DNA from: an uncultured bacterium
GTDB taxonomy: Bacteria > Desulfobacterota_D > UBA1144 > Nemesobacterales > UBA2774
Length of the DNA stretch: 64,000 nt
Assembly: GCA_963705505.1 (NCBI GenBank)
Contig: CAVPJU010000006.1
Span: 256,001 to 320,000, forward strand
Direction of reading: 5' to 3'
Shown here: one piece after another, positions 1-64,000 of the stretch
Numbering within the stretch: the stretch's first letter is position 1
How the letters are laid out: the number at the start of each line of letters is the position of its first letter
Program-made: the position numbers and the translations under genes
Notes under the pieces: model-generated
The model's input: only the letters and a program-made list of their open reading frames with translations
What the model was told of the DNA's origin: nothing
Databases searched by the model: none

Positions 1-963
1 TATTATCAGGATTTCGAGGAGAACGGGAAAAAATTTATCAGAAAAGGATTCATAGCCAGGGTAAAGCTCGAAGACTTTTCGACAAAGAAAATCCTGCCTC
101 ACGAAAGGACTTTCCCCAAACATAAACTTGACAGACTTAAGCTCAATTCCGCCTGCAGAGCCAATATGAGCCCCGTTTTCTCCGTTTATTCCGACGCCGA
201 GGGGGTTAGCGAGAAATTAATCGATGAGAAACTGCCGAAAAAGCCGATATTCGATGTCACGTACAGGGACGGTATAAGAAACAGACTATGGAAGATTTCA
301 GACCCTTCGGTAATCTCGTTCATAACCGAGCAGATGACCGACATGAGCTTCCTCATCGCCGACGGTCATCACAGGTATGAAACCGCACTTGAATACAGAA
401 ACATGCAGAGGGAAAAAAAGGACGGATCGGGAGAAGAGCCCTTCGATTACGTGATGATGTATATATCGAGGGCGGAAGGAGAAGGACTCATTATCAACCC
501 TACGCACAGGGTTATTAAGGATCTGGGTCAATACACGGCTGACGGGTTCATCGACAAGCTGGGGGGAGAATTCAAAGTGGAAAAAATGCCTTTTAAGCCG
601 GGAATCTCCGACATCGGCTACGAGGAATTTACAGTGGTCACGAAAGACCCCGAATCCGCCTACAGAATATCCTCGCCTAAAGCCGCCCAACCGAGGTACG
701 CAAGATTGGGGGTCATGCTCCTTCACAATATAGTATTTAAAACGATCCTGAACGAGGAAGAATCAGGCATATTTTATACGAAATACCTGGATGAGGCTCT
801 GGAGCTCGTGAGAAACGGGGATTATAAGCTTGCTTTCATCCTCCCCGAATTGAGGGCAAACGACATTTTCGAGGTTGTCCTCGCAGGTGAGAGGATGCCG
901 CATAAGACGACTTACTTTTACCCGAAAATTCTCTCGGGTCTGACATTTAATCCGCTCTGGTAA
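1..963 (+). CDS. DUF1015 family protein, 5'-truncated by the window edge
   Basis: Frame is open from base 1 (YYQDFEENGKKFIRKGFIARVKL...ILPHERT); contains IADGHHRYETA and MPHKTTYFYPK motifs typical of DUF1015. Confidence 0.85.
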   Translation, partial: YYQDFEENGKKFIRKGFIARVKLEDFSTKKILPHERTFPKHKLDRLKLNSACRANMSPVFSVYSDAEGVSEKLIDEKLPKKPIFDVTYRDGIRNRLWKISDPSVISFITEQMTDMSFLIADGHHRYETALEYRNMQREKKDGSGEEPFDYVMMYISRAEGEGLIINPTHRVIKDLGQYTADGFIDKLGGEFKVEKMPFKPGISDIGYEEFTVVTKDPESAYRISSPKAAQPRYARLGVMLLHNIVFKTILNEEESGIFYTKYLDEALELVRNGDYKLAFILPELRANDIFEVVLAGERMPHKTTYFYPKILSGLTFNPLW

Positions 964-1154
964 ACCGGGCCGTTTCGAGCACCGTGCACTATCCATAAAC
1001 CCCCGGGATAAAACCGGCACCTCTCCGGCCAATAAACCTGTTCAATTTAAAAATCCTTCGCCTCCGAATACAAATTGATTTATAATTTATCCGGCATTAA
1101 TAATTGTTCTGTAATATTTACTAACGAATCAGGCAAAAGCACAAGGAGGCAAAC

Positions 1155-1712
1155 ATGTCGGCATTGCTGATACTGCTCGTAATAATCGCTGTACTGATAT
1201 TAATGTTTGTGGGTATTTATAACGGGCTCGTAAAGCTGAGAAACACATCCGAGCAGGCGTGGTCCGACGTCGACGTGCAGCTAAAAAGGAGATACGACCT
1301 CGTTCCGAACCTGGTTGAAACCGTAAAAGGGTATGCTTCCCACGAAAAAGATACGTTCGAAAAAGTAGTGCAGGCCAGAAACCAGGCAATGCAGGCTACT
1401 TCGCCCGGGGACAAGGCTCAGGCGGAGAACTTTCTTCAATCCACTCTCAAGAGCCTCTTTGCGCTTGCCGAAGCCTATCCGGACCTAAAAGCGAACCAGA
1501 ACTTCATACAGCTCCAGACGGAGCTCTCCAATATAGAAGAGCAGATTCAGCTCGCCCGCCGCTACTATAACGCGGTGGTCAGGGATTTGAATACGAAGAT
1601 AGAATCGGTACCCAGCAATATAGTGGCAAATATGTTCAATTTCCAAAAAAAGGAGTTCTTCGAGCTAGAGTCAGCCGAGGAAAGAAAGGCTCCTCAGGTG
1701 AGCTTTAAATAG
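1155..1712 (+). CDS. lemA: LemA family protein
   Basis: N-terminal TM; AWSDVDVQLKRRYDLVPNLVETVKGYA, EAYPDLKANQNF and ARRYYN motifs; AAGGAGG SD. Confidence 0.93.
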   Translation: MSALLILLVIIAVLILMFVGIYNGLVKLRNTSEQAWSDVDVQLKRRYDLVPNLVETVKGYASHEKDTFEKVVQARNQAMQATSPGDKAQAENFLQSTLKSLFALAEAYPDLKANQNFIQLQTELSNIEEQIQLARRYYNAVVRDLNTKIESVPSNIVANMFNFQKKEFFELESAEERKAPQVSFK

Positions 1713-1745
1713 AAACACGCGCATCTGACACGAACATTGTTCCGT

Positions 1746-3443
1746 ATGAGTAGATTAACGCCGATAAAAATTTTAGTTTTATTCCTGTTGAGCTTTTCTT
1801 TTTCCCTGAATGCTCACTCAGAGGAAATCAAGAATTTTTACTCGGAAATATTCATCAACCGGGACGGAACGATAGACGTCAGGGAAGATATAGAATACGA
1901 CTTCCAGTACGCCGAGAGGCACGGTATATACAGAGACATCCCCTACAATTACGACTTCGGATATAAGAGGTACAGCATCAAGCTCGACGTGAAGGACGTC
2001 ACGGATTTTAACGGCAACCCCTATAGATACGACGTCAGCAGCTCGGAAGGAAGAATCCATATAAGGATCGGCGACCCGGATACGACGGTGACCGGCGTGC
2101 ACGGCTACAGGATCGAATACAAGGTGAGGGGAGCAATAGCCTTTTTCGAGGACCACGACGAACTGTACTGGAACGTAACGGGGGATGAATGGAGAGTCCC
2201 GATCATAAGAGCGAGCGCCAAGGTCTATCACGACGAGGGTGTGAGCGAGGGCGTAAAAGCCGAATGCTATACGGGTGCAAGCGGCTCTAAGAATCAGGAC
2301 TGCGACTACAAAATTACGCCGGGAGCCGTCGACTTTCAGGCGTCGGGCTCACTCTGGGCGGGCCAGGGACTCACGGTCGTAGTTGGGCTGCCCAAAGGGT
2401 TCATCGAAGAGCCCTCCTCCCTGACGAAAGCGATATGGTTCCTCTCCGACAACTGGTACTTCGGACTGCCTTTTATAACACTCTTCGTGATTGCTTATGT
2501 ATGGAGCACCAGGGGACGCGACCCTGAGGGAAAGGGCGTCATCACGGTAAGATATGAGCCGCCCAAAGATTTATCTCCCGCCGAAGCGGGAACTCTCGTC
2601 GATGAAAGGGCGGACATACTCGATATCACCTCCACCATAATCGACCTCGCAGTGAGGGGCTATCTCAGAATCGAAGAATTAGAGAGCACAAAATTTTTCT
2701 TCTTTTCGGACAGGGACTACAAGCTGTTTAAAATAAAAGAGCCTGCTCCGGGCGAGTTAAAGCCGCACGAGGAAAAGGTCTTATCCGGCATCTTCAAGGA
2801 CAAGGACAACGTATTGGTCTCGGACCTCAGGGAAAAATTCTACACTGAGCTGCCCTCTATAAAAAATGCGCTTTACAGTGAGCTAGTCGGCAAAAAATAT
2901 TTCCCTACGAACCCCGAAAGGGTCAAGGGCATATACAAGTGGGTCGGCATAATAGTACTGATAGTGTCATTCGTCCTTTTCAGCAATTTCTTACTGAAGC
3001 TCTCGATTGCGCTCTCGGGACTTATAATCCTCATATCATCGAGATACATGCCGAGAAAAACAAAAGAGGGGACTCTTATGAATGAAGAGCTCCTCGGCTT
3101 CAGGGAATTCATAGACAGGGCGGAGAAGGACAGGATAGAAGCGCTCGCAAAGAACGACCCGACTCTATTCGACAGGGTCCTCCCGTTCGCGCTCGTATTC
3201 GGACTCGCGGACAGGTGGGCCGGCGCGTTCCGGGACCTGTACAGGGAACCGCCGTCCTGGTACTCGTCACCACACTATGGAAGTAATTTTACACCGAGTC
3301 TCTTCGTTTCAGATCTCGGAAGAAGCCTGAGCGTGATGAACAGCTCTCTATCGTCGACTCCCAGAAAATCGGGCGGGAGCGGATTGGGAGGCGGCGGGTC
3401 GAGCGGAGGCGGATTCGGCGGAGGCGGAGGCGGATCCTGGTAA
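1746..3443 (+). CDS. DUF2207 domain membrane protein with Gly-rich C-terminus
   Basis: Signal peptide, HGIYRDIP, DELYWNVTG, LPFALVFG and GGGSSGGGFGGGGGGSW tail; usual lemA neighbour. Confidence 0.88.
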   Translation: MSRLTPIKILVLFLLSFSFSLNAHSEEIKNFYSEIFINRDGTIDVREDIEYDFQYAERHGIYRDIPYNYDFGYKRYSIKLDVKDVTDFNGNPYRYDVSSSEGRIHIRIGDPDTTVTGVHGYRIEYKVRGAIAFFEDHDELYWNVTGDEWRVPIIRASAKVYHDEGVSEGVKAECYTGASGSKNQDCDYKITPGAVDFQASGSLWAGQGLTVVVGLPKGFIEEPSSLTKAIWFLSDNWYFGLPFITLFVIAYVWSTRGRDPEGKGVITVRYEPPKDLSPAEAGTLVDERADILDITSTIIDLAVRGYLRIEELESTKFFFFSDRDYKLFKIKEPAPGELKPHEEKVLSGIFKDKDNVLVSDLREKFYTELPSIKNALYSELVGKKYFPTNPERVKGIYKWVGIIVLIVSFVLFSNFLLKLSIALSGLIILISSRYMPRKTKEGTLMNEELLGFREFIDRAEKDRIEALAKNDPTLFDRVLPFALVFGLADRWAGAFRDLYREPPSWYSSPHYGSNFTPSLFVSDLGRSLSVMNSSLSSTPRKSGGSGLGGGGSSGGGFGGGGGGSW

Positions 3444-3902
3444 TTGCCGCCGAGCCTGCGGAGACAGGACAATCCAAGACCTTCTTGCAGACTGACTGAG
3501 ATTTAACGATATCTTCCGGGTTTCGGCTTTATCCTTCTAACCCGTAAAGAGTCAGTATTCTAAAAATCATCAATGATAATAATTCATTACATGCACCTGC
3601 AAAGATACCTCCCATCTTGAATCGGAATGGCGTTATACTTATGCGTCATGTTTCGGATATCCGACATGACCGCAAATAACCGATTTAATAAGGGGTGAAC
3701 TGAAAATATAAAGGGAATAGACTTTAGCCGATAAAATGAATTCTGAAGCCGGGTGTGCGCTCAAATTCATATCAGCCGTATGATCAAGACCGCTAATAAG
3801 GGATGACAGGGACCTTGGCGGCGATTGAAACCATTCACCAGAACCACCCGGATATCGCACCGTTCAAAGTTTCTCTTCAGCACGCTAAAAGGAAGAAAGA
3901 GA

Positions 3903-6900
3903 ATGCAAGACAAGTCCAAGACCAGAAGAGAGTCTATAGAGGAACCGAAGGAAATAAAAAAACGGTCAGGCGCAGGCGGCAAAGTAATACACTCCTCCGG
4001 GATAAGCTCCCAATCGCAGTCCGACCAACAATCGTTATACGAATCTTTTTATGAATTCAGTCCGTTGATGTATTTCACTATCGATGATAAGGGAAAAGTC
4101 ACGGCTGTAAATTCTGTCGGTGCAGTACATCTCGGCTACTCCGAAGACGAGCTTATCGGATCGCCGGTCCAAAATGTGTTTTATCCGGAGGACAGGGATG
4201 ATGTCGAGCGGCAGCTCGAAACATGCATCAAGAACCCGACTGAGGCGCACAGGTGGGAGCTTCGTAAAGTTAAAAAGGACGGAAGCGTAATATGGGTCAG
4301 GGAAAATGCGAGGGCGACTTGCGGTGATGACGGGAAAACTTATATAAACATAGTCTGCGAAGACATTACAGAGCTGAAGCAGGCGGAGTTTTTGCTCAAT
4401 ACCGAAAAAAAGGTCTTCGAAGCGATCACACGGAACGCGACCATACCCGACATACTAACCCTCCTATGCCGGGAGATCGAGGGACAGGCATACGGCATGC
4501 TGTGTTCTTTTCTCTTACTGGATGAAGACAAAAAAACCCTGAGGCACGGGGCTGCGCCTAGCCTTCCGGATGGTTATATAAAAGGAATCGACGGAGTTGA
4601 AATCGGGCCATGCGTCGGGTCCTGCGGTACAGCCGCATATCTCAAAAAGCCCGTTATTACGAGGGATATTGAAACCGACCCGCTATGGGCAGACTACAAA
4701 AAATTGGCTTTGCGATACGGATTAAGAGCCTGCTGGTCCAACCCCATTATTTCCACCGATGAGAAAGTATTGGGAACATTCGCTATGTACTATAAGCACC
4801 CTCGTTCTCCCAACCCTTATGAAATCAAAGTTATAGAGACCGCGACTCACCTGGCACGGATTGCGATAGAGCGGATGTGCGCTCAGGAATTGGCAAGCCG
4901 ATTCGGGGAAATATTAGAGGAATCACTTAATGAGATTTATATCTTCGACGCCGGGACATATAAATTCGTGCAGGTCAACAAGGGCGCCAGAGTAAATCTC
5001 GGATACACGATGGAAGAGTTGCAGGAAATGACTCCGCTCGACATAAATCCCGAGTTTACATCAGATTTCTTCATGAAACTGGAGACCCTCATGTCGGGCG
5101 ACAGGGACAAAACGAGATTCCTCGGCATACTCCGGCGAAAAGACGGCTCGACGTATCCGGTCGAGGCATACCTTCAAATATCCAGCTTTAAGGGAAAAAA
5201 GGCATTCGTTTCCAATGTAATCGATATAACGGAGCTTAAAAAGACAGAAGACGAGCTGAAAGAAAATGTCGAGCAGCTGTCTAAAAAGAACAGGTACGAA
5301 TCGATTATAAGGGCTGTAACGGAGAGCGTCCATCAATCGCTCGATTTGCAGGAAGTTTTTGAGAACGCGGTTGACGCCCTTAATAAGAACGTCGAAGGGG
5401 CAACGCATGTTGTGATTTTCATGGTGGAAGGGAACGAGGCCGTAATGAAAGCCGCCAGGGGACACGCGGATTGGTATTTAGAGCGTGTTAAAAGAATTCC
5501 ATATCCTAGAGGGGCCACGTGGAAAACAATTTTAGAAGAAAAACCCAGATATGTTCCCGACACCGAGAGGACGATGAAACTTTAGGTCCTGCGGGAAAAG
5601 AGTTCGGCACGAAGAGCTATTTGTCCATGCCTATCCAGTCCGAGGAGAAGACCATCGGCTGCATCCATATTCATTCTCAGGAAAAAAACAGGTTCTGCGG
5701 CGAGGACCTCGACATGCTCCAGATTGTGGCCAGGCAGCTGGAATCAGCCATTAAGAACGCAAAACAAGCCGAGGCGCTGAAAAAGTCCGAGGAAGACATT
5801 AAACAAAAATTAGGGGAACTATCCAGGAAAAAAAGATACGAAGAAATAATAGGCACCATCACAAGGAGCGTTCACAGCTCTATAGATATACAGGAAGTCC
5901 TCGAAAACGCAGTAGACGCCATGAACAAGAATCTGGAAAGCGCCGACTATGTCGCAATTTACTTTATCGAAGGAAATGTAGCTGCACTTAAAGCTTACCG
6001 GGGTTACCCGGACTTATTTGTCAGACTGGCGAATAGAATTCCATACCCGAAAGGTTTTACTTGGAAAGCACTCAAGGAGGAGAAACTGCTTTATTGTCAA
6101 GATGCGGAAACTGATGACGTTATAGGTCCGGCAGGAAAAGAAGTTGGCACTAAGAGCTATGCTTCAATGCCTATAAAGTATGACGGTAAGACCATCGGCT
6201 GCATAAATATAAATTCTCTCAGGAAGAATGCATTCGACAAGGACGAGCTCGACCTCCTTGAAATCATCGCTGCCCAGATAGAGATCGCAGTCAATAATGC
6301 ACGGCAGGCAGAGGCTCTTAAAGAATCCGAAGAAAGATATAGAACGCTGTTTGAACAAACACCGGTCGGTGTTTATACCTATGATAAAAATCTGATCATT
6401 ACCAACGCCAACGAACGGCATGCGGAGATAATGCACTCATCACGCGATAAGATAATCGGCCTCGATATAAATGAATTGAAAGACAAGTCATTTAACTACG
6501 TTCATGAAAACGCGGTCCGGGGGCATATATCCAGCCATGAGGGTTATTACGAATCAACTACAGGAGGCGTTGAGAATTATCTGCTCGTGTCCGCGGCGCC
6601 GCTGAGGGACGCCCAGGGCAATATAGTGGGCGGCATGTCGGTAGTGAAAGATATTACCGAGCGCAAGAAAGCCGAAGAGGCTCTCAGCAATTCCCGGAAA
6701 CGCTACGAAGTACTCGTTAACTCGATCGAGGGTATAGTCTGGGAAGCCGAGCCCGACACTCTGAAAACAAACTTCGTAAGTAAAAAAATCGAGGACGTCC
6801 TCGGCTATCCCGCCGAAGCCTGGACAAGCAATCCGAGCTTCTGGGTCGAGAAGCTCCACCCGGACGACCGGGACTGGGTCACAAATTATTGCCTGAATGA

Positions 6901-8584
6901 ATCCGCCCGGAAACGGGACCATAAAATGGAGTACAGGATGATAGCCGCTGACGGGCGGACGGTCTGGGTAAGAGATATCGTATCCGTCGCGATAGAGAAC
7001 GGGGAGACGGTCGGACTAAGGGGCCTCATGGTCGACATAACCGATCTTAAAAATGCCGAGGATATGCTGAAAGAAAGCGCAAACAGGTACCGCACACTGG
7101 TTGAGAATATAAATGATCTGATCGTAGAAACTAGCTCCGACGGCAGGTTCATTTACCTTAGCCCCAAGCACGAAGAAATCCTGGGATACAAGCCGGAAGA
7201 GCTTATGGGCAGGAATATTTTCGAAAACATACATACGGACGATCTTCCGCTGGCAGCAAAAGAGTTCGAGAGAGTCCTCACCCAGCAAACACCGGGTAAA
7301 GCGATCTTCAGGTATAGACATAAAAACGGAAACTGGCGATGGTTTGAGAGTACGGGTCAGACAGTCGAGACTGCGGCCGGGGAGCTTAGATGCGTGATAG
7401 TTTCCAGGGACATAACCGACCGGAAGAGATTCGAGGACGAACTTTTCAAAGCCGAGAAACTCGAGTCCCTGGGTGTCCTCGCCGGAGGAATCGCACACGA
7501 TTTCAATAACCTCCTTACAGTAATTCTCGGCAACATCTCTGTCTCAATGATGAACCTTAACACCAAGGACAAGATTTATGGGAGACTTGCCGAGGCCGAG
7601 ACCGCAACGTTCAGGGCCAGGGACCTTACCTCACAACTCCTTACATTCTCCAAGGGCGGAGCACCTGTAAAGGAATTCGTGCAATCCTTGGACGAACTCA
7701 TAATGGACACCGCCAATTTCGTCGTCAGCGGATCAAAAGTGAAGTGTCAATTCGATATAGAAAGCGGCCTATGGCCCGCGGAAGTGGACGGGGGACAGAT
7801 AAGCCAGGTGATACATAACCTCATCATCAATTCGGACCAGGCGATGCCCGACGGCGGAATTGTTAAAATCTCAGCCAAGAACACCGAATTGGATAAAAAC
7901 AACGAACTTAACATTAAAGAGGGCAAATATCTTAAGATAACTATAGAGGACACCGGAATAGGAATGACCGCGGAGCTTATAGAAAAGATATTCGACCCTT
8001 ATTTTACAACAAAACAGAGGGGGAGCGGCCTGGGGCTCGCGACCGTCTACTCGATCGTCAAAAACCACGACGGCCATATCGAGGTCTCCTCGAATATTGG
8101 GTCGGGCACCAGGTTCGATATCTATCTGCCTGCGGCAAAGGGGAAACCGAGGGGTAACGTCTACGGCCAGGAGCTGCACAGGGGGAACGGGAGAATACTT
8201 ATAATGGATGACGATCTGATGGTGAGGGAAGTCGTAGGTGAAATGATAAGCCATCTCGGATATGAGGTCGAGTGCGCCTCAGACGGGCGCGAAGCTATAG
8301 AAAAATATACTAAGGCGATGGAAGAAGGAGAGCCCTTCGACGCGGTAGTGATCGATCTCACCGTGCCCGGAGGGATGGGAGGACAAGAGGCTCAAACGAT
8401 ACTGATGGAAATAGATCCGGCAGTTAAGACAATAGTGTCGAGCGGTTATTCTAACGACCCCGTGATGTCAAAATTCGAAGAATATGGGTTCAAGGGCGTG
8501 GTAACAAAACCTTATAACATCGAAGTATTGAGCAAAGCCATCCATGGTGTCCTGAACGATACGGGCAATACTAATAATCATTAA
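3903..8584 (+). CDS. Large hybrid sensor histidine kinase (PAS-GAF-PAS-GAF-GAF-PAS-PAS-PAS-HisKA-HATPase-REC), split by a 1-nt frameshift near 5570
   Basis: ORFs 3825-5585 and 5519-8584 join into one GAF repeat if one G is added at gagaggacgat (YVPDTER-DDETLGPAGKE); LAGGIAHDFNNLL H-box, PYFTTK/GSGLGL, REC with MDDD, IDLTVP and KP. Confidence 0.85.
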
Positions 8585-8754
8585 CAAAAACTCAACAAAA
8601 TCATAGTAAAAATGTAATTTAACCGGCAGCTTCCGTAGCCAAAATCAACGACACGGCTTCGACTGCGAATTCCCGAGCCCAAGTTGAATATAATCACTTT
8701 TCCTATATACTACGTTCTTTCCCGCGATCTCGGGCTATATTTCAGCACAATCAC

Positions 8755-10548
8755 ATGGAATCCAAATATATAAGGAATTTTTCTATAATCGCCCATGTAG
8801 ACCACGGTAAGTCCACGCTTGCCGACAGACTGCTTGAGTTCACGGGGACCCTCAGCGAAAGGGACAGGACCGAGCAGTTCCTCGACAACATGGAGATCGA
8901 AAGGGAAAGGGGCATAACGATAAAAGCCCAGGCGGTAAGGATTTATTATAACGCCGACGACGGACAGAGATATGAATTCAACCTCATAGACACCCCGGGG
9001 CACGTTGATTTCAGCTACGAAGTCTCGAGAAGCCTCATGGCGTGCGAGGGAGCCCTTCTCGTCGTCGACGCCTCGCAGGGCGTGGAGGCGCAAACCGTTG
9101 CAAACGCGTACCTGGCTTCCGATTCGGGACTCGAGCTCATCCCGGTAATAAATAAAATAGACCTGCCTGCCTCCGACCCGGAAAGGGTGAGGACGGAAAT
9201 CGAGGAAGTAATCGGCATAAGCGCTGAAGAAGCAATACTCGCCAGCGCAAAAGAGGGCATCGGGACAAAGGATATACTGGAATCCATAGTAAAGAATATC
9301 CCCCCGCCCCCCGACAAGTCGCATCTCCCGCTTAACGCCCTGATCTTCGACAGCTGGTTCGACTCCTATCAGGGTGTTGTAATGCTGATAAGGGTATTCG
9401 AGGGAAAGATAAAGCTCGGTGAGCGGATCAGGTTTATGTCCACCGGCAGAGCGTTCGAGATAAAAAAAATCGGCGTCTTCTCACCGCGGGCGATAGAAGT
9501 GGAGGAGCTCGGGACCGGAGAGGTGGGATTCGTATCGGCATCTATAAAAGACATAAGCGAGGCTAAGGTCGGAGATACAATTACAAGCGATTCAAACCCG
9601 ACGCAGACGCCTCTCGCCGGCTTTCGCGTGATGAAGCCCATGGTATTCAGCGGTCTCTATCCCATTGAACCCAGTGACTATGACAGGCTCAGGGAAGCGC
9701 TGGAAAAATTGGGATTGAACGACTCATCCCTCGTATATGAGCCCGAGACATCCGTAGCGCTCGGATTCGGTTTCCGCTGCGGATTCCTGGGCCTCCTCCA
9801 CATGGAGATCGTGAAGGAAAGACTCGAGCGGGAGTTCGAGCTCGAGCTCATAACGACCGCGCCGACGGTAATCTACAGGGCAACCAACAAGAAGAGAGAG
9901 GTTTTTTACGTTAATAATCCGAGCGAGCTGCCCACACCCGACAGGCTGGAGATGGTCGAAGAACCCTATGTCCTGGTTTCTCTGCATACGCCCGGGACTT
10001 ACCTCGGAGCGATTTTCGACCTCTGCATTAAAAAGCGGGGGATTCAACGCGATATCAAATACGTAACGCAGGACAGGGTGATAGTGGAATACGAGATTCC
10101 GCTCTCCGAAATTGTATTCGACTTCTATGACAAACTGAAATCCGTTTCCAGGGGATACGCCTCGATGGACTACGATCCCATAGGATACAAGCCATCTGAC
10201 CTTATAAAATTAGACGTGCTCGTAAACGGCGACTCCGTTGACGCGCTTTCGATTATCGTGCATAAGGAAAAAGCGTACGAACGTGCGAGAGACCTAATAG
10301 CAAAACTCAGGTCTCTCATTCCCCGTCAGCTCTATGAAGTAGTGATCCAGGCAGCGATCGGGAACAGGATCATTGCCCGCGAGTCCGTAAAAGCTCTCAG
10401 GAAGGACGTAACAGCCAAATGCTACGGCGGCGACGTGACGAGGAAGAGAAAACTTCTCGAAAAGCAGAAGGAAGGTAAAAAGCGTCTTAAGCAGATAGGC
10501 AAGATCGAAATACCCCAGGAAGCTTTTCTAGCCGTATTGAAAACCTAG
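8755..10548 (+). CDS. lepA: Elongation factor 4
   Basis: [60 protein letters not shown]. Confidence 0.98.
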
Positions 10549-10584
10549 AAATATCTTACCGGACTCATTCTTCAGAGATCACAG

Positions 10585-12279
10585 TCACTTCTTATTAGCC
10601 GACATCATCATCTCGGTAATCGCGTAGGTCGCTCCGCTCACGGCCTCGGGGTCTGTGACGACGTTTATGAGCGCAGGCACGCCTGAAGAAAAAGCCCTCT
10701 CGATCGCCCCTTCGAGTTTTTTCGGGTTATCGACTAACTCCCCGTAGCCGCCGAGCGCCTTCAGTACCTCGTGAAAAGGAATGAAGCCGAGCTCCACCCC
10801 CTGAACCGTACGGCCCTTCCCGTACGTTATCTCAATCTGATGCCTGGTCATCCCCCATGCGCTGTCGTTGCACACGACGGCCACGAACGGTATCTTGTGC
10901 CTTATCGCCGTCTCGAATTCCATAAAGTTCATCCCCATGGCTCCGTCGCCGCTTATGAGCGCCACCTGCTTGTCGGGTCTCGCCACTTTCGCTCCTACCG
11001 CGAACGGGACGCCTACCCCCATACATCCGAGCGGCCCCCCTTTGACATAATGCCCGGGCCTTCTCACTCTGTAATTGCCGTCGGTCCATGCCTGCGTGTC
11101 GCCGCCGTCTATGACGAGTATGCCCTCTTCTCCGGCCACGTCCTCGACAGCTTTAGCCACCCTGACAGGATGGATAGGGGTTTTCGATGACTTCCTTAAT
11201 TTCCCGGCGTCCTCCCATTTTTCGAGACGCAGTCCGGACGCCTTCCTGAGCCATTTCGAGTAATCGAGCCCGACCGAGTTTTCTTCCACGTAATCCGTGA
11301 GCTGCGATAATACCGTTCCCGCGTCCCCCGCAATCCCAAGATCGGCGGGCCTGTTCCTTCCTATCTCGCCCGGGTCGATGTCTATCTGGACAATTTTCGC
11401 GTCGGGATTGAATGTCCTCCCGAAGCCGATGTATATGCTAAGCCTCACGCCGAGTAGGAGAATGAGATCGGCTTCGCGCGTGATTTCCTTAAACGCGTTC
11501 GGGGCCGAAGGACTGGCCGCGCCCAGGCAAGCGGGATGGTCATCCGATATAATCCCGCGTCCGAAGTTGAGCGTGTATACGGGCATGCGCACTCTCTCTA
11601 TAAACCTCAGAAGCTCTTTATCGGCTCCCGAATACCAGGCCCCGCTGCCTGCGACCGCAACGGGCTTTTTTGAACGGGTCAGGATATCTGCCAATTTTGC
11701 TATCGACTCTCTTGAGGCTCCTGTTTTATAAAAAGGTATATCGGTGTTATAGGCGGAAACCTGATTTTCCTCGCAGCCCGGATAGAGGACCTCGTAGGAC
11801 ATGCCGAGGTAAACGGGACCCGGCCTTCCGGTGAGTGTTTTTTTATATGCCGACGCTATGTATTCGGGGATGCGCCTGGTATCGAATACGGTCCTCGACC
11901 ACTTCGTCACGGAGGCCGCCATTCCCTGCTGGTCAATCTCCTGAAGCGAGAGCCTGTCGTTCTCTTCGACCCCCGACCGTCCCGAAATAACCATGAGAGG
12001 GGAATTCGCGAGGTATGCACCGGCTATTCCCGTTATAGTGTTAGTAAACCCGGGCCCGGCGGTGACAATGCATACTCCCGGCTGCCTTTTCACCCTGCCG
12101 TAGGCATCCGCAGCCATGGAGGCCCCTTGTTCGTGATGCGTGTCTATTATCCTTATGCCGAAATCCGTGCATGCGTTATATATCGGGTTTATGTGCCCGC
12201 CGCCCAGGGAGAATATCTCCCTCACGCCGAGCTCATAAAGGGTTTTCGCCACAAGCCGTCCTCCCTCCACAGTCGCCAT
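10585..12279 (-). CDS. Thiamine pyrophosphate-dependent enzyme (acetolactate synthase-like / 2-hydroxyacyl-CoA lyase / benzaldehyde lyase group)
   Basis: HHEQGA catalytic Glu, TAGPGFTN, GDG...ND TPP-binding motif, GCMGVG. Confidence 0.85.
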   Translation of the reverse strand: MATVEGGRLVAKTLYELGVREIFSLGGGHINPIYNACTDFGIRIIDTHHEQGASMAADAYGRVKRQPGVCIVTAGPGFTNTITGIAGAYLANSPLMVISGRSGVEENDRLSLQEIDQQGMAASVTKWSRTVFDTRRIPEYIASAYKKTLTGRPGPVYLGMSYEVLYPGCEENQVSAYNTDIPFYKTGASRESIAKLADILTRSKKPVAVAGSGAWYSGADKELLRFIERVRMPVYTLNFGRGIISDDHPACLGAASPSAPNAFKEITREADLILLLGVRLSIYIGFGRTFNPDAKIVQIDIDPGEIGRNRPADLGIAGDAGTVLSQLTDYVEENSVGLDYSKWLRKASGLRLEKWEDAGKLRKSSKTPIHPVRVAKAVEDVAGEEGILVIDGGDTQAWTDGNYRVRRPGHYVKGGPLGCMGVGVPFAVGAKVARPDKQVALISGDGAMGMNFMEFETAIRHKIPFVAVVCNDSAWGMTRHQIEITYGKGRTVQGVELGFIPFHEVLKALGGYGELVDNPKKLEGAIERAFSSGVPALINVVTDPEAVSGATYAITEMMMSANKK

Positions 12280-12444
12280 CGTATTCCCTCCCGTCTTTCA
12301 GTACTAAATACTTTTACACTTTTAAAATTCCAAATCAACTAAATCCGCAAGTGAATGTAAAATTAAACGGAGTCCGGTGAGGACTGTCGGTTTTAAAAAT
12401 AATTTGTGTTAGAATAGACCTTTGAAAAATAAGGAGGCAGAAAC

Positions 12445-12837
12445 ATGACAGATCAGGAGCAGCCGCAGGGCGGAGCACAGCAGGGCGAATTCGGCAATAT
12501 AGCGAGTTCGATATTAATGGCTTTTAACCTGGGAGTTTCCTATAACCAGCAGACGGGCGGGATAAAGAGCACGATGGAAGCCGTCGGGGAGCTCGGAAAC
12601 ACGATTTATACCAACCTTGCACAGGCTTACGGAACCCGGTTCCAGGACGATTTCCTGAGAGCCAATACCGAATATTTCCTTCAAATTGCCCTCCTCGGAT
12701 ACATAATACCCTCCGTATGCGCTTACGATGAGGAGTTCAAGAACAGGCTTTTGGATTTAATAGAAATGAGGGCTTTGAAGACGCAGCAGCAAATGTCTTC
12801 CCAGAGCAATCCCGGGGGAAGCATAATAACCCCTTAA
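12445..12837 (+). CDS. Hypothetical protein (130 aa)
   Basis: Strong AAGGAGG SD; directly precedes the nitrilase; no recognised family. Confidence 0.75.
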   Translation: MTDQEQPQGGAQQGEFGNIASSILMAFNLGVSYNQQTGGIKSTMEAVGELGNTIYTNLAQAYGTRFQDDFLRANTEYFLQIALLGYIIPSVCAYDEEFKNRLLDLIEMRALKTQQQMSSQSNPGGSIITP

Positions 12838-12852
12838 TTGACGGTGCCTAAC

Positions 12853-13992
12853 ATGAGCAAGAAAACTCTCGGAGGAAGAGAGAAAGTAAAGGCCGCGGTC
12901 ATTCAGGCTTCTCCCGTCTTTATGGACAAGGGGAAGACCATCGAAAAGGCGTGCGCTCTCATAAGAGACGCAGGAAGGAACCACGCCGAGCTCATCGCCT
13001 TCTCGGAAGCCTTCATTCCGGGCTATCCCGCATATTACACGGTCGGGTACGAAACGCCTCCCCACGAATGGACGGATTACATGATAGCGCTTCAGGAAAA
13101 TTCGGTCGTCATACCGGGCGAAGACACGAGGATACTGGGAGAAGCGGCCAGGGACGCGGGCGCTTACGTCGTCATAGGGTGTAACGAGCTCGACGACAGA
13201 CCGGGGAGCCAGACCGTCTTCAATACACTCTTATTCATAGACAAGAACGGCGAAGTGATGGGGAGGCACAGGAAAACGATGCCGACCTACACGGAGAGAA
13301 TATACTGGGGCATGGGAGGCGCGGGAGACATAAGGGTGTTCGACACCGATATAGGCCGCATAGGCGGTCTTATATGCTGGGAAAACCACATGCCCCTTAT
13401 AAGGGCCGCGATGATTCACAGAGGGGAGGATTTCCATATAGCTGTATGGCCGGGAAACTGGAAAAGGGGTGAAAACCATCTTTTGGATGCGGATACGAGC
13501 CCCGGGGGCGCGCTCTGCAACCTCCAGTCATTAATAAAGGTGCACGCCTTTGAAGCGGGCGCCTTCGTGCTAAGCGGATGCGGATACCTGGACTCGGACG
13601 ATTTTCCCGAAAAGTGGCACTATATAAGGGACGGAGACCACATCAACTACGACTGGGCGCGAGGCGGAAGCTCGATAGTCAACCCTGCGGGGAGGTATCT
13701 GGCCGAGCCCAATTTCGAAAAGGACGCGATACTTTATGCCGAATGCCACGCAAACCAGATAAAGGCCGTCAAAGCGGTCTTCGATTCGCTCGGACACTAT
13801 TCCCGGTGGGACATTGCGCAGCTCGCATTAAGAGATGCATCGTGGGAGCCCGAGACCGCAATGAATAAGGCGGCAGTATATGGCCCTGACCTCCCGGCAC
13901 ACGAGCTCAGGCGAATATCCGAAGAATACGAGATCAGCGTGGAAAACCTTGAATCGCTCCTGGAAGAGATCGGGAGACTCAAAAAAAATTGA
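12853..13992 (+). CDS. Nitrilase / carbon-nitrogen hydrolase
   Basis: Glu-Lys-Cys triad (FSEAFIPGYP, RHRK, ICWENHMP) and DSLGHYSR. Confidence 0.92.
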   Translation: MSKKTLGGREKVKAAVIQASPVFMDKGKTIEKACALIRDAGRNHAELIAFSEAFIPGYPAYYTVGYETPPHEWTDYMIALQENSVVIPGEDTRILGEAARDAGAYVVIGCNELDDRPGSQTVFNTLLFIDKNGEVMGRHRKTMPTYTERIYWGMGGAGDIRVFDTDIGRIGGLICWENHMPLIRAAMIHRGEDFHIAVWPGNWKRGENHLLDADTSPGGALCNLQSLIKVHAFEAGAFVLSGCGYLDSDDFPEKWHYIRDGDHINYDWARGGSSIVNPAGRYLAEPNFEKDAILYAECHANQIKAVKAVFDSLGHYSRWDIAQLALRDASWEPETAMNKAAVYGPDLPAHELRRISEEYEISVENLESLLEEIGRLKKN

Positions 13993-14065
13993 TCCCTCCA
14001 CCCGACCCCTCGGATATCTAAGAACTAAACCCTCTTATTTAATAGGCGGCGTAAACATAAATCCC

Positions 14066-14094
14066 TTGACACGGATACAAATAAGTTATATAAA
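14066..14094 (+). promoter_or_regulatory. Sigma70-type promoter
   Basis: TTGACA-17 bp-TATAAA upstream of the small ORF at 14145. Confidence 0.6.
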
Positions 14095-14144
14095 CCAATA
14101 GGAAACAAAGGTGTTGGCCCGCAGTGTCTTTAAAGGAGGAACGG

Positions 14145-14378
14145 ATGATGAATTTCAGGGTGGAGTACGGGGAGTACTCGGCTCAGGAAGCAGTGGACGC
14201 CATACTGGTGATCCTCAAGAAAAACGGGATCGAGATAGACGAGAGAAGCTTCACCTGGACACTCGTAGGCGCTCTCTTTGAAAAGGGTATAATACCGAAA
14301 CGCGAGTTCGAGCGCATATACTTTTCACTTAAGAACCACGAAAATAACGGCAGCAAAACAAAAGAGAATATTATATAA
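14145..14378 (+). CDS. Small hypothetical protein
   Basis: AAGGAGGA SD and consensus promoter upstream. Confidence 0.7.
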   Translation: MMNFRVEYGEYSAQEAVDAILVILKKNGIEIDERSFTWTLVGALFEKGIIPKREFERIYFSLKNHENNGSKTKENII

Positions 14379-14387
14379 GACCTTCTT

Positions 14388-15756
14388 TTATTTAGATAGT
14401 TTAGCCATAGCAGAATTCAATTCGCCCTCTATGAGCGACCTTATCTCCCTGAGCTTTTCACCTGTCTGAGCCTCAAATCTTAAAACAAGCGCCGGCTGTG
14501 TATTTGAAGCCCGGATCAGTCCCCATCCGTCGGGAAATTCGATCCTGACGCCGTCTATGTCGATAATCTTGTAAGACTTTCCGAGTTGTTCCTTCACGTT
14601 ATCCACAACCTTGAATTTTATTGCCTCCGGACAATCGACCCTGATCTCCGGCGTCGATATCGCGGGCGGGATGCCCTCGAGCAATTGAGACAGGTTTTTC
14701 CCCGTCTTCGATATTATCTCGAGCAAACGGAGCGATGCATAAAGGGCATCATCATAACCGAAAAATTTGTCGGCAAAAAAGATATGGCCGCTCATCTCCC
14801 CGGCCAGGGAAGCCTTCTCGATCTTCATTTTATCTTTTATGAGGGAATGGCCCGTTTTCCACATTATCGCCTCCCCGCCGGCCTCGCCTATACCGTTGAA
14901 GAGACGGTTAGAGCACTTAACATCGCCTATTATCTTTGCACCCGGCTTACGGGAGAGAACATCTCTGGCAAAAACGAGCACAAGCATATCCCCCCAGATG
15001 ATATTCCCGTTCTCATCGACGACACCCTATCCTGTCCCCGTCCCCGTCAAAGCCTATACCGAGCGGAAGCTCCCCGCTCTTAACGGTCTCGATCAAGTGA
15101 GCCAGATTCTCCACGACCGTCGGGTCCGGGTGGTGGTTCGGAAACGTCCCGTCGGGAGTTACGTATAATTCAGTCACGTCGCATCCCAACTCCCTGAATA
15201 TGCGCGGCCCGATCAAACCGACCATTCCGTTCCCGTAATCGATTCCGGCGCGAATACCGGGTTTCAGCTCTATATTCTCTATAAGGAATTTAACGTAAAG
15301 CTCCTCTATATCCATTTCCCTGACAGAGCCTTTCCCCAGTGCGAATTCCCCGCCTTCCGCGATCTCCCTGATCTTCTGTATCTGAGCCCCGAATACGGAT
15401 TCCTTCCCGCGGCAGAGCTTTATGCCGTTATACTCACCCGGGTTGTGGCTCGCTGTTATCATTACCCCGCCCCCGACGTCGAGGTTATAAAGAGAGAAGT
15501 AGAGCATAGGCGTCGAAACCATACCTATATCTATTACGTCGATGCCGGTAGAGTTGATGCCTCTCGACATAGCCTTCGCGTATTCGGGCGAGCTCAGCCT
15601 GCAGTCCCTCCCGATCGACACGACCTTCGCGCCGTAATCCTTCATATATGTGCCGTATGCCTTTCCTATCCTCTCGAGCACGTCCGCATTGAGATCATCG
15701 TCGACGATCCCCCTTATATCGTACTCTCTGAATATCTGGGGATTTATATAAGCCAT
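14388..15756 (-). CDS. algC: Phosphomannomutase/phosphoglucomutase (AlgC-like), 1-nt frameshift near 15025
   Basis: IFREYDIRG, TASHNP, FDGDGDR, GEMSGH, RASNTQP; removing one G at ataGGGtgtc restores RIGVVDENGNIIWGD. Confidence 0.88.
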
Positions 15757-15938
15757 AAAACTATCCTCCGATCCTTTAAGTAAATTGCGATCAGTAAAAG
15801 TAATAAATAATAACACCTATCCGTTTAATCGGACTCTCCAAGCCTATTTAAAAAATAAAGAGATAGATGATACAACAACGAGTGAGCATTTAAAGGTGCT
15901 GCTTGACTTTAATACTACGGCTTTTATTCTTTTTTGCC

Positions 15939-17414
15939 ATGATTTTCCCCTCTTTAGACGAATTCAGGAAAAAATTGAAAAAGGGCAATCTCATCCCGGT
16001 GTGGAAGGAGGTCCTGGCCGACTTCGATACCCCCGTGTCCGCTTTTAAAAAGATTGAATCGGGGGATTACGCATTCCTCCTCGAAAGCGTGGAAGGGGGA
16101 GAGAAGTGGGGCAGGTACAGCTTCCTGGGGACGGAGCCGTCCGTCATTTTCAGATCCAAAGGTAAGGACATCGAGATAACCGAGGACGGAAAATCGACGA
16201 AGAAAAAGGGTGACCCGATAGACTGCCTGAGGGACCTCATGTCCAGGTACAAACCGGTGCCCGCAGAGGAGCTTCCGAGGTTCCACGGGGGGGCGGTGGG
16301 CTATTTCAGCTACGATATTGTGAGGTTCGTCGAGGATCTGCCTGACCTGAACGAAGACGAGCTCAAGCTCTGGGACTCGCTATTCATGATCACGGACTCC
16401 GTGCTCGTTTTCGACAATGTAAATCACAAGATCAAAATCATCTACAACGCGTATGTTTCTCACCCGGAGAAGGCCGAGGACGCCTACAACGGAGCGGTTG
16501 AAAAGATAGAAGAGATAATAAAGAGGCTCAGGAAACCGCTGACCGCTTATAATAATAAGAAAAAGGGACAGAGCGGCGAGCCCGTGCTCAAATCGAATTT
16601 CAAGCCCGAGGACTTCAGGGAAGCCGTAAGGAAAACAAAGGAATACATCACAGCAGGCGACATTATTCAGGCTGTAATATCCCAGAGATGGAAAACCGGG
16701 CTCAGCGTAGACCCCTTTGATCTCTACAGGGCGCTCAGGGTGCTCAACCCCTCGCCCTATATGTTTTATCTGAAGACGGATACAGAAACACTCGTCGGCT
16801 CATCCCCCGAGGTCATGGTGAGGGTGGAGGAAGGAGAAGTCGAAAGCCGCCCGATTGCGGGGACGAGGCCCAGGGGAAAGACAGAAGCCGAAGACCTCGA
16901 GCTCGAGAAAGAGCTCCTTTCAGACCCCAAAGAGCGCGCCGAGCATATAATGCTCGTGGACCTGGCGAGAAACGACCTCGGCAGGATATCGGAGACAGGG
17001 ACGGTCAAGGTCGACGAGCTCATGGTAATAGAGAAGTACTCACATGTCATGCACATAGTGTCGAATGTAATTTCTAAGCTCAGGCCGGATAAGGACGCTT
17101 TCGATGTGCTCAAGGCGACTTTTCCGGCGGGCACCCTCTCGGGCGCGCCCAAGGTGAGGGCCATGGAGATAATAGAGGAAATGGAGCCGAGCAGAAGGGG
17201 AGCATACGGCGGCGCCGTCGGTTATTTCAGTTTTTCGGGCAACATGGACACGTGTATCACAATCAGGACATTCGTGATCAAAGGCGGTGAAATCTTTATA
17301 CAGGCAGGGGCGGGTATAGTCGCCGACTCCGACCCCGAAAGGGAATATCAGGAGACCGTGAACAAGGTCAAGGCGCTCGTCAAAGCGGTCGAGGTCGCAA
17401 AGGACGGACTTTAG
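15939..17414 (+). CDS. trpE: Anthranilate synthase component I
   Basis: FLLESVEGGEKWGRYSF, NPSPYM, KERAEHIMLVDLARND, GTLSGAPKVRAM. Confidence 0.96.
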   Translation: MIFPSLDEFRKKLKKGNLIPVWKEVLADFDTPVSAFKKIESGDYAFLLESVEGGEKWGRYSFLGTEPSVIFRSKGKDIEITEDGKSTKKKGDPIDCLRDLMSRYKPVPAEELPRFHGGAVGYFSYDIVRFVEDLPDLNEDELKLWDSLFMITDSVLVFDNVNHKIKIIYNAYVSHPEKAEDAYNGAVEKIEEIIKRLRKPLTAYNNKKKGQSGEPVLKSNFKPEDFREAVRKTKEYITAGDIIQAVISQRWKTGLSVDPFDLYRALRVLNPSPYMFYLKTDTETLVGSSPEVMVRVEEGEVESRPIAGTRPRGKTEAEDLELEKELLSDPKERAEHIMLVDLARNDLGRISETGTVKVDELMVIEKYSHVMHIVSNVISKLRPDKDAFDVLKATFPAGTLSGAPKVRAMEIIEEMEPSRRGAYGGAVGYFSFSGNMDTCITIRTFVIKGGEIFIQAGAGIVADSDPEREYQETVNKVKALVKAVEVAKDGL

Positions 17415-17432
17415 GCGATACGGGATGAAAAT

Positions 17433-18017
17433 ATGATTTTGATGATCGATAATTACGATTCGTTTACTTATAACCTCGTCCATTACCTCGCGGAGCTGGG
17501 CGAGGAAGTAGTCGTGCACCGTAACGACAAAATAAGCCTCGAGGAGGTGGGGAAGCTCAATCCGGACATGATAGTCGTATCCCCCGGCCCGTGCACTCCT
17601 AAAGAAGCCGGTATCTCGGTCGACGTTATAAAGGAATTCGCCGGACGCACCCCGATCCTCGGTGTCTGCCTCGGTCATCAGTCGATGGCCTACGCCTACG
17701 GCGCCGATATAGTGAGAGCCGGGAGGCTCCTTCACGGAAAAACCTCACAGATCCACCACGACGGAAAGGGGATATTCAAAGGAATCCCGGACCCGTTCGA
17801 AGCCACGAGGTACCATTCCCTCCTCGTCGATAAAGAGACCCTCCCCGACTGTTTTGAAATATCCGCATGGACGGACGAGGGAGAAATCATGGGGATAAGA
17901 CACAAGGAACATCTGATGGAAGGGGTGCAATTCCACCCGGAATCCATTCTGACGAAATACGGGAAGGACATTCTCAGGAACTTTATCTCGATCGCCAGCG
18001 GAACGAAGCGTGAATGA
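17433..18017 (+). CDS. trpG: Anthranilate synthase component II / glutamine amidotransferase
   Basis: [35 protein letters not shown]; follows trpE. Confidence 0.93.
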
Positions 18018-18080
18018 AATATCGGGTTTTGTTGATGCCCTTGCCGATACCCTCCCTCGTGTTATGACCCGTTTTTCATG

Positions 18081-18110
18081 TTGACAAATTAAGAATATTT
18101 CTTTTATATT
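18081..18110 (+). promoter_or_regulatory. Sigma70-type promoter of the first CoA ligase, with a palindrome in the spacer
   Basis: TTGACA-18 bp-TATATT; AAGAA-tat-TTCTT inverted repeat in the spacer. Confidence 0.5.
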
Positions 18111-18140
18111 GCTAAAGCGTTTTTATAAAGCGGGGGGCTC

Positions 18141-19865
18141 ATGCTTTTATTATTCAAGCCGCATGAAAAAAAATACATCGGAAAAGGGATCCTTCCTTTC
18201 GGAAGCTTTGACGACACGTCGGAGTGGAAGCCGATTACAAAATACCTTGAGGCGGGCGCAGAGATGTTTCCCGAAAAAACAATGTTCAGGGTGGCGGACA
18301 GGGACGGGAACCTCAACGAAAGCTTCACTTACGAAGAGACCAATAAATGGGCAAACCGCGTCGCAAACGGCCTGATTAAGAAATACAAAATAAAGAAAGG
18401 GGACAGGATCGGCATATATATGCTGAATTCCTCGGAGTACATAATCTCGATACTCGCGATTCACAAGACGGGCGCGGTACAGGTCCCCATCAATAAGGAC
18501 GAAAAAGGGGACAGACTCGCATACATAATCAATTACTCCGAAATGAAGGCTTTGATTATCGATGAGGAAAGCATTCCGATGGTCGGGCAGATAGCGAATG
18601 ACTTAAAATTACTCAAGCATATCTTCGTCGCGGGCAAGGACGGCGACATCCCAGGCAAAATCGGGAAGATCAAGGTTCTACCTTACGGCAGCTTCGACGA
18701 ATTCCCCCCGGACAATCCCGGCATAGACGTCAAAGTTTCAGATGTCGAGCGCTGTATGTTCACCTCGGGCACGACGGGTATGCCGAAAGGGGTATCGAGG
18801 AACCACGGCGGCGTAATACTGACTGTGCGCGGATACATTCAGCAACAAGGGGTGAGAAGTGAAGACGTCCTCATGAGCGTATTGACGCTCGGGCACGCGA
18901 ACGCACAGGTAATGTGCCTTTTCACTTCAATAGGTGCCGGAGCGACCGCGGTATTCTACCCGCGGTTTTCAGCGTCGAGCTTCTGGAAGTGGGCCGCGGA
19001 ATGCGGAGCCACGTGCGTAAACATGCTCGGGGCTGTAGCGGAGTACCTGTGGGCGGCCGAGCCGAGCGAGTGGGACAGCAAGCACAATGTCAGGATCGTG
19101 CTCTCGGGACCGTCCCCCCGAAACCTGAAGGAATTTCAGGAGCGCTTCAATACCCGTGCTATCGACGGGTATGGGTCCACGGAGATGGGGATGGTGTTAT
19201 GGAACGATCCCGAAGACATGCGGCCCGGCTCATCGGGAAGTCCTATGGAGGGTTACTATGTGGAGCTGAGGGACCCCCAGGACACGACAAAAGTTATGCG
19301 CCCATTCTGGGATCCGACAGAAAGCCCCAGGCCGCCCGACGAAGTAAAGGGCCTTCTCTTTATAAAACCGCTTATACCGCACACCACGCTTAACGAATAT
19401 TTCAAGGACGAAAGACGCACCAGGGAGGCGTTCGACGACGACGGTTTCTTTAATTCTGACGACCTCTTCGCGAGGGGAATCGACGGCAGATACTATTTTC
19501 AGGGGAGGTTCAGCAGGATACGGGTATCGGGAGAGAACGTAGACCCCATTGCGGTGCAGGACCTAGCCGCTCAATATCCGGCGATACAGGAGGCGATTGC
19601 TGTCGGAGTCAGGCTCCCCGACGTTTCAGACGATGAAATAAAGCTGAATATAACATTAAAAAAAGGAGAAGTGTTCGACCCCGAGGAGTTCTCAAAGTGG
19701 ATGGCCGGTATAGCGCCCGTGTTCATGGTCCCTAGGTTTATAGAGGTATACGAAGGCGGGTTCCCCGTTACCACAACACAGAAAATCAGGCTTGCCGAAA
19801 TTAAAGAGATAACCGATAAGACCTGGGACAGGAACAAGACCGGGCTCAAATTCCGCGCCCGCTGA
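18141..19865 (+). CDS. AMP-binding acyl-CoA ligase (CaiC-like), copy 1
   Basis: FTSGTTGMPKG P-loop, GYGSTE, SGENV, PVTTTQK. Confidence 0.88.
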   Translation: MLLLFKPHEKKYIGKGILPFGSFDDTSEWKPITKYLEAGAEMFPEKTMFRVADRDGNLNESFTYEETNKWANRVANGLIKKYKIKKGDRIGIYMLNSSEYIISILAIHKTGAVQVPINKDEKGDRLAYIINYSEMKALIIDEESIPMVGQIANDLKLLKHIFVAGKDGDIPGKIGKIKVLPYGSFDEFPPDNPGIDVKVSDVERCMFTSGTTGMPKGVSRNHGGVILTVRGYIQQQGVRSEDVLMSVLTLGHANAQVMCLFTSIGAGATAVFYPRFSASSFWKWAAECGATCVNMLGAVAEYLWAAEPSEWDSKHNVRIVLSGPSPRNLKEFQERFNTRAIDGYGSTEMGMVLWNDPEDMRPGSSGSPMEGYYVELRDPQDTTKVMRPFWDPTESPRPPDEVKGLLFIKPLIPHTTLNEYFKDERRTREAFDDDGFFNSDDLFARGIDGRYYFQGRFSRIRVSGENVDPIAVQDLAAQYPAIQEAIAVGVRLPDVSDDEIKLNITLKKGEVFDPEEFSKWMAGIAPVFMVPRFIEVYEGGFPVTTTQKIRLAEIKEITDKTWDRNKTGLKFRAR

Positions 19866-20023
19866 CCGGGGAACCGACACTTTATACCGTGCGGCGGGTC
19901 GAACGATGAGCGTGATTAAAGAAAAAAATAGTATCCTCCCTTTCAGCATTTTTTCCAAGTTTTATAATCATTTAGTTGATTCACTAAATTTATCGGGTGG
20001 AAAATCCGGCACGAATTATCAGG

Positions 20024-20052
20024 TTGACAAATTTATCCTATTTTTTTATTGT
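20024..20052 (+). promoter_or_regulatory. Sigma70-type promoter of the second CoA ligase
   Basis: TTGACA-17 bp-TATTGT; shares GTTGACAAATT with the copy-1 promoter. Confidence 0.45.
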
Positions 20053-20112
20053 AATAGAATTAAGTTTCTGAAACTGTTGGAAATCGATTGAGCCACCACA
20101 AGGAGGGTTGTT

Positions 20113-21840
20113 ATGCTTTTATTGTTTAAACCCCGTGACACAAAATATCTCGGTAGCGGGACGCTCCCGTTCGGTACATTCGATGATACATCGGAATGGA
20201 AACCCATTACAAAATGCCTGGAGATGGGAGCCGAAAAATTCCCGGACAAGACCATGTTTCGAGTAGGGAACAGTGAAGGAGAGGTAGCAGAGGGTTATAC
20301 ATACAAGGAAACGAATGAATGGGCCAACCGGGTTGCAAACGGTCTGAAAGACGAATTCGGAGTCAAGAAGGGCGATAAAGTCGGAATGTACATGATCAAC
20401 TGCTCCGAATACGTCGCCTCTATTATCGCCATTCACAAGACGGGAGCCGTACAGGTTCCGATAAATAAGGACGAGAAAGGAGAGAGGCTCGCTTATGTAA
20501 TCAATTATTCCGAGATGGTCGTGCTCATTGTCGATCCCGGGAGTCTGCCCTTCATCGAGGAAATCGCTAAGGATTTAAAGAACCTCCGTATTATATTCAT
20601 GACCGGAGACGCGGCGAAAGTTCCGGCTGAGATAGGAGGCATAAAGACGCTACCCTTTTCTATCTTCGATAAATTCCCCGTTAAAAACCCCGGGGTGAAG
20701 GTAACGACCCACGATATGGAAAGATGCATGTTCACTTCGGGCACGACGGGGATGCCGAAAGGCGTCGCGAGGGATCACGGCGGAGTCGTATTGACAGTCC
20801 GCGCATATCTCCAGCAGCAGGGCGTGAGGAGCGACGACGTTCTCATGAGCGTACTTTCGCTCGGTCACGCGAACGCGCAGGTCATGTGTCTGTTCAGCGC
20901 CATGGGCGCAGGCGCCACAGCCGTGTTCTTCCCCCGCTTCTCCGCGTCGAGCTTCTGGAAATGGGCCGCCAGGTGCGGCGCTAACTGCGTTAACATGCTC
21001 GGAGCCGTCGCCGAATATCTATGGGCGGCCGAGCCCGGCGAATGGGACAGGAAGCACAAAGTAAGGATCATGTTAGGCTCCCCGGCCCCACGGAACCTTC
21101 AGGAATTTCAGGAGAGGTTCGGAGTAAGGGTAATCGACGGATACGGCTCGACGGAGATGGGTATGGTGCTCTGGAAAGACCCTGAGGACCACCGTCCCGG
21201 CTCATCCGGTTTCTCCATGGAAGGATATTACGTCGAGCTCAGGGATCCGCAGGATCAGAGCAAGGTGATGAGACCCTTCTGGGACCCGTACGAAGACCCG
21301 ACCCCGCCGGATGAAGCAAAGGGACTGCTTTATATTAAGCCGCTCGTTCCGCACACCACGCTAAACGAATACTTCAAGGACGAAAGGAGGACTAGGGAAG
21401 CGTTCGACGACGACGGTTTCTTTAATTCGGATGATTTATTTGCGAGGGGGATAGACGGAAGGTACTACTTCGTAGGAAGATTCAGCAGGATAAGGGTCTC
21501 GGGAGAAAACGTCGACCCGATAGCAGTTCAGGATTTCGCAATGCAGTACCCTGTCATACAGGAAGCGGTGGCGGTAGGCATAAGACTGCCCAACGTCTCG
21601 GATGACGAGATTAAGCTCAATATCACACTCAGGCAGGGGGCGAAGTTCGACCCGGTAGAGTTCAGCAAGTGGATGGCGGAAAAGGTTATGGTCGCCATGG
21701 TGCCGAGGTTTATCGAAGTGTATGAGGACGGATTCCCCGTTACGGCTACACAGAAAATCAAAGTTGCGGAGATAAAGGAAATAACGGATAAGACCTGGGA
21801 CAGAAATAAAACGGGACTTAAATTCAGCGCGAGGAAATAA
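20113..21840 (+). CDS. AMP-binding acyl-CoA ligase (CaiC-like), copy 2, tandem paralogue
   Basis: Same motifs as copy 1 and long identical stretches (e.g. PHTTLNEYFKDERRTREAFDDDGFFNSDDLFARGIDGRYYF). Confidence 0.88.
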   Translation: MLLLFKPRDTKYLGSGTLPFGTFDDTSEWKPITKCLEMGAEKFPDKTMFRVGNSEGEVAEGYTYKETNEWANRVANGLKDEFGVKKGDKVGMYMINCSEYVASIIAIHKTGAVQVPINKDEKGERLAYVINYSEMVVLIVDPGSLPFIEEIAKDLKNLRIIFMTGDAAKVPAEIGGIKTLPFSIFDKFPVKNPGVKVTTHDMERCMFTSGTTGMPKGVARDHGGVVLTVRAYLQQQGVRSDDVLMSVLSLGHANAQVMCLFSAMGAGATAVFFPRFSASSFWKWAARCGANCVNMLGAVAEYLWAAEPGEWDRKHKVRIMLGSPAPRNLQEFQERFGVRVIDGYGSTEMGMVLWKDPEDHRPGSSGFSMEGYYVELRDPQDQSKVMRPFWDPYEDPTPPDEAKGLLYIKPLVPHTTLNEYFKDERRTREAFDDDGFFNSDDLFARGIDGRYYFVGRFSRIRVSGENVDPIAVQDFAMQYPVIQEAVAVGIRLPNVSDDEIKLNITLRQGAKFDPVEFSKWMAEKVMVAMVPRFIEVYEDGFPVTATQKIKVAEIKEITDKTWDRNKTGLKFSARK

Positions 21841-21877
21841 GCGCGATTAATATTCAAATATTCCGCATCGCCTTTTA

Positions 21878-22339
21878 ATGACATACACCGACGATGAGAA
21901 ATTCATGCGCCTGGCTATTGAACAAGCCCATATAGCCGGGCGTATGGGCGAAGTGCCCATCGGGGCTGTCATAACCGATAAATCCGGCGGGATCATCTCT
22001 ACCGGATATAACCTCCGTGAAGCCGCAAACGACCCCACGGCTCACGCCGAAATAATAGCCATAAAAAAAGCAGGTGAAGCACTCGGAAGCTGGAGGCTCG
22101 AGGGTACTACCATATTCGTTACTGTAGAGCCCTGCCTGATGTGCGTGGGCGCTATTATACTCGCCAGGATAAGCCGTCTCGTATTCGGCGCGCGGGACCC
22201 GAAAGCCGGGGCCGTGGTTTCGGTTTATACTATTGGGAACGACTGCAGGCTAAACCATAAGTTCGAGGTTAGCGAAGGCATTTATATGGACGAGTGTTCA
22301 AATCTGATAAAAGATTTCTTCAAAACTCTCAGGAAATAA
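21878..22339 (+). CDS. tadA: tRNA adenosine(34) deaminase
   Basis: EVPIGAV, DPTAHAE, EPCLMC, FGARDPKAG. Confidence 0.92.
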   Translation: MTYTDDEKFMRLAIEQAHIAGRMGEVPIGAVITDKSGGIISTGYNLREAANDPTAHAEIIAIKKAGEALGSWRLEGTTIFVTVEPCLMCVGAIILARISRLVFGARDPKAGAVVSVYTIGNDCRLNHKFEVSEGIYMDECSNLIKDFFKTLRK

Positions 22340-22350
22340 TAGAACCCATC

Positions 22351-22668
22351 TTACTTCTTCCCGCTGAAAAAGCCGAGCACATCGGATATAACGCTCTTGT
22401 CTTCCGTCCCCGCAAGCTTTTCGAGCTCCCCGTTATCGAGCCAGACACCGCCGCAGGTGCTGCACCTGTCGATCCTTATCCCCCTGAATACCACTTCATT
22501 GAGATTCCCGCCGCATTTGGGACACTTCATATAACAGAAAGTCTTTACTCTTTCCCTTTCCTCTACCTCGGTCTCATGCTTGACCTTCTCTTTCAATCTC
22601 TTCGATTTCTCAGCTTCCTCTTTGGCAAAATACTCATCTTCTGTTTTTGAAGGCTTTTCTTTTGTCAT
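22351..22668 (-). CDS. zf-TFIIB zinc-ribbon domain protein
   Basis: CPKC...IDRCSTCGGVWLDNGELEKL. Confidence 0.85.
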   Translation of the reverse strand: MTKEKPSKTEDEYFAKEEAEKSKRLKEKVKHETEVEERERVKTFCYMKCPKCGGNLNEVVFRGIRIDRCSTCGGVWLDNGELEKLAGTEDKSVISDVLGFFSGKK

Positions 22669-22755
22669 TTCATTCTCCTCTCGATACGGTTTGGATTACA
22701 AGACGGAAATATAAATCATAGGATAAAGACTCCTTGACCGGGACTGAAGACTCGA

Positions 22756-23403
22756 TTAACCCTTAGTCAAAGGGGTTATTATAATCCTCTTTTCCTCCTG
22801 CTCAACCTTCGTCTCATAACTCACTCCCGGTTCCCGTTTGAGAGTGATGTAAGCGATCCTCCTCTCGGAAGCCGACATCGGCTCGAGCGATACCGGTTTT
22901 TTCATCTTCCTCACTCTCTTAGCCGTTTCCCTGACAAGCTTGGAGATGTTGTCCTCTCTCCGTCCCTTATACCCGTCGACGTCTATGGCGACCCTTTTAT
23001 CCCTGCCGTCATTGCACGTCCGTCCGGCGATTTTGCCGACCACGTACTCGAGCGCCTTTATCATTTCTCCCTTCTTGCCTATAAGGAGCCCTTTGTCGTT
23101 CGTATCCCTTATATCGAGCTTTATTTTTTCGGGGCTCTCTTTTAAGGCGACGGAATAAGTGGGGACTAAATAATTAAGAATTACTTCGAGGGCTTTCTTC
23201 GACCTGAGTCCCTTCTCGCTCAGATTTTCATTTTTGACCGTGATCCTTATCCTGGCATTCCTGCTGCCTATACCAAAAACACCCTTTGAACCCTCACCCA
23301 GTACCTCGATATCGACTTCGCTCCTCGGAATCCCGAGCTCCTCGCATGCGCTTATCGCGGCTTCCGATACCGTTTTCCCTTCCCGTTCAATTACAATTCC
23401 CAT
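22756..23403 (-). CDS. jag: Jag/KhpB RNA-binding protein
   Basis: Jag_N (EGKTVSEA, GVFGIG), KH (LLIGKKG) and R3H-like C-terminal domain; follows yidC. Confidence 0.9.
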   Translation of the reverse strand: MGIVIEREGKTVSEAAISACEELGIPRSEVDIEVLGEGSKGVFGIGSRNARIRITVKNENLSEKGLRSKKALEVILNYLVPTYSVALKESPEKIKLDIRDTNDKGLLIGKKGEMIKALEYVVGKIAGRTCNDGRDKRVAIDVDGYKGRREDNISKLVRETAKRVRKMKKPVSLEPMSASERRIAYITLKREPGVSYETKVEQEEKRIIITPLTKG

Positions 23404-23405
23404 GA

Positions 23406-25088
23406 TCAGCCTCCTTGAGGAGCGTTTACACGACGGTTAACGTACATTTGTTGACCTATGGAAAGTATATTGCTAACCGTCCAATAGAGTATCAAACCAG
23501 AAGGTAACCCCCAAAACATTACTGTAAAAATTATAGGCATAAATTGCATCATTTTCATCTGCATCTGCATATTTTCGTTCCCGGTGCTCGGGGTCATCGG
23601 GGTCATCTTCTGAGAGATGAACCAGGACACGCCCATGACAAGGGGGAGTATTCTGAAAGGAATTCCGATCCCCGGTATATCGAATAAATGCTCGGGAGCG
23701 GAAAGGTCGTTAATCCAGAGAAAAGAGCTTTGCCTGAGATCGATAGAATGGAGCAGCACATCATAAAGAGCGATGAACACCGGCAGCTGGATCACCAGCG
23801 GCAGGCAGCCCCCGAGACTGCTGAGGGGATTGATGCCGTGACTCGTATAAAGCTTCATCAGCTCCGAATTCTGTTTAGCTTTGTCGTCCTTATATTTTTC
23901 TTTTAATGCGTCCATCTTGGGCTTGATCTTTTCCATCTTGATCTGCATTTTCTTCATGGACACCATGCTTCTGACAGTCAGGGGAAGGAAAATCAAACGC
24001 ATTATAAGAGTAATTACGATTATGGAAATACCGTAATTGTGGAAATAACTGTTGAGCCATTTAAGAAGGTCAACGAGCGGCTTCGCGAGAAATTCGACCC
24101 ATCCGTAATTAATCGATTCCTGGAGATTATAGCCCACGGCTTTTACGGTATCGTATTCCAGGGGACCCAGATAAACCTCCCAGTTCTTAACAGAGGTTTT
24201 CCCCGCAGGGATGGTGTCTCCGGGGTAACTGTATAACGCTTTGACGAGCCCCTTGTCATCGAGCGGGCTCACCGCGATCGTAGAATCCGCACCCGTTTCG
24301 GGGAGGAACGAAGAAATGAAGTATTTCTGTGAATACCCGAACCAATCTATAACACCCGTGTATACGTAAGGTTCTTTCGGTTTCTTGGTAACCATCTTCA
24401 CACTGTTCGAGACGAGCGCCATAAAACTCATCGTATTCCCGCCCCTGCCTTGCTGCTCGACTTTACCGAACCACTTTATATCGAGTTTCTGCTGTAAGGG
24501 GGAGCCGCTCGGATTGGTCACTTCAAACCTCTGCTTGAGTACATAGCTTGAGGAATCCACTCCATAGATTTTCTTTATAATGATCCCCTCGGGGGACTGC
24601 CACGTAAGGGTAATTTCCTTCGTCCCTTCCGGAACTTTTACATCGCTCTCGCCGCTGTACTCGAACGGGATGAGCTCGGGCGTCTTATATTCTCCGAGAT
24701 TTAACAAAGTGCTGAACCCCGGAGGGGTATTCTTAAAAAGGTCGACCGGGGCGCCGCCGCTTGTGTCCTCTTTAAATTTCTTAAGCTCCCACTTGTATAT
24801 TCTTCCCCCGGCCGTATCTATGACACCGTGATAGAGCGGCGTGTCGATCGTTATCAGCTTGCCTTCGGGAGACGGGTGGATGTTGTCCGAGGCAGTCTCT
24901 TGCTGAAAATCTTCTGACTGATCGGTACTGCCGGCACCCGGAGCTGGCGAGGATTTCTCCGTAACCTGCTGCCCGGCAGGCTGCTTTATCTGCTGCTTTG
25001 TCGGTTTTGAAAAGAAATACGTATATCCGAAAAAAATTAACAGCGATAGTACGAAAAACAGTATTGTATTGATTTTGTTGTCAGTCAT
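23406..25088 (-). CDS. yidC: Membrane protein insertase YidC
   Basis: GGCLPLVIQLPVFIALY, FLWINDLSAP, PSGLILYWTVSN; gene context. Confidence 0.97.
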   Translation of the reverse strand: MTDNKINTILFFVLSLLIFFGYTYFFSKPTKQQIKQPAGQQVTEKSSPAPGAGSTDQSEDFQQETASDNIHPSPEGKLITIDTPLYHGVIDTAGGRIYKWELKKFKEDTSGGAPVDLFKNTPPGFSTLLNLGEYKTPELIPFEYSGESDVKVPEGTKEITLTWQSPEGIIIKKIYGVDSSSYVLKQRFEVTNPSGSPLQQKLDIKWFGKVEQQGRGGNTMSFMALVSNSVKMVTKKPKEPYVYTGVIDWFGYSQKYFISSFLPETGADSTIAVSPLDDKGLVKALYSYPGDTIPAGKTSVKNWEVYLGPLEYDTVKAVGYNLQESINYGWVEFLAKPLVDLLKWLNSYFHNYGISIIVITLIMRLIFLPLTVRSMVSMKKMQIKMEKIKPKMDALKEKYKDDKAKQNSELMKLYTSHGINPLSSLGGCLPLVIQLPVFIALYDVLLHSIDLRQSSFLWINDLSAPEHLFDIPGIGIPFRILPLVMGVSWFISQKMTPMTPSTGNENMQMQMKMMQFMPIIFTVMFWGLPSGLILYWTVSNILSIGQQMYVNRRVNAPQGG

Positions 25089-25099
25089 CCCCTTGTCCT

Positions 25100-25324
25100 T
25101 TACTGAACCGGATCATATCCGCCGGCGCTTAGCGGGTGACATCTCGCGATTCTCTTCAGAGCCAGCCATGTACCCCTCAGGAGTCCGTATTTTTTGAGGG
25201 CATCCACCGCATACTCTGAACAGCTGGGATGGAATCTGCAAGAAGAGGGCAAAATCGGTGAAATCAGATATTTGTAAACCTTGATCAGCGAAGTAGCCAG
25301 ATACACCGGTAATTTCGAAATCAT
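25100..25324 (-). CDS. yidD: Membrane protein insertion efficiency factor
   Basis: [24 protein letters not shown]. Confidence 0.96.
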
Positions 25325-25674
25325 GATAATTTGGACCTGATTATTTCCTCAATCTCTTTCTTCGCGAGAGAGTAATCAAGCGTTTCGCTGCCTTTCTTGG
25401 CTACAAAGACCACATCCATAGAACCGAAGAGGGATTTGTTCAGCCTGAATACCTCCCGCAGAACCCTCTTAATCCGGTTCCTCTCAACGGCCCCGGGCAC
25501 CATCTTTTTCCCGATTACAAACCCGGCTCTGGCATATCCGAGCGAGTTTGGAGCGCATAGTATGTTAAAATGCTCTGTACTGAGCCTCCTGCTCTTCCCA
25601 AAAATCTCTTCGTATTCAGAGTTCTTACGGATTTTTAATTCTTTTGGGAAAGATAAACTCACCACAAAGTTCAT
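25321..25674 (-). CDS. rnpA: Ribonuclease P protein component
   Basis: [13 protein letters not shown] (RNR motif); context between rpmH and yidD. Confidence 0.93.
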
Positions 25675-25820
25675 TTCTTCCAGCGCTGCACCGTGAGACT
25701 GTGCCTGCCCTTTGCAATCCGTCTCTTGAGAGTGCGCCTTCCGCCCTTAGTGCTCATTCTTTCGCGAAACCCATGCACCCTTAATCTCTTTTTTTCGTGA
25801 GGTTGAAAAGTTCTTTTCAT
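25671..25820 (-). CDS. rpmH: 50S ribosomal protein L34 (absent from the ORF track)
   Basis: Manual translation [53 protein letters not shown] overlap with rnpA. Confidence 0.96.
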
Positions 25821-26049
25821 AACGCGCCCTAAAAACTAACACGAAATGTTTTTACGGTCAAGAAACAAAAACCCATAGTAACCGATAGATTTTTTCCCGT
25901 TCCCACGCCCATCTGCACCGTCAAGCTCCCTAATTCACACCCCTATAAAACTAGCATAATTGTTAGCGATTGCAATATAAGATAGTCATATCACACTAAA
26001 ATGAGCCCAAATACGGGGTTTGTATATATTGCAACTGCGAAGTATTTTC

Positions 26050-26077
26050 TTGACAAACCGGCCCCGACCCTTATAGT
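26050..26077 (+). promoter_or_regulatory. Sigma70-type promoter
   Basis: TTGACA-16 bp-TATAGT upstream of the 65-aa ORF and the SLT gene. Confidence 0.5.
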
Positions 26078-26120
26078 ATTTTGCCGGAAAAGAAAAAATT
26101 TATAGAATTCGTAAAACTTA

Positions 26121-26318
26121 ATGGGAATACTTGAAAAGAATCGTTTTAAAGAAAATACACCGTTTGGAGTGAAAGATTTTATTGACGAACCGATTAAAGC
26201 AGTGAAAACCGTAAAAGAAATATTCATAACGGACTTCGGGTCGTTTAAACCCTTCAAACGAGACAACCTATTTAAAACGGGGTCTGCAAACACTTTAAAA
26301 CCCATACAATCTAAATAA
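26121..26318 (+). CDS. Possible small hypothetical protein (65 aa)
   Basis: ORF lies between the promoter and the SLT gene; no SD and no recognised motif. Confidence 0.35.
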   Translation: MGILEKNRFKENTPFGVKDFIDEPIKAVKTVKEIFITDFGSFKPFKRDNLFKTGSANTLKPIQSK

Positions 26319-26379
26319 ACCGACTTACATCTGCTGAAAGCTTTATTGTCCCAATCCCCCACAGCGAGGAGTAATAAAC

Positions 26380-27126
26380 ATGATTCGAAACGTCTATGAA
26401 TTTTTAATTCTTTCTCTACCGGGATTCGTTAAGGTGACTATATTCATTCTTCTCTTCTGTTTTTCAATGATATTCTTCTTGGAATCGAACGATCTGGCGA
26501 TTGAGGAAAAGCCGGCTTTCGCCGGCTTGCTTATAAATCCGGGCAGCGCCGAATATTTAAAGTCCGGCCCATTCTTTGCAATACCGAAGGACAGCGCAGC
26601 TGACGAGCCCGATATAGAAGATATGACGCCCGAGGAGGCGGAGATCTACCTCTTTATTGACAGGCTATCGGATTCAATAAACCCGTCCAACGCGCGTAAG
26701 CTCGCAAAACTTATCGTCGAGGAATGCGACAATTACGAAAACCTCGACCCTTACCTCGTGCTCGCGGTAATTCAGGTCGAGAGCGAATTTTCGCCGAAGG
26801 CGATATCCAAAAGAGGCGCAATCGGCCTGATGCAGGTCATGCCGGGAACGGGGGAATTCATTGCGAAGGAAATGGGCCTATCTTATACCGGACGGAAATC
26901 GCTCTACGACCCGTTCTTAAACGTGAAGGTCGGAATTCATTATCTCTCCTTGCTGACCGAGCGCTACGATTCCATGGAGGACGCTCTCGACGCTTATAAC
27001 AACGGCCCGTCGAATTTTGAAAAGTTTCAGAGCTCGGACAAAAAGCAGTCGAGATATGTGAAAAAGGTGCTTAATCTCAAGAGCCGTCTCGAAGAAGAGA
27101 GCGTGTTGCTTGCCAAAGCCACATGA
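26380..27126 (+). CDS. Lytic transglycosylase (SLT domain), membrane-anchored
   Basis: IQVESEF catalytic Glu, GAIGLMQVMP, AYNNG; N-terminal TM. Confidence 0.92.
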   Translation: MIRNVYEFLILSLPGFVKVTIFILLFCFSMIFFLESNDLAIEEKPAFAGLLINPGSAEYLKSGPFFAIPKDSAADEPDIEDMTPEEAEIYLFIDRLSDSINPSNARKLAKLIVEECDNYENLDPYLVLAVIQVESEFSPKAISKRGAIGLMQVMPGTGEFIAKEMGLSYTGRKSLYDPFLNVKVGIHYLSLLTERYDSMEDALDAYNNGPSNFEKFQSSDKKQSRYVKKVLNLKSRLEEESVLLAKAT

Positions 27127-27201
27127 ATCCTTTAATTATTATTCCGGGCATGTAAGGGTTCAATAATCACACTCAAGGCAGAAAGTGGATTTTCAGATCA
27201 G

Positions 27202-28080
27202 ATGAAATTCGGCATAGCGGTCCCCAATTTCGGCAGTCACGCGAAGCGAGAAGAAATTCTGGAGATCTCGGTACTGGCCGAAGAGCTTGGATACGACTCC
27301 CTCTGGGTAAGCGACCATGTAATAATGCCTGACTCCCACGAGGGGTTCGGAGAGACGTTCCTCGACCCCCTTATAACACTCGCATTCATTGCGGCTAATA
27401 CGGAAACGATAGAGCTCGGAACGAGCGTAATAATCCTCCCCTACAGGAACCCCGTCGTTCTGGCGAAGACGGTCTCCACACTTGATACCCTTTCCCGCGG
27501 AAGGGTAATTCTCGGGGTCGGCGCGGGGTGGCTCGAGGATGAATTCGACGCCCTCGGCGTGTCTTTCCGGGAACGGGGGGCGATCACCGACGAATATATA
27601 GAAATCTTAAAAGAGCTCTGGACGAGCGAGAACCCGCATTATAAAGGAAATTACATCGAATTTTCGGGTATAAAGTTCTCTCCGAAGCCTTTCAGGAAGC
27701 CGCACCCTCCGATATGGGTCGGGGGAGGGAGCACGAGGGCAATCGAGCGCGCGGTCAGGTACGGCGACGGCTGGCACCCCGTGGGACTCACACCCGGGGC
27801 GCTCCGGGAGAAGGCGGATTATCTGAAAGGCCTCCTCCCGGCGGATAAGAAAGACGGCTTCGTAATATCCCTCAGAAGGAACCTCGAGATAAATGAGGAT
27901 AGAGAATTTAACGAGGACGATACACTCCGCGGCGGGAGAGAAAAGATAGCAAGGGGTATTCGGGAATACGGGGAAGCGGGCGTGACACACCTAATCCTTT
28001 ATATACTCGCGGGCGATTTTAAAGGCATTCTGAAAACGCTCAGGGTTTTTGCCGAAGAGATAAGGCCGGGCTTCGAATGA
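27202..28080 (+). CDS. LLM-class (luciferase-like, probably F420-dependent) oxidoreductase
   Basis: AEELGYDSLWVSDH, GTSVIILPYRNP, GVGAGWLEDEF, PPIWVGG. Confidence 0.88.
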   Translation: MKFGIAVPNFGSHAKREEILEISVLAEELGYDSLWVSDHVIMPDSHEGFGETFLDPLITLAFIAANTETIELGTSVIILPYRNPVVLAKTVSTLDTLSRGRVILGVGAGWLEDEFDALGVSFRERGAITDEYIEILKELWTSENPHYKGNYIEFSGIKFSPKPFRKPHPPIWVGGGSTRAIERAVRYGDGWHPVGLTPGALREKADYLKGLLPADKKDGFVISLRRNLEINEDREFNEDDTLRGGREKIARGIREYGEAGVTHLILYILAGDFKGILKTLRVFAEEIRPGFE

Positions 28081-28253
28081 TCCGAAGATTGGAATATGAA
28101 GAAGCCGGTCGCTCAGATGTTATAATTCATTAAAACAAACCGCGATCCGATAATGTCCGGACGTCTATTCCCGCATTTACTCCGTTGACACGGACTTTGA
28201 GTTCGTGGGATAATGGGTTTCGGCGTATACTTTAAAAACGGGGAGAAACATAA

Positions 28254-29267
28254 ATGGATTATGAAAACAGGAAATTTACCGCAGCAGCCGTGCAGGCGGC
28301 CCCCGTGTTTCTGAATAAAGCGGAAACCATCGGGAAGATCACGAGCCTGATCGAAGAAGCGGCAGGGAACGGCGCGAGCCTGATAGTATTCCCCGAAGCG
28401 ATGATCCCTTGTTATCCGTATTGGCCCAAGGACATCGGGACCGGGGAGGGAAGGAAGCTCGTCCTGGACGCATACACCGAGCTCTATAAGAACTCGGTCG
28501 AGATACCCGGAAGCGATACGGACAAGCTATGCGAGGCCGCGAAAAAAGCGGGGGCCTACGTCGTGCTCGGGGTGAACGAAAGGGACGGCGGTACGCTATA
28601 TAATACGATCCTCTACATCGACAAGAACGGAACCATACTGGGAAAGCACAGGAAGCTCATGTCCATAGACAGCGAGAAATGCATATGGGGCAATGGCGGC
28701 GCGGAGGACCTGAACGTATTCGATACGGAAGTGGGCAAGGTCGGGGGGTTTTTCTGCTACGAGCACCACATGACCCTCGCAAAGTATGCGATGTTCATGA
28801 AGGGAGAGCAGATACACGCGGGACTCTGGGCCGGGCACGGGTTTGTAAAACCGACCATGGATTTTGCGAGCCGCGAGTACGCATTCGAGGGGCAGGTGTT
28901 CGTCGTCGCATCATCCGGGCACATAACGGAGGACATGGTTCCCGACAGCTTTCCGCTTAAAAAATATACGATGTGGGACTATCCAGGCGGGAGCGGCATC
29001 ATCAGCCCACGGGGGGAGTACTTAGCAGGACCCGTTTACGGCAAGGAAGACATCGTCTATGCGGAGATCGATATGGATACGATAATACGGTCAAAAGCAG
29101 TGATCGACGGCGTCGGGCATTTCTCCAGGCCCGATATATTGAAGCTAGAGATAAAGGGATACAATCCGGACAAAAAGAAAAAGCGGAGCCCGGATCAGAG
29201 CCGAAGACAAAAAAAGTTTGCGAAAGCGCCTGACGGGGAGAAAGGGAGGGCGCGGGCAGGGAATTAA
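28254..29267 (+). CDS. Nitrilase / carbon-nitrogen hydrolase, second copy
   Basis: FPEAMIPCYP, KHRKL, FCYEH triad and DGVGHFSRPD. Confidence 0.9.
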   Translation: MDYENRKFTAAAVQAAPVFLNKAETIGKITSLIEEAAGNGASLIVFPEAMIPCYPYWPKDIGTGEGRKLVLDAYTELYKNSVEIPGSDTDKLCEAAKKAGAYVVLGVNERDGGTLYNTILYIDKNGTILGKHRKLMSIDSEKCIWGNGGAEDLNVFDTEVGKVGGFFCYEHHMTLAKYAMFMKGEQIHAGLWAGHGFVKPTMDFASREYAFEGQVFVVASSGHITEDMVPDSFPLKKYTMWDYPGGSGIISPRGEYLAGPVYGKEDIVYAEIDMDTIIRSKAVIDGVGHFSRPDILKLEIKGYNPDKKKKRSPDQSRRQKKFAKAPDGEKGRARAGN

Positions 29268-29273
29268 AAAAAT

Positions 29274-30818
29274 TCAGCCGCTTTCGTTCTCGATTGACCG
29301 GATTAATTTTTGTTTGAGATCCCAGAGCTTTTCTGAAAGCGAGACGTGATAGATATGGGGGTTCATGATACGCCTGACCCCGGAATCGAGCTTCTCTATA
29401 TCATCCGTCCTTACGATTCTGATTTCTTCTATAGTAGGAAATTCGTATACGGGCTTGCCTTCATCGAGCACCCTGACAAGAAGGGGCTCGGTCCTGCTCA
29501 TTTCATTACGCCTCAAAATCCTGTATTTGGTATGGTCAGAAGGGTGGTGCAGCTTTAGTATGTCACTTTCCATGGGATCGCCTTCGTCTATCGTGAGGAC
29601 GTCAGCAGTCGCGTTTCCCCTTTTGTCATAGATACGCCAGGCCATTTTATTTCCGGGGTTGAGCGTCTTCTTGGGCGTTTCGGATAATTTAATCGCTGGC
29701 ACCCATTCTCCCTTCTCCTTTACGGCGACAAGCTTATACACACCGTCGAGCGCCGAATCCCCCTTTGAGGTTATGAGCCTCGTCCCCACTCCGTAGACGA
29801 GCCTCTTTATGAGACGGTCGGGATCGATCCCGTAGCGCGGAGCCTCCTCTTCGATCTGGGTTATTATCTGCCAGACGACGAGCTCGTCGAGCTGATTGGA
29901 GAGCACTATCTTCGTATCGGGAAATCCCGCGCCATCCAGCATCTTCGCGGACTGTATGGACAGATACGCAAGGTCGCCGGAATCGAGCCTGATCCCGAGC
30001 GGCTTATGCCCTTTGTTTCTGAGCTCTTCGAATACCTTTATGGCATTGGGAACTCCGCTCTCGAGCGTGTTTATCGTGTCGACAAGAAGCAGGCAGTCAT
30101 CGGGATATACTTCCGCATAAGCCCTGAAAGCTCCGAGCTCGCCCTCTCCGAGCGCCATAAACACCTGCACCATGCTGTGGGCATGCGTGCCTTTGGGTGG
30201 GAAGCCGAGCACGTATGAGATTCCGACGGTCGAAGAAAAATCCGCACCCCCAATCAACGCCGCCCTTATCCCCGCGTTAACCCCCAGGTCGTGCCCCCTC
30301 CTCATACCGAATTCGAGAATCGGCTGACCCCGCCCCGCTTCCCTGATACGGGCCGCTTTGGTCGCTATCAGTATCTGGTAATTGAGCTTGTTGAGAAGAC
30401 AGGATTCGAGGATCTGCGCCATAGGGAGGGGTCCCTGAACCACTGTTACGGGGACATTCGGATGCACCACCCTTCCCTCCGGGACTGCAAGCATCGTTAT
30501 TCCGTCGAAATTCCCGTTCTTCCTCAGCCATGCGAGGAAATCGTCGGTGAATACGGGCGCGCCCATCTGACCTGTCTGCGTTTTAAGATAGCTTATCTCC
30601 TCGTCCCCGAACGCTGCGTTTTTCATCCAGTCCACGAGCCACTCAAGCCCCGCATTTACACAGTATCCGGCCTTATGAGAGCCGTAATCCGGATAATTCC
30701 TGAAGAAATGATCGAACTGCGCATGGGTTTCATGAAGCCCGAATCTGTAATACAGCTGGGCCATCGTGAGCTGATACTGGTCGGTAAACAGGATCCCTTC
30801 TGCTATCTTGTTATCCAT
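29274..30818 (-). CDS. pncB: Nicotinate phosphoribosyltransferase
   Basis: [36 protein letters not shown]. Confidence 0.94.
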
Positions 30819-31036
30819 TTCGATCGGTTAAATCACGGATTATTTATTGTTACTTGGGAATCTTCCGGTTTCTAGTAAAAACAAAAATCCCGTTTCTTAA
30901 ATGTATAGATTTTTTTTAACCTTAAGTCAATAACAACGGTTCTTTGGGAAGCCGACATCAAATACTTTAAATTCGTGAATATAAGCTGACGACAATGTTA
31001 CAATTTGAGTAAACGCATGCCGCAATATTAAAATTG

Positions 31037-31065
31037 TTGACAATATGCGATATTCTATATAAAAT
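31037..31065 (+). promoter_or_regulatory. Sigma70 promoter of the riboswitch leader
   Basis: TTGACA-17 bp-TAAAAT about 50 nt upstream of the aptamer. Confidence 0.7.
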
Positions 31066-31112
31066 TTTGTCATAATAGTAATTTGCAGGTAATGACATAA
31101 TAAATATTGTCA

Positions 31113-31214
31113 TTTTCCGGACGAAAGGGCAAACCATTCGAAAGGATGGAGCGCAAAGCAAAGGGCCTAAAGGGAAAACAACCCACATGGTTGCCATGCT
31201 GCCGAAACGGGAAT
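31113..31214 (+). ncRNA. Cyclic di-GMP-I (GEMM) riboswitch
   Basis: GGGCAAACCATTCGAAAGGATGGAGCGCAAAGC...GGCCTAA...ATGG...TGCCG follows the GEMM-I pattern (GAAA tetraloop stem, CCTAA/ATGG receptor, G20 and C92 equivalents). Confidence 0.9.
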
Positions 31215-31322
31215 AAACAGCCACTCAAATACAGCCGGCCTCCCGATTTCCGTTTTTGAAAGAAGCAGCCATCCGAAACAATCCGGAGCCATTACGTTCG
31301 GGGCATGAAGGGGCAGTGCAAG

Positions 31323-31820
31323 ATGGAAACCATCGGCAAAGTATTGAGCATTACCCTCCTTACTATTTTCGGTTCCGCCGCTGCGACAGTGTATCTAGTA
31401 GATTCGAACACAATGCCTTTATTCCTGGGCAAAGAACCCGTCACCTACACTTCGGACACAAGTAAACCCCAAAACGATTCCGGATTTTATCACGTTTCTT
31501 ACCACAGGGAGAGAGAGCGGTTTAAGTACGTGGAACCCGTCGAGGAAAGCGACGAGCCTGAAAACTACAGCGATGTATCGCCCATCTGGGGGCAGAGCTA
31601 CGACTCCGACCCCGCCTCGCCTTATTCGAGCGAGGAAAGGGCCCGAAGGCTCGCGCGGGAAAACTCGATCGATTCCCTGAAAACAAACATAGAATACTGG
31701 AATGGTCAATACGAAAAGGCCCTTAAATCCGGCAGGTCGGGAAATGCGGATACCGCATACCGGAACTATGCGGAGTATATGGAAGCTTTAGGGCTGAAGC
31801 AATCATCCGTTCATAAATAA
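31323..31820 (+). CDS. Hypothetical membrane-anchored/exported protein downstream of the riboswitch
   Basis: N-terminal hydrophobic segment, acidic linker, helical C-terminus. Confidence 0.75.
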   Translation: METIGKVLSITLLTIFGSAAATVYLVDSNTMPLFLGKEPVTYTSDTSKPQNDSGFYHVSYHRERERFKYVEPVEESDEPENYSDVSPIWGQSYDSDPASPYSSEERARRLARENSIDSLKTNIEYWNGQYEKALKSGRSGNADTAYRNYAEYMEALGLKQSSVHK

Positions 31821-31907
31821 GCTCTCGAATCTAAATACTCATTTGCAGGGAAAGCCCCAGTCTCATTGCCCGCGTCCTATGTGATCCCCCCGCGAGAAAA
31901 GAGACTA

Positions 31908-32687
31908 TCATAAGAGAAGGAACAGTTTCGTCAGAAAGAAATCCCCGATAATGATTAAGAGGAGAGCTATTACCACGGTAGACGTCGTAGCCCTTCCGAC
32001 TCCCTGTGTCCCGCCTTCCGCTCTCATGCCCACATAGCATCCTACAATGGCCACTATTATCCCGAAGAAGAATGTTTTTGAAATTCCGCTTACGAAATCG
32101 TCTATCGTTACCCACTCGAGTATGCTTGAAATAAAGAGCCTCGGTTTTACGTCGAGGTCAATATTAGACATGATCATTGCGCCCAGAATTCCGGTGAGGT
32201 CGGATATTATAGCGAGAAACGGAAAAGAGATCACGGAAGCCACGAGCCTGGGAACGACAAGCTTTCTGAGCGGGTCCGCTCCGAGAGTCCTTATGGCATC
32301 TATCTGCTCGGTTACCTTCATCGATCCTATCTCGGCGGTAATTCCCGAGCCGACCCTGCCTCCGACGAGGAGAGATGTAACGACGGGGCCGAGCTCCCTG
32401 ACGAACGATAGTGAGACGACGGGGCCGACGACGCCTTTCGCCCCGAACCATGCAAAACCCCAGGCAAGCTGAACCACCATGACCATTCCTATCGCCATTG
32501 CCGAGGCTATAACTATCGGGACCGATTTAAATCCGATCTCATCGAGCTGCTCGAGTACGAGCCGGACATTAAACGGGCGTGTGAAGCACGAATAAACAGA
32601 CCTGTAGAGAAAAAACCAGATATCTCCCAGCTGCTCGATGAAAGAAACGCAGTATGACCCGAATCGTACGATGTAGTTATCCATCAT
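31908..32687 (-). CDS. mlaE: MlaE-family ABC transporter permease
   Basis: RELGPVVTSLLVGGRVGSGITAEIGSMKVTEQIDA, GGTQGVGRATT. Confidence 0.92.
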   Translation of the reverse strand: MMDNYIVRFGSYCVSFIEQLGDIWFFLYRSVYSCFTRPFNVRLVLEQLDEIGFKSVPIVIASAMAIGMVMVVQLAWGFAWFGAKGVVGPVVSLSFVRELGPVVTSLLVGGRVGSGITAEIGSMKVTEQIDAIRTLGADPLRKLVVPRLVASVISFPFLAIISDLTGILGAMIMSNIDLDVKPRLFISSILEWVTIDDFVSGISKTFFFGIIVAIVGCYVGMRAEGGTQGVGRATTSTVVIALLLIIIGDFFLTKLFLLL

Positions 32688-32690
32688 TAA

Positions 32691-33233
32691 TCAGAGCACT
32701 CTGAACTGAGAAATAAATTCGTTAAAAACCGCAGCTCCCGTATCGAACCTGTCGGGAGACGAAGCGTATGTAAAATCATACACGCATTCGTTCTTTTTAA
32801 ACACACGTATCTCTATCATCACGGGGACGCTATCGAGCATGCCGGTGTATACGGTGCTGAGCGCCTGCTGTCCGTCGATTTCAGTTTCCTGCCTCGACTG
32901 CGCCTTCTTATCCTTTATGCCTACGATGAGAGATTCGGAAAGCGCTTTCAAGCTGTATTTCATTTTACGCTCATCGCAGGTCGAATTCACCGTGATTGTC
33001 GAATCGCCGGAGATGTTACTGAAAGCGAGGTCCCCGCCCTTGATCTTAATCCTTTTCCAGCCGTCGGGGAGAGCGCCTATCCGGTATGACGTATTTTCAG
33101 ATGTATAGACCTGCCCGCTTAGCTTACCCTTATCGCCCGACCCGGAAGAGGCATAAAAACCCACGAACTTCGCTACGGAACAGGAACCGAGAAAAATAAC
33201 CGCCGATAATATGATAACGATACCTATGTTCAT
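32691..33233 (-). CDS. Putative lipoprotein
   Basis: Hydrophobic signal ending in lipobox LGSC; immediately upstream of mlaE; start could be 33275. Confidence 0.7.
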   Translation of the reverse strand: MNIGIVIILSAVIFLGSCSVAKFVGFYASSGSGDKGKLSGQVYTSENTSYRIGALPDGWKRIKIKGGDLAFSNISGDSTITVNSTCDERKMKYSLKALSESLIVGIKDKKAQSRQETEIDGQQALSTVYTGMLDSVPVMIEIRVFKKNECVYDFTYASSPDRFDTGAAVFNEFISQFRVL

Positions 33234-33552
33234 TAGATGATGAATCTTGATTAAGATTTTACGTTCCTGACTCAAGCGGGCCTGTTTTTATTATGGGCCG
33301 ACGGGTTCTCAATAATACTCGAATCTTTAAAAAAACCAAACATATTAAAACCTTAAATAGTATTATCCCCTCTTTTCCCGGAAATAAATCGAGTTAGGTA
33401 ATTTTATATACAATTTGCCGCTCTGCATACTGCAATTAAACAGGGACGAGAATAAGGACGGATCGGAGAGATCACCTGCGACGGCGTTACCGATAACGGG
33501 TATTCGGCGTCAATTTGACTCACCCGGGACTCTAAATTAACATTTAACCCCC

Positions 33553-34959
33553 ATGACGGTCAGAACCAGATTCGCCCCTAGCCCCACAGGGTCTCTCCAC
33601 ATCGGAGGGGCGAGGACGGCCATTTTCAACTGGCTCTTTTCAAGGCACCACGGCGGCGAATTCATACTGCGTATCGAAGATACGGACCGCTCCCGCTCTA
33701 CGGAAGAATCCATTGAAGAAATTACGGACGCCATGAAATGGCTCGGGCTCGACTGGGACGAGGGACCGTTCAGACAATCGGACAGGCTCCATATATATAA
33801 GGACCTCGCAGACAAGCTCTTAGCCTCGGGACATGCATACAGGTGTTACGTGACCTCAGAAGAGCTCGAAGAGAAGAGAAGAGAGGCTCAGGGGAGAGGT
33901 GAGGTCTTTCATTATAAACGCGAATGGGCGGATAAAAACGCAGGCCCCGATAAACCCTATGCCATACGCCTCCTGACGCCCGACGAAGGGACTATCGAGG
34001 TGCACGATCTTTTGCGCGGGAAGGTCGTATTCGATGCCGGGGAGATAGACGATTTCGTGATCCTTAAGACGGACGGCTTCCCGACATATAACTTTGCTGT
34101 CGTAGCCGATGACGCTCTGATGAGGATAACCCACGTTATAAGAGGGGACGACCATCTGATAAACACACCGCGGCAGGTCCTTATCTATAATGGGCTCTCG
34201 CTCGAAGTGCCCGAAGTAGCCCACGTCTCCATGATCCTCGGACCGGACGGCAAGAGGCTCAGCAAGAGACACGGTGCAACATCGGTCGTAGCGTACAGGG
34301 AAGAGGGTTATCTGCCGGACGCTCTCGTGAATTACCTGACGCGCCTCGGCTGGTCATACGGCGATCAGGAGATATTCACAAGGGAAGAGCTGGTCGAGAA
34401 ATTCACTCTCGATAACGTCGGCAAATCGGCCGCCATATTCAATCCCGAAAAGCTCGAGTGGTTAAACGGCTGGTTCATACGGAATAAGCCGCCCGAAGAG
34501 ATAGCAGAGCTCGTCCTCCCGATTCTTCGTGGTAAAGGTATTAATGCGGAACTAGATAAAAAACTCATCATGATTGTAAAAGAGCTGAGTCAGAGGGCAA
34601 AGACACTTCTCGATATATCGGATTCACTCGACTATTTCTACGCTGACGAGATCGAATACGACGAAAAAGCGGCGGGCAAATTCCTCACTCCGGAGATACT
34701 GGACGTACTAGAAGATTTGACCGTAAAACTCTCCCTGTCAGATTCATTTACAGCAGCAGATATACAGAAAGTGTTCGAGGGCATAATGGAGGAGAGGGGA
34801 TTAAAGCTGGGGAGCATCGCACAGCCCGTAAGGGTCGCGCTCACGGGTGGAACAGTGAGCCCGGGTATTTTCGAGGTGATGGAGATACTGGGGAGAGAAG
34901 AAGTTTTGAGCAGGCTCAAAAAGGCAGTTGAGTATATATACGCAAAAAAAACCGGATGA
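33553..34959 (+). CDS. gltX: Glutamate--tRNA ligase
   Basis: RFAPSPTG, HIGG, LRIEDTD, KRLSKRHGA. Confidence 0.97.
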   Translation: MTVRTRFAPSPTGSLHIGGARTAIFNWLFSRHHGGEFILRIEDTDRSRSTEESIEEITDAMKWLGLDWDEGPFRQSDRLHIYKDLADKLLASGHAYRCYVTSEELEEKRREAQGRGEVFHYKREWADKNAGPDKPYAIRLLTPDEGTIEVHDLLRGKVVFDAGEIDDFVILKTDGFPTYNFAVVADDALMRITHVIRGDDHLINTPRQVLIYNGLSLEVPEVAHVSMILGPDGKRLSKRHGATSVVAYREEGYLPDALVNYLTRLGWSYGDQEIFTREELVEKFTLDNVGKSAAIFNPEKLEWLNGWFIRNKPPEEIAELVLPILRGKGINAELDKKLIMIVKELSQRAKTLLDISDSLDYFYADEIEYDEKAAGKFLTPEILDVLEDLTVKLSLSDSFTAADIQKVFEGIMEERGLKLGSIAQPVRVALTGGTVSPGIFEVMEILGREEVLSRLKKAVEYIYAKKTG

Positions 34960-35068
34960 TTAAACTCGACTTCAGAGGGACACACGTGAACATACGCTTC
35001 TCCCTCTCAACTTATTACAGTTCAGCTCTCACCTGAAAAATATAACCCTAATTATTTACCTGTAGCTA

Positions 35069-35932
35069 TTAGTATTGAAAAAAGCCCTTGCCGGATTTTC
35101 TACCGAGCCATCCGGCCCTGACCATCTGTCTGAGTAAAGGGGCAGCGCGGTATTTCGAATCCTGGAACTCCTTATAGAATACGTCCATCACATCTATAGT
35201 CACGTCGAGTCCGATGAGGTCGATCAATGCAAGCGGGCCTATCGGCTGGTTCGTGCCGAGCTTCATCGCCTTGTCTATGTCCTCTGCAGTCCCGACCCCG
35301 TCAGAAAATGCGAATACCGCCTCGTTCAGCATCGGGATAAGGATCCTGTTCACGATAAAGCCGGGTATGTCCTTTGTCTTCACAGGCTCTTTTCCGAGAG
35401 CAGTTGCAAAATCAAATGCGAACTCCGCGGTCTCATCAGACGTAGTAAGGGTTTTGATTACCTCGACAAGCTTCATGACCGGAGCGGGGTTAAAGAAGTG
35501 CATCCCGACTACCTTATCCGGCCTCCCGGTACCTACGGCGATCTCCACAATCGGCAGAGACGAAGTGTTGGTCGCGAGAACCACATCGGGCTTAGTCGAT
35601 TCGTCGAGTTTTTTATAGATTTCCTTTTTTACCTTCATATCCTCGAATGCCGCTTCTATAACGAGGTCAACATCCTTAAAATCCTCATATTTTGTGCTGG
35701 TTTTTATTCTCGATAAAATGGACTTGCTTTCCTCTTCCTTTATAGTCTCTTTCTTCACGAGCCTGCCGAGACTCCCCTCTATCCCCTTCATTCCCCTGCC
35801 CAAAGCGGCCTCGGTAACGTCGACCAGCACCACTTCCCTGCCGCTCGAAGCTACCACCTGCGCGATCCCCGAACCCATTGTTCCGGCTCCGACGACTCCC
35901 ACTTTCTTTACATCTTCCACCTTTTTGGACAT
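35069..35932 (-). CDS. hbd: 3-hydroxybutyryl-CoA / 3-hydroxyacyl-CoA dehydrogenase
   Basis: GAGTMGSGIA, ATNTSSL, GMHFFNP, PGFIVNR, LGRKSGKGF. Confidence 0.9.
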   Translation of the reverse strand: MSKKVEDVKKVGVVGAGTMGSGIAQVVASSGREVVLVDVTEAALGRGMKGIEGSLGRLVKKETIKEEESKSILSRIKTSTKYEDFKDVDLVIEAAFEDMKVKKEIYKKLDESTKPDVVLATNTSSLPIVEIAVGTGRPDKVVGMHFFNPAPVMKLVEVIKTLTTSDETAEFAFDFATALGKEPVKTKDIPGFIVNRILIPMLNEAVFAFSDGVGTAEDIDKAMKLGTNQPIGPLALIDLIGLDVTIDVMDVFYKEFQDSKYRAAPLLRQMVRAGWLGRKSGKGFFQY

Positions 35933-36084
35933 GTCGTTCTCCTTTTCTTTTCGCAATTGCGAAATTTAAGGATTTATTATACCCAACTGATAATTTAATC
36001 AAGTCTCCCGCGTGAAGAGCGCGCCGCCGCATTCGTGAGACCCGTAATTTGAAAGAGCATAATTACCGAATTACAATACCCCCG

Positions 36085-36688
36085 ATGAAGGTCATCGGGC
36101 TTACGGGAAACATAGCTTCGGGAAAAAGCTCTGTGGCGGCGATGTTCGAAGAGCTCGGAGCGAGGATAATCGACGCAGATGAGATCGCACGGCTGGTCGT
36201 CGAGCCGGGCAAACCGGCGTGGAGGGAAATTATCGAGAAGTTCGGAAAAGATATACTGAAACCCGACGATACAATAAACAGGAAAAAACTCGGAGAGATA
36301 ATCTTCAACGATGAAGACAAAAGGAAGACACTGAACGAAATCACGCATCCCAGGATAATCGGTAAAATCAGGGAGCTTGTTCATGAGTATGCGAAGGAGA
36401 AGGTCCCGGTCGTCATAATAGAAGCAGCGCTCATAGTGGAAAAGGGCGGACTCAGGGACCTGATAGAGGGTCTTATAGTAGTGACCTCCGACGAAGAGTC
36501 CCAGATAAAAAGGCTCATGGAGCGAAACGGGTATTCGAGAGAGGAGGCGGTCTCGAGGCTGAGATCACAGATGCCCGCCCCGGAAAAGCTGAAGCATGCA
36601 GACTACATAATAGATAACTCCGGGCCCCCTGGAGAATACCAGGATCGAGGTAAAGGGTGTCTGGGAAGCTATCGGCGGTTTGAGCTGA
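36085..36688 (+). CDS. coaE: Dephospho-CoA kinase, 1-nt frameshift near 36628 in the C-terminal tail
   Basis: IGLTGNIASGKS, IDADEIAR, ITHPRI, ADYIIDNSG; removing one C gives PLENTRIEVKGVWEAIGGLS*. Confidence 0.9.
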
Positions 36689-36899
36689 CACCGCATACAC
36701 AAGTCCGAAATTATCAGGAACCAAACAATTCATCTACCGTCCCCGCTCCTCAGGCACATGCCCTTGGTGCGAAGGATGAATTAATAATCCTTATAATTTC
36801 CGGGCTCTATACAAATCCCGCACCCGGCCGCGCCACTTGCCAATTGGGTATTTACGTAGTATTTTTTTGGATTCTCTAACACCTTCAAAGGAGCCAAGA

Positions 36900-38444
36900 A
36901 TGAAGGATAAGATTGCCGTACTGGAACAAAAAGAAAGAGAAGCCGAGGCGGGGGGCGGTGAGGCGAGGGTTCAGAAACAGCATGAAATCGGCAAACTCAC
37001 GGCAAGAGAGAGAATCGACCTTCTTCTCGATAAAAACACCTTTGTAGAGCTCGACAAATTCGTAGTGCACAGATGCACTGACTTCGGTATGGAGAGTAAA
37101 AAATTCCTGGGCGACGGTGTCGTCACGGGCTACGGGAAAATCGACGGGCGGCAGGCATTCGTCTACGCACAGGACTTTACTGTTTTCGGCGGCTCGCTCG
37201 GTATGGTTCACGGCAAAAAGATATGCAAGGTAATGGACCTTGCCATGCAGGTGGGCGTCCCGATTATCGGCCTCAACGACTCCGGCGGCGCGAGGATACA
37301 GGAAGGCGTTGAGAGCCTCGGGGGGTACGGAGAGATATTTTGCAGGAACGTGCTCGCCTCGGGAGTCGTACCGCAAATATCGGCAATCATGGGTCCCTGC
37401 GCCGGGGGTGCGGTATATTCCCCAGCGATAACCGATTTCACGATAATGGTCAGGAACACCAGCTATATGTTCATTACAGGGCCCGACGTAATAAAGGCGG
37501 TGACCCACGAGGAAGTGGACTCCGAAGAATTGGGCGGAGCGATGGTGCATAACTCCAGAAGCGGCGTCGCACATTTCGCCGTCGAAGACGACAAGGAATG
37601 CATACTGCTGATTAAGGAACTCCTGAGCTTCCTGCCTTCCAATAACATGGAGGACCCGCCCAGGACAGGCACCGACGACCCTTCCGACAGGAAAGCAACG
37701 GCTCTAAGAGCCATTGTGCCCGAAAACCCTAACAAGCCATACGATGTTAAAGACGTGATAAGCGCCATTGTGGATGAAGGCTACTTTTTCGAGATTCAGG
37801 AGCATTACGCTCAAAACATAGTAATCGGCCTCGCAAGAATGGCGGGGAGAGTAATCGGCATTGTCGGGAACCAGCCCAATATCCTGGCAGGCTGTCTCGA
37901 CATAGACGCCTCGGTAAAAGCTGGCAGGTTCGTGAGGTTCTGCGATTGTTTTAATATCCCCATTTTGACATTCGAAGACGTGCCGGGGTTCCTGCCGGGG
38001 ACTTCCCAGGAATGGGGCGGCATCATAAAACACGGTGCAAAGCTCCTATATGCATACAGCGAGGCGACCGTTCCGAGGGTGACTGTCATAACGAGAAAGG
38101 CTTACGGCGGAGCCTACGACGTCATGTCCTCGAAACATGTGAGGGGCGATATAGTGATGGCATACCCGACTGCGGAGATCGCCGTGATGGGCTCGGACGG
38201 AGCAGTCAATATAATCTCGCGCGCGCAGATAATGCAGGCCGAGGACCAGGAGGCGGAAAGGGCGAAGCTCATCGAGGAATATAAGGAAAGGTTCGCCAAC
38301 CCGTACAGGGCGGCAGACCTCGGTTTCGTGGACGAAGTTATAAGACCTGAGGACACGAGGGTGCGGGTAATCTCGGCGTTTGAGATGCTCGACGGGAAAA
38401 GACAGACCAATCCCCCGAAAAAGCACGGGAACATACCACTTTAA
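36900..38444 (+). CDS. pccB: Acyl-CoA (propionyl-CoA type) carboxylase carboxyltransferase subunit
   Basis: [38 protein letters not shown]. Confidence 0.92.
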
Positions 38445-38462
38445 AAACCAAAGGATTATTAA

Positions 38463-39956
38463 ATGTTCAAGAAGATTCTCATAGCTAACAGGGGGGAAAT
38501 CGCGGTAAGGATTATCCGTGCATGCAGGGAGTTAGGGGTAAGCACCGTTGCCGTATATTCCGATGCTGACAGACGCTCCCTTCACGTGGCGCTTGCCGAC
38601 GAAGCATACCACATCGGAGGCTCGGCCCCCGGAGAGAGTTACCTGAATAAAGAGAAGATTATAGACGCCGCAAAAAGCTCGGGCTCAGAAGCAGTCCATC
38701 CCGGTTTCGGATTCCTATCCGAAAACGAGTCCTTCGCCGATATGTGCGAGAAATCGGGCATCGTCTTCATAGGGCCCACCCCTGAGGCCATACGCCTGAT
38801 GGGAGATAAGATCACGGCAAGAAAAATCGCCCACGAAGTCAAGGTGCCGCTGGTGCCGGGGTCCGACGGAGCGGTGAGCGATGTAGAAGCCTCAGTGATC
38901 GCCGACGAAATAGGATATCCCGTAATGATAAAGGCCTCCGCGGGCGGCGGCGGGAAAGGGATGAGGCTCGTGAGGAACAAGGACGATTTCGAAAGCTCTC
39001 TCCGCATGGCGAGGAGCGAAGCCCGCTCCGCATTCGGAGACGACTCGGTTTTCGTCGAAAGGTTTATAGAGCGTCCGAGACACATCGAGATACAGATCAT
39101 AGCGGACTCGGAAGGCAATACGCTCCATTTATTCGAGCGCGAATGCTCTATTCAGAGAAGACACCAGAAAGTGATTGAAGAAGCGCCTTCCTCCGCAATA
39201 AGTTCAAGGACAAGAAAGAAAATGGGGGAAGAGGCGGTGCGGATTGCAAAGGCCGTTAAATACAGGGGAGCCGGTACGATAGAGTTCATAATGGACCAGA
39301 AGCAGAATTTTTATTTCCTCGAGATGAATACCAGGGTGCAGGTGGAGCATCCCGTGACGGAGATGATAACCGGATTCGATATAGTTAAATGGATGATCAG
39401 GATAGCCGCCGGAGAAATGCTCCCGCTCAAGCAGAAAAACATCGTCATGAAAGGACATGCGCTCGAGTGCAGGGTATATGCCGAGAACCCCGAGACAAAT
39501 TTCCTCCCGTCCCCGGGTGTAATCGAATACCTGAGGACTCCGAGCGGCCCGGGCATAAGAGACGACTCATCTATATATAACGGCTGCGAAATAACTCCCT
39601 TTTATGACCCTATGCTCTCGAAGCTCATTGTTTGGGCCGACACGAGGGAGGCCGCGATCAAGAAAATGGAATCATCCCTCAGGGAATATATAGTGCTCGG
39701 CGTGAAAACAAACATCGGATTCCTGATCCGCGTAATGAACAATGACGAATTCCGGAAAGGAAAGATCGATACGGGGTTCATAGAAAGGCATCCCGAGCTT
39801 TTAAAGCCATCGGCAGTGGAAATAGAACCGGCCCTGATAGCAGCCGCACTCGCGATGAACAGTTCAGAATACGCCGCTCAGGCAGCACAGAAACCGGCGT
39901 CGAACTGGAAACTCTTCGGTAGAAGATTAGGCGTATCCAGGAGCCCCCTTGCATGA
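38463..39956 (+). CDS. accC: Biotin carboxylase subunit
   Basis: KILIANRGEIA, GGGGKGMR, ERECSIQRRHQK, FLEMNTRVQVEH. Confidence 0.92.
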   Translation: MFKKILIANRGEIAVRIIRACRELGVSTVAVYSDADRRSLHVALADEAYHIGGSAPGESYLNKEKIIDAAKSSGSEAVHPGFGFLSENESFADMCEKSGIVFIGPTPEAIRLMGDKITARKIAHEVKVPLVPGSDGAVSDVEASVIADEIGYPVMIKASAGGGGKGMRLVRNKDDFESSLRMARSEARSAFGDDSVFVERFIERPRHIEIQIIADSEGNTLHLFERECSIQRRHQKVIEEAPSSAISSRTRKKMGEEAVRIAKAVKYRGAGTIEFIMDQKQNFYFLEMNTRVQVEHPVTEMITGFDIVKWMIRIAAGEMLPLKQKNIVMKGHALECRVYAENPETNFLPSPGVIEYLRTPSGPGIRDDSSIYNGCEITPFYDPMLSKLIVWADTREAAIKKMESSLREYIVLGVKTNIGFLIRVMNNDEFRKGKIDTGFIERHPELLKPSAVEIEPALIAAALAMNSSEYAAQAAQKPASNWKLFGRRLGVSRSPLA

Positions 39957-40447
39957 TATACACCTTTAAAATCCGGGACCAAATCTATAAAATCACTCTG
40001 GAAGAAGACGAAAACCAGCTTCAGATAGATATCGAAGGCCGCGCGATCCCGGTAGATTTCAAAAAAGTTGAAGACAACCTGTATTCAATAATAATAAACG
40101 GAATATCCAAAAGCGTGGGTGTCCTGAAGAAAGGCAAGAAGGTACAGGTCTTTCTCGACGGCGACCTTTATGAGCTCGAGGCTGTCTCCGAAAGAGAGCA
40201 GCGCAAGACCTCCCACATCACCTCGGGAATACAGGAGATAAAGTCACCGATGCCGAGCAGGGTTGTGAAAATCCTCAAGGGCGAGGGCGATGAAGTCGCG
40301 CCCGATGAGGGAATTATCGTAGTCGAGGCCATGAAGATGGAGAGCGAGCTCAAATCCCCGATCGCGGGAAAGGTCAAGAACGTGATGGTCAAGGAAGGAG
40401 ACGCTGTCGAATCAGGGACTGTGCTTCTAGTTGTCTCCTCCGAGTAA
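39953..40447 (+). CDS. Biotin carboxyl carrier subunit
   Basis: EAMKME biotinylation motif; ATGA overlap with accC. Confidence 0.92.
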   Translation: MIYTFKIRDQIYKITLEEDENQLQIDIEGRAIPVDFKKVEDNLYSIIINGISKSVGVLKKGKKVQVFLDGDLYELEAVSEREQRKTSHITSGIQEIKSPMPSRVVKILKGEGDEVAPDEGIIVVEAMKMESELKSPIAGKVKNVMVKEGDAVESGTVLLVVSSE

Positions 40448-40514
40448 AACTTTTTTACTCAGTTAAACAAACTTCCCGACAACAGGACGGCATCCGGCCT
40501 TAACGGAATGTCTC

Positions 40515-41084
40515 TCATTTTTCAGGCGACGATAAAGGTCCCGAGCCGCCCGGATTGCGGGTCCAGACCGTACCGTTACTCCACTTTATCTTGGTAGCGG
40601 CATCATTCACGAGTCCCGTAATGCCGAGAGAAGGTATGTAGAGCTCGCGGCTGCTTTTTGCATATCCATTGCTCGTCTGTCCGTTTTCGTTCGTTATGCT
40701 GAACTTCCATCCGTTGTCATAGACCTGTATGGAGGTAGGGCTGTTCCCGTGATACCATCTGCCGGTTATATGAGTTTTGCCGCTCGGATACCTGGTCCAT
40801 ACCGTATTGTTGGACCACGTAATCTGGTTTCCCCCGTTCTGAATCGCACCCGTTACATTCCAGCCGGGCACCTTTATTTGCCAGGGGTCGACAAAACGTC
40901 CTACGGCCTTGTCGCCGTTCTCGTTGATCAATACTACATGCGTAAAGTCCTTTACGTTTATTTGGGTCTGCATATTATTGTGATACCAGGTTCCGCTTAT
41001 CCCGAAATCCTCCGAAGACGATATACGAGGCAATACCAATAATAATGAAAGGAAAAGCAGCGACGAGATAAGTGCGTTACGCAT
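40515..41084 (-). CDS. Secreted protein with two tandem Trp-rich repeats of about 70 aa
   Basis: Signal peptide; repeats ISGTWYH...NENG...WSNNTVWTR and ITGRWYH...NENG...WSNGTVWTR; GAGGAGG SD. Confidence 0.8.
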   Translation of the reverse strand: MRNALISSLLFLSLLLVLPRISSSEDFGISGTWYHNNMQTQINVKDFTHVVLINENGDKAVGRFVDPWQIKVPGWNVTGAIQNGGNQITWSNNTVWTRYPSGKTHITGRWYHGNSPTSIQVYDNGWKFSITNENGQTSNGYAKSSRELYIPSLGITGLVNDAATKIKWSNGTVWTRNPGGSGPLSSPEK

Positions 41085-41151
41085 AATATTTACCCTCCTC
41101 AAGAGTGAGCTGGAAGCTAAACAGGAATTATATAACTTGCCGGTTATTCAT

Positions 41152-42033
41152 TCAACGGGACGAAGACCCGGTCGGAATTAAATCGGGTTTATGCCTGCGC
41201 GCCACCTCATCGGCTAACAGACCGAATTCCTGAATGGTCAGTGTCTCAGCCCGTCTCCTCCTGTCTATACCGCACGAAGCGAGGACGCTTTCCGCCGCAT
41301 CCTTGGGAAGTATCGACCTGAGTGAATTTCCGAGCATCTTCCTCCTCGATGAAAATGCCGCCCGCAAGACCTTCTCGTAGAGCTCCTCATCCGATACCGG
41401 GACCCTCGGCTGAGGAAGAGGGACGAATTTCAAGACCGCGGAATCGACTTTCGGCCTCGGCCAAAAGGCCGCAGGCGGGACCCGGAATTCAATCTTTACG
41501 TCCATATATGTTTGAATCAGCACGGATATGGAGCCGTATTGCTTCCCGCCGGGCCCGGCGGATATCCTCTCGCCGACTTCGAGCTGGAGCATCAGGATAA
41601 GAGACGAGAATATATCGCGATTTTTAAGGAGCCTGACGAGAACGGGAGTCGAAATGCTGTAGGGAAGATTCGAAACGACTTTAATCTTATTCCCCCTGTA
41701 AAAATCCCTGTAATCAATTTTAAGGCAATCCCCCGGTATTAGCTCTACGTTCGGATGTCCGTCGAGTATTTCACGCAGACGGGATATTACCCTCTCGTCT
41801 TTCTCGATTGCAACGACTCTCCCCGCCCTCTCCGCAAGCGCGAGAGTAAGCGCTCCCATACCCGGCCCGATTTCGAGAACCTCGTCTTCAGGCGATAGCG
41901 ACGCGGTTTCGACGATCCTGTCTATTACCCTCCTGTCCGTTATAAAATTCTGACCGAGGCTTTTTCTGGGATAAGCTTTTTCGCCGGAGAAAAATTCTTT
42001 AGGATTAAACTCTTTTCTTTTTCCGTCCGTCAT
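41152..42033 (-). CDS. rsmA: 16S rRNA m6(2)A dimethyltransferase
   Basis: KSLGQNF, VLEIGPGMG, SNLPYSIST, PRPKVDSA, RAETL. Confidence 0.96.
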   Translation of the reverse strand: MTDGKRKEFNPKEFFSGEKAYPRKSLGQNFITDRRVIDRIVETASLSPEDEVLEIGPGMGALTLALAERAGRVVAIEKDERVISRLREILDGHPNVELIPGDCLKIDYRDFYRGNKIKVVSNLPYSISTPVLVRLLKNRDIFSSLILMLQLEVGERISAGPGGKQYGSISVLIQTYMDVKIEFRVPPAAFWPRPKVDSAVLKFVPLPQPRVPVSDEELYEKVLRAAFSSRRKMLGNSLRSILPKDAAESVLASCGIDRRRRAETLTIQEFGLLADEVARRHKPDLIPTGSSSR

Positions 42034-42140
42034 TTGTTATGGGAAAAAATCAATAATTGGAAGTATAGCTTTTAAATCCGGGAATGGTACACAAAATGGG
42101 GGCATTAACCGCAGCTTTCTGACAGCTCTATCGCCTCTCT

Positions 42141-44276
42141 TCAGCTCCCCAATTCCTCAAGGGATATGTCCTCGTAATGCGTAATTTTATTTTTGCCATG
42201 ATTTTTCGATTCGTAGAGCGCCCGGTCCGCTTTTTCAATCAGCAATTCCTTGTCGGCTGCACATTGGGGATAGGTCGCAATACCGATGCTGAGCGAGACC
42301 ACTATATCCCCGGAATCGGATTTGAGAGAGATCCTCTTCAGCTTGCTCCTTACTTTTTCGGCAACCGCGATCGATCCGCTCTTATTGGTGTTCGGGAGAA
42401 TCACGGCGAATTCGTCGCCGCCGTACCTGGCGGGTATATCTACTTTCCTCAACGACTCGCGCAATAAATTTCCGATCGAGGACAGCACGGTGTCGCCCGC
42501 CTGATGGCCGTAGGTGTCGTTTATAATTTTCAAATCGTCCACGTCAACGAGTAAGAGAGAGGCCTCCGTCGAGAACCTGTCGGAATGAACGAGCGTATAT
42601 GAAAGCATTTCCTGAAAATGCCTGTGATTATACAACCCGGTAAGCCCGTCCCTGATAGCGAGCTCCTTTACCTTCTGGAAATTGAGGGACGAGGTTATGG
42701 CCTTGGACGATTCACGGCAGATAATTTTTGCAAGACTGATCTCGCCCTCGTTAAAGGGGTTTTTGGCCCTCCTGCCGATAACGACACAGCCGAGGACAGC
42801 CTGATTATTATTCTCGAGGTCCTGAAAAGTTTCGTGGAACGGATAGATCAGCACCGACTTTATAGTCTTGATACCGAGTGCAAAATCGATTTCCTTTCCG
42901 AAAACGCTTCTGTATTTCGCCCTTGCAGAGATATCGTCGAAGTGAAAGTGGTTTCCGCTCTCCGCGACGAGTCCGATGAGAGTATCGCCGTGCGGAATCT
43001 GTTTATCCTCCAGATGCTCCTTCATCCCTTCGCTCGCCCTCTTGAGATAACTATATCCCCCCTCTTTATCCACAAGCGATACGCCCACGAAATCGGCCTC
43101 GAATATCCTCAGCAGCGTATCGATAATGTGATCCAGAATTACGTCGACATCGCTTGTTGAATTGAGCCTCTGAGTAAAATCGTAGAACGAATTGAGCTCC
43201 TGGGAGCTGAGATTGACCTTCTCCGAAAGCTGGAACCTGTCTATGGTTTCGACTATTCTGTCCGAAATGAGCGACACGATCAGCTTTTCCTTGTCACCGA
43301 ATGCCTCCTGCTGAAGACTATCGACTACGAGCATGCCGAATATGCTTTCGCCCCCTTCAGTCTTGTCCCTATCCCCCTTAAAAAAGAGCGGGGTTGCAAG
43401 TAAGGATTTAACCGGCAGGTTTTTATTGTAATATATGAGATTTTTCCTGACGTTCTTTATACTGGTTATGAGAACCTGGGTCTTAGTCTTTAATACCCAG
43501 CCCAGATAACCTCCGCGGAAGTTGAGCCTCTGACCCCTGTCAACATAATCCTTGCTCTTGGATATAAAATCCGCTATAGCATAAAGCCCGTCGTCCATTT
43601 TCATGTAGAGCACGACACTGTGATTCGGAACGAGCTCGCAGAGTATGCCGAGAGACCTCCTTATCTCATTCTTAAGCTCTTTAACGCTGAACGGCTCGTT
43701 CTTTTCGTCTTTTTCAGCGTTCCCGGATATGAGTGCGGGAAGGATTACATCTTTTCCCCTGTTTCTCTGAAATATATAAGAACCCAGCCGCTCCTTATTG
43801 CCTTTAAGCAAAAACCCGATTACAACAGTCGTAATCAGAAGCAGTGAAAGCTGAACCGGAGTCCCTATTCCCATATGCAGAGTTATCTGAATAATTGAGA
43901 TAACAAGGAAAGAGAGGCTCCCCCCCGCCCATCCGAAGAAGTAAATGAGAACAGGGACCATCAAAAACGATATGGGGAAAACATCGTTTCCGAATATCTC
44001 CAGTATGACTTCAAACAGAAGTGTATAAAGCAGAGAGAACTCGAGCCTGTCCAATACAGGGATATCTTGAAAACCTGCTCTTATATAATTAAGCGTCCTG
44101 TAGCCGACGGTGGAGATTAAAAACAGAGTTACCAGAACCGAGTAAAAATTAAGCGAGTGAAAGCTGTCCTTATATATAAGTATGAATATCAGTGCGGAGA
44201 GTAGTACAATAAATACCTTGCCGAGTAAAAAATTCGAGTATGTGATCTTATTCTTTAAATCTGTATATTTTTTCAC
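42141..44276 (-). CDS. Membrane-bound diguanylate cyclase (multi-TM, GAF, GAF, GGDEF), DmxA-like
   Basis: Hydrophobic N-terminus, two GAF-like regions, DGLTGLYN, NDTYGHQAGD, RKVD I-site, RYGGDEF; GTG start overlaps ftsB. Confidence 0.9.
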   Translation of the reverse strand: MKKYTDLKNKITYSNFLLGKVFIVLLSALIFILIYKDSFHSLNFYSVLVTLFLISTVGYRTLNYIRAGFQDIPVLDRLEFSLLYTLLFEVILEIFGNDVFPISFLMVPVLIYFFGWAGGSLSFLVISIIQITLHMGIGTPVQLSLLLITTVVIGFLLKGNKERLGSYIFQRNRGKDVILPALISGNAEKDEKNEPFSVKELKNEIRRSLGILCELVPNHSVVLYMKMDDGLYAIADFISKSKDYVDRGQRLNFRGGYLGWVLKTKTQVLITSIKNVRKNLIYYNKNLPVKSLLATPLFFKGDRDKTEGGESIFGMLVVDSLQQEAFGDKEKLIVSLISDRIVETIDRFQLSEKVNLSSQELNSFYDFTQRLNSTSDVDVILDHIIDTLLRIFEADFVGVSLVDKEGGYSYLKRASEGMKEHLEDKQIPHGDTLIGLVAESGNHFHFDDISARAKYRSVFGKEIDFALGIKTIKSVLIYPFHETFQDLENNNQAVLGCVVIGRRAKNPFNEGEISLAKIICRESSKAITSSLNFQKVKELAIRDGLTGLYNHRHFQEMLSYTLVHSDRFSTEASLLLVDVDDLKIINDTYGHQAGDTVLSSIGNLLRESLRKVDIPARYGGDEFAVILPNTNKSGSIAVAEKVRSKLKRISLKSDSGDIVVSLSIGIATYPQCAADKELLIEKADRALYESKNHGKNKITHYEDISLEELGS

Positions 44277-44517
44277 CTGTTTTGATCATCCCCAGCTCTT
44301 CTCTGATGATTTTTCCCATATAAATCTTGTCCTTTTTTATCAAGTCTATTCTCTTCCTGAGTTCGTTGTTCGCCGCCTCCAGCTCCTTTCCCTCCATCTT
44401 GACCTTATCGTTCTCCCTGTGGAGGGCATAAACCTGCGAAATTTCCCTGGCAAATAGATATACCAGAAACGATGCAACTGCCAGTATCAATATAATTCTG
44501 AATATCAGCCTTTCCAA
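44248..44517 (-). CDS. ftsB: Septum formation initiator FtsB/DivIC
   Basis: Short TM, coiled coil, IREELGMIKTGEKIY signature. Confidence 0.85.
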   Translation of the reverse strand: MERLIFRIILILAVASFLVYLFAREISQVYALHRENDKVKMEGKELEAANNELRKRIDLIKKDKIYMGKIIREELGMIKTGEKIYRFKE

Positions 44518-44518
44518 T

Positions 44519-45163
44519 CTATAAAATAATCAAATCGCCCGTCAAAAAGGGATTCGATCTCCTCTCTATTCCGATAGTTGTTGAGGGTCCGTGTCCGGGG
44601 TGGACGTCGTAGGAGTCCGGAAGAACCATAAGCTTTGTCTTGATGGAGCGGACAAGCTCTCTCATGGATGTACCCCCGGTAAGGTCCACCCTGCCGACAC
44701 TCCCTGCAAAAAGGGTATCCCCCGTTATGACCTGGTCATCTATTACGAGACAGATGCTTCCCCAGGTGTGGCCGGGAGTGTGCAGCACCTTCGCTCTCAG
44801 GTTTCCAATCTCTATTTCATCCCCCTCCTCGATATAACCCTCTATCTCGGGAACCTTTACGTCGCCGAACTGGGGGAACCTCATCGCGGATTCGGGAAGC
44901 GCCTGCAGGACCGGCTCCTCCTCCGGGTGTATATAAAATCCCACTCCCAAAGCTTTCTTCGCCTCTACCGCTCCCGCTACATGATCTATGTGAGTATGCG
45001 TATTGACGATCTTCGTGATATCCAGACCCGATCTCTTTACCTCCGCCAGGATGTCCTCGATCTGCTCGCCCGGGTCAATGAGAATCGCCTCGTTCGTCTC
45101 TTCGTCTCCTATGATGTAGCAATTGGTTAAAAAAATGCCTCCGGGAATGCATTTAATTATCAT
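44519..45163 (-). CDS. MBL-fold metallo-hydrolase (glyoxalase II-like)
   Basis: THTHIDH, HTPGHT, GDTLF, PGHG. Confidence 0.92.
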   Translation of the reverse strand: MIIKCIPGGIFLTNCYIIGDEETNEAILIDPGEQIEDILAEVKRSGLDITKIVNTHTHIDHVAGAVEAKKALGVGFYIHPEEEPVLQALPESAMRFPQFGDVKVPEIEGYIEEGDEIEIGNLRAKVLHTPGHTWGSICLVIDDQVITGDTLFAGSVGRVDLTGGTSMRELVRSIKTKLMVLPDSYDVHPGHGPSTTIGIERRSNPFLTGDLIIL

Positions 45164-45184
45164 TTTTTAATCTCACCGCCGCCG

Positions 45185-45460
45185 CTATTCGACCGTGAAT
45201 TCGGAAAATTCATCCAGAAAGCGCTCCCATTCTATTTCTACGTTATTAACCACAGCATGTCTCGGGCCCATATGAGACCATGCTACAAGCTTATCGAGTT
45301 CTTCTCTCAAACCTTCCGCCACCACTTCGACGGAACCGTCAGGGTTATTCCTCACCCAGCCTTTAAGTCCGAACTCTCTCGCCTTATCCATAGTCGATGC
45401 TCTGAAGAATACCCCCTGAACCCTCCCTTGAATTTTAAGGCGCACTCTGCTTTTGGACAT
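45185..45460 (-). CDS. acyP: Acylphosphatase
   Basis: GRVQGVFFR, GWVRNNPDGSVE. Confidence 0.95.
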   Translation of the reverse strand: MSKSRVRLKIQGRVQGVFFRASTMDKAREFGLKGWVRNNPDGSVEVVAEGLREELDKLVAWSHMGPRHAVVNNVEIEWERFLDEFSEFTVE

Positions 45461-45715
45461 TTCATAAGCTCAGATTACCAAAACGCCGATTTTGTGTCAA
45501 TTAATACACAGCGCTCACCGTAAATTTCATAATTCCCAGAATACTTATGATCTAATTTTTAGAACTTCCTTTAATTATACACACTACACCAATTCTGTAA
45601 AAATTACCAGTAACAACAAGCATCAATTATATAAGAGATCCCGATTCATCGGCAATGGCGGACTCGACACGGCTATGTTTGACAGTCAAAATCCGAAGGG
45701 GTATTTTGTTTATCT

Positions 45716-47050
45716 ATGAGTAAATACAGGGCCTGGTTCAGCTGTATAGATGAAGACTGCGGTGAAACATACCCTCTTAATGAAATAATTTACCGCTGCA
45801 GACGGTGCGGAAGCCTCCTGGAAGTAACACACGATATCGATACGCTGAAGGAAAAATCCGCGCAGGAATGGAAAAACCTGTTCGATAACCGCTACCGGAG
45901 GCAATCCTGGCCTTACGGGAGCTCCGTCTGGGGAAAGAAAGAGTGGGTATGCCCCTATGTGGATGACGACAACATAGTCTCGATGTATGAAGGGGCGACT
46001 AACCTCTTTTGGGCGGAAAGGTTCGGGAACCAGATAAAATTAGAAGACATATGGATAAAAATGTGCGGCAACAGCCATACCGGGTCGTTCAAGGACCTGG
46101 GCATGACGGTGCTCGTATCGGTTGTCAACCAGATGAAAGCCGAGGGCAAGGACGTACCGGCTGTGGCCTGCGCATCTACGGGAGATACGTCTGCGGCGCT
46201 TGCGGCCTATTGCGCATCGGCGGGTATTCCGGCGATCGTCTTCTTACCTAAAGACAAGGTCTCCATCGCCCAGCTCGTACAGCCCATATCTAACGGCGCC
46301 CTCGTATTGTCGCTCGACACGGACTTCGACGGATGCATGGAAATGGTGCAGAAGGTTTGCACGGAAAATAACATTTACCTTGCAAATTCCATAAACTCAC
46401 TCCGTATAGAGGGGCAAAAGACGATAAGCATCGAGCTCTGCCAGCAGTTTGACTGGGAGGTGCCGGACTGGATCATAATTCCCGGCGGCAACCTGGGCAA
46501 CATATCGGCGCTGGGGAAGGGGTTTTTGGTTATGAAGGAGCTGGGGCTTATCGACAAGCTCCCGAGACTGGTGTGCGCACAGGCCGAGCACGCTAACCCC
46601 CTTTACCTGAGCTATCTGAAAAATTTCGAGGAATTCCATCCGGTCAAAGCCCAGAAAACCCTGGCAAACGCAATCCAGATCGGAAACCCCGTAAGCGTGA
46701 ACAAGGCCATCAGGATACTCAAGGAGTTCGACGGTATAGTGGAGCAGGCGAGCGAAGACGAGCTTTCGAACGCCGCGGCGCTCGTCGACAAAACCGGGAC
46801 GTTCAACTGCCCTCACACCGGAGTCGCGCTTGCGGCCTTCCTCAAGCTGCACGAGAGAAAAATTTTTAAACCCACCGACAGAATCGTGATTATTTCAACA
46901 GCGCACGGCCTCAAGTTCGTCGAGTTCAAGATCGGTTATCACAAGGGCGAGCTCGAGGGCGTATTCTCCAAATACGCGAACAGACCCGTTGAGCTCCCGC
47001 CTGACTATAACGCGGTGACCGACGCGATATTCAAAGCTATCGGGAAATAG
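45716..47050 (+). CDS. thrC: Threonine synthase
   Basis: [13 protein letters not shown] lysine, [30 protein letters not shown]. Confidence 0.95.
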
Positions 47051-47125
47051 CAACGATACCGGATGGAAGAATTAAAAGGGCTTCGGAAAGTCCGTCCTGC
47101 ATAGCGCGTTATCCGGGGTTAGAAA

Positions 47126-48004
47126 TCAGCCTCCGAACCTCATCATCATATCCAGAACAAAATCGACGTTCGCGAAATCACTTATCTCATCGCTCCCGAA
47201 AGGTACCTGCACTCCCGCCCCGAAACTGAACATCCGCCCGCCGAACCTCACGCCCGGCGTGACATACGCGCCTGTCACGTTATTATCGAACGACGTTGAC
47301 GACGCCATCAAGAGCTCGACGAGAAACGAAGTGGAGAAGGGGAGGTTAAAATGAGGCGTAACGCTTCCGCTTATACCATATTTGAGAATAAGCTCGGTAT
47401 TATCGCCGCCGGTATCAAAGGGGCTCTCGTCCGCGTGCTTCGCGTTCGTCATAATATCGAAATCAAAATTCGCCTGGAGGGCGAAAACATCGCCGCCTAT
47501 TGCGAATACGCCGTAGGGTACGAATGTATAGGCGTCGTCGGTAAAGTAAGCGAAATCACGGAAATAGGATCGCGCGCCCAGCGCCCCTAAATTATTTCCG
47601 GTCGTCGGCAGGAGGACCTCAAAGCCGAGCGTGAACGCCGAGTTGTTGGAGCTCACGAGGGCATACTTCGTTCCGAGTCCGATATTCCCGAAGTCATAAT
47701 CGCCGTTTCCGAACACCCCGCTCGTCACGCCTGAAAAGGGGAACTTCGCATATATCCCGAAATAGTTATCGGATAAATTCAGGTCCGCTCTCAGCTGATT
47801 CATAATGAGCGCTCCCCCTCCGTCAACTGACGCGATTTCGAGATTCCCCCTCACTCCCGTCACGCTGTAGGGGTGTTCGAGGAAAAACGAGTAGGGGATT
47901 CCGCTGCTCGCCGCGCTTGCTCTATTTATAGGTGTGATTAGAATTGAAGATAATATGCAGATGGATAAAATCAGAGTCGAAATTGACACCTTCACCGTCC
48001 TCAT
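47126..48004 (-). CDS. Putative outer-membrane beta-barrel protein
   Basis: Signal peptide; alternating amphipathic strands rich in aromatic residues and Gly. Confidence 0.65.
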   Translation of the reverse strand: MRTVKVSISTLILSICILSSILITPINRASAASSGIPYSFFLEHPYSVTGVRGNLEIASVDGGGALIMNQLRADLNLSDNYFGIYAKFPFSGVTSGVFGNGDYDFGNIGLGTKYALVSSNNSAFTLGFEVLLPTTGNNLGALGARSYFRDFAYFTDDAYTFVPYGVFAIGGDVFALQANFDFDIMTNAKHADESPFDTGGDNTELILKYGISGSVTPHFNLPFSTSFLVELLMASSTSFDNNVTGAYVTPGVRFGGRMFSFGAGVQVPFGSDEISDFANVDFVLDMMMRFGG

Positions 48005-48210
48005 TTTGCCTCTACCTCCTCTTAATTTGCTAAAATTTTATAATATCCTCTAAAATATTTCAAACTGTTTCTAATATTACGCCATAACAATCCGGCATTA
48101 CATATTATTATGCGAATGATGCGCATTATTTAGAGAACTTTTGGTGAACGGCTAAAATGCTTTATGCCACATTTGCACAAATACCAAAACCCCGATAAAT
48201 TTCTAATGTT

Positions 48211-48858
48211 ATGAAGCATATGCTGAAAGGGCTATACGTAATCACGGATAAGAAGCTCATACCCAGGGACAAGTTCGTGACGACAGTGGAAAAGGCCATA
48301 AAGGGTGGCGCAAACGTAGTTCAATTAAGGGAAAAAGATACACCCGGGGATGAGGTCCTTAAGCTCGGAGAAGCCCTGCTGAAATTGACAAAAAAATACG
48401 GAGTTCCATTAATAATCAATGATTCTATAGAGTTAGCACAGGAGATAGGGGCCGACGGAGTGCATCTGGGCGAAGACGACCCACAGGTAGCTCATGCAAG
48501 GGAAGTACTAGGCAGCGATAAAATAATCGGCGTTTCGTGCTACGGTAAGATCGAAAGGGGATTGAACGCCGAAAGAGAAGGGGCCGATTATGTAGCCTTC
48601 GGGACCCCGTTCTTCACTCCCACCAAACCGGAAAGGACCCCTACTTCGTTCGATGTCCTGAGAGAGGCCGTTTCAAAAATAAAAAGTATTCCCATTTTTG
48701 CGATCGGAGGTATAACCCCTGAAAACGCCGATTCGGTCCTCGAAACCGGCGTCGATGGCATCGCTGTCATCACAGGCGTATTCGGATCAGATGACCCGGA
48801 AAAAGCCGCGAGGAATCTGGCAGAGATAGCTAAGAAACATTTGAGTAAAAGGAATTAA
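48211..48858 (+). CDS. thiE: Thiamine-phosphate synthase
   Basis: LYVITD, VQLREK, IIND, DGVHLG, TPTK, AIGGIT. Confidence 0.95.
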   Translation: MKHMLKGLYVITDKKLIPRDKFVTTVEKAIKGGANVVQLREKDTPGDEVLKLGEALLKLTKKYGVPLIINDSIELAQEIGADGVHLGEDDPQVAHAREVLGSDKIIGVSCYGKIERGLNAEREGADYVAFGTPFFTPTKPERTPTSFDVLREAVSKIKSIPIFAIGGITPENADSVLETGVDGIAVITGVFGSDDPEKAARNLAEIAKKHLSKRN

Positions 48859-48872
48859 CTTGAGAGAGCATA

Positions 48873-51359
48873 TTACACCACAATGTTAACCAATTTTTTC
48901 GGAACTATAATCACTTTCTTAGGCTCCTTTCCCGCTATATAACTCTTTACCTTCTCGTCGGCAAACGCGGCTTCCTTCATCTCCTCCTCGCCTATATCCG
49001 CATCCATCGTGAGCTGCCCCCTCACCTTCCCGTTCACCTGCACGACCACCGTTATCGCGGCGCCGGCCACGAGCTCTTTATTCCACTCGAGCCAGGGTTC
49101 ATCGACGAGCGATCCGTCGTATCCAAGCTCACTCCAGAGCTCCTCAGACACATGGGGGGCAATCGGGTAAAGGAGCCTCACCATTGCTTCGACCGCCTCC
49201 CTCACAACCTTCATATCCTCGCCGCTCGCGGGTTCGAAACGGGACGTATCGTTTAGAAGCTCCATAATTGCAGCAATTGCAGTATTGAACTGAAACTTTT
49301 CCAGGTCGTACGTAACCTTCTTTATCGTCTTATGCACGCCGGTGAGGAAATCTTTGCCGGGGCCGGATATTTTTTTCAGGTCGGGGGCTTTGCCCTTGAG
49401 GGGTTCGATTTTCGGGAACCTGTCGGAAACGAGCCGCCAGAGCCTGTTTAGAAACCTGAACGCGCCTTCTATCCCCTCATCGCTCCAGTCGAGGTCTTTC
49501 TGCACGGGGGCGGCAAAGAGCATGAAGACCCTCACCGTGTCGGCGCCATATTTTCTTATCATATCGTCAGGGTCGACGATGTTGCCGACGGACTTCGACA
49601 TCTTTGCGCCGTCCTTTATCACCATCCCCTGAGTGAGGAGGTTCGTAAACGGCTCGTCGAGGTTACACATCCCTAAATCTCTCAACACTTTCGTGTAGAA
49701 CCTCGCATATAAAAGGTGGAGTATTGCGTGCTCGATCCCTCCAATGTACCTGTCCACGGGAAGCCAGTACCCGACCTCCTTCCTGTCGAACATACCCTTA
49801 CTATAGTGAGGGGATGCGTACCTGAGGAAGTACCATGAGGACTCGACGAACGTGTCCATCGTGTCCGTCTCGCGCCGTGCCTTACCGCCGCACTTCGGGC
49901 ATACGGTATTTACGAAGCTCTCCGCTTTCGATAGCGGCGACCCGCCCTTCCCCGTGAACTCTATATCGAGCGGAAGCTCCACAGGGAGATCCTCGTCGGG
50001 AACGGGAACAACGCCGCACGTTTCGCAATAGACGATCGGTATGGGCGCGCCCCAGTACCTCTGCCGCGAAATCCCCCAGTCCCTGAGTCTGTAATTGACC
50101 CTTCTTATCCCGATCTTCTTTTTCTCTATAAATTCAATTATTTTTTCTTTGCCGGCTTCTGAAGGCAGTCCTGAGAACTGCCCCGAATTGACCATAACGC
50201 CGGGGTCTTCATAGGCTTCGGTCATATCCTCCGGGCGGAGCTCCGTTCCTTCCGGCTGTATTACCGGCATTATGGGAAGGCCGTACTCCCTGGCGAACTC
50301 GAAGTCCCTCTGGTCGTGTGCCGGGACGCACATTATGATTCCTGTCCCGTACTCGATGAGCACAAAATTGGCTATGTATATCGGGACGCGGAGACCGTTG
50401 AAAGGATTTATGGCGAAAGCACCGGTGAAGACGCCCTCTTTTTTCGCCCCTTCGGCTATCCTTTCGAGGCTGCTCTGTTTCGTGACCCTTTTTATAAATT
50501 CGAGCGCCTGCTTCTCTTCGGATTTACCTTTGATTAGCTCAGCCGCAAGAGGATGCTCGGGCGCGATGCTCATATACGTGACGCCGAAGACGGTATCGGG
50601 GCGTGTCGTGAATATCCTGAGGCTCTTTTCACCACCGACGGGCGTTTCAAGAGGGAAATCAATCTCCGCGCCTGTGCTCTTGCCGATCCAGTTCTTCTGC
50701 ATGGCGAGAACCCTCTCGGGCCAGCCGTCTTTCAGCTTTTCGGTCCATTCGAGCAGCTCCTCGGTATATTCAGTCGTCTTGAAAAACCACCCCTCCATGA
50801 CTTTCAATTCGACTACGGAGCCGCAGCGCCAGCAGAGCCCGTCCTCAACCTGCTCGTTCGCAAGCACTGTCTCGCACGAAGGGCACCAGTTGACCGTCGT
50901 CGATTTCCGGTACGCAAGCCCCTTCTCGTACATCCGCGTGAATACCATCTGCTCCCATTTGTAGTATGACGGGTCGCAGGTGGCAATCTCCCTCGTCCAG
51001 TCGTAGCTGAAGCCGAGCTGCTTAAGCTGCGCCTTCATCTGCGTGATATTCTCATAAGTCCACTTGGCGGGGTGCACGCCCCGGGCGATCGCGGCGTTCT
51101 CGGCGGGGAGCCCGAACGCGTCCCACCCGATCGGATGAAGCACGTTATACCCCATCGTGCGCTTGTACCGCGCGACGACGTCCCCTATCGTGTAGTTCCT
51201 GACGTGGCCCATGTGTATGCGGCCGGAAGGGTACGGGAACATCTCGAGGACATAGTATTTCTCCCTGTCCTTCTCCGCCCGGACCTCGTACATTTTTTTA
51301 TCGTCCCAGATGTCCCGCCACTTCTTTTCTATCTCTTCCGGTTTATAGCTCTCTTTCAT
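48873..51359 (-). CDS. leuS: Leucine--tRNA ligase
   Basis: MFPYPSG, HMGH, SRQRYWG, KMSKS. Confidence 0.98.
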
Positions 51360-51501
51360 CGCGCGCTCGTCGACTCCGGTCGTTTATAATAAGGATAGAA
51401 ATATTTACCATAACCGGAGGCTTTGGACAAAGAATACGGATATTTTCGGGATATGGATTTTTCGGTCTAAACAGTGTTAATTATAGTAGGTATCGACCGA
51501 C

Positions 51502-52305
51502 ATGAGCCGTGAATCAGAGCTGAAAGGGATTATCGAGGACTTAAAGAGGCACCTCGAATTTCAGAAATACATGGGGGTCGGGAGAGTCCCGATAGAAAAA
51601 AAGGCTAAAGAAGAAACCATCCCGAAAGCTCCGGAGAAAGAACCCGTGAGAACACAGACGAAAGCGCCGGTCAAGGCCGGAGAGAAGGACGGCGTTATAA
51701 TAATAGAGCAGCAGTTCGACATATTCGACGCCTCCGCTAAAAAAATGACCCTTGAGGAAATAAGGGAGGAGATAGGCGACTGCACCCGGTGCAAGCTCCA
51801 CGAGGGGAGGACGAAGCTCGTATTCGGGGAAGGGAATCCCAAGGCGAGGCTCGTATTCGTCGGCGAAGGGCCGGGGAGGGATGAGGACTTGCAGGGACGC
51901 CCTTTTGTCGGCAGGGCCGGTCAGCTCCTCAACAAAATCATAGAGGCGATGGGGCTCAAGAGGGAGGACGTATATATATGCAACGTGGTGAAGTGCCGCC
52001 CGCCGGATAACAGGACGCCCGAGCCCGACGAGATGGCGACATGCGAGCAATTCCTCTTTAAGCAGATAAGGGCGATAGACCCGGTAGTTATAGTGTGTCT
52101 CGGGAGCACGGCCGCACAGTCGGTGCTTAAATCGAAGCTCAGCCTCGGGAGCCTCCGCGGGAAGTTCCATCAGTTCGGAAGAGCGAAACTTATGGTAACT
52201 TATCATCCTGCGGCGCTTCTCCGGAATCCGAATTTCAAGAAGCCGCTCTGGGAAGATATGCAGGTAGTGATGAAGGAGCTTGGAATTTCAAAACCGGGCG
52301 ATTAG
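51502..52305 (+). CDS. Uracil-DNA glycosylase family 4 (Fe-S)
   Basis: CTRCKL, GEGPG, PFVGRAG, VKCRPP, YHPAALLR. Confidence 0.94.
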   Translation: MSRESELKGIIEDLKRHLEFQKYMGVGRVPIEKKAKEETIPKAPEKEPVRTQTKAPVKAGEKDGVIIIEQQFDIFDASAKKMTLEEIREEIGDCTRCKLHEGRTKLVFGEGNPKARLVFVGEGPGRDEDLQGRPFVGRAGQLLNKIIEAMGLKREDVYICNVVKCRPPDNRTPEPDEMATCEQFLFKQIRAIDPVVIVCLGSTAAQSVLKSKLSLGSLRGKFHQFGRAKLMVTYHPAALLRNPNFKKPLWEDMQVVMKELGISKPGD

Positions 52306-52371
52306 CTCAGTGGATAGAGCGCAGGCCTCCGAAGCCTGAGGCCGGGGGTTCGAGTCCCCCATCGCCCGCCA
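52296..52371 (+). tRNA. tRNA-Arg (anticodon CCG)
   Basis: GGGCGAT/ATCGCCC acceptor stem, TAGCTCAGTGGATAGAGC D-arm, CAGGC-CTCCGAA-GCCTG anticodon arm, GGGGG-TTCGAGT-CCCCC T-arm, encoded CCA. Confidence 0.97.
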
Positions 52372-52671
52372 TAGTTTACCGAATATATAATTTTTATATG
52401 TGTTAGTCGATGCTATCTCCTGATATCAACTGCAGGATGCATTTTTTTCATGATTAGATCAGCATCTGCATAAGCGGATTGGACTATGGAAACACAGATC
52501 ATATGAGACGAAAATCGACTATGCGTTGAAAAAAAGAACTGTGAATTATATTAGAAAGGAATACATTTTGCGAACACTATATCTTTACAGGTAAGCATAT
52601 AGGCAGATGTCGATGTCTCATCAGGTTTAGAAATATGGATATCGTATTCGATTGGAAAATTAAACCTACTC

Positions 52672-53480
52672 TTAAGAATTAAGTAGAATCCTTCCTCCTA
52701 AACCGAATTCCAATAACTTTAAGAGCATAAGTATAATTACAAGTAAAGCGCTAAGACACCAGATAACAGAAAATATAAGATTAGTACGATGAAGTGAATG
52801 TATTTCCCGTGATAATTGATCGTCCTCTTAGTTTGATTTTATGGCGAACCGTTTCTAATTCATCTTTTATTCCATTTAACTGCGATTGGCCTGCCTTAGT
52901 CATTAGATTATATTCGACGAAAGCATCTGAGAATGCATGTAAGTATTCTTTGCGTTCGGCTCTTGAAGCAGTAGCGTTTGCAAGTACCTCTAAGATACTT
53001 CCGAAGATCGATGGAGCCGAAAATGGCCCATTTTCTACAGATGCAAGAACTATGGCGATGATTTGGCTTCTTTGAATAGATATGGCAATTTACGAGAATT
53101 AATTGTTTGAAGCTACCTGGCATCGATTTCCGCCAATTCATATAAATAGCAGGCAAGCCTGTTTTGCATTCATTCATACGATCAGATTTGGATAGTTTAA
53201 GATTCGTTTACATAGCAGACGAATGCTCAGGAAATATACTGCCGAGTCGATTATTAGATCTGAACAATCAAAGAATGTACCTATAATGCATCTATTAAGC
53301 GTATTGATTTGAAAACACGAATAATTATATGCTTACCACTCGCGTATATTGATACTCTTCCGGGAGCGATTGAATTTGATTCTCAATATCCGGAAGATGT
53401 TCCAACTGGATAAAAGAGTATCCTATTACACCAAGAAAGAATGTGACAAATGCCAATGCTAATTTTTGAGTACCATCCAT
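52672..53480 (-). pseudogene. Possible decayed membrane-protein gene inside the island
   Basis: Fragments in different frames: MDGTQKLALAFVTFFLGVIGYSF..., a helical middle piece (RSQIIAIVL...DELETVRHK) and C-terminal TM (LIFSVIWCLSALLVIILMLLKLL). Confidence 0.35.
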
Positions 53481-54140
53481 ATTAATATTCTGCGCTGGAA
53501 ATATGTACAGTCTCTATAGTTCTGTTTAATCTCCAAAGCTGAGCTTATTAGGTGCGATTTCCGTTACTCACGTATCGACTCCTCCGAGTGGAAAATCAAT
53601 AGATACATACTTGAAGATTAATATAGTATCGATTCTTTCACAACGGGCTGTTTGATAGTATCGAGATAAAATTCAAGCTATGTACAAAGACAGGCTTAAT
53701 AAGAGGTATAATGTTGACGAGGCTTGAGTATAGAATGTATAGGCTGGAGGTAGGGTAGGGTTCAAGACTCAAATGACCTAAAAATGCTCTATCAGCTTAT
53801 CCTTCCACTTTCAACCGGTCGAAACTTTTTTAAGAAAGCTCTGCACTGTGACAGCGTCCGTCTTTCGTCCGAAGTTCATAAATATCCATAAGGCTTGCTG
53901 AAGTCCGGCCTAGCCTTTCATTATCCAAGCGAAAGACCTGAGACCCATTCATTTACTCTAATAAGGTGTGTCACTATCCATGATGAAACATAAGGATACA
54001 ATGTCGTGAAAATGCCTGGCTGGCAATTTGGCTATGCGGTTATCTGCTGCGTATAAAATAAGAAATAAACAGACATGACGACTGTTACGTTTAGCCTGAA
54101 TTTGTATTAATAGGAATTGAAATCGACTCCAACCGTCTCT

Positions 54141-54180
54141 AAGCCTGAGGCCGGGGGTTCGAGTCCCCCATCGCCCGCCA
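54141..54180 (+). repeat. attR-like copy of the tRNA-Arg 3' half
   Basis: AAGCCTGAGGCCGGGGGTTCGAGTCCCCCATCGCCCGCCA identical to 52332-52371. Confidence 0.95.
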
Positions 54181-54433
54181 CCACTTTAATCAATACTCAG
54201 GGTTTGTTAAATCCGCTCACTTTCTTAAGCAGGATGGTCAAAATTTAAGTTAGTGTCCAAAAGTGTCCATAACCTCCCTACATTATAGACAATAATCCAT
54301 AATTGTTTTGCCAAGAATGCTATATATACCTGCAATACAATAGAACGTGGGATATTGCACCTCCTATTAAATAGACATGCTTGCATCCAAATGCCGACTT
54401 CGTGTGTCTAACTAATTTATCAGGAGAAGAAGA

Positions 54434-54868
54434 TTGAAAACGTTAATCTCTTTTATATTTATAATGCTCGTGACGACGTCTTTCTCGATTGCCCAAAGCA
54501 ATAAGGAGACGGAGTCAAGGCTTTTGGCAAAAGCTGAAACAGGGATTTCTACCGACAGGGATATCATTAAGGACGGCGATGTGTCTAAAAGGAATTTTGA
54601 AAATCCTGCAAACAAGAATGCTGAAATAAATTCCCCGTCTGCTTCCGGCTCAGATGAGCCCGGCCCTACGTCCACGGAGCTCAACGCAGGCTCGAGTGAT
54701 ATTTCGTTATTAGTCAAAAATGAACTGAAAGCGGAACAAAATCTTGATCTGACATACGAATCACCTTCACTGAAGGCTGAAGACCTTCCTCTGGTTATGT
54801 CAAGCGCAGATAAGAAAACTATAAGCGTCGTGATGCCGCCATTCCTGTATTTCAAGAAACAGTTCTAG
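54434..54868 (+). CDS. Exported hypothetical protein
   Basis: CAGGAG SD, TTG start, signal peptide, low-complexity polar body. Confidence 0.65.
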   Translation: MKTLISFIFIMLVTTSFSIAQSNKETESRLLAKAETGISTDRDIIKDGDVSKRNFENPANKNAEINSPSASGSDEPGPTSTELNAGSSDISLLVKNELKAEQNLDLTYESPSLKAEDLPLVMSSADKKTISVVMPPFLYFKKQF

Positions 54869-54969
54869 CAGCGAAGGTTATTCCGGCTGATAGTAGCTGC
54901 ACTCCGTAGTTCTTCATGTCATGGTTTTATTCGATGCTTCAATAAGCTAATATTAATAGACTTGCAGCC

Positions 54970-55440
54970 ATGTCTCGCCGATTCGTAGTACATGAGCATC
55001 ATTCGTCTCATTTACATTTCGACTTTCGTTTGGAAATGGGCGGAGTGCTCCGCTCATGGGCGATACCGAAAGGTCCCTCCATGGTTCCGGGTGAAAAAAG
55101 ACTGGCAATCGAAGTGGAAGACCATCCGCTCGAATATATCGATTTCGAGGGCATTATCCCGAGAGGCATGTACGGCGCAGGAGCAGTCGTAATTTGGGAC
55201 GAGGGGACATACGAATTGATAGCGAATGAAAGAGACAAGATAGAAATTATCATTAACGGAAAGAAACTACGCGGGGAATTCGATCTTGTGCGATTTAAAG
55301 GCAAGGGCAGGGAAAACCAGTGGCTGCTTATCAAACATAAGGATAGATATGCATCCCCTGACTGGAAGCTGGAAACGTGCTTGACCCAGGCTAAGATGTC
55401 CAATTTGAAAGAGCGTATTCCGCCCTGTGCTTTTAGTTAA
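54970..55440 (+). CDS. Stand-alone LigD 3'-phosphoesterase domain protein
   Basis: HFDFRLE, SWAIPKGP, EDHPLEY, YGAGAVVIWDEG, WLLIK. Confidence 0.9.
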   Translation: MSRRFVVHEHHSSHLHFDFRLEMGGVLRSWAIPKGPSMVPGEKRLAIEVEDHPLEYIDFEGIIPRGMYGAGAVVIWDEGTYELIANERDKIEIIINGKKLRGEFDLVRFKGKGRENQWLLIKHKDRYASPDWKLETCLTQAKMSNLKERIPPCAFS

Positions 55441-55489
55441 ATAGCAAAACCGAAGAGTACAAGCGCCCGGGTCGTTTTGACAGAAGTTC

Positions 55490-55915
55490 TCAGCTTTCGA
55501 GCACCGCGTCCATCGTGATATCGGCGTTGAGCACCCTGGAAACGGGACATCCTTTTTTCGCGTTATTCGCGGCTTTCTCGAACGTCTCTTTATCCGCTCC
55601 CGGCACCTTCGCCTTTACGTCCAGATGAACGGCTGTAATCGTAAACCCTGCATCCGTTTTTTCGAGCGAGACGGCAGCCGTCGTCCTGATACTTTCCGCC
55701 GTCAGGTTCAGCTTTCCCAATTCAGAGGAAAACGCCATCGAGAAGCAGCCCGCGTGAGCCGCCGCGATCAGCTCTTCGGGGTTCGTGCCCTTTCCGTCTT
55801 CAAAACGTGTCTTGAATGAATACTGGGTATCGGACAGGACTCCGCTCTCGGTCGAGATCGAACCTTTCCCGCTTTTTAAATCTCCTTTCCAAACCGCTGA
55901 AGCATTTCGTTTCAT
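55490..55915 (-). CDS. osmC: OsmC peroxiredoxin
   Basis: [19 protein letters not shown] and AKKGCPVS. Confidence 0.95.
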
Positions 55916-56120
55916 TGTTCCTCCTATTTTCAGAGTGTTTTATCAGGAAGCTGTGCAAGATTGTAATTCTAGCTTACCAGTTGACGATCGAGAATCCCAC
56001 CCCGGGGCGCGATCCCTGGTTATCCATTGCGGTCCCGGCGATGGGGTATCAGCTGGCTAAAGTAAAATGGGCAACAATCGCGCCATGAAAGCTTTACAAT
56101 CGAAGCCATACGCGTAATCT

Positions 56121-56889
56121 ATGGGTGAGCGCTCACTCAATCTATGCACGGGATTTAAATTGAAACGGATAATCACGAACGGCGACCAAAATTTCTCGAT
56201 ATTCGATTCCGCCTATAGGCCGTTTTTTATACTGGCGACGGTGTCATCGTTGTTTTATATGACCTTATGGACGGCTTTCTATACCTTCAAGCTCAGGCTG
56301 AATTTTGAAAATATATCCCCGACTATGTGGCATGCGCACGAGATGCTGTTCGGTTACGCAATCGTAGTAATAGCAGGTTTTTTGTTAACGATTGAGAAGT
56401 ACAGGTTCGGGACCTGATAAGCAAAAAATCCGCGCTCATTATATTGATAATTCTTTGGATACTCGCAAGGGTGTCTATCTCGGCGGGCCGAATGGATGTA
56501 CACCCATATTGATCAGAACGGTCGCTTATGCCTGGATCGCGGTCGGGTTCGGCCTCAAGTTCTTGTCCCTTTATTTCAACATCCCGGAGCTGCCGGCGCT
56601 CCACAGCTTCACGTACGGCGGGATCGGTATCATGACGGTCGGATTCATGTCCCGCGTGACTCTGGGGCATACCGGCAGGAACGTATTCGCGCCGCCGAAG
56701 ATAGTGTTCTGGATTTTTGCCGTTTTACTCGCGGGAGCTATCGTAAGAGTATTCTTCCCGTTAATAGACAGCGGCAATTACCCGCTCTGGATCGCTATAT
56801 CACAAATATTATGGATTGTATCGTTCCTTATTTTTGCGATCGTATTCCTGCCGATGTTATGGAAACCCTCTGTAGAGAAAAGGGCATGA
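56121..56889 (+). pseudogene. nnrS: NnrS family gene, frameshifted and internally deleted
   Basis: N-part YRPFF...WHAHEMLFG, short LWILAR segment in another frame, C-part MSRVTLGHTGR; much shorter than a full NnrS. Confidence 0.8.
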
Positions 56890-56948
56890 GCATCTTATGA
56901 CTGTGGAAAGTAAAGACGCAGGCTCTTCTCCGTCGTCGGTCTGAAGAG

Positions 56949-57898
56949 TTACGGAAGCTTATCACGCTCGAGCGCCTGACGGTCCCACTTTGCGAGATTC
57001 GCAGCCGCCTCATAGGTGCTCTGGAGGAAATCGAGGAGCATAGCGTCAGGCCGACCGGCCTTTCTGACTTCGTCGTACGGAAGGAGGAACTCTCCGAGAT
57101 CGGTGTTGTAGAATAGCGCCTGACGGCTTCACAGGGGCGTCCTTAAACCCCTCGGGCGCGGGGTATGCATAGGCGTAGAACACCGGATAGGGCACAGGGC
57201 CGCCGCCCGGCCAGAACCCGCAGCTGCTCACCTCGTGAGAGTAGGCTTCCCGCGCGACGACGTCGGGAAGGTGCGGCACGCCGCCCGGATGCGGAGGAGC
57301 GGTCCGCCCGGAAAACCGCGTCACTGCCATGTCGAAGCTACCCCAGAAGAAATGCACCGGGCTGCACTTGCCGATGAACCGCGCGCGGAACTCCTTGAAC
57401 ACGCGGTCTGTCTGGACGAGGATACGCCAGAAACGGTTGGCGTAGTCAGGGTCGTAAGAAGCGTGCTGCTCGTCTTTCTCGAACGGAACAGGGTCGGCGA
57501 CCTCATTCGGAAGTGTGTGGATGTGAATGTCCAGACCGAGCTCCCGGAGTTTAGCCATGACCTCCCTGTAGAAATCCGCGACCGAGCGCGGACTTGAGGT
57601 CGATAAGCCGAACATCACCATCGCTCGTCTCGATCACAAGCTTATGGTCTATAAAATCGAAATCGATCTGGAAGGTCCTTTCACCGTAAGGAATGGGGGA
57701 AGTCGTTAACCCCCGGCAGGTGACATACAGTGTCACGTGCCATGAATGGTTGATCCAGGGGGTCAGAGCGAACCTGACCTTGCCTACGATCTGAGTCCAC
57801 ATGTGGAGGGTCGCATATGTGTCCTTCCACTCCTCAAGCGGCAGACTCGGCCATGCTTCCCTTTTGTCGCTGCTCTTTGAACGGTCCGAAGACGACAT
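56949..57898 (-). CDS. DUF5996 family protein, two 1-nt frameshifts near 57593 and 57114
   Basis: TLHMWTQIVGKVR, NHSWHVTLYV, SPVHFFWGSFD, EAYSHE, EFLLPYD, FLQSTYEAAA. Confidence 0.8.
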
Positions 57899-58068
57899 GA
57901 TAGACCTCCGTCACTTCCATCGACTTATTGCAGGTACAACTATTCAGTATAGCATAAACACACCATGCTACTCGGATAAATTGATGGATAGTCCGTCGCG
58001 CTTCAGCCCGAGAAGAACATGTATTACGGGTCTGAATATTCCGAAGCGATTCCGAATCGGTGACGGTG

Positions 58069-58503
58069 CTAATCGCCTAACTTCTTAACAGGGGCTTCGA
58101 CTTTGATATCCCCCGCGTTTTCGAACTTAAGATCGAGCTCGATCTTATCCTTATCCGTGACCGGTTCTTTTAAGTCCATCAGCATGACGTGAGTCCCGCC
58201 CGGCTTGAGCTCGACGCTTTTCCCGGCGGGGATAACGAGCGCATCGACCATATTCATATTGGCGACACCCTCATTGTCGATGACGGTCTGATGGATCATG
58301 GTGCTTCCTGAAATGCTGCTCGTAACGCTGAGCAGCTTGTCGTCTGCATTCCCTTCATTCGTAATAGTCATGTAAGCAGCGGCGACCGGCGACGAAGGCG
58401 GGACCTTCCCTATCCATGCATCCTTCACCACGATCTTGCTCTGGCCGAAGGACAATTGAGTCAGCACAAATAAAACCGCGAGCGAAAACAGATACTTTTT
58501 CAT
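58069..58503 (-). CDS. Periplasmic copper chaperone PCu(A)C
   Basis: Signal peptide, AAYMTITN, H...M...LKPGGTHVML copper motif. Confidence 0.92.
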   Translation of the reverse strand: MKKYLFSLAVLFVLTQLSFGQSKIVVKDAWIGKVPPSSPVAAAYMTITNEGNADDKLLSVTSSISGSTMIHQTVIDNEGVANMNMVDALVIPAGKSVELKPGGTHVMLMDLKEPVTDKDKIELDLKFENAGDIKVEAPVKKLGD

Positions 58504-58600
58504 TTTAATCTCCTTTAATCATGTATTTGTCTGTCATTTTCAAAACTTATACATTCAATTTTAAAGCAGTATTCGACATAGCATCCATCCCCTTCGTCTT

Positions 58601-59594
58601 TCATTTCCCGACGCTATGCACGTGCTCATGCCCGGCGTGAGAAAGATGTTTCGCCGGCATATTGTGAAGAAGAAGCGCCGTGCATACCAGAAGCGCTGCG
58701 ATAAGAACCGCCTCCGCCCCGACCTTACGTATGAGCCCGGTAACCGTCGCGCCGTTCTCCTCCCGGGAGCCCGTGGACCGGGTAATTCGCGGAATGCTGA
58801 TGTAGCGGTTCGATGCGGCGAGTATAACGAGCACAGCGAGGAGCATTATCTTAAGTAGAATGATTTTACCGTAAGCGGTCTCCCGGAGGGCGCGGAAACT
58901 CCCTACCTCGGTCCATCCGTTGTATGCGGCGGTTATTACAATAGCGAAGAGCGCAACGCCCGCAAGACCGGAGAACCGGACGGCAATGTCCGCGATATAC
59001 TTACGGCGCTCTCCCGGGAGCCGGAATATCGACGGGAAAACGGCCAGGGAAAGCGTAATGAGACCTCCTCCCCATATTGACGCAGCCATCAGATGAAGCC
59101 AATCCGAAATCTCAGGCAGGCTGAAATCCCCCGCGTCTGCCGCATGCCCCGAAGCGCTGCGGGTGGCCGCTATCACCGCTGCAGCAATAAACATGCAAAT
59201 CGAATACCGGCGTGCGTACAGGTCCCTCCCGCCGACCAGCCACGCTGCGCATAATACAGGCGACGGCGGCTATGCGTATCAGCCACACCCGACCATAATG
59301 GGTTTTGAACAGGACCGTCGGCACAAGAGATAAACCGGCCGCCAAAGGGAGTCCGCTCATCTCGGCTGTACGTGTGAGGAGAAGAACGGAGCTGCTCAAA
59401 ACAAGCATTGCAGCCGTGAGGCCGATCAGCTTCCACACATTAGCCAGGAGCAGCCCCTCGTCCCGCTTGTCCGAGATGCTGCCGGTCACATGCAGTACCC
59501 ATATTCGGCAGGAAAGAGCACCGATGCAGGCGGTCAGGGCCAATAGGTCGAATAATGTCGGGGCGCTGTGTCCGAATTTATCCAGGATCATCAT
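58601..59594 (-). CDS. copD: CopD family inner-membrane copper protein, frameshift near 59252
   Basis: THYGRVW, SASGHA, DWLHLMAASIWGGGL, TAYGKIILLK; His-rich tail KHLSHAGHEHVH. Confidence 0.85.
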
Positions 59595-59600
59595 ATCCTC

Positions 59601-59969
59601 TTATTTTACCGTGAACGTATAGCTCCCCTCGGTACGATGACCGTCCCTCGAGACAGCGGTCCAGATAACCCTGTAGATACCCGCGGGAAGCGGAGGCAGG
59701 TCCACCTCAAGCAGCTTCGCATCGGATTTGTCAACGTGCCCTTCTCCCTTATCCACCCTCTGCGAATCGGCATTCTCGACCCGAATCTCGCTGAATTCGT
59801 CCTCTAGCTCACTGTCGAACCAGACGCGGGCCTGCGGCGGCGAAGCGCTTATGGTCGATCCCACCCTGGGGTCCGAATGATCGGGGAATGCATGCCCCCA
59901 GGCCGCCATCGTCTGAGCGCCCGCGTATATGAGACCCAACAGTATAAAGACGTTTAATACTTGCCTCAT
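59601..59969 (-). CDS. copC: CopC periplasmic copper-binding protein
   Basis: Signal peptide then HAFPDHSDP; YRVIWTAVSRDGHRTEG. Confidence 0.92.
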   Translation of the reverse strand: MRQVLNVFILLGLIYAGAQTMAAWGHAFPDHSDPRVGSTISASPPQARVWFDSELEDEFSEIRVENADSQRVDKGEGHVDKSDAKLLEVDLPPLPAGIYRVIWTAVSRDGHRTEGSYTFTVK

Positions 59970-59982
59970 AGTTCTTGATCTC

Positions 59983-60883
59983 CTATCTGAAAATAGGCCT
60001 CCCGAGACTATCCGGGAAGAGGTCATCGATGAAGACGTGGAAAAGGGCGAGAACCCCGACCCCGTCGCCTGAGTTGTCGTTGATCGGAATTTGGGCCTCG
60101 ATCCCGAGCTGAATATACTTACCGAACCATATAATACCGGGGTTGACGAAGCCCGTCGGTTTCACCGCCGCTGCCCTGATTCAAAGCCGTTTCAAACGGG
60201 AACTCCACGACAAGAATCATCCTGTTAAGCGGCACCGGGAGTCCAACATCCTTCACGAAAGCCTCAAGATACTGAAAACTGTATTGGATGGTAAACCCGT
60301 ATTCAAATACGTCCGGCTCTTCGCTATCGATTGTGAAGGCAGGGCCGATTACGCCGGTAATAGCAAGCGGCCTCAGGAACCTCAGAGTCTCAGGCAGGTC
60401 TCCGAACCCTTTCCCGAAGAATAAGCCGGGAGCGAGTGTCGTGAAATCATCGGCGTCAACGGAGCTATCCCCGGTGTGGCCGATCTCGGCATCCACGCCA
60501 ATCGACATGATAGCCTCGTGTGGGGCGTTCGTAAGGAACTGGTACTTAAGACCCACGCCGAGGTTCGAAAATCCGTGCTGGGTTTTTTCTCCCTTGGCTT
60601 TTATAAACTCGTACGAATCTCCGACCGCTAAACCGAAGTGCGGCGTAATGCGTTTGGAATACTCGACCGACAGCTCGTAATTCTGTGCGTCCTCCTCGTC
60701 CTTCAGATAACCGAAGAGAAACGAAAACTCGTCCGAGACGAACGGGTCTTCAACTGATAATGTGGTGGGGAAAAAACGCTTGCCAGCATATCCGTGCGAC
60801 CAGGACGACGCCGGCATTGAAACTAAAATCAGAACAAAAGCGATTCCGCATAATAGCTGTAATTTATATTTAATATACAACAT
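59983..60883 (-). CDS. Putative outer-membrane beta-barrel protein of the copper operon, frameshift near 60158
   Basis: Signal peptide then HGYAGKRFFPTTL; amphipathic strands; C-terminal part continues in ORF 59983-60165. Confidence 0.75.
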
Positions 60884-60973
60884 AGGACTCCTCCTCTATG
60901 CAATAGATTGCAGCCGCGAAAGAGTCTGGCTTTCCGCAGCTGAATTCTTTTTATATGAAATGAAAAAGTGAGG

Positions 60974-61360
60974 TTAAGAAATTAAGAAAGGAGGGGAACG
61001 GTTGGTGTTGCTTAAGGTAACTAACTCGTATTTTACTTCCCGCTCATAAATACGCAGGAAATTTATATCGGCATTGTATGAAAAAAGATTATTTCCATTA
61101 AGACCGACCAGCTGATGATTATTATTGGAAATAGCGGTCTGATTCAAACTGAATAAAGATTGTTCTCCGGGGTTGCTGCCCCTGCTGGAAAGGCTCGAAC
61201 TGCTCATGCCCTTCAAAACTATAATCGTCCCCATACAGGGCGTGTTTGTAAACTCAATCTTTCCGGATTCGTCATGGGAAACGGAAAAGAGTATAAAAAA
61301 TAGAGCTATTACGGGAACAAGCAGGTATCTGAGGTGTGAATATTCGATATGAGCAGCCAT
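60974..61360 (-). CDS. Candidate leader/arrest peptide with N-terminal TM and C-terminal RSPP motif
   Basis: LLVPVIALFFILFSV hydrophobic segment, Ser/Asn-rich spacer, ends NRSPPFLIS, 90 nt upstream of the cop operon. Confidence 0.65.
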   Translation of the reverse strand: MAAHIEYSHLRYLLVPVIALFFILFSVSHDESGKIEFTNTPCMGTIIVLKGMSSSSLSSRGSNPGEQSLFSLNQTAISNNNHQLVGLNGNNLFSYNADINFLRIYEREVKYELVTLSNTNRSPPFLIS

Positions 61361-61596
61361 TAATAAGGTTTAAATTACCATGATTTTGAATGGGTTGTAA
61401 AGGGGGGATGAGACCTCCAAACCCCAACCCGTTTGAATATCTTAGCGAATTACTACCCGCAATCAGTATTTGTTCCTGCCTCATTTCGAATCCCAGTGTT
61501 ATATGATCAAGCGCGGATTTGGAGTAAAGAAGGTTATACATTATTAAGGCAATAACCAGTAATGAATGACAGATATGTGAATTGTTATCTCGCGGA

Positions 61597-62106
61597 TTAG
61601 GTCTTCGGGTGTTTATAGGAAAGGTATAACAATACGAAACCGACGGCGGGAAGTATAATGTCGGTGGGCAGAACCAGCCCCACATTACCGGGCGAGTAAT
61701 TATGCTCAACGATCATTTGATAGATATGCCCGCCCGCGGCGCCCAGTGAGAAAACGGCAGGCGGGATGAAGGCGGCGACCCGAAAGGGTAATCCCGCCCG
61801 GAAAGCCAGCACACCGACGATCCCTATTCCAAGACTCGCAAAACCTACCTCTGCCTGGAAGGGACTCTGCTCCCAGCCGATGAACCGCGCAGCCATATCC
61901 CCGAAAAAAACATGAAAAACAAAATTGACGAGGTTGTTTATGCCTATTGCAAAAAGCATATAATAAGACAGGAGAGCCTCGGCGACCACGTTTGCAGTGC
62001 GGGGCTTCGGTTTATTTCCGAGCGACAGGAATCCCGCGATCAGACCTATGATCAGGAGGGTCAAAAAATAATTCCCGACAACCAGCGTAATAATGTCTCT
62101 AACCAT
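61597..62106 (-). CDS. DUF6790-like membrane protein
   Basis: IGWEQSPFQAEVGFASLG, GHIYQM, NYSPGN; several TMs. Confidence 0.75.
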   Translation of the reverse strand: MVRDIITLVVGNYFLTLLIIGLIAGFLSLGNKPKPRTANVVAEALLSYYMLFAIGINNLVNFVFHVFFGDMAARFIGWEQSPFQAEVGFASLGIGIVGVLAFRAGLPFRVAAFIPPAVFSLGAAGGHIYQMIVEHNYSPGNVGLVLPTDIILPAVGFVLLYLSYKHPKT

Positions 62107-62223
62107 TTCGATATTTGCGGCCTGGCAAATATTTAGCCGGATTTGTGTAAGAATACTACTTGCGGTTCACGAAAATATAAAGGCGGGTCCCGTATTCAGC
62201 TGTCCGCGCACATTTTCCCGGGA

Positions 62224-62820
62224 TCATCCAACCTTGCGCCACTCGAGCAGCCGGTTATTCGCCGGCATTTCGTGGTCCTTGACGAGCTTCAAGCCCGTCC
62301 GCTCAGCGAGGGAATTTACCCACTCGAAATCGCGGATGGCGCTTTGGGGATTTTGATTATGCAGCCAGGCGTCGAATTTCTCGTTGCTCTCGCTCGTATA
62401 TTTTCCGTTGTAATTAAAAGGCCCGTATATGCACAGCGTCCCGCCGTGCTTAAGCACAGGCTCCATGCCGTCGAACATGCATTCGATTTTGGACTTAGCC
62501 ATTATATGTAAGGTGTTTGCCGTAAAAATCGCGTCTGCTTCCCCGACAGGCCAAAGGGCGTCAGAAACATTCAGCACGACCGGCTCTTTGATGTTGGGCA
62601 GCTTCGCTTCATCGAACCAGAGCTTCATGCCCGGAATATTTTCCGCTACATCAGAAGGCTGCCAGACCAGGTGGGGAAGATTACGAGCGAAGTGGACGGC
62701 GTGCTGCCCTGTGCCGCTCCCGATTTCCAATACGATAGACGCATCCCGAAACGCATCTCTCAGAATCTTTAGTATTGGCTCTTTATTATTTTCGCAGGAC
62801 TGACTGAAGGGTTTTTCCAT
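62224..62820 (-). CDS. DUF938 family SAM-dependent methyltransferase
   Basis: NKEPIL, VLEIGSGTGQH, WQPSD, YGPF, MPANN. Confidence 0.92.
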   Translation of the reverse strand: MEKPFSQSCENNKEPILKILRDAFRDASIVLEIGSGTGQHAVHFARNLPHLVWQPSDVAENIPGMKLWFDEAKLPNIKEPVVLNVSDALWPVGEADAIFTANTLHIMAKSKIECMFDGMEPVLKHGGTLCIYGPFNYNGKYTSESNEKFDAWLHNQNPQSAIRDFEWVNSLAERTGLKLVKDHEMPANNRLLEWRKVG

Positions 62821-62875
62821 CGGAATAAACAAACTGCCGCTTACACGCAAGCATGCGGCTATCAGCTATAAAAAC

Positions 62876-64000
62876 TCACTGACTGTACTTCTTCTCCCTC
62901 TTAAGCTCGATCTCCCTTTTCGATGCCGTGAGCTCGAATTTGCGGAGCCTCTGGGTCTGCGGAGTAATTTCGACAAGCTCGTCCTCGGCGATGAACTCTA
63001 TCGCCTGATCGAGTGATAGCGGCCTCGGCGGTCTCAGAACGACTGTGGTCTCCGCAGTCGAGCTCCTCATGTTGGTGAGCTTCTTCTCCTTAGTGATGTT
63101 CACGTTCAGGTCTCCGCTCCTGTTCCTCTCCCCGACGATCATCCCCTCATATACATCGGTGCCGACATCGACAAAAAGCTCTCCCCTGTCGGCCATGGAT
63201 AGGCACGCGTAAGTAGTCACCTTCCCGCCCCTGTCGGAGACGAGCGCGCCCGTAGACCTCTGAGGTATGGGGCCATACCACGGCTCATAACCTTCAAAGA
63301 GGGTATTTATTACGCCCGAGCCCTTTGTGATTATCTGGAACTGGCTTCTGAAACCGATCAGCCCTCTGGATGGGATAAGGAACTCGATATCCACCCTCCC
63401 GTTCCCGTTGTTACGGAGGTTTTCCATGCGCCCCTTTCTCGATGATATGACCTCGGTTACAGCACCCACAAACGCCTCGGGGACGTCGACGAATATACGC
63501 TCGACCGGCTCCGTGACCTTTCCGTTTTCGTTCTTTGTCAAAACCCTGGGCTTTGAGACCATGAATTCATAGCCTTCGCGTCTCATCATTTCTATTAACA
63601 CGACCATCTGAAGCTCGCCGCGGCCGGAAACCTCGAAGGCATCGGCCCTTTCCATCTCCTTGACTTCGATGGCGACGTTCCCGAGCTTCTCCCTCAAGAG
63701 CCTGTCCCGCAAATGGCGGGAGGTGAGGAATTTACCCTCCTTGCCCGCGAAAGGACTGTTGTTAACATAGAAGATCATGGAGATCGTAGGCTCGTCCACT
63801 TTTATACGCTCTAGCGGCACGGGGTTTTCCAGGTTCGATACCGTATCGCCGATCTTCACGTCTTCCTCGCCGGCGATGGACGCTATGTCCCCCGCTTCTA
63901 CCAATGCCACCTGTGTTTTCTGGAGGCCGCTGAACGTATAAAGGACCGAAATCTTGATCGGAGTGTTTGTACCCCCTTCCCCGCACAAGGCGTAGCTTTT
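62876..64000 (-). CDS. typA: Translational GTPase TypA/BipA, 5'-truncated by the window edge
   Basis: NNSPFAGKEG, VSGRGEL, EMMRREGYE, PSRGLIG, KKLTNMRS, DELVEITP. Confidence 0.96.
   Translation of the reverse strand, partial: KSYALCGEGGTNTPIKISVLYTFSGLQKTQVALVEAGDIASIAGEEDVKIGDTVSNLENPVPLERIKVDEPTISMIFYVNNSPFAGKEGKFLTSRHLRDRLLREKLGNVAIEVKEMERADAFEVSGRGELQMVVLIEMMRREGYEFMVSKPRVLTKNENGKVTEPVERIFVDVPEAFVGAVTEVISSRKGRMENLRNNGNGRVDIEFLIPSRGLIGFRSQFQIITKGSGVINTLFEGYEPWYGPIPQRSTGALVSDRGGKVTTYACLSMADRGELFVDVGTDVYEGMIVGERNRSGDLNVNITKEKKLTNMRSSTAETTVVLRPPRPLSLDQAIEFIAEDELVEITPQTQRLRKFELTASKREIELKREKKYSQ

Follow-up and report, generated by a model that had tools for sequence, protein, structure and literature searches.

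Among the described leaders that resemble the one studied here, CruR (Bp2923, DUF2946/PF11162) of Bordetella pertussis heads a copper-import operon and has its metal motif 45 residues ahead of the Arg (PMC9426467), and it was reported to arrest at RAPP in vitro (PMC12992588). The CruR variant C90S/C93S retained expression and lost control, and the semi-conserved upstream Cys51 was dispensable (PMC9426467). CutF of Rhodobacter capsulatus is described as requiring a CxxxC, stalling with copper and inducing a detoxifying oxidase (PMC9973294; bioRxiv 10.1101/2025.02.05.636593), and in the model proposed for it the force arises from disulfides formed by upstream cysteines (bioRxiv 10.1101/2025.02.05.636593). 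In ApdA, ApdP, the RQH family and the Streptomyces peptides SLIV_16130/SLIV_18480, an RxPP core follows a lineage-specific upstream segment (PMC10987492, PMC12992588). RSPP was found to support arrest partly in ApdA/ApdP and is a weaker staller than RAPP; the Arg is reported to be irreplaceable in ApcA, ApdA and ApdP, and RAPP uORFs are enriched ahead of DsbA/thioredoxin genes (PMC12992588). The SecM/RQH design combines an export signal, RxPP and an SD-hiding stem, and RAPP-like motifs from ordinary proteins mostly do not stall (PMC10987492). Metal leaders without CxxC are already published, namely the His-only CutF-like clusters 14 and 17 (PMC9973294) and the RAPP leaders SLIV_16130/SLIV_18480, which have dispersed Cys/His and stand ahead of metal genes (PMC12992588). 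The initial annotation of the present locus, which proposed an RxPP-type copper leader lacking CxxC, was right about the lack but overstated its novelty.

The window, i.e. the whole stretch of 64,000 nucleotides analyzed here, contains on its minus strand a 128-aa ORF (60974-61360) that ends with R121-S-P-P124-F-L-I-S-stop, and its stop codon lies 90 nt ahead of the ATG (60883) of an outer-membrane barrel gene. The ORF, its hydrophobic N-terminus, the RSPP codons (61000-60989) and the 90-nt spacer were all found where the initial annotation had placed them. The features of the leader are as follows.

60974..61360, minus strand: leader ORF, 128 aa, with coding selection by dN/dS
61280..61324, minus strand: hydrophobic export signal or anchor, about residues 13-27, best 15-residue hydropathy 2.97
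61235..61240, minus strand: Pro41-Cys42, 78 residues ahead of the Arg, invariant in 24 of 24 aligned sequences
61133..61147, minus strand: L72-x-Q74-x-A76, about 46 residues ahead of the Arg, conserved in the alignment
60989..61000, minus strand: R-S-P-P, predicted arrest motif, as RSPP in 14, KSPP in 12 and RAPP in 9 of 35 family proteins

The leader contains a single Cys (C42), and His29 sits after the hydrophobic segment. The protein gave no match in Pfam, NCBIfam or Rfam. Its chain is predicted to be unstructured, as the AlphaFold model (pLDDT 40) shows the N-terminal hydrophobic segment as sole helix and nothing further that is informative. The dN/dS values of the window's leader against 12 relatives (12 pairs) were 0.25-0.43, and a second set (10 pairs) gave 0.21-0.34, placing the KSPP clade described below also under purifying selection; the frameshifted leader of genome G009 was left out of the dN/dS analysis and the tree, and two partial leaders were left out of the tree alone. 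As judged from this coding selection, the ORF is a real gene. Furthermore, the window's genome was scanned for stop-to-stop frames of at least 60 aa ending in R[ASGT]PP, which yielded 35 frames, and the only three with an additional hydrophobic N-terminal segment all look like leaders. Hence, the leader is not explained by chance. A second RSPP leader of the window's genome (L185:417-743, plus strand; G000:C6:364216-364542) is His-rich with CxxC and lies 215 nt upstream of a porin-like gene and a ZnuA/ABC transporter. A third one (L186:395-829, plus strand; G000:C10:418394-418828) is His-rich without any Cys past the hydrophobic segment and is followed by a small secreted protein with weak Pfam hints only. 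By the lipobox rule, a lipoprotein reading of the window's leader was rejected on inspection, since position -1 is Pro and the Cys is separated from the hydrophobic segment by 14 residues, most of them polar.

A first search detected 12 relatives and a profile search 34, and the scan of 1.84 billion cluster representatives returned 5 real clusters, with the repeat P0038 dropped as noise. In the phylum scan, 14 of 120 genomes match the leader at E<1e-30 (8/10 of the window's genus, 5/7 of a second and 1/1 of a third genus); 8 of 22 genomes (E>=0.003, short or with stops) were left out as noise. For two relatives the source gives the name Ca. Dadabacteria, and 68 candidate stretches in viral contigs contained no leader. 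Within the reach of these searches, the leader family is small and occurs in one bacterial family, in three of its genera. The loci are closely related and do not represent independent samples. Conservation of RxPP, on which the initial annotation had made its reading depend, was found in part: Pro-Pro is invariant in 35/35 proteins and ends 3-4 residues ahead of the stop, and the preceding basic residue is Arg in 23 (RSPP in 14, RAPP in 9) but Lys in the other 12, all with KSPP. CxxC occurs in 0/35 family proteins, and none has two Cys 1-3 residues apart. The distance from Pro-Cys to the motif is 78 residues in 30 and 77 in 2 of the 32 proteins covering this region, and Pro-Cys and spacing are also kept in the remote P0036 (hand count); Cys and spacing are maintained despite an overall identity of 23-35%. 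Conservation is also high in the tunnel-proximal segment (K110, L113, T119). The one Pro-Cys is the only invariant possible ligand in the family, and no His or Met column of the alignment is conserved. As ligand or His-brace, the His that follows the hydrophobic segment, offered in the initial annotation as part of a sensor, had to be given up: among the 24 covering sequences this residue is His in 6 and Arg in 11, and 2/35 family proteins are free of any His. One Cys without conserved His or Met is, by its residues, not a copper site.

Compared with the known systems, the RSPP leader resembles CruR as the small first gene of a likely copper-import operon with a hydrophobic segment that may be an export signal, an RxPP 3-4 residues from the end and a tightly kept Cys-to-Arg spacing; by analogy its stall would mean downstream ON, and a C-rich tract suggests that Rho may act, too. 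Unlike CruR, it has neither CxxC nor a DUF2946 match, its spacing is 78 instead of 45, the family uses RSPP and KSPP besides RAPP, the predicted anti-SD is situated within the Pro codons, and a small FapF-like barrel with CopC, CopD and PCuAC stands in place of CruR's TonB transporter. By position, Cys42 is the counterpart of CruR Cys51. The DUF2946 search suggested for the homologues came back empty, with 0/17 family members matching the PF11162 model at E<=10. At the distance of the DUF2946 metal motif (45 +/- 2 before the Arg), where DUF2946/CruR-type leaders have their CxxC, the family shows the L-x-Q-x-A element (about 46) and its Cys lies at 77-78, but a RAPP-like motif is present at the C-terminus (RSPP in the window's leader, RAPP in 9/35). 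With CutF the leader shares a size below 150 aa (128 aa), a PP within the last 15 residues (123-124), a short spacer to a same-strand gene within 1000 nt (90 nt) and, as predicted, a stall that melts the stem hiding the next SD; moreover, PCuAC is a common neighbour in the CutF-like class. Where the class has a Sec/SPI signal peptide, the leader shows a hydrophobic helix that may be a signal or an anchor. In contrast to CutF, it offers one invariant Cys and no conserved His or Met where the class has a Cys- and/or His-based metal site, and it heads an uptake-type operon, hence the polarity is likely opposite. Among the named CutF-like clusters the CzcI clusters were nearest by language-model features (0.93), which is a lead only, and the lineage names are absent from three small supplement files (8,054 characters) of PMC9973294 that do not include the protein lists. 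The RAPP-type peptides combine a localization signal with an SD-masking stem, and some are reported to head metal genes; their R-[AGS]-P-P core near the end of a small uORF is found in the RSPP leader and not in the KSPP clade, and the SD-hiding stem lies, by predicted structure, within reach of the stalled ribosome. The metal-linked ones among those described differ in having two or more Cys or His clusters. The leaders at all 19 loci head barrels or a glutaredoxin, and none heads secA, secDF or yidC, the genes expected behind a Sec/YidC monitor. By analogy, the RSPP leader would work like CruR and CutF, yet it lies outside Pfam DUF2946. The open-access literature searched contained neither a lone-Cys leader nor a KxPP arrest motif or glutaredoxin target, and the open-access publications listed for Dadabacteria and copper showed nothing on leaders.

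A promoter is predicted directly ahead of the leader.

61396..61401, minus strand: predicted -35 hexamer of the leader promoter, conserved across 17 aligned loci
61372..61380, minus strand: predicted extended -10 (TG-n-hexamer), 11 nt ahead of the ATG, 16 loci

The 16 loci for the -10 are those whose aligned stretch extends to the start codon. The -35 scores below a generic promoter-scan threshold; together with the extended -10, about 10-12 nt ahead of the ATG, it is conserved, and the sequence further upstream diverges. Since the -10 lies 11 nt before the ATG and an SD is absent, the transcript is predicted to be near-leaderless. Between the two hexamers, a short A-rich element (61383-61391) is kept in all three genera. 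Judged by the CueR operator consensus, a CueR-type operator was rejected, because relatives do not share the ACC...GGT symmetry seen in the window and the spacer measures 18 nt (by eye).

The RNA between leader motif and barrel start contains four features.

60987..60994, minus strand: anti-SD from the Pro-Pro-Phe codons, CCUCCUUU, from the predicted fold
60890..60897, minus strand: SD of the barrel gene, AGAGGAGG, from the sequence
60911..60942, minus strand: inner hairpin of the spacer, no U-run, with two-sided changes in 6/9 pairs over 19 loci
60938..60997, minus strand: C-rich, G-poor, rut-like tract, 16 C and 2 G in 60 nt

The pairing of the Pro codons with the next SD, already noticed in the initial annotation, is borne out by the 8-bp helix CCUCCUUU:AGAGGAGG, which is part of the MFE structure of 60870-61020 and of the centroid structure, too (z -1.94; an equally good fold was reached by 6 of 200 shuffles). 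When the last 33 nt of the ORF were folded together with spacer and start, the SD paired with them at P>=0.9 at 17/19 loci vs 2/51 control gene pairs, i.e. same-strand pairs of the own genome with crude gene calls. In longer folding context the motif codons keep P>=0.9 at 11/14 RxPP loci, and the helix is lost at three (L089, L092, L097), of which L089 is without it in every context. The codon pair CCT-CCT is used in 13/14 RxPP loci vs 3.6% of 500 Pro-Pro dicodons genome-wide, and among 16 synonymous choices the native pair is the strongest sequesterer of the SD; other synonymous sites are equally invariant (P41 CCC 12/12, T119 ACC 13/14). When a ribosome footprint was imposed on the Pro codons, the computed SD-opening cost in the window dropped from 8.3 to 3.6 kcal/mol and the mean over the 14 RxPP loci from 8.9 to 4.2 kcal/mol, whatever the footprint length, and about 4 kcal/mol of SD structure persists after the modelled stall. 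The proposal that a stall would free the SD is hence supported by modelling, with an opening cost that is halved. Covariation of the anti-SD helix, which had been put forward as a check, is small, with two-sided change in 2/8 pairs, and not demonstrable because the SD barely varies; such changes are found in the inner hairpin instead. This hairpin was rejected as intrinsic terminator, as it lacks a U-run and was not called as one. A C-G excess of the size seen in the rut-like tract occurs at 0.8% of the 1824 ORF ends in the genome, and part of this C-richness stems from the S-P-P codons; a rho gene is present in the window's genome. The leader-to-target spacer is 84-91 nt long at 19/19 loci. 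Several unrelated leaders ahead of this barrel are likewise predicted to have a Pro-codon anti-SD, which is, therefore, not peculiar to the RSPP family.

Behind the leader follow the genes listed here.

59983..60883, minus strand: outer-membrane barrel with FapF/COG4313-like fold and N-terminal His after the signal, from the fold of an intact orthologue
59601..59969, minus strand: copC (PF04234, 72 bits)
58601..59594, minus strand: copD (PF05425 and NF033808)
58069..58503, minus strand: PCuAC copper chaperone (PF04314, 131 bits), the only copy found in the genome

The copper-operon neighbours named in the initial annotation could be confirmed, as CopC, CopD and PCuAC all score above the Pfam cut-offs and the intact barrel orthologue (pLDDT 94.5) has FapF and the COG4313 channel as best structural matches. 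One extra base each interrupts the barrel gene near 60157 and copD near 59259. Both are absent in related contigs and in genome G007; hence, the breaks are likely assembly errors, and true pseudogenes were rejected, since the extra bases are confined to the window's assembly. The DUF5996 (57046-57898) and NnrS (56121-56889) genes are split in the assembly as well, and DUF5996 is intact in relatives, consistent with indel errors. The window's genome encodes three COX1-family genes and therefore needs copper. The leader operon is likely a copper uptake operon.

The target gene behind the leader is of three kinds. One is a His-rich barrel, in most cases with PCuAC next. The second is the present barrel with copC, copD and PCuAC, seen in the window's genome (G000) and in G007, and its start is visible on two short metagenome contigs. 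The third, in five genomes, is a glutaredoxin paralogue (PF00462). The promoter, the leader and the spacer are retained across these different targets. On the leader tree the present barrel requires two changes, and one change is allowed in 0% of the bootstrap trees, with three rows only carrying this result, which suggests cassette exchange. Both alternating barrel families have a His directly after the signal (window 59983-60883; L091:850-1719). At the 6 loci checked in three other genera, none of the His-rich barrels had an RxPP leader. At most of 80 loci, copC-copD come next after the present barrel. In other phyla, CxxC leaders commonly head the barrel-copC-copD cassette; among 25 other leaders of this barrel scanned, 5 score over the DUF2946 cut-off and 5 more match weakly. 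In the Verrucomicrobia rows (L034-L079), leaders before the present barrel end with SPPVPPPR or APPAPPPR and have a CxxC at about 58-61, and the four of them scanned gave no DUF2946 match. Another CxxC-less leader type heading this barrel (L002, L003, L060, L080) has an HxxHH behind its hydrophobic segment, and its one Cys lies 47-49 residues ahead of RSPP/RAPP. Leaders of order-level relatives (L004, L005, L086) have a Cys at 76-77 plus 4-5 Cys clustered at 41-49. Homology of the RSPP family to these Cys-cluster leaders was not detected beyond the tail (hhalign probability 1.9%); hence, the correspondence in position between Cys42 and their upstream Cys is regarded as analogy. The leaders of the KSPP sister clade (L103-L106, L109) are situated between leuS and the glutaredoxin paralogue, which has a CIYC site; the housekeeping glutaredoxin of these genomes is found elsewhere, before gltX. 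The clade retains Pro-Cys at 78, and its anti-SD is rebuilt 12 nt downstream at 5/5 loci, where the SD pairs with the last codons and the stop and opens only under a footprint of at least 15 nt.

From these observations we consider a stall-coupled SD switch very probable. The predicted sigma70-type promoter, conserved 11 nt upstream, would give rise to a near-leaderless mRNA. The export signal would engage Sec and the ribosome would stall with Pro123/Pro124 in the P/A sites, as in ApdA, ApdP and CruR. According to the computed helix and energetics, its footprint would break the anti-SD:SD helix such that the barrel gene can be translated, and by covering the rut-like tract the stalled ribosome may keep Rho off. 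Release linked to copper via the lone Cys42 is a tentative proposal to which we give slightly less than an even chance. Cys42, 78 residues from the Arg, would be periplasmic. One thiol cannot chelate copper alone, therefore a partner must supply the other ligands, most simply perhaps a periplasmic chaperone loaded with copper, for which CopC or PCuAC of the operon would qualify, and capture of Cys42 by this partner might pull the chain free of the stall. With the single Cys retained, signal sensing would thus have to differ from that of the known copper leaders. The polarity is likely that of CruR, i.e. stalled when copper is short and released when it is present, since the targets are uptake/delivery genes and three COX1-family genes are encoded. 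However, it counts against the copper reading that five genomes have the leader ahead of a cytoplasmic glutaredoxin and not of a copper gene, and that CruR Cys51, the positional counterpart, was dispensable (PMC9426467). Against arrest at the motif stand the weaker stalling by RSPP and the Lys of 12/35 members, given the Arg reported as irreplaceable in ApcA, ApdA and ApdP (PMC12992588). An extended version appears rather unlikely, though worth stating: the leader would be a lone-thiol ruler in which a periplasmic partner takes hold of the Cys, 78 residues away from the stall site, through a copper bridge or mixed disulfide and pulls the ribosome free, and a portable module rewired from copper uptake to glutaredoxin in a KSPP-stalling clade with relocated anti-SD.

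Chains can be captured by mixed disulfides during export. The same stall switch could read the periplasmic thiol-disulfide state, if Cys42 formed a mixed disulfide with a DsbA-type oxidase that anchors and pulls the chain, and copper would act only indirectly. The KSPP clade, which keeps Pro-Cys at 78 ahead of a glutaredoxin paralogue, fits such a sensor, and so do the Thioredoxin_4 and VKOR family genes in the window's genome, the upstream-Cys disulfides invoked in the CutF model (bioRxiv 10.1101/2025.02.05.636593) and the RAPP uORFs reported ahead of DsbA/thioredoxin genes (PMC12992588). But the glutaredoxin is cytoplasmic, and at 13/14 RxPP loci the target is a barrel followed by copper genes or the contig end instead of a redox gene, and we regard this explanation as unlikely. 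Slightly less likely still is a secretion monitor like SecM/ApdP, in which the stall is released by nothing but export force, slow Sec transport induces the operon and the Cys is structural. A putative export signal, RxPP and a predicted SD-hiding stem correspond to the SecM/RQH design (PMC10987492), all products of the copper operon are exported, and the well-conserved residues K110, L113 and T119 are tunnel-proximal. Nevertheless, no sec or yidC gene is among the targets seen, and the control of a cytoplasmic glutaredoxin as well as the invariance and fixed spacing of the Cys, which sits in a chain without predicted structure (pLDDT 40), would stay unexplained.

The invariant Cys at fixed spacing bears also on the idea of a degenerate copper leader that lost its CxxC and acts as constitutive translational coupler or enhancer without sensing. 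The leaders of the order-level relatives, with Cys at 76-77 and a cluster at 41-49 ahead of the same barrel, look as if such a cluster had been lost, the C90S/C93S variant of CruR kept expression without control (PMC9426467), and the His-rich barrel manages without RxPP leader at 6/6 loci in three other genera. However, these Cys-cluster leaders show no detectable homology beyond the tail (hhalign probability 1.9%), and Cys and spacing are kept at 23-35% overall identity, such that we rate this possibility as low as the secretion monitor. Finally, the gene could encode an ordinary small exported protein in which RSPP tail and SD pairing are incidental, given that RAPP-like motifs from ordinary proteins mostly do not stall (PMC10987492) and any SD is complemented by Pro codons. 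This appears very improbable, as motif position, codon choice and spacer length (84-91 nt, 19/19) are conserved and the anti-SD is relocated in the KSPP clade.

To the known systems this locus adds the conserved near-leaderless promoter, the rut-like tract, the swapped targets and a KSPP glutaredoxin clade with the anti-SD moved by 12 nt. If Cys42 does nothing, the leader is one more lineage-specific CutF-like leader. How an extra-ribosomal ligand generates or abolishes the force controlling CruR-/CutF-type stalls is stated as open (PMC9426467; PMC12992588; bioRxiv 10.1101/2025.02.05.636593). As it offers only one residue as candidate ligand, keeps its spacing fixed and lacks a predicted fold, the RSPP leader would represent a minimal test case for folding-driven versus partner-driven release. 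Moreover, the KSPP clade bears on the claim that the Arg is irreplaceable, and KSPP and RxPP leaders form a natural pair for comparing EF-P-resistant and EF-P-sensitive stalls.
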